From positions 25,544,001 to 25,608,000 of the forward strand of contig OZ024761.1 of assembly GCA_964016885.1 (NCBI GenBank): 64,000 nucleotides of DNA, in the 5' to 3' direction. Of the stretch, positions 1 to 64,000 are shown piece after piece. A model generated the notes under the pieces. The model was not told where the DNA came from. It saw nothing but the letters and a program-made list of their open reading frames with translations, and did no database searches. The position numbers were made by a program, and so were the translations under genes. The first letter of the stretch is position 1; each line of letters starts with the position of its first letter. The DNA is from Eledone cirrhosa. Lineage: Eukaryota.

Positions 1-28956: not shown

Positions 28957-30567
28957 CATAAATATACGTTCATACATACACATTTACACACACACAAACA
29001 CGTTCGTACATGCACATCTACACACTCATGTATATACAAATGTATACACACAAACACACGTTCATACATACACACACACAAACATACGGTCATAGATGCA
29101 TATTTATATACACACAAAAATATACGTTCATACATACACATTTACACACACACAAACACGTTCGTACATACACAGCTACATACACAAACACACTCATGTA
29201 TATACACATGTATACACATACATAAACACGTTCATACATACACACACAAACATACGGTCATAGATACATATTTACACACACACACAAATATATGTTCATA
29301 CATACACATTTACACACACAGCACGTTCATACATACACAAAAATAGACTGATGCATACAAATGCACATACACAATAAAAACACACACACAAACACGTAAT
29401 CATACAGATGCATAGAGACGCCACATACACTCATGAACACACTGATGCATATAATATACATACACTTACATAATAAAAGCACACAAAAAGACGCAAGCAT
29501 ACACACATTTATGTACATGTATATACACACATGTTCATACGTGCACATTCACATACACAAACACACACTGATACATACACAGTAAGTACACATACTCGAG
29601 AGCATATCGATGCATATATAGCACACATACACACAACACACTGAGGTATATACATGCACATACACACAAGCAGACATGCATAACCACACACATGAGGCAT
29701 ACGCATGCACATACACGAAAATGTTCACACAGACATGCACGCATACAAATACATGTACACACATATAATGATACATACACATGTACATATACTATAAAAA
29801 CACACAAACATGCAAGCATACACATGTATATACACAACACATATACACACATACACAGACAAACAGAAACTCACTAGCATACACAGGTAAAAACACAAAC
29901 ATACAGGCATGAACAAACACACACAAGCACATACACACAAACAAGCACCCACTAGCATGCATAACACAACTCGCACACACACATACATACATACACTCAT
30001 TCAAAGCATAAACAGAAACTAGCATACAGACGAAAACACCCACATCTAAGCACACACAAGCATACACATGAACCTACACAGCGGAACGAACGCGCACACA
30101 CGCATACAAAGGCTTAAATAAAGACACACCATCATACACAGGCAAAAACACAAACGTACACACGCAAAAATATGCGCACAAGAATGCACAAAACACAAAT
30201 GCAAGCCTACATAGGCAGTGTCATTTAAGGTCTATACACAGGTAGAAGTATTCGAGTTTATACAGGAGCAAGAGAGTAAACATAAAACCATGATAATCAC
30301 TAATGTTGTCATAGATGTGTGACGTAAGAACTCTGAGAAAGTGTGTGTGTGTGTGTGTGTAAGTATCTGTATATATATATAAGCATGTATATATGTGTAT
30401 GGATGTATGTACGTGTATATACAATAAGTTACACGTGTTATAGACAGATCTACACAATAAAATATACGAATGTGTGTATATTTTTGTGTGTAAATTTCGT
30501 TAGGATTCTGGCATTCCTAACGATACTATATCTCTCTCTATCTGTATACCTTCCTACACACAGATGT

Positions 30568-30625
<58 letters not shown>

Positions 30626-30908
30626 CATTAGTGGCATAGTACAACTATATGCCTGGAAGCGCTGTTTCGACAATTTAGCTTTATCGTGATCAGCGTTCGC
30701 GATGTGTCCACGTCTTATTTTATGTATGGAAATATATGTTTGTACCAATATAAAATCAGTCAATTTGACTGAACCCTTCATTGGAACAGCCGATCTATAA
30801 TATATATATATACATATATATATGCCTATGAATATACATATCTCGCCACACACACAGACATATATATATATATATGTGTTTGTGTGTCGAGATAAGTATG
30901 TTCATAGG

Positions 30909-30966
<58 letters not shown>

Positions 30967-31299
30967 ATATATATATATATCAAACGAAATGCCGATGTCT
31001 GGAACATATCAATAATAGCAATAATAATAATAATATATGCCTAGGGCTTATTTTAACTTATAGAACCTGGTAGATACAATATCTTTACAGATATTCCAGT
31101 CTACATGCGGCTATTGATAAGGTGAGAAAAGATAAGATTGATGTATAATATGCAAATATCGAAATATATTGGGAAATAGCTTTCTACAAGTCGAAGAGCA
31201 GTTCCTCCATATCGGCTTATTTCCAGATTTCCAGTAGTCAATGGATAGGCTACAATGTTAAATGCAGCTGGTCTTTTGGGTGATAGGGATTAATTAAAA

Positions 31300-32065
31300 T
31301 AATTGTTTCTACTTCTGGCACAAGGCCAGCAATTATCCCAGTGCATTACTGCTTCTTTATTTTATCTAGCCCGTTAGGATGAAAGTCAAAGTTAACCACG
31401 GCGGGATTTGAACTCAGACCGTAAAAGGACGTAACTATGCTGGAAACTATGGCGTTCGACCCTCTACCGATACGGCCAATCCACCAATAATGATAATTGT
31501 TTCTACTTTAGGCACAAGGCCAGCAAATTACCCAGTGCATTACTGGTACTTTATTTTATCGACCCCGTTAGGATGAAAGTCAAAGTTAACCACGGCGGGA
31601 TTTGAACTCAGACGGTAAAAGGACGTAACTATGCTGGAAACCATGGCGTCCGACCCTCTAGCGATACTGCCAATCCACCAATAATGATAATAACAACAAT
31701 TTTTTCTACTTTAGGCAAAGGGCCAACAATTTTAGGGGAGGGGAAAGCCGATTGAATCGAACCAGTGCATTACTGGTTCATTATTTTACCGAAACTGTGT
31801 TTGGCGCATAGAGTTACGGCCCTTGCCATTCTGAGTTCAAATCCGCCGAGGTTAACTTTGCCTTTCATCCTTACGGGGTCGATAAAATAAAGTACCAGTA
31901 ATACACTGGGTATTTGCTGGCCTTGTGCCTAACGTAGACACAATTATTTTACCGAAACTGTAAGGTTGAAAGGCACAACTAACCTCGGTTGGATTTGAGC
32001 TCAGAATGTAAAGGTCCATTATTATGCTGCAAAGCAGGTGTCTGACGCTCTACCGATTCTGCCAT
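31300..32065. mobile_element. SINE-1 cluster: tandem pair (31300-31485, 31494-31679, -) and a long form (-) split by an inverted young copy 31799-31945 (+)
   Basis: 19-bp TSD attattttaccgaaactgt at 31780 and 31943; the tandem pair shares private variants (gttaggatgaaagtc, aaccacgg). Confidence 0.85.
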
Positions 32066-32336
32066 TTGCTTTTCCTGCCACTGGTGCTACATAAGTATCA
32101 GCAATATTAAGAATTATACACGGATATCTCCTTCACGTTCGGATGCTGTGCTTAGCCTGAACAATTAGAGTATGAGGCTTCAATGCAAACACAATGTCGA
32201 AAATCAGAATAAATTTCATGTAAACAATTCCCAATCTATAATATTGTAAATCAGAACGTAAATATTCGTAACACTATGCCGCGATACATAACAAATTTGA
32301 AATATGTGTTTTACAGTTCGAAATAAAAATAATATA

Positions 32337-33562
32337 ATGGTTTCTACTATAGGCACAAGGCCAGCAATTTTGGGGGATTGTGAGGTCGATTAAATCGACC
32401 CCAGTGCGTGACTGGTTCTTTATTTTATCGACACCGTAAAGATGAAATGCAAAGCTAACCTTGGTGGGATTTCAACTCAGAACGTAAATAGTCGTAACTA
32501 TGCCACGAAGCATGACAACACATTTGAAATATATGTTATTGTTCTTTTTCATCGTTATCTGCTCGTAATAATAATTGTTTCCACATTAGGAACAATGCCA
32601 GTAATTTTAGGGGAAAGAAATGTCGATTAAATCGACCGTTTAAATCTTCAGATTACCACTTTCTTCGTTCAGCTTTATAAGCACACCAATTTACTACAAG
32701 AAATGAGAAAATTACGAATCTCTTGTTTACACATTCCTATTTATATTTCTGTTGTTTCTCATTTTCTGAACATGTATATGAATCAACTTTGAAAGAGAAG
32801 CTGTCTAATGGTTTGATGGAAATATCACCTCAAAAGAGGCTGACACCAGAGAGAATTACCATACGTATTCAATATTTAGTCCATAATTCACTGGACTTTA
32901 GGGCCACTGCTTTATCATTGTAGGACTTCTCCAAACACATGCACATAAAGACACCTACATTAACCAGGCAGGTTACTATAAATAGAGAGATTAGTCTCGG
33001 TACCAATCTACACATTTCATTGAATGTCAACTATCGCATTTTAGTTGGACATATGCAATGAATAACGACGTCCTTCTCTCCACGAGAGAGTTCTTGTCGG
33101 TTCAACAGCTACGTCTACATTGTTTGAACTAGCTGTTGAAACGGCAAGAGCTCAGCTGTCGGGGTCCTCACTCATTCATATAAGAAAGCGCTACTACGCC
33201 AAGTAACGAATACTCTAGTGAGTAATGATCTAACCAGTTTCTTACTGATTTATATTTGATTTCAAATTACTGCACAAGGTCAACAATTTGGTGGAGGAGA
33301 AAGTCGATTAAACAGACCCCAGTACATTGCTGGTGGTATATTTTATCGACCCCGTAAGGATGAAAGGCAAATCTAACTACAACGGGATTTGAAGTCAGAA
33401 CATAAAAGGCCACAGTTAAATACTGCGAAGTATTTTATCCAACACTGTCAATCCACCGCCCAAAAATGGTTTCCGATTTAGACAGAGGGTCAACAATATT
33501 GGTGGACGGGAAGATCGAATATATCGACGCTAGAAATTAACTGGTTCTTTATTTTATCGACC
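32337..33562 (-). mobile_element. Older long-form SINE-1 copies and fragments (32337-32515, 32571-32638, 33255-33461, 33465-33562)
   Basis: Recognisable tail, ttttatcgac core and B-box remnants. Confidence 0.7.
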
Positions 33563-36469
33563 AGGGGATGTGGAAAATAAAAAGAAACGGTGAATAAAGA
33601 ATACGAAGTGTCGTAAATATTTACATAATATTCAGGTGTCCGTTTTTATATTTAAGGCGAAAATGTGTTGAGCAAAGAATTCTCTTGATCCAAGCTATAT
33701 ATTTTCCCCTATAAATATAATTTCTGGGGTTTTCTTTTATGTTTTGTTGTCGATATGTTAGTAAATTTGAAATTCATTTTTTACGAATTTTTGCATTGAT
33801 TTTTATTCATAAAACTGAATTATTATGACAATAGGAAATTCAGTTGACTAGTCTGATATAATATCGAACCTGAATCGAAATTATATAAAAATCTGAAAAC
33901 TAAGACTAATAAAAAAAAAAAAACCCGTCCAAAAAATCCGGTTATTTAATAAATGCTGAAGCCATATCGAATAACCATTTTGTTTTAAATTATATCTCTA
34001 TTTTATTTTTCTTTAATCATTGAGGCTTGTATTTTTCTTTTCTTTTCTAGAGTAAAAAATTGATTCTGGGATTTGATTTTCTGTGTCCATGAACATATTT
34101 CATTCTTAAGAACATGCCAATAAATAAATACATAAATAAACATAATAATAATAAAGAAAATAAAGAATCCTCAAGTATAAAAACAGAACAATGATGATAT
34201 TCAACAGAGCGAATTTAATAAGGAATATCTATTTTTTGGCTATTTTAAGAATTTTTTCTTCTTAATTACTTTTTTCTGTAGTCAATATCCGACGCAGGAT
34301 AATATCACAATTGATCTTAAACAGCTGCAGATGTATTTCATGTTGTTTTTTATTGTTTTTAATATGTGTTATGTACCTGTCACCTTAGTGCAGTGTAACA
34401 CACGTGTGATGATATATATTTTACCTTTCTTTAAGTTGTTATTTGTTCATAACATTCATTTCATTATCCGTTTCGGATAATAGTTTCTTGCGGAGGTGTT
34501 TACGTGATGCATTTGTATGTGCAATGTCTTCTCGGAATTATGGAAAAGAATAGACAGTATTTAGGATTTCTTTTAAACGTTAAATCATATTTAGTCTGAA
34601 GAGTATGTGCAAATGGCCGGTACTCTTCCTGTCGTTGCAGGTAAAATTACACGGATAGAGAGGGATATGGAAAAAGCAGTTTTTCGAAGAGGAAGGGTTT
34701 TGTGGAAAGATGTTTTATGGAAAGATGTTTTGAGTTGACATAACATTTTTGGTCCAATTTTAGGACTGAGCGGCGCACTGTGTTCTTCATTTAAACGTTT
34801 CAATTGAAGTACTTTTTGTGTTTAATCTGGGACCTTTATAATTAAAAGACAGAAACTGCCATCAAATGCAACCCTCTATTAGGCCAAATAAACTGCGCAC
34901 TAACCTGAATGCAATAAATTTCGTTTTTACACGGTTAAGGCTGGCCTTGACCTACACAATAACTATACTACACAACAATGTTTCCAACAATTTAAATTTA
35001 TAAGACGTTGATATCCCCAACATACAGATACACACAGGCAGGCACATACACAGGCATACATACACACACAGGCAGGCACATACACAGGCATACAGATACA
35101 TACACACAATACGTGTATTTTTATAATTCTGAACAGATTTGGAAGCCTTATCAATGTGTTTGATATAATCATAATTTTATTATGTATATTTTTTTTAAAT
35201 CTCAGTTCGTATCTAAAGCAATGGTTTGGCTTCCGAATCATAAATAATTCTAATTTATCACAATACTTCAAATTTACCTGGAACAGAAAAACAAACAAAA
35301 AATACTTGAATATATTATTATTTAACTACTTGCGTCAAAAGATATCGTTACGTACTTCTACAGACTGGGTTAAAAAACAAACGAGGTTTGCTTAAGGGGT
35401 CGATAAAATAAAGCACACAACGTACTGTGGTCGATTTAATGAACTTCATCTATAATACTTTCGAGGATCGATAGAAGAATTACCAACACATGATGATAAT
35501 GTATTCGTTTTTACTTTCCGCTGTCACATCCTTTATCTTCCACTGCATTAATGGATGTTGAATCAAGACTGTGTATGTAGCTACTCACGGCTACATCAAC
35601 ACCAAAACCCTTAGTGAAATCATAGGGCATACTACCATGTCACACCTGATTGTGAATGGCGGCTGTAGGTATATATCTTATAATACATTTTCGTGTCATG
35701 AATTAATGAATTAGGTCTATGAAATGTAAAAGCAGTAGTCCTGTTAACGTTAACTCATAATGGTTAAATGTTAAATTAGTTTTAAAAGAATTAAAATACA
35801 TACATAAAAAAAGAATAAAGTTAGATATCTAAAAAAAAAAGTAATTCTACATAAACACATAAATGTTTATGTACACATTGATACGTATATATATACAAAC
35901 ATACACACAGACACATCCATATATGTATGTATGTATAAATATATATACGTACAGACATGACACACACACACACACGGGTGTGTGTGTGCGTATAATTATA
36001 CATATATAATATATAAAAGCAAACATACAAGTATATATATAAGTATATATATAGTATATATAAGTATATATATAGTATATATAAGTATATATATAGTATA
36101 TATATATAGTATATATATAGTATATATATATAGTATATATATAGTATATATATAGTATATATAAGTATATATATATAGTATATATATAGTATATATATAT
36201 AGTATATATAAGTATATATATAGTATATATAAGTATATATATAGTATATATAAGTATATATATATAGTATATATAAGTATATATATATATAAGACATAGT
36301 ATATATATATACATACGTACATGCATGATATATATAATATATATATAGTATATATATATATATAATAAATGTATATATATACATAAGTACAGACATGATA
36401 TATATAATATATATATAGTATATATATATATATATAATAAATGTATATATATATACATAAGTACAGACA

Positions 36470-36497
<28 letters not shown>

Positions 36498-36502
<5 letters not shown>

Positions 36503-36770
36503 AAAAAGTATGACCCCGACGGCAGAGCTCAAGCCGTTTCGACGGCTATATCTGGACTAAATTAGAATATGTTTAGCCTGCTAAATAAATAACCGAACTT
36601 ATCTTTATTTACCAGGCTAAAAATTCTAATTTAGTCCAGAAATAGCCGTCGAAACGGCTTAAGCTCTGCCGTCGGGGTCATACTTTTTTCCTATTACCCA
36701 CTCTACTACCCTAAGTATTGAGTACTCTGGTGCGTTATGGTCCATCTGGAGCCTTACCACAATTCCTTCG

Positions 36771-36772
<2 letters not shown>
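36498..36772. mobile_element. Family A hairpin element, opposite orientation, longer hairpin
   Basis: Inverted arms span 36498-36694, then the unique arm (tacccactctactaccc...ccttcgtt); TA tracts both sides. Confidence 0.8.
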
Positions 36773-36806
<34 letters not shown>

Positions 36807-37225
36807 AGAGTGATAAAAAGAGAATGAAAGTATATATGCAATATGATTTAACAGCATATAATTTCAATATATTTCAATAGAGATATTATTAAACCATAAA
36901 CACTATTCTATAAAAAGCAATAAGCTGTAAGGTCACTCGAGTGATTCGAACCAGTTATCTAAGGTTTACTGGTTGATTGCATTTCCTATCGCCCTTCACT
37001 AAATTGAAACAATACTTTTTAGCTAATCAATAATGTGAAATAGAGTATAACTTTTAGAATGTTATCTTCCTTACTTCTCATTCATCCTTTCATGCCTTCT
37101 CTGGTCACACTCGTTAGACAGCGGCTTAGCTGGAGCATGGATTTGTTTTAGTTGATCCATATCAGACCCATTATATATTTTGTCGATTCTGTTTAGTGGA
37201 GCCACTAATAGTCTGACTAAAACCT

Positions 37226-37269
<44 letters not shown>

Positions 37270-37944
37270 GAGAGAGAGAGGAGTGAGAGGAGGAGAGAGA
37301 AAGGTAGAAATAGAGAGGGAGAGAAACCGAGAGAAAGAGAGAAATAGAGAGAGAAACAAACAGAGATGGAGAGAAACAGAGAGGAGTGAGAGGGGGAGAG
37401 AGAAAAAGAGAAATAGAGAGGGAGAGAAACAGAGAGAAAGAGAGAAAGAGAAAGAAGAAGGAGAAAGAGAGAGAAGAAGGAGAAAGAGAGAAAACAGAGA
37501 GAAAGAGAGAGAGGAAAGGGAATAGAGAGAGAGAATAGAGAGAACTAGAGAGAATATAGAGAACTAGAGAGAGAGGAAAGTGAGAAAGAATAGAGAGAGA
37601 GGAAAATGAGAAAGAATAAAGAGAAAGAGAGAAAGCGAGAAATATAGAAAGAGAGAGAGAAGGAGAGAAAGCGAGAGAGAGAAAGAGAGAAAGCGAGAGA
37701 GAGAAAGAGAGAGTGAGAAAGAGAGAGAGAAAGAGAGAAAGAAATAGAGAAAGAGAGAGAGAAAGAAATAGAGAAAGAAATAGAGAAAGAGAGAAAGAGA
37801 GAGAGTAGATCCTATACATTTACTATTATCGCAACGCAGCATCATACCATGCAGCAGGTACTTGTTTGAATTGTGGTCTTCCTGGTCCCAGTATCGGAGA
37901 GTATCAAACAAGTACCTGTCTCTGTGAGTGTGTATTACTGATGT

Positions 37945-38085
37945 AATACTTGTTTCTACTTTTTGGCACAAGGCCAGCAATTACCACCAATACATTACTG
38001 GTACTTTATTTTATCGACCCCGTAAGGATGAAAGGTAAAGTCAACCTCGGCGGGATTTGAACTCAGATCGTAAAGGGACGTAACT
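37945..38085 (-). mobile_element. SINE-1 short form, 5'-truncated
   Basis: Near-consensus core and B box. Confidence 0.85.
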
Positions 38086-38794
38086 GTGCTATTATATTAT
38101 AAATACATACATATATATATATATATTTCTTTCTATGTAGTATACGTATATATAGTTATATATATATATATATATTTATTTTGCGCAACCCAGAGTTATA
38201 ATCCTGAGGTCAATTTAGTCAACCTTTTTACTTTCCTCAGAATTACTTGCCTCGTATGGCTTGTAATTCATCTAGCAGCCCTTATCCTTATTATTACTAA
38301 CTTACTATTTCTATATTTATTATTATTAATACTACTACTATATTGGTAATATCATTAACATTGTGGCACTCGTGTTGCCATTAATTTCTATGAAATTACC
38401 CTGAGAGAAACTTTATAAACTTAGCTTCTACGTATGAAAACACACGATGTATGGTTGTATTTATCAAAGTGAAAACTGTTAAGAAATTACATTTTTCAAA
38501 GCTACAACCATAAGTCTGGTTTCTGATTCTAACATTACACGATATAAGAGAAAGCAAAACATCACATCATATAATTTTCTATACACACACCTTTTCTATT
38601 GTTAAACATCTTTTGAATGTGTGGGTTTTCATTACGATAACCTTCCAAAATACCTTGAGAGAAAGTCAGAAAATGTTAACTTCATAGCGAAAAACAGACT
38701 GTATGGATGAATAAAAGTGAAAATTGAATAAACACAGCTTTTGAAACTACAGACAAATCTGTTTTCTGTTTTTTAACATCTCATTACATTGGTG

Positions 38795-39118
38795 AGTGGA
38801 GACACGTGGCTTTGCAGTTAGGATTTTCGGCTCACAATCCTAAAGACATGAGCTGGATTTACGGCGGCGCATTTTATCCTTGAGCAAGACGCTTTATTTC
38901 ACGTTGCTCCAGTCCATTCAGCTGGCAAAAATGAGTTATACCTGTAATTCGAAGGGTCACATTTGTCAAATTCTGTCAGGCTGTATCACTCTGAAGAACT
39001 ACGTTACGGGTGCATATGTTTGTTGAATGCTCAGCCGCTTTAACATTAATTTCATGAGTAGGCTATTCCGTCGATCGAAACAACTGGAACACTCGTCGTT
39101 GTAACTGGTGGAGTGACA
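38795..39118 (+). mobile_element. Second tRNA-derived SINE family (SINE-2); fragments at 10870-10962 (-) and 46159-46250 (-)
   Basis: Degenerate tRNA head followed by ccttgagcaagacgctttatttcacgttgctccagtccattcagctggcaaaaatgag. Confidence 0.7.
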
Positions 39119-39389
39119 CATATTACAGAGATTAAACACACCACAGCATATATACACACGTTTTCTATTGCGAAAAATCTCATTAATACCATATTAGTTC
39201 ATAAGAGTATTGTTTTCTATAAATTTCCTTGAGAGAAATTTTGAAAATTTTAACTTTGCCGTTCATTTTTCCGAGGTCGAAAGATGGTATACAAGTTGCA
39301 TTGTTGATATAGTTGACATTTCCCTTCACCTCATATTTTAAGCATAAAGTAGAAAATATTAAATGTAATCCGAGTGTTTCGAATATTAA

Positions 39390-39618
39390 TAATTGTTTCT
39401 ACTTTAGGCACAAGGCCAGCAAATACACAGTGCATTACTGGTACTTTATTTTATCGACCCCGTAAGGACGAAAGGCAAACTCAACCTCGGCGGGATTTGA
39501 ACTCAGATCATAAAAGGACGTAACTATGCTGGAAAGCATGGCGTCCGACCCTCTACCGATACTGCCAATCCACCGCACTGGGTAATTGCTGGCCTTGTGC
39601 CTAAAGTAGAAACAATTA
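39390..39618 (-). mobile_element. Full-length SINE-1 (39390-39575) with an inverted extra tail at its head
   Basis: 39575-39618 is a SINE tail in + orientation. Confidence 0.85.
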
Positions 39619-40041
39619 TTAATATTCGATTCGTTTGCAATTATGAAAACAGCCTCTTTAAGTAATATCAGTATAATGACCACTTTCTTGCTCTTGTGTT
39701 GGTATATAAACACAACGGAAGGCACTAATGTTTCTGGGTATTGACCCTTCATCAGTACCGTATACTGCTTACCTGCCAACAGTCAGAGCAAGTGAACATA
39801 TATGATATATTCTGAAATATATAGTGACTGATCAGCCTGTTTTGGATATTAGCAGACTGCCTGATCAGTCAAATCTGCATTTTAGCAGACCCACTGATCA
39901 ACCACATTTGCCTATCAGCAGATAGGCCAGTCAGTTTCATGTATAATGGCCGGCTTTGCCATATTCTAATAACTAACAAATAGTTTTATCGCTCTACATG
40001 GTTGAATACAATAAATATAACGTGAGCTTTTCGAATATTAG

Positions 40042-40232
40042 TAATTGTTTCTACTTTTGGCACAAGGCCAGCAAATACACAGTAGATTACTGGTACTTTA
40101 TTTTATCGACCCCATAAGGATGAAAGGCAAAGTTAACCTCGGCGGGATTTGAACTCAGAATGGCAAGGGCCGTAACTCTATACGTCAAAGCATGGCGTCC
40201 GACCCTCTACCGATACTGCCAATTCACCGCCC
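40042..40232 (-). mobile_element. Full-length SINE-1 with TSD tattagtaat
   Basis: A and B boxes, core, flanking direct repeat. Confidence 0.85.
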
Positions 40233-40510
40233 TTATTAGTAATAATATTAGTAATAATATTCGATTCACTTGCGATAATGTCAACAGCCTCTTTAAGCCA
40301 TGTCAGTAGAATTGCACATACATTATTGCTCTTGTGTTAGCATATAAACAGAAGGGCATACACTAAGGTTTCTCGGTGAAATATAACTTCAGAGAAGTTA
40401 TAAAACGTTGACCCTGGAACCTATGATACTTGAATGTATCAAAGTGAAACAATCACATTTTTAAAACTTCATATTTAAATATGCTGCGATTGTAATAATA
40501 GATTAAAAGA

Positions 40511-40702
40511 TAATTGTTACTACTTTAGGCACAAGGGGCCAGCAATAACCCAGTTCATTACTGGTACTTTATTTTATCGACCCGGTAATGATGAAAGGCA
40601 AAGTCAACCTCGGCGGGATTTGAACTCAGATCGTAAAGGGACGTAGCTATGCTGGAAACCATGGCGTCCGACCCTCTACCGATACTGCCAATCCACCGCC
40701 CT
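40511..40702 (-). mobile_element. Full-length SINE-1 with 17-bp TSD
   Basis: atagattaaaagataat / atagattaagagataat flank the element. Confidence 0.85.
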
Positions 40703-40984
40703 TTATAGATTAAGAGATAATAACATATTGTATCTTATGAGGTTTTCCATGATTACACTTCTCATTACTATATGTGAGCTCTCATTACTATATGTGAGCT
40801 TTCATTATTGGCATTTGATATAAACATCCCCGCAAGAATGTTAGAAACCCTTAATTTCTTGGTATGAAAAAATAACAAACGATGTATGTAAGTTTGTATA
40901 AATCTATCGACGCGAAAATATATGAAGTAATCACATTTTTAAAACTATAATTTTACAGCAGTTCTCTGATTCTAACATCAAGTA

Positions 40985-42175
40985 TTTTCAATTTTGCGAG
41001 TTGTATAATCTGTACTTGGTCCGAAAAATGTTGTTGTTCCTCCGTATCCTTGCCAATTTGGCCATCACTACCATGTTTGTGGCAATCCATGTGGCATCTT
41101 TTGACAATAGTCTGAATATGGACACTTCCTCCAATGAATGTCCGTTCATAGTTATGTTGACACAGATGTTACTTGTGCTAATCCCCATTACTTTGGATTA
41201 CTCGGAGCTGACTTCAATTCCATATTCTCCTGCTCTTTCAACAAATTTGTTGGTCATGTCTTGGAGCTCGTTGTTACTATTTGCTATGAGGTCAATCTCA
41301 TCTCAAACTGTAGGTTACAGACAGGTCTACCATATGAGGTCAATCTCGTCTCAAAACATAGGTTATAGACAGGTCTACCATATGAGGTCATCTCTTCTCA
41401 AAACATAGGTTATAGACAGGTCTACCCTATTTATTCCATCTCGTCTGCAAAACGCAGGTTATAGACAGGTCTACCATATAAGGTAAATCTCATCTGCAAA
41501 ACGTAGGTTATGGACAGGTCTATCATACTAAGTCAATCACGTCTGCAAAACGTAGGTTACAGACAGGTCTACCATATCACGCAAATGTCGTCTGCAAAAC
41601 GTAGGTTACAGACAGGTCTACCGTATGACGCCAATCTCGTCTGCAAAACGTAGGTTACAGACAGGTCTACCATATGACGCCAATGTCGTCTGCAAAACGT
41701 AGGTTACAGTCAGGTCTACCGTATGACGCCAATGTCGTCTGCAAAACGTAGGTTACAGTCAGGTCTACCATATGACGCCAATGTCGTCTGCAAAACGTAG
41801 GTTACAGTCAGGTCTACCATATGACGCCAATGTCGTCTGCAAAACGTAGGTTACAGTCAGGTCTACCGTATGACGCCAATGTCGTCTGCAAAACGTAGGT
41901 TACAGACAGGTCTACCATATGACGCCAATGTCGTCTGCAAAACGTAGGTTACAGTCAGGTCTACCGTATGACGCCAATGTCGTCTGCAAAACGTAGGTTA
42001 CAGTCAGGTCTACCATATGACGCCAATGTCGTCTGCAAAACGTAGGTTACAGTCAGGTCTACCATATGACGCCAATGTCGTCTGCAAAACGTAGGTTACA
42101 GACAGGTCTACCACCGACAGAAATTGAGATATCATTGTCGTTGAGGGTTTCTATCACGATTTGTTCGTCTTCCTG
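40985..42175 (-). pseudogene. RTE-clade LINE reverse transcriptase fragment, decayed
   Basis: Minus strand reads EQIVIETLNDNDISISVGGRPVCNLRFADDI and, after the array, IDLIANSNNELQDMTNKFVERAGEYGIEVSSE*SKVM...ITMNGHSLEEVSIF...MAKLARIRRNNNIFRTKYRLYNS, typical RTE RT domains 5-7 and downstream region. Confidence 0.85.
41286..42113. repeat. 49-bp tandem minisatellite, 17 copies, made from the RT catalytic motif
   Basis: Unit gacgccaatgtcgtctgcaaaacgtaggttacag(t/a)caggtctacc(a/g)tat; 17 units counted; reverse complement encodes GRP(V/D)CNLRFADDIGVI. Confidence 0.95.
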
Positions 42176-42715
42176 TTTATTCATATAATACTTTTTTAAA
42201 TAATACTTTCCTGATACTTATTGCATACATAGTGTGACTAATAATTATTAAACTACTTGGTAGATTTACTTCCCATTATTGTGTTAGCTGTCGGATTTAC
42301 AAGTATTTCGTGTCAAAACTTAAGTGTTGTTATACGAAGTATACAATGAATAAGACACGACAGATTCAATGAGCAGGTAGTCAGTCGGGTTACTCTCATA
42401 CTCGTAATAGTTACAATAGAAGACGTAGTAAGAGAAACATAACATACCACTTGAGATTTTATAAAATCATTAATAATATTTGATAGGAAATAGAGATAAT
42501 AAACCAGACGACTTATAATAATTTTCTCCTAAACAGAGTTAGTTCTCTAGGGTTTCTACCCTCAGATGAAAACACTACTACAGAGAAATATAGACATATG
42601 GATGTATGTAGGGATGTATTTATGTACACTTACATATATAAATATACACACCTATATTCACAGGCAGACATACGTTTATTTGTGGGTGTGTGTGCGTGTG
42701 CGTGCGTGCGCGTGT

Positions 42716-42760
<45 letters not shown>

Positions 42761-42961
42761 TATCGAGAGTCGATTGACCGAGGAAACAATATTTCCATTG
42801 GTCTATATATATATATATATGTATATTTACGCATATATACATACACACACATATATATATAAAATATATATATATTATATTATATATATATTATATATAT
42901 ATATATATTATATTATATATATATATATATATATATTATATTATATATATTATATATATTA

Positions 42962-43040
<79 letters not shown>

Positions 43041-43177
43041 ATATATATATTATATTATATTATATATATGTTATATTATATATATATATTATATATTATA
43101 TATATATATATATATATTATATTATATATATACCAACACACACACACACATATACACACACACTCACCGACACACAC

Positions 43178-43220
<43 letters not shown>

Positions 43221-43846
43221 TAATTATACAAGTGTAAGTGACAAAATAGTATCGATGATAGAATAAGATAAATTGTAATATTTAGTGATAATTTGCTATT
43301 ATTTATATTCTTCTCCAATATCAATTTACAAGTAATTTCATAGGATTTAGTTACCTTGGCAACAATAAAAAAAATATTCATTATCTCTATACGATATAGA
43401 TTCTTTTGATACGAGATCTTTATATTCTATCCCTTTATTTTATCGATATTAAAATAACAGAACCATCTACAATATAAAATGTCTTGGAACATTACTTCTC
43501 TAAAAAAGAAAAAAACAGTAAAAAAATAAATTACGAGTATGAAGAAACCAGAATCAAAACCTAGAGATTAAAAGACAAGAACATCAAAACATTACTTCAT
43601 AATTAGCAATAAATTTTCGGTCAGATTTGTAATTCTTAAGGAAGAAAAAAACTACAATAATAAGGACAAAACGAAAATCAAAATGGCGACGAAAAATGAA
43701 AGACAGGAGACGTAAGCAGGCGATATAAAACGCTATGGTTATACAATATTAAGAATAACCTTCAAATCTGTTATTGTAACAAACTCACGATGTTTCTCCT
43801 TAAAACTACTCATATAGAATTATGATTATAGGCAAGAGATGAATCT

Positions 43847-43893
<47 letters not shown>

Positions 43894-43958
43894 CATACAC
43901 ACACACATACATACATACACACATATATATACACACATACATACACATATATATATAA

Positions 43959-44001
<43 letters not shown>

Positions 44002-44082
44002 CACATACACATACATATATACTTATATATACACACTCATATATACACATATACACACATATATATATAAACACATATATAT

Positions 44083-44153
<71 letters not shown>

Positions 44154-44332
44154 CAAACATACAGACACACATATATATATACACACATATATATATATAT
44201 AAGTACACATACATATACACGTATAAACGCATTAATATATACATATACATGCATACATATACACACATACATATAGCCATACATAAACACTTAAACATAC
44301 ACTCACTAACACACACACATACATACATATAT

Positions 44333-44379
<47 letters not shown>

Positions 44380-44439
44380 CACACATATGTGTATTTTTAT
44401 TCGTGTCATTAAACCTTGAAATCAAACTGACAATTATAA

Positions 44440-45330
44440 CCATCGTCAACAATAATTATCATCATCAACATCACATTCCCTTCATCACATCATCATCATC
44501 AACATCACATTCCCTTCATCATATCATCATCATCATCATTGTTACCATCACTGTGTGTCCCCTTCACCAAGCCTATAATCCCCATCAAACTCATCAATAC
44601 TGACATCAATTTCATTCACCCGAACATCACTATCATCATCGTGAACATTATCAACATAGGCCATCATCATCATCATCAACAACAACAACGACAACACTGT
44701 CATATTCAAGTCAACCCTATTATCAACATCATCATCATCATCATCACCATCATCAAATATAACATCATCATAACTGCCATCATGTCAATCATCAAGACGA
44801 ACATCACTATCATCACCACCACATCCATCGCTGTTATCACATTCATTAACCATATCACTATCATCATCATCATCATTAATGTATATCATCATCAACCCTG
44901 TATGACCTTCACTCATTATTATCATCATCATAAGGGGCGGTGGATTGGCAGTATCGGTAGAGGGTCGGACGCCATGCTTTCCAGCATAGTTACGTCCCTT
45001 TACTATCTGAGTTCAAATCACGCCGAGGTTGACTTTGCCTTTCATCCTTACGGGGTCGATAAAATAAAGTACCAGTAATGCACTGGGGTAATTGCTGGCC
45101 TTGTTAAAGTAAAAACAATTATCATCATCATCACCATCACTGACTTCGTTTTCATCATCATCACCAATGTTACAATTCCCGTCACGATAAACGTTATCAC
45201 TTCCATCATCAACACTAGCATCATCATCAACATCATCGCCATCATTATCTAAATCTCCCTCATCATAATCATCATCATCATCATCACCATCATCATCGTT
45301 AAGATCAGCATCATAATCATCACAATTGTC
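44440..45330. repeat. Degenerate (CAT)n low-complexity tract
   Basis: Recurrent catcatcat runs. Confidence 0.8.
44935..45120 (+). mobile_element. Full-length SINE-1 inserted in a (CAT)n region
   Basis: TSD attatcatcatca on both sides. Confidence 0.85.
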
Positions 45331-45556
45331 TTAACCACCATCACCGACCTCATCATCGCCCTCTCCTCCATTATAGTCTAATCTGTTACTCCCATCCTCG
45401 TCACCAATGTAAACCATCTTGATCAATATGACAATCAATATTGCAAGAATTCTATAGCATAATCTCCCAGCGCATGCGACCGTGTGTATGTAGATGTGTT
45501 TGCAGGTGTATATATTTGTATATATGTAGCCTCTAATTATATATATATACATGTGT

Positions 45557-45780
45557 ACGATTTCACCGAATTTAAATTCATAGAAATTTGGGACTTGACT
45601 CCTCCTTCCTCACTATTCGTTGCTTCACCATTTTTGTTTGTTTACAGTCGTGTCCCCTTTATTTACGTGTCCCAACGACTTATTTTAGCCGTTGCTCGCA
45701 AAACCGGAGGTATATGGTCTTTAAAGCGATGAAATACCAATGATGGTTGGAAGATCACTGATGAAGGACTAACTTTATTC
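45557..45780 (+). mobile_element. Dispersed repeat ending in CTGATGAAGGACTAAC (truncated hammerhead-like 5' half); inverted homolog 60037-60262
   Basis: About 220 bp of clear similarity between the two loci; both stop at ggactaactttatt next to TA-rich sequence. Confidence 0.6.
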
Positions 45781-45843
45781 ATATGTAACCCATTAGCAAC
45801 CCCGCAGCACGTTTATTTCATATATATATATATATAGAAAGAG

Positions 45844-46137
45844 AGAAAAGGTGAAGTTTGAAATAGCACGGAAAATATATTTAAGGGCCTGTTTTTTCTT
45901 TTTTTATCCTTTCTTTGACTCGTCAAATTGCCATTATAGAAAATATGGCATTATTGAAAAAAATGAGAGGGACAAATCTTTTTAAAAAAAGTTTTATAAT
46001 GTATATAAAGTATTATCGGTTTCAGACTAGAGTTTATATACTTCATAAAACTCATTTCTAAAAGAATTCTCCCTCTCATTTTTTCAAAAATGATCCTTAA
46101 ATATATTTTCCGTGCTATTTCCAACTTCACCTTTTCT
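45844..46137. mobile_element. MITE-like foldback element between TA tracts
   Basis: 43-bp terminal inverted repeats (45844-45886 / 46095-46137, 1 mismatch) plus inner imperfect inverted arms about 45954-46008 / 46033-46087. Confidence 0.7.
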
Positions 46138-46627
46138 AATATATATATATAATTATAACTGGCACTGTCGGTTAAGACAACATTTGTTCAGGTTGATAGG
46201 ATTTACGGAACAGCGTGCTCGTAAAACCTAACGTTCAAGTGACTGAATATGAGAGACAGAGAGAAAGAAGTGGGAGGGAAGTGGGAGGGAAGAGAGAGAG
46301 AGCGAGAAGGGGGAAGGGAGAGAGAGAGAGGGGGAGAGAGAGAGAAGGGAGAAGAGAATGAGAGAAGGGGGAGGGAAGAGAGAGAAAGAGAACAACTGTG
46401 AGTTATAATTGCAAACACGGTGCCAAACGGTTTTCGCTTCATGCCATTTTTAATCTCACCATGCATTCATTACTCCCATGATAAGCGGATTGAGCTCTGC
46501 CGTCGGGGTCATACATTTTTTTCCTATTATATATATATATATTAATAGTATGGATTACAGTTTAAGCCAAATATTTCTGCTTCCACCCTACAAGGGATCT
46601 TCTGCAGATAATGCATGAATATATATG

Positions 46628-46675
<48 letters not shown>

Positions 46676-47222
46676 TTAGAGCAAACATCACGGGCGCTCT
46701 ATCTCAAAATTATTTTTGAAAAGCATTAGAAATGCGCAACCGGTAAAACTTAAAACCAAAACTGAGTACTAACCAATACTATTACTGATTTTTACTTATT
46801 CCTAATTAAACTATTTTCACTGTTTGTCAGCATTTTCTTTTCCTTTTACCAATATATATATACATATATATATATATACATACATATATATATATAAGCC
46901 GAATTTCTCGTGCCTTGCTGCGTTTTACACATTTATTTTGTTTTTTTTTTGTAAGAAATTGATTGATTTTAAATCAGTGATATCAATTTGAGAGAAAAAC
47001 TCTGCATTTCAATATTACTCAATGTAAAATGTAATGCAGGAACAATTGGAAAACATTTTTTGTAATATATCAAATCAAAATTACTTTATTATATCGTATT
47101 CTTGCCCAGTACACTGCGCAATGTAGTTTCAGAATATATCTGGTTATGGGGGTCTCTCTCCAAAATTATAGGAGTTCGTGATCAAGCAAAGCCACAAACT
47201 GACAGGACCGTCAACTATATAT

Positions 47223-47345
47223 AAGTGGTAACACACAGTTAGTTAAACATCGGTAAGGTGAACTAACTGTTGTGTTACCACTTCTACCTAACTCTTCCCA
47301 TGGACTGAATGCTCTACCACTACGGATATTACCTTCCATGCTCTC
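47223..47345. mobile_element. Family E second copy, opposite orientation, shorter hairpin
   Basis: Arms 47223-47244 / 47261-47283, then cccatggactgaatgctctaccactacggatat, which matches the reverse complement of 10040-10080. Confidence 0.7.
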
Positions 47346-47665
47346 TCTCTATATATATATATCTATCTCTCTCTCTATATATCTATCTCTCTCTCTATAT
47401 ATATATCTCTCTCTCTATATATATATCTCTCTCTCTATATATATATCTCTCTCTCTATATATATATCTCTCTCTCTATATATATATATATCTCTCTATAT
47501 ATATATCTCTCTCTCTATATATATATCTCTCTCTCTATATATATATCTCTCTCTCTATATATATATCTCTCTCTCTATATATATATCTCTCTCTCTATAT
47601 ATATATCTCTCTCTCTATATATATATCTCTCTCTCTATATATATATCTCTCTCTCTATATATATA

Positions 47666-47714
<49 letters not shown>

Positions 47715-47791
47715 CTCTATATATATATATATATATATCTCTCTCTCTCTATATATATATATATCTCTCTCTCTCTATATATATATATATA

Positions 47792-47824
<33 letters not shown>

Positions 47825-49535
47825 CTCTCTCTATATATATCTCTCTCTATATATATCTCTCTCTATCTCTCTCTCTATATATCTCTCTCTCTCTATATAT
47901 CTCTCTCTCTCTATATATCTCTCTCTCTCTATATATATATCTCTCTCTCTATATATATATCTCTCTCTCTATATATATATCTCTCTCTCTATATATATAT
48001 CTCTCTCTCTATATATATATCTCTCTCTCTATATATCTCTCTCTCTCTATATATCTCTCTCTCTCTATATATCTCTCTCTCTCTATATATCTCTCTCTCT
48101 CTATATATCTCTCTCTCTCTATATATCTCTCTCTCTATATATCTCTATCTCTATATATCTCTATCTCTATATATCTCTATCTCTATATATCTCTATCTCT
48201 ATATATCTCTATCTCTATATATCTCTATCTCTATATATCTCTATCTCTATATATCTCTATCTCTATATATCTCTATCTCTATATATCTCTATCTCTATAT
48301 ATCTCTATCTCTATATATCTCTATCTCTATATATCTCTATCTCTATATATCTCTATCTCTATATATATCTCTATCTCTATATATATCTCTATCTCTATAT
48401 ATATCTCTCTCTCTATATATATCTCTCTCTCTATATATATCTCTCTCTCTATATATATATATATATATCTCTATATATATATCTCTCTCTATATATATAT
48501 CTCTCTCTATATATATATCTCTCTCTATATATATCTCTCTCTCTATATATCTCTCTCTCTATATATCTCTCTCTCTATATATATCTCTCTCTATATATAT
48601 CTCTCTCTATATATATCTCTCTCTATATATATCTCTCTCTATATATATCTCTCTCTATATATATCTCTCTCTATATATATCTCTCTCTATATATATCTCT
48701 CTCTATATATATCTCTCTCTATATATATCTCTCTCTATATATATCTCTCTCTATATATATCTCTCTCTATATATATCTCTCTCTATATATATCTCTCTCT
48801 CTATATACCTCTCTCTATATATATCTCTCTCTCTATATATCTCTCTCTATATATCTCTATCTCTATATATCTCTCTCTATATATATCTCTCTCTATATAT
48901 ATCTCTCTCTATATATCTCTATCTCTATATATCTCTATCTCTATATATCTCTATCTCTATATATCTCTATCTCTATATATCTCTATCTCTATATATCTCT
49001 ATCTCTATCTCTATATATATCTCTCTCTATATATATCTCTCTCTATATATATCTCTATCTATATATATCTCTATCTCTATATATCTCTCTCTATATATCT
49101 CTCTCTATATATATATCTATCTCTATATATCTCTATCTATCTCTATCTCTATCTATCTCTATCTCTATATATCTCTATCTCTATATATCTCTATCTCTAT
49201 ATATCTCTATCTCTATATATCTCTATCTCTATATATCTCTATCTCTATATATCTCTATCTCTATCTATCTCTATCTATATATATATCTATCTATATATAT
49301 CTCTATCTATATATATATCTATCTATATATATCTCTATCTATATATATCTCTATCTCTCTCTCTATATATATCTCTATCTCTCTATCTCTATATATATCT
49401 CTATCTCTCTATCTCTATATATATCTCTATCTCTCTATCTCTATATATATCTCTATCTCTCTATCTCTATATATCTCTATCTCTCTATCCCTATATATCT
49501 CTATCTCTATATATCTCTATCTCTATATATCTCTA

Positions 49536-49586
<51 letters not shown>
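47341..49586. repeat. 2.2-kb (TC)n(TA)n compound minisatellite
   Basis: Alternating TC and TA blocks with 14-20 bp periods. Confidence 0.95.
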
Positions 49587-49594
<8 letters not shown>

Positions 49595-50372
49595 GATTTA
49601 GCTTGATCAACGATTGTTGTCCCTTGCTTCTGCTGGACAACAACAGAGGCCGTTAGCCTCGGTATTTTGCATAGCTACGGTTCCCTAAAGGTTTAGCTGT
49701 GTAAACATACCGCGACTCTTTAGAGATGCAAAATTTCTCTCTCTCTCTATGTATGTATGTATGTATGGATGTATGAATGAATGTATGTATGTGGGTGTTG
49801 GTGTTTGTATTTTAGTATGGGTGTGTGGGTATGCGTGTGCACAAGTATGATCGTGTGTGTGTGTGTGTGTGTGTGTGTCTGTGTGTGTGTCTGTGTGTGT
49901 GTCTGTGTGTGTGTCTGTGTGTGTGTCTGTGTGTCTGTGTGTGTGTGTCTGTGTGTGTGTGTCTGTGTGTGTGTATGTGTGTGTGTCTGTGTGTTGTGTG
50001 TGTGTGTGTGTGTGAGTGTGCGTGTGCGTGTGTTTATATATATACACAAGGACTGTCTAGCTGACCGATCCAATGGATCCATATAGCCTGACCGATCCAT
50101 ATAACCATACATGCTACCTAGTTAGAAGAAGTAACAATAATACTATCTCAGAATTCACAGAACCGAAATAACTACCACAAGTCACCTGATCCCATTGTTA
50201 AACGATCCTGCCAATAAAATATCTATAATTTTACAACATCCAACGAAATTAGAAATCAAATGTGATATTGCTTCAACCGAGCTGGAACTCACAGCTTTTG
50301 TGAATGTCGATATCTATTTAGCCATCTAAACCATTACTGCTACGCTTTCTGTGTGTGTGTATGTGTATATAA

Positions 50373-50418
<46 letters not shown>

Positions 50419-50492
50419 CCACATATATATATATATATATATATACATATATACATATATATATACAACCACATATATGTACACACACAAAC

Positions 50493-50523
<31 letters not shown>

Positions 50524-51119
50524 TACATATATACAACCACATATATATATATACACAACCACATATATATATATATACACACACACACATATCCATATAT
50601 ATATACAACCACTTATATATATATACCACCACATATATATATATATACAACCACATATATATATATATACAACCACATATATATATATATATACATATAT
50701 ATACACACACGCCTCAATATATATATATATACACACACACACAGACACACATATATACACACATACATATTTACACAACGAACACACGGTAACCAATCAT
50801 CTGATATTTATTGATCAATAATATATATATGTAAATATCCTCGGGATCGAAGTGATCTATTAAAGAACCTTTGATGCCAACTCCACGTAACAAGGACACA
50901 GTTCAGTGATAGAAACGTGTCCAAATCTAAGAAAAAAAAAGGGAGTTAAAATAATGGGGAGTAAGAATGACAAATCTGTTTGGAACATGCAATAATGTCG
51001 TAACAGGAAAACCAGGAATACAAGAATATAGGAACTGTATGATAAAGATGAATTATTGGAATGGCAGAAAGGTAAAATAGAGTAATATGAATTCCCTGTC
51101 TTCCTTTAATGGAACTATT

Positions 51120-51129
51120 TGTTTGTGTG

Positions 51130-51161
<32 letters not shown>

Positions 51162-51226
51162 TGTATGTATGTATGTATGTAGTTATATATTTTTTATATA
51201 TATTTATATACACAGAAGAACATATA

Positions 51227-51277
<51 letters not shown>

Positions 51278-51413
51278 GCATAAATATATAGATACACACA
51301 CACATATCTATCTGTATATATATAAATGTATACACACATATACACACACATATATATATATATATGTCTACATATATATACATTTAGATATATATATATA
51401 CATATATATATAC

Positions 51414-51456
<43 letters not shown>

Positions 51457-51832
51457 TACATATACATATATACATATACACATGTATACATATACATATA
51501 TACATATACATATATACATATATACATATATCTATACATATATCTATATATATGCATTTACATATATATATATGCATTTACATGTATATACATATACATG
51601 TATATATATATGCATTTACATATATATATATATGCATTTACATATATATATAGATTTACATATACATATATATATAGATTTACATATACATATATATATA
51701 GATTTACATATACATATATATATATAGATTTACATATACATATATATATATACGTATATATATGCATTTACATATATATATATATACATATATATATGCA
51801 TTTACATATATATATATATTATATATATATGC

Positions 51833-51865
<33 letters not shown>

Positions 51866-51949
51866 CATATATATATACATATATATATATACATATATAT
51901 ATATACATATATATATATATGCATATACATATATATGCATATACATATA

Positions 51950-51980
<31 letters not shown>

Positions 51981-52750
51981 ATATACATATATATATACAT
52001 ATATATATATATACATATATATATACATATATATATACATATATATATACATATATATATACATATATATATACATATATATATACATATATATATACAT
52101 ATATATATATACATATATATATACATATATATATACATATATATATACATATATATATATATATACAGACGTGGATAGAGAAGGGGAGAGATATTACCAT
52201 TGTATGCTGTCAATGTCATGAAAGGCAAGGTCACCTTTGATATTGGCTGATCTTTGAAAAAAGCAGATTTTAAAGAAGGGCGGGGAGCACAGGGCAGTCG
52301 GATATCAGATAGGTGAATATATAGGTAGGTATACACCCACACCTAGATATGGGGAGAGAGAGAGAGAGAGAGAAATATATATATATATATATATATAGAT
52401 ATATATATAGAGAGATATATATATATATATAGATAGATATACATATATATAGATAGAGAGAGAGATATATATACATAGATAGATAGATATATATATATAG
52501 AGAGAGAGAGATAGAGAGAGCGGGAGAGCGAGGGAGAGCGAGAGAGAGCGGGAGAGCGAGAGAGAGCGAGAGCGAGAGTGTGAGAGAGCGAGAGTGTGAG
52601 AGTGCGAGAGAGAGCGAGAGAGTGCGAGAGAGAGCGAGAGAGTGCGAGAGAGCGAGAGCATGCGAGAGAGAGCGAGAGAGAGCGTGAGAGAGCGAGAGTG
52701 AGAGAGCGAGAGAGAGTGAGAGAGAGTGACAGAGCGAGAGAGAGCGAGCG

Positions 52751-52826
<76 letters not shown>

Positions 52827-52839
52827 ATATATATATACA

Positions 52840-52870
<31 letters not shown>

Positions 52871-53051
52871 GTAAATATATATATACATACATATATATAT
52901 ATATATATACATATATATATACATATATATATAAATATATATATACATAGATATATATAGCAAATATGTAAATACATATATATATAGATATATATAGCTA
53001 GATATGTAGATACATATATATGGATATATATATGTATTCCTAGATATGTAG

Positions 53052-53103
<52 letters not shown>

Positions 53104-53116
53104 CCCAGATATGTAG

Positions 53117-53159
<43 letters not shown>

Positions 53160-53210
53160 TCATATCTACCTATATATATATAAACATATATATATATATA
53201 CACACACACA
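51120..53210. repeat. Compound TA/TACA and GA/GAGC microsatellite region
   Basis: Directly visible. Confidence 0.9.
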
Positions 53211-53451
53211 AGTATGTAGGCGTGTATGTGTGTATCTGTGTGTATCTGAGTGTGTATATGTGTATGTGTTTGTGCGTTTGCATGTTTGCGTGTGCCATTT
53301 CATGTGCGTTTGCATGTGTGCGTTTCCACCATGTGCGTGCGTCCATGTGTGTACGTGCGTGCGTGCATGCATGCATGTGCATATGCATGTGTGTGATTAT
53401 TATGTTGTTTCAAGTGAAAAGCTGTGACCACACCCTTATATTATACAGAAG

Positions 53452-54698
53452 GGCAGTGGATTTTCAGAATTGGTAGAGGGTCGGACGCCATGCTTGGCAG
53501 CATATATTTACCTCCCTTTACAATCTGAGGTTCAGATACCGCCGAGATTAACTTTGTCTTTCATCCTTACGGGGCCGATAAAATAAAGTACCTGTAATGT
53601 ACTGTGATAATTGCTGGCCTTGTGCCTAAAGTAGAAACATATTTTACAGGCAAAGTTAACCTCCAGTTCAAATCCCGCCGAGGTTAACTTTTCCTTTCAT
53701 CCTTACGGGGTCGATAAAATAAAATACCAGTAATGTACTCTGGTAATTGCTGGCCCTTTGACAAGAAGTGGAAACAATTATTTATTAACACGGTGGATTG
53801 GCAGTATTAGTACAGCGTCAGTGTACTAATGGCAGTGGATTGGCAGTAACGGTAGAGGGTCGGATGCCATGCATTCCAGCATAGTTACGTCCCTTAAAGA
53901 TCTGAGTTCAAATCCCGCTGAGGTTGACTTTGTCTTTCATCCTTACGGGTTCGATAAAATAAAGTACCAGTAATGCACTGGGTATTTGTTGGCCTTGTGC
54001 CAAAAAGTAGAAACAAGTATTAGTACAGCGTCAGACGCCATCTTTTGCAGCATAGATTTACTCCTCTTTACGTTCTGAGTTCAAATCCCGCCGAGGTTAA
54101 CTTTGTCTCTCATCCTTACGGGGTCGATAAAATAAAGTAGCAGTAATGTACTGGTTAATTGCTGGCCTTTTCCCTCAAGTAGAAACAATTATATTATTCA
54201 GGCAAAGTTAAAGGCTCATGACATAGAGGTCATCGCATAGGGCTTGCAACTGAGAGGTGTGTTTATCACTTACTTCACGTTGCTCCAGTTTACTCCAGTC
54301 CACTCAGCTGTAGAAATGAATTGCGACGTCACTGGTGCCACCTAAGCTGTATTTGCCTCGGAAAACATCCACAGCGCGGTGAGGGGCAACATTAATTCAT
54401 GTGGTACCGCTGGTCTTCCACAAACAATTATGCTTGAACTGAGGTCGATTTAATCGACTTTCCCCTCTCTACCAAAAATTGGTGTCCTTGTACCTAAATA
54501 AACATCCAATCATTAGAAGAATAGAAATTAATTAAGGCCAGCACATACCCAGTACATTACTGGTACTTTATTTTATCGAGCCCGTAAGGATGAAAGGCAA
54601 AGTTAACCTCGGCGGGATTTGAACTCGGATCATAAAATGGCGTAACTCAATGCTACAAAGCATGGTGTCCGACCCTTTACAAATACTGCCAATTCACC
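53452..54698. mobile_element. Dense SINE cluster: four + SINE-1 copies (one nested), a SINE-2-like fragment 54270-54430, and one - copy 54535-54698
   Basis: 19-bp TSD agtattagtacagcgtcag at 53803 and 54016; TSD agaaattaat around the - copy. Confidence 0.85.
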
Positions 54699-55368
54699 AG
54701 AAATTAATGTATGCATGATTTCGCAGCTAGAACATCACTACTTCATTGTAAGCCTATGAAACTTTCAGCATATCACTATATTATGAGAATAAAAATGAGA
54801 TATAATAAAATTGTTCAAGGACATAAAATTATATTAAAATTCTAGATATAATATAGAAAATTTGGGCTAATATATAGTGTAGGGTTGTTCTCTTGTCAAT
54901 AACTATGTAATTTTGAAAAATAAATTATTTACATGTTATTCGTTTCAGATAATAAAGATATATGTCAAATTTTATATATTACATTCTCGGGTAGATAGGG
55001 TTTACTTTATTGAATTTTACTATAGCCTGAAAGCGATAAAGTGGCTGAGTCATTAGAACCAAGTATAGTTTATTTTGTGCTGTGTGTTCCGGCAATCTGC
55101 GCTAGGAGTTTAAATCTCACCAAGCTAAGCTTCACCATTCATTCTACCAATGTTAATAAATATAGAAGCAGTCCAATACTGAGGCCGATTTTTTCCATTA
55201 TATCACATTATCTGGAAGAAATATACTGTATTGTTCTTAGTAGCACACACACAAACACGTGTGTGGCTGTGTGTGTGTGTGTCTCTCTCCCTCTCTCTCA
55301 TATATATATATAAATATATATATACACACATACACCTCTGCATTTGAATCTGTCTATGCAGCAATATG

Positions 55369-55422
<54 letters not shown>

Positions 55423-56140
55423 ACAAATATATTCACATAAACATGAACATATGTATGAATATATATATATATATACACACACATATACATATATAGATAC
55501 ATATATAGACACATATATATAGAGAGATATACATATAGACATATATAGATATATATATATAATAAAAGATAAAACAAGAACATAAAAGACATTTAACACA
55601 CCACTTGAATTATTTCATCTCATTGTGCTTTTACTGAAAAATAATATGTCACACCATTATAATGGCAGACGGCAGGTTTTTCTTCCTTTTCCACAAACAA
55701 TATTGTTATGCATTTACCCGTACAGACTCCTATAGATTCTACCGGAAGTCATTTACAGTAAACCGGAAATTAATTCTTGTATGCGAGACTCCCCTGAAGT
55801 TACCTGCAGCCATTTTTGTTATTATTGTGTTACAGCCTTCCTGCATAGAGAATCACCTAGATTGAACAGTATAAAGCTGGCTGTTTTATGAAAATGGTAA
55901 TTAAAAATACATAGAAATATATATTGGCTGCTATATATATACATATATATACACTGAAATATATATGTATATGTGTATATATATGAACATATGCATACAT
56001 ACACACAAATATATATAGGTTATTAAGTATCATATATATATATATTAATATATATATATGTATGCATACATAAATACAAGTATATATGTATATGTGTATG
56101 TATGCACATATGCATACATACGCACAAATATATATATAGG

Positions 56141-56176
<36 letters not shown>

Positions 56177-56270
56177 TTATATTCATATATATACGTACAA
56201 GTATATATGCATATGAGTATGTATCTATATATGCATACATACATACACACAAATATATATAGGTTATTAT

Positions 56271-56333
<63 letters not shown>

Positions 56334-56691
56334 TGTATGTTGTTCCTTACTTCATTCGTTCGTATTCATATAAGCAAAAGATCAATCATATGCATACACA
56401 TGCGCGCGTGCGCACATACACACACATATATATGCATGATATGTGAATGTATATATGCCGGTGTTATACGCATATTCATACAAACAGCCACGTACGCATG
56501 TCTATATGTATGCCTATACATTTGTATGTGCATGTATGGTTGTACGACTAAAAGTATATGTATGTATGTATGTATATAGGTCAGTACATATATGAATATA
56601 TATTGCTATTTATCAAATGATATGTGCATGGCTGTTTAATCCAGAACATATACACCATATATGAATTTATACATATTTATATGTATTATAC

Positions 56692-56729
<38 letters not shown>

Positions 56730-57699
56730 GTATATATATGATGTATATATTAATTCATATGTATTATACATCTATATATGATATATTTTATATATATTTA
56801 TTCAAATGTATTACACATATATATGATTTATTATATATGTATATATATATATATATGTATATGTATATAATACATATACTCTTTTACCCTTTTACCTGTT
56901 TCAGCCATCCGGCTGAGGCCATATATATATATATATATATACATATATAATAAATCATATATATGTATAATACATTTGAATAAATATATATAAAATATAT
57001 CATATATAGATGTATAATGCATATATCTATATATATATATGATATTTTTTCTTCTATATGTATTATAGTATATATATGATAAATATATATGTTTGTTATA
57101 TATGTATTATACATATATATTTGTTCTATATGTATATGTTTAGTTATATTTATTATATGGACATATATATAAATAATATATATATTTCTATGTATTATAC
57201 ATATAAATATATATATATATATGGATAGATATATATTCATATATATACATAACACTTTATATTGTATTATGCTTGCGAAGAATAACTCCGTTCATTACGC
57301 AACAATACATGTTATCTTGCGTGTAAATATACGACTTCATTTTCTAGCGAATGCATAAAAGATCATGTAAATTTTTTCGAACGTACATCTATACCATGTG
57401 GTTTTTATTCAGGTAATACATAAATTAGGAACCGGAGAATCTTTGTCTTTGTGCTTACTCACCCTTCTGAAAATAGCAACGTGTCCTCGCAAAAAGCACA
57501 AACGCTCGTCAGAGAAAGATGCCATACGTTTGCTTATAATACAAAACACAACACATGTTCTAAAGAAGATAGGTTAATCCTTACAAAATTTACTGCTTAC
57601 TGAAATTTATAGCTTACACCTAGGTACATTAAAATGGCCTCCTGCAAGGTTATAGATAATATATATATATATATATATATATATACTAATATATATATA

Positions 57700-57945
57700 T
57701 GTATTATATATATATAATATTTCTATAATATATATATATAATATTTCTATAATATATATATATAATATTTCTATAATATATATATATAATATTTCTATAA
57801 TATATATATATAATATTTATATAATATATATATATAATATTTATATAATATATATACATAATATTATATAATATATATACATAATATTATATAATATATA
57901 TACATAATATTATATAATATATATACATAATATTATATAATATAT
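57700..57945. repeat. 20-bp AT-rich minisatellite (further arrays 59690-60010 and 61370-62200)
   Basis: Unit atatatataatatt(tc/ta)tata; tacattataaatata units; tagggatatatgtatctc units. Confidence 0.85.
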
Positions 57946-57985
57946 ATATATATTTATTCATTATATATACTTGTTAAATATGTTA

Positions 57986-58030
<45 letters not shown>

Positions 58031-58188
58031 TGTTTATATAATATATATTTGTTTATTAAATATAATATATAAATATATATACATTTTTATATTTAGTAAA
58101 TGCATATCGTTATATATATCATATATATATATATATAACATTACATTTAACAAGTATATTTAATAAATAAATAGATATATCATATAAA

Positions 58189-58245
<57 letters not shown>

Positions 58246-58368
58246 AGCACAATTGTAAATATTGTCAGTTGTAATGCCGCTGTTAATTAAGTGTGATTGT
58301 TCTAGGCAAAATTTATGAAAGTAGACGTATTGAGTGCAAGCAATGCCATTCTAAGAGAGACGACAGGT

Positions 58369-58399
<31 letters not shown>

Positions 58400-58896
58400 G
58401 TATATATATACATGTATTTATATATATATATAATGTATATATATACATGTATTTATATATATGCCTATCTATATACACACATACATATAAATGTATATAT
58501 ATATATACATGTATATATATATATGCATATATATGTGTATATACATACAGAGAGATAGGAGAGAGAGATTGTGAGTGTGTGTGTGTGTTAAAAATGGTTG
58601 ATACTAAGCAGTGCATTTACATTGAAATAACTATAATAAATCTTATAGATTGTTCTCTCTTTCAAATGATGGGAGACAAATAACTGGATATTGGCGCATG
58701 ATAAATATAAATAAATACATATACACCTATATATATATATATATATATCTATATATATATATATGTGTGTATATGGATAGATACATTAGGTTCATGTAAG
58801 GCGTATATACACATATGCATATATACACAAATATATATATATATATATAGATAGATACATTAGGTACATGTAAGGCATATATGCATATATACACAA

Positions 58897-58929
<33 letters not shown>

Positions 58930-59945
58930 TGTATATTTACTCATATATATATACATATATATACACACACACACACACATTCATATATATATATATACAT
59001 ATACACATATATACATATATATATATACATATACACATATATACACATATATACATATACACACACACACATATTTATTCATATATATATATACACATAT
59101 ATATACACATATATACATACACATATATTTATTCATATATATATATATACACATATATACATATATACATATACACATATATATATGTGTGTGTATATAT
59201 ATATATGTATATATGTGTATATATGTATGCAGAAGTTTGGCGCGCAGAGCTGGCAATATTCATTAGTTATGCAAAACAAGACCACAAACTTCACAAAGAA
59301 GACATTATTAAAAGATTGTCAACATATTCAATTTGATGTAATGAATGTAGAGAATAATAATAATAATATTAATAATGTCCTTTTACAATTGTTTGGCTAC
59401 TACATATAATATTTCTGGATCAAATGGCTATATATCATTATTGATCTGGTTCAGTTGAAAATAATTAACATATTTAAAGATAGAGCGGCTCATCGGAACT
59501 TGAAAGGAATATAAATTAAAATAAGGAAAGAATGTTAGACAATGTAATATTCCATATATTGGTATTTCACTATGGTGTCCTGGGTGTATCAACTCTTTGA
59601 CATAATCAAGCAGTATTCTTCTGTCGAGGCTGCATTGTGTGATATGCATATGGGTATGAAGATGGCCACCAATATATACATTATATATATATACATTATA
59701 TGTATACGTTATATATATATATACATTATATATACATACTATATACATACATTATAAATATATACATACATTATAAATATATATATACATTATAAATATA
59801 TACATTATAAATATATACATTATAAATATATACATTATAAATATATATATACATTATAAATATATATATACATTATAAATATATACATTATAAATATATA
59901 TATACATTATAAATATATATATACATTATAAATATATATATACAT

Positions 59946-59977
<32 letters not shown>

Positions 59978-60677
59978 CATTATAAATATATATATACATT
60001 ATAAATATATATGTATATATATATATATATATATATAAATAAAGTTAGTCCTTCATCAGTGATCTTCTAACCATCAGTGGTATTTCATCGCTTTAAAGAC
60101 CATATACCTCTGGTTGTTGCGAGCAACGGCTAAAGAAATCGTTGGGACACGTAAATAAAGGGAACAGCGAGACTGTAAACAAATAAAGATGGTAAAGCAA
60201 CGAAAAGTGAGGAAGAACGATTCAAGTCCGAAATTTCCATGAATATAAGTTCGGTGAAATCGTGAACGAGAGAGAATAAAGACCATCAAACCTGGTTGAA
60301 ATGTGAGCAAGGAAGGAATTCCGCACAGGTCAAACGGGGGGGGGGGAGAAGGAGTCCAGTCCGTGAATTCGGTGAACGTAAGTTCTGTGAAGTCGTAAAC
60401 GAGACAGAAAAAAGGGGAACCGGCCTGGCCAAGCGTGCGAAAGAAAAGAATTACGCAGGGGTCAAACGGGAAGAAGTAGGAGAGGTAGCAACAGAGAGTG
60501 AGTGAGTGAAGGGTGAGGAAGAGGCTAACAGAGAGAGTGACTGTTAGAGAGGATAAATATACAGAGAAATAGGAAGCAGTAAGATCAAAATAGACGGGTT
60601 ACAGCGGGGGAAAATACATGTGTAAATATGAGAATAAACCTGCAACCACGCAGCACGTTTATTCTCATATTTACATG

Positions 60678-60708
<31 letters not shown>

Positions 60709-60709
<1 letters not shown>

Positions 60710-60893
60710 ACGAAGGAAATGTGGTAAGGAACCAAGTGGACCATCACGCACCACAGTACTCAATACTTAGAGTAGTAGAGTTGGTAATAGGAACGAATAG
60801 GACCCCGACGGCTGAGCTCAAGCCGTTTCGACGGCTACTTCCGGACTTAGCCGTCGAAACGGCTTGAGCTCAGCCTTCGGGGTCCTACTCGTT

Positions 60894-60898
<5 letters not shown>
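60709..60898. mobile_element. Family A hairpin element, shorter hairpin
   Basis: Unique arm aacgaaggaaatgtggtaagg..., 51-bp arms 60787-60837 / 60848-60898 with a 10-nt loop; TA tracts both sides. Confidence 0.8.
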
Positions 60899-60968
<70 letters not shown>

Positions 60969-61403
60969 CCATATGAATATCTAGCTATTTGTCTTCCGTC
61001 TTTATATGACTATATTAAGTGAAAAACAACCAGAAAAGTTTATGTTGTTTTCTAATCAAAAATGTTGATGTTTGCAATGCAGGTGATGTCTTATGTTCTA
61101 CTATGTACAGCGTGAAGTGTTGTGAAAAAATTATTTCAATTTAGATGCTGAATCTGTGGCTGCAGGGCATCTTTCGTCTCGTATTGATCAGATTTATTCA
61201 TTTGTTACATTAAAATAATGAATATATAAATATAAATACATGCATACATACATAGATACATACTTACATCTATAGATATACACACGCACACATATACACA
61301 TACGTACAGATATACAGATATACTTAGGTATATATATACATATACATACAAAGATATATGTATCTATCTATATATATAGGGATATATGTATCTCTATATA
61401 TAA

Positions 61404-61449
<46 letters not shown>

Positions 61450-61462
61450 ATATATGTATCTC

Positions 61463-61509
<47 letters not shown>

Positions 61510-61522
61510 ATATATGTATCTC

Positions 61523-61562
<40 letters not shown>

Positions 61563-61580
61563 TAGGGATATATGTATCTC

Positions 61581-61614
<34 letters not shown>

Positions 61615-62010
61615 CATACATACAGAGATATATGTATCTATATATATATATATATATATATACATACATACAGATATATATGCATCTATATATATAAATA
61701 TATATATATATACATACAGAGATATATGCATCTATATATATATATATATACATACAGAGATATATGTATCTATATATATATATATATATACATACATACA
61801 GAGATATTTGTATCTATATATCTATATATATATATACATACATACAGAGAGATATATGTATCTATATATATATACATACATCGATATATGTATCTATATA
61901 TATATATATATACATCGATATATGTATCTATATATATATATATATATACATGCATATATATATGTATCTATATATATATATATACATGCATATATATATG
62001 TATATATATA

Positions 62011-62044
<34 letters not shown>

Positions 62045-62173
62045 CAGAGATATATGTATCTATATATATATACATACATACATACATATATGTAGCTATA
62101 TATATATATATATATATACATACATACATACAGAGATGTATGTATCCATATATACATACATACATACATACAG

Positions 62174-62220
<47 letters not shown>

Positions 62221-62799
62221 CACATATATATATATATATACAGATATATATATATACACACACAGGCATTATATATACATATACATATATATATATATAT
62301 ATATATGTGTGTATGGTGAGTGGGTAACTTTACTGTTTGTACATCTTCAATTTAATTGATTTTGATACAATATAATTTAAATGTTTATGTTAATAGTAAA
62401 TCTCGTTGTTTCGTTGATACTCTTCAGTCTTATGTATACTGCTTCGCTTTTTTCTTTTTTTTTTTTGTATTTCTATGGTTCTTTGTATTTCTATGATTCT
62501 TTGTATTTCTATAATTCTTTGTTTATATTCATCGTTAGATCTCTCCTCCGTACAACCCCGGGCTATGTCTGTCCTGTTATACATTTTCCATAATACCAAA
62601 CCGACTTTTGTATATCTTGTTCTTACAAAATTTAGCAATTTTCTCTCTCGCCTGACCGTTATAAATAAATGTTTGCTGAATCAGACGTTTTGCTTGCGGT
62701 GTTTGCTTATGTTTACCGTTTTCAATATAAACAGAAACAACTTATATCATATAAACATGCGAGTCTCGGCTGAAATGATTGTAGGCTGACATGTAGATA

Positions 62800-63520
62800 G
62801 GCTGTCCAAGATTTTACAGCTCTAGGATTACTCCTTCATAGTTGGACTATGGATATGTCAGTCGACCGTTGTATTTCTAGAAAGTACATACGCTGTCCAA
62901 GTTACTCTCATGGAATAACCAAATGAGATTTATTGTTCAACATAGTCCCTGGAAAGGAACAATACAGTTACTAATAAGAATAGTTGAAATTATTGCTGCA
63001 AAATTGCACAGCTCTAGCATTAATACTTCATAGTCAGTCTATGAATAATTCAGTCGACCTTCGTATTTCTAGAAGATTCATACGCAAAGCAAGATACGCT
63101 CATGGACTGACCAAATGCGGGTTATTTTTCAAAAGGTCCATAGAAAGAGACATTGCTGGTAAGGACAGTGGATTGGCAGTATTGGTAGAACGTCAGGCAC
63201 CGTGCTTTGTAGCATAGAGTTATGGTCCTTTACGTTCTGTGTTCAAATCGCGCCGAACTTAGTAATGCACTGGGGTAATTGCTGGATTTGTGCCAAAATA
63301 AAATCAATTACATGGACAAACGATAATTGTCTAAAAACATTTTAGGCTGAAATATTCATAGGATTTCCAAGATATTCTTATGTAATGATAAAATGTGGTT
63401 TATTTTTCAAAATTTTCTGGGAAAGAAACAATGTTGTTATTATTAATAAGAGTTGAAATTAATTTATGCGAGATATCACAGTTGCAGCATCACTCCACAG
63501 TCAACCTGTGATTTTTTCAT
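62800..63520. repeat. Old, diverged tandem repeat with about 192-bp period, interrupted by a SINE
   Basis: acagctctag at 62816 and 63008; tcagtcgacc...gtatttctag and ctcatgga...accaaatg recur; third partial unit at 63365-63510. Confidence 0.65.
63166..63300 (+). mobile_element. SINE-1 with internal deletion of the core
   Basis: Head and B box are joined directly to agtaatgcactggggtaattgctgg. Confidence 0.7.
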
Positions 63521-63901
63521 TAAGGACATTGGTTTGACAAACCCTTATAGCGTCAGACAAAATGCTGAACTGGGATTGATTTATCCGACATTCCTTTCAA
63601 CCGAACTTGTTGACCCTGTGTTAATCAGAGAACTATTGTATCGACACGTATACATATAAAATATAATTTATTGTAAAAAAATGCAAGTGCCTTTTGTCGT
63701 TATGAAAACGGAATAGAAAAGGAAAGGCAATCACTCTAGAGTCGCACAAGAATGGGGGAGAGGAAAAGAGTGGTGGGCTCATGGTCTATGGCGCAGCAGT
63801 ATTTGGGCAGCGCTTTACGAACAAAACAGCAAAAGCATTCCTGCAGTCAATGAATGTATGATTTTTAAAAACAAACTTTTTAATAATGTAATCCTAGATA
63901 G

Positions 63902-64000
63902 ATGTCCGAGGTTCGTCTGAGGAGAGAGCCTTGCGAGATTAGGTGGCTGTTGCAGCGGATCTCACTGGCCATTGTCCGAGGGATGCTTTTAGCCGTCTTG
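63902..64000 (+). pseudogene. CRE-like (RLE-endonuclease) non-LTR retrotransposon C-terminal fragment
   Basis: Reads ...RREPCEIRWLLQRISLAIVRG, then a frameshifted (N)AFS.VL; resembles the CRE C-terminal motif EPRE..FL.QRIS.AI.RGNA..IL. Confidence 0.55.

Follow-up and report, generated by a model that had tools for sequence, protein, structure and literature searches.

Among 31,472 human minisatellites, 7,276 (23%) are reported to derive from transposable elements (TEs), 601 of them from L1 (PMC3389668). According to the same source, most TE-derived arrays occupy a single locus, 94% lack a flanking direct repeat or a partial end unit, and one example consists of 17 copies of a 52 bp unit derived from AluJo (PMC3389668). 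Polar growth is there called usual for minisatellites (PMC3389668), and polar gain at MS32, MS205 and MS31A is summarised in PMC3356730. Satellites related to LINE ORF2 have also been described, namely PROsat in Phodopus, Pvc 20 in Phoca and the CR1-related HinfI satellite in chicken (PMC9659126, PMC6947457).

The array analysed here lies in a 64-kb window (the whole stretch of DNA under study) and appears to work like a TE-derived polar minisatellite, a kind of sequence already described for both its TE origin and its polar growth. We consider it very probable that it is a minisatellite of 17 units within a dead reverse transcriptase (RT) remnant of 390 bp, which arose and grew by ordinary in-register duplication and has no function. 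It resembles the TE-derived minisatellites described in PMC3389668, which are mostly single-locus, in being a retroelement piece amplified in place, with a unit of 10-100 bp and no flanking direct repeat; it overlaps a TE by at least one period, neighbouring units are alike, and its 17 x 49 bp come near in size to the 17 x 52 bp of the AluJo-derived example (PMC3389668). However, unlike those human arrays, its parent would be the coding region of an RTE-type LINE in an invertebrate, and its unit covers the catalytic motif. Four 11-nt probes detected no L1 array over that motif in the table of PMC3389668, a weak test because L1 codons may differ, and no report of an array built on the RT catalytic motif was found in the literature searched, which is likewise a weak test with subscription papers mostly outside its range.

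Like PROsat, Pvc 20 and HinfI, the array is tandem DNA made from LINE coding sequence. Those are, as described, abundant families with long monomers that are partly ORF2, whereas the present case is one short array inside the remnant of its parent. Given that satellite DNA in the strict sense has very many, genome-abundant copies and this locus has 17 units, the word 'satellite' used in a preliminary description of the same DNA was overstated for an 829-bp array at one place. Interspersed variants, turnover concentrated at one end and hybrid block boundaries are features shared with MS32, MS205 and MS31A (PMC3356730) and with MSY1 (PMC2599865), although in those systems polarity was measured in alleles and sperm, whereas here it is read from a single sequence. 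The array also differs from MSY1 in having no predicted hairpin (PMC2599865).

Tandem Repeats Finder recovers the array with a period of 49, 17.0 copies, 92% matches and a score of 1243 (Table 1), which agrees with the 17 tandem copies first described. The units follow one another head-to-tail over 829 bp and, when cut at a shared anchor, measure 48 bp (u1 and u2), 47 bp (u3) or 49 bp (the other 14); they are numbered from left to right, from u1 (41285-41332) to u17 (42065-42113). A 20-nt core of the unit has 14 matches compared with 0 in 100 shuffles. Read on the minus strand, a unit is composed of one base plus 16 codons (GRPVCNLRFADDI and three more), extending from two codons before R-P-V-C-N-L-R-F-A-D-D-I to three after it. 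The last unit, u17, and the 5' RT flank form a single minus-strand frame that ends GRPVCNLRFADDIGVI, and at the other side u1 continues in the same frame into EIDLIANSNNELQD of the 3' RT flank. Inside the young block, every frame on both strands meets a stop within 147 bp. A coding expansion is therefore ruled out, all six frames being interrupted, as had been argued from the unit length.

Table 1. Features of the array and its RT flanks (positions within the window)
Feature	Position	Strand	Basis
Minisatellite, 17 units	41285..42113	-	Tandem Repeats Finder and unit alignment
Old block u1-u6, shared derived Asp-to-Glu codon in motif	41285..41574	-	Unit alignment
u7, older member of right-hand lineage	41575..41623	-	Unit alignment, split support
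u8, hybrid unit	41624..41672	-	Conflict of column 37 with columns 42 and 44
Young block u9-u17	41673..42113	-	Three sequence types, no private change
5' RT flank, 53 bp	42114..42166	-	Homology of relatives; 8/10 conserved columns kept
3' RT flank, 288 bp, decayed	40997..41284	-	Alignment to RT relatives

The remnant that encloses the array is 390 bp of the RT gene of a non-LTR retrotransposon on the minus strand. It covers residues ~730-870, about 13% of an ORF of ~1020 aa, and this is all that the window holds; no other RT piece was found in it. When the 3' flank was used as query in a full HMMER search, 223 proteins were matched at E<=1e-3, 10 of them at 1e-10, and 147 relatives were kept from the 150 matches listed. 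The other three, two bacterial Ig-domain proteins and one repeat protein, were set aside as spurious repeat matches. Among the matches listed, 145 of the 147 relatives map back to the array locus.

Relatives found by the 3' flank only also align to the 5' flank; because they were found with the 3' flank only, this second alignment is independent support. The homology of the relatives ends at 42166, where 118 of the 133 alignments that start in the flank begin, and the opposite limit of the remnant lies at about 40997. The unit and both flanks are collinear with the RT relatives, in keeping with the proposed birth of a minisatellite from a LINE, and the RT frame is the same on either side of the array. 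The earlier view that the array lies inside an RT fragment coding on both sides thus holds for the frame, but the 5' side amounts to only a few dozen base pairs. The 3' flank has decayed, with an in-frame stop at 41198-41200 and a gap of ~11 codons near 41090-41110. Alignment of the flanks to RT, which had been presupposed, is borne out by the mapping of the relatives, but either flank alone gave no Pfam match at E<=10, RVT_1 included; word-indexed protein searches likewise returned nothing (34 candidates for the 3' flank, 4 for the 5' flank with u17). The score of 1e-35 obtained with a 3'-flank profile is circular, as the profile was built from its own matches, and carries no evidential weight.

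The relatives themselves are informative about the parent element. RVT_1 was matched at E<=0.01 in 17 of the 22 relatives scanned, and a profile of 25 relatives retrieved 166 long proteins, 120 of which were listed. Those that carry a species name are from marine invertebrates, apart from P0163, a full-length endonuclease-RT protein on a 3.7-kb contig labelled as a metagenome-assembled genome of the bacterium Plesiomonas shigelloides, a label that likely reflects host contamination of the bin. Among the 120 listed, 72 have a length of 980-1070 aa, nearly all with an endonuclease and RVT_1 and mostly on contigs of 3.1-3.9 kb. LRFADDID occurs in all 72 full-length relatives at a median residue of 753, and the profile aligns FADD with YADD of the R2 RT structure 8gh6; FADD is accordingly the RT catalytic motif. 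Homology to RVT_1-bearing LINE ORFs with the [YF]ADD motif places the remnant among non-LTR RTs.

Elements of the RTE clade are not known to carry a C-terminal CCHC knuckle, and their 3' end carries short tandem repeats instead of poly(A), together with a target-site duplication. The C-terminal CCHC pattern was found in none of the 72 full-length relatives, and no C-terminus, 3' UTR or tail was found at the 3' side of the remnant. This 3' end adjoins another dispersed repeat rather than an RTE tail (40850-40977, with further copies at 38420-38535 and 40445-40477; 68% match at 38.4 kb). RTE architecture is defined by a single ORF with APE endonuclease and RT (PMC5850137), and the closest intact relatives, unlike the remnant, have one such ORF of ~1000 aa within ~3.2 kb. 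The assignment, made by the architecture of the relatives, supports a non-LTR retrotransposon of RTE-type architecture as the putative parent. In their one ORF of ~1020 aa with apurinic endonuclease and RT, the intact relatives are like the RTE-clade elements AdLINE3 (PMC5850137) and RTE-2_OV (PMC9115989). A zinc finger is described as rare in RTE (PMC9115989); RTE-2_OV, with 1109 aa and a C2H2 finger, is set beside the remnant by its published description only (PMC9115989).

The unit phylogeny divides the array into u1-u6 and u7-u17 (support 93/91). Judged by 60 close full-length relatives, the ancestral reading of the motif is D-D-I-D-L (D in 59/60, L in 60/60). The right units keep both Asp codons and have D-L changed to G-V, and in u1-u6 the second catalytic Asp codon has become Glu, a derived state common to all six. 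Each lineage altered different ancestral codons, and therefore neither side of the array represents the ancestor. The preliminary description had taken the left units as simply ancestral, a view that fails both at the derived Asp codon of u1-u6 and in the distance from the inferred founder state, which is 4-8 changes (12% on average) in the left units and 2-4 in the right ones. IDL is indeed the ancestral state, but the statement that the six or seven degenerate left units mostly keep it is too generous, since gaggtcaat is exact in 2/7 and the D-L codons are intact in 3/7, u1-u3 only (their A is kept in 6/7, their C in 4/7). For the ten right units, gacgccaat was confirmed in all 10 along with two SNPs (7 vs 3 for each), but their order is not a strict alternation, and u8 carries one difference more. 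Moreover, the boundary placed earlier at six or seven units is sharpened to 6+11, with u7 in the right-hand lineage.

The old block contains nested shared changes, with one base missing in u1-u3, one substitution common to u2-u5 and one to u2-u3, which show that these units, too, multiplied locally in an earlier phase. Next to them, u7 is right-type at three diagnostic columns, has the SNP common to u9, u12 and u14, and carries two further changes, and u8 is left-type up to column 37 but right-type from column 42 onward. We infer that u8 is the footprint of an in-register duplication with its breakpoint inside the unit; the hybrid together with the SNP shared by u7 and u9 would fit a two-unit duplication with an in-unit breakpoint. 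Only three sequence types make up the young block, present in 4, 3 and 2 identical copies, and the block is pristine up to the flank. Its SNP pattern recurs at a lag of 5 (4/5; p about 0.04), which gives a weak hint of a multi-unit step. Across the array, a single tree cannot accommodate 14 of the 66 pairs of shared changes, as would be expected from in-unit breakpoints or recurrent change. Of the 27 distinct derived states within 41285-41623, 16 are located in columns 34-47, the last third of the unit, and u4 has six changes in ten bases. The scan p value for this weak clustering is 0.02-0.09 depending on window size; the neutral reading does not account for it, and it counts against that reading.

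Divergence is clearly graded along the array, and the polar pattern noted from the letters alone is upheld. Mean pairwise differences are 7.6 in u1-u7 vs 1.1 in u8-u17, and distance to the nearest neighbour falls with position (rho -0.85, permutation p 5e-5). Private changes number 15 in the 339 bp of u1-u7 vs 0 in the 490 bp of u8-u17 (Fisher p 1.2e-6), corresponding to 4.4% in the former and an upper bound of 0.6% in the latter; neighbouring units are also more alike than in permuted orders (p 0.0003). A young block without private change at one end and an old block at the other agree with the recent one-sided growth suggested before. For Octopus, a divergence of 0.09 is quoted as 25 million years (PMC13282606); if applicable, and it may not fit the host, this calibration would date the old block to ~30 million years and the young one to <2 million.

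Multi-kilobase noisy (AT)n tracts occur in the window, as in long-read assemblies of hard regions, and the ten near-identical units might have been inflated during assembly. However, this is very improbable. Recurring substitutions distinguish the units and follow a patterned order, every unit has its full length and an unbroken T run, a hybrid unit sits at the block junction, and 829 bp are easily spanned.

We compared the array with a toy model that favours no end and in which the duplication rate drops with mismatch. Among mixed arrays, those with the young block flush against an end numbered 0 of 10 in one run and 6 of 138 in a second (0/66 with a flank penalty, 6/72 without). The symmetric neutral model fails on the end-flush young block, and therefore either growth was biased in direction or a deletion happened, by luck, to produce the pattern. 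In this crude model a true bias to the RT-5' end seems likelier than luck, although deletion of old right-hand units could mimic it.

The favoured reading, ordinary in-register duplication, would involve the following events. An RTE-type copy may have inserted and lost, or never had, all but about 390 bp. One 49-bp stretch would then have been duplicated without flanking microhomology, and the two copies would have diverged, the 3' copy at the second Asp codon and the 5' copy at the D-L codons. Misalignment, through slippage, unequal sister exchange or conversion, probably then duplicated each copy anew, the breakpoints lying within units. The 3' lineage would have expanded early and then gone quiet, and the 5' lineage would have expanded again recently, partly in multi-unit steps, with turnover biased to the RT-5' end as in polar human minisatellites. 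On this most likely reading the array matters little; parent, founder, two waves, hybrid and polarity are all legible in one sequence, and the array is a probable polymorphic marker.

No microhomology was found at the present array junction, and a model based on a flanking short direct repeat was rejected, none being present there; the Gly-Gly-Arg and Gly/Ala-Gly-Ser codon runs, which could formerly have supplied such a repeat, lie 51 nt apart in relatives, not 49. An unlikely alternative, though the least improbable of those considered, is that the element's own RT made the first duplication at insertion by a template jump near the 5' junction, later growth being host DNA turnover; it is compatible with most of the best explanation and differs at this first step. 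The distance of 53 bp between the array and the remnant's 5' end, the junction without microhomology, and the oldest units at about 12% from the founder, little below the flank decay, are all in line with such a jump, as are the internal tandem duplications in 4/147 relatives listed and the argument of PMC3389668 that retrotransposition may initiate TE-derived repeats. However, the remnant has neither its 3' end nor a target-site duplication, its 5' end may have been created by a later deletion, and microhomology is absent in most TE-derived minisatellites anyway.

The duplications in relatives come from an off-diagonal scan, which identified four clear cases and one marginal among the 147; self-BLAST, with 0/147 internal repeats, gave an artefact because off-diagonal matches were hidden. 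In P0002 the tandem duplication over FADD has a period of 71 aa and at least three copies; in P0028 the period is 33 aa and the copy ends at FADDIDL, one codon short of the end of the array unit. P0035 and P0112 have tandem duplications further downstream of FADD. FADD duplications thus occur in 2/147 relatives, a count that indicates recurrence only and no measure of a hot spot, since the search was centred on the array region. Counting the array, there are three independent cases, with periods of 49 bp, 33 aa and 71 aa.

Returning to in-register duplication in a dead remnant, the overlap of the unit with the active site is best explained by chance, with no special cause needed: a random 49-bp unit covers the 12-bp FADD codons in 11% of placements within the 390-bp remnant and in 1.2% within the full element. 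Against pure chance, the two duplicated relatives could point to a hot spot. A bolder version, which we regard as improbable, holds that the FADD stretch in this RTE family is a tandem-duplication hot spot through the element's RT jumping back on RNA at insertion, and that hosts inflate such seeds into multi-copy antisense decoys against the living family. If it is true that duplications pile up on the RT motif across copies of the family, the array would gain in importance, since this would be a new mutational signature of RTE insertion.

The unit is no better conserved than its flanks, with 2/12 conserved columns changed in u17 compared with 11/32 in the flanks (p 0.46), and it gives no signal of selection. 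The lineage that expanded has departed least from the founder (2 fixed changes vs a mean of 5.9, p 0.07), a borderline result that selection would also yield. No hairpin above shuffles was predicted in the six sequences folded (z -0.46 to +0.60), and hairpin-driven slippage is accordingly ruled out as a cause, no fold being better than shuffles. The 25 longest inverted repeats shown for 39-44 kb all lie clear of the array. The window has no Rfam match and no tRNA, and none of its 117 non-repeat frames of >=52 aa matches Pfam, a survey that short exons would escape.

These observations also bear on the speculation that the array has been kept or expanded through transcription into piRNAs or siRNAs against active RTE elements, which would matter more if it were true that the array feeds such RNAs. 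The young units are within 2-4 changes of the inferred founder with the motif codons kept, and RTE families are described as recently active and transcribed in Octopus, which may not be the host (PMC9115989, PMC13282606). However, this scenario is highly improbable. The repeats are direct and have no fold above shuffles, neither an Rfam match nor a Pfam-matching frame accompanies them, and their conservation is not in excess of the flanks; in a TE-rich genome, no array would be required, as RTE remnants would themselves provide such RNAs. Moreover, the motif is conserved at the protein level, which does not imply the nucleotide match to active families on which small RNAs depend.

Growth in place, as assumed by in-register duplication, can further be set against a dispersed origin, in which a non-autonomous RTE derivative bearing the tandem unit was copied round the genome. 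Multi-locus TE-derived repeats do exist, comprising 185 of 5,932 clusters as reported in PMC3389668, and the internal deletion of the remnant is typical of such derivatives. Nevertheless, a dispersed origin is improbable here, as no second copy of the unit or the flanks was found in the 64-kb window, apart from a downstream non-RT stretch of the flank region; in addition, the remnant is without the 3' end that RTE mobilisation needs, and the old-to-young grading argues for growth in place.

No gene was found near the array, and tandem repeats make up 41% of the window. Long degenerate AT-rich simple-repeat tracts occupy 11005-17288 (6.3 kb) and 47350-49587 (2.2 kb, 16-bp period), and a degenerate (CAT)n tract at 44430-45322 holds a 212-codon low-complexity open frame with no sign of a gene. 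A dispersed SINE-like family of ~195 bp has 29 matches between 2915 and 63256, 75-93% alike and on both strands (for instance 39389-39579, 40042-40234 and 40510-40702), and it has no Rfam or tRNA match. Its copies are often clustered or head-to-tail, as in the 194-bp tandem at 31299-31691 and the four in a row at 53449-54195. Smaller arrays of different age are also present: three diverged 33-bp tandem copies at 39825-39923, 70-76% alike, form an older one, and fresh short tandem duplications are seen at 40760-40807 (20 bp x 2.4) and 26521-26592 (35 bp x 2).
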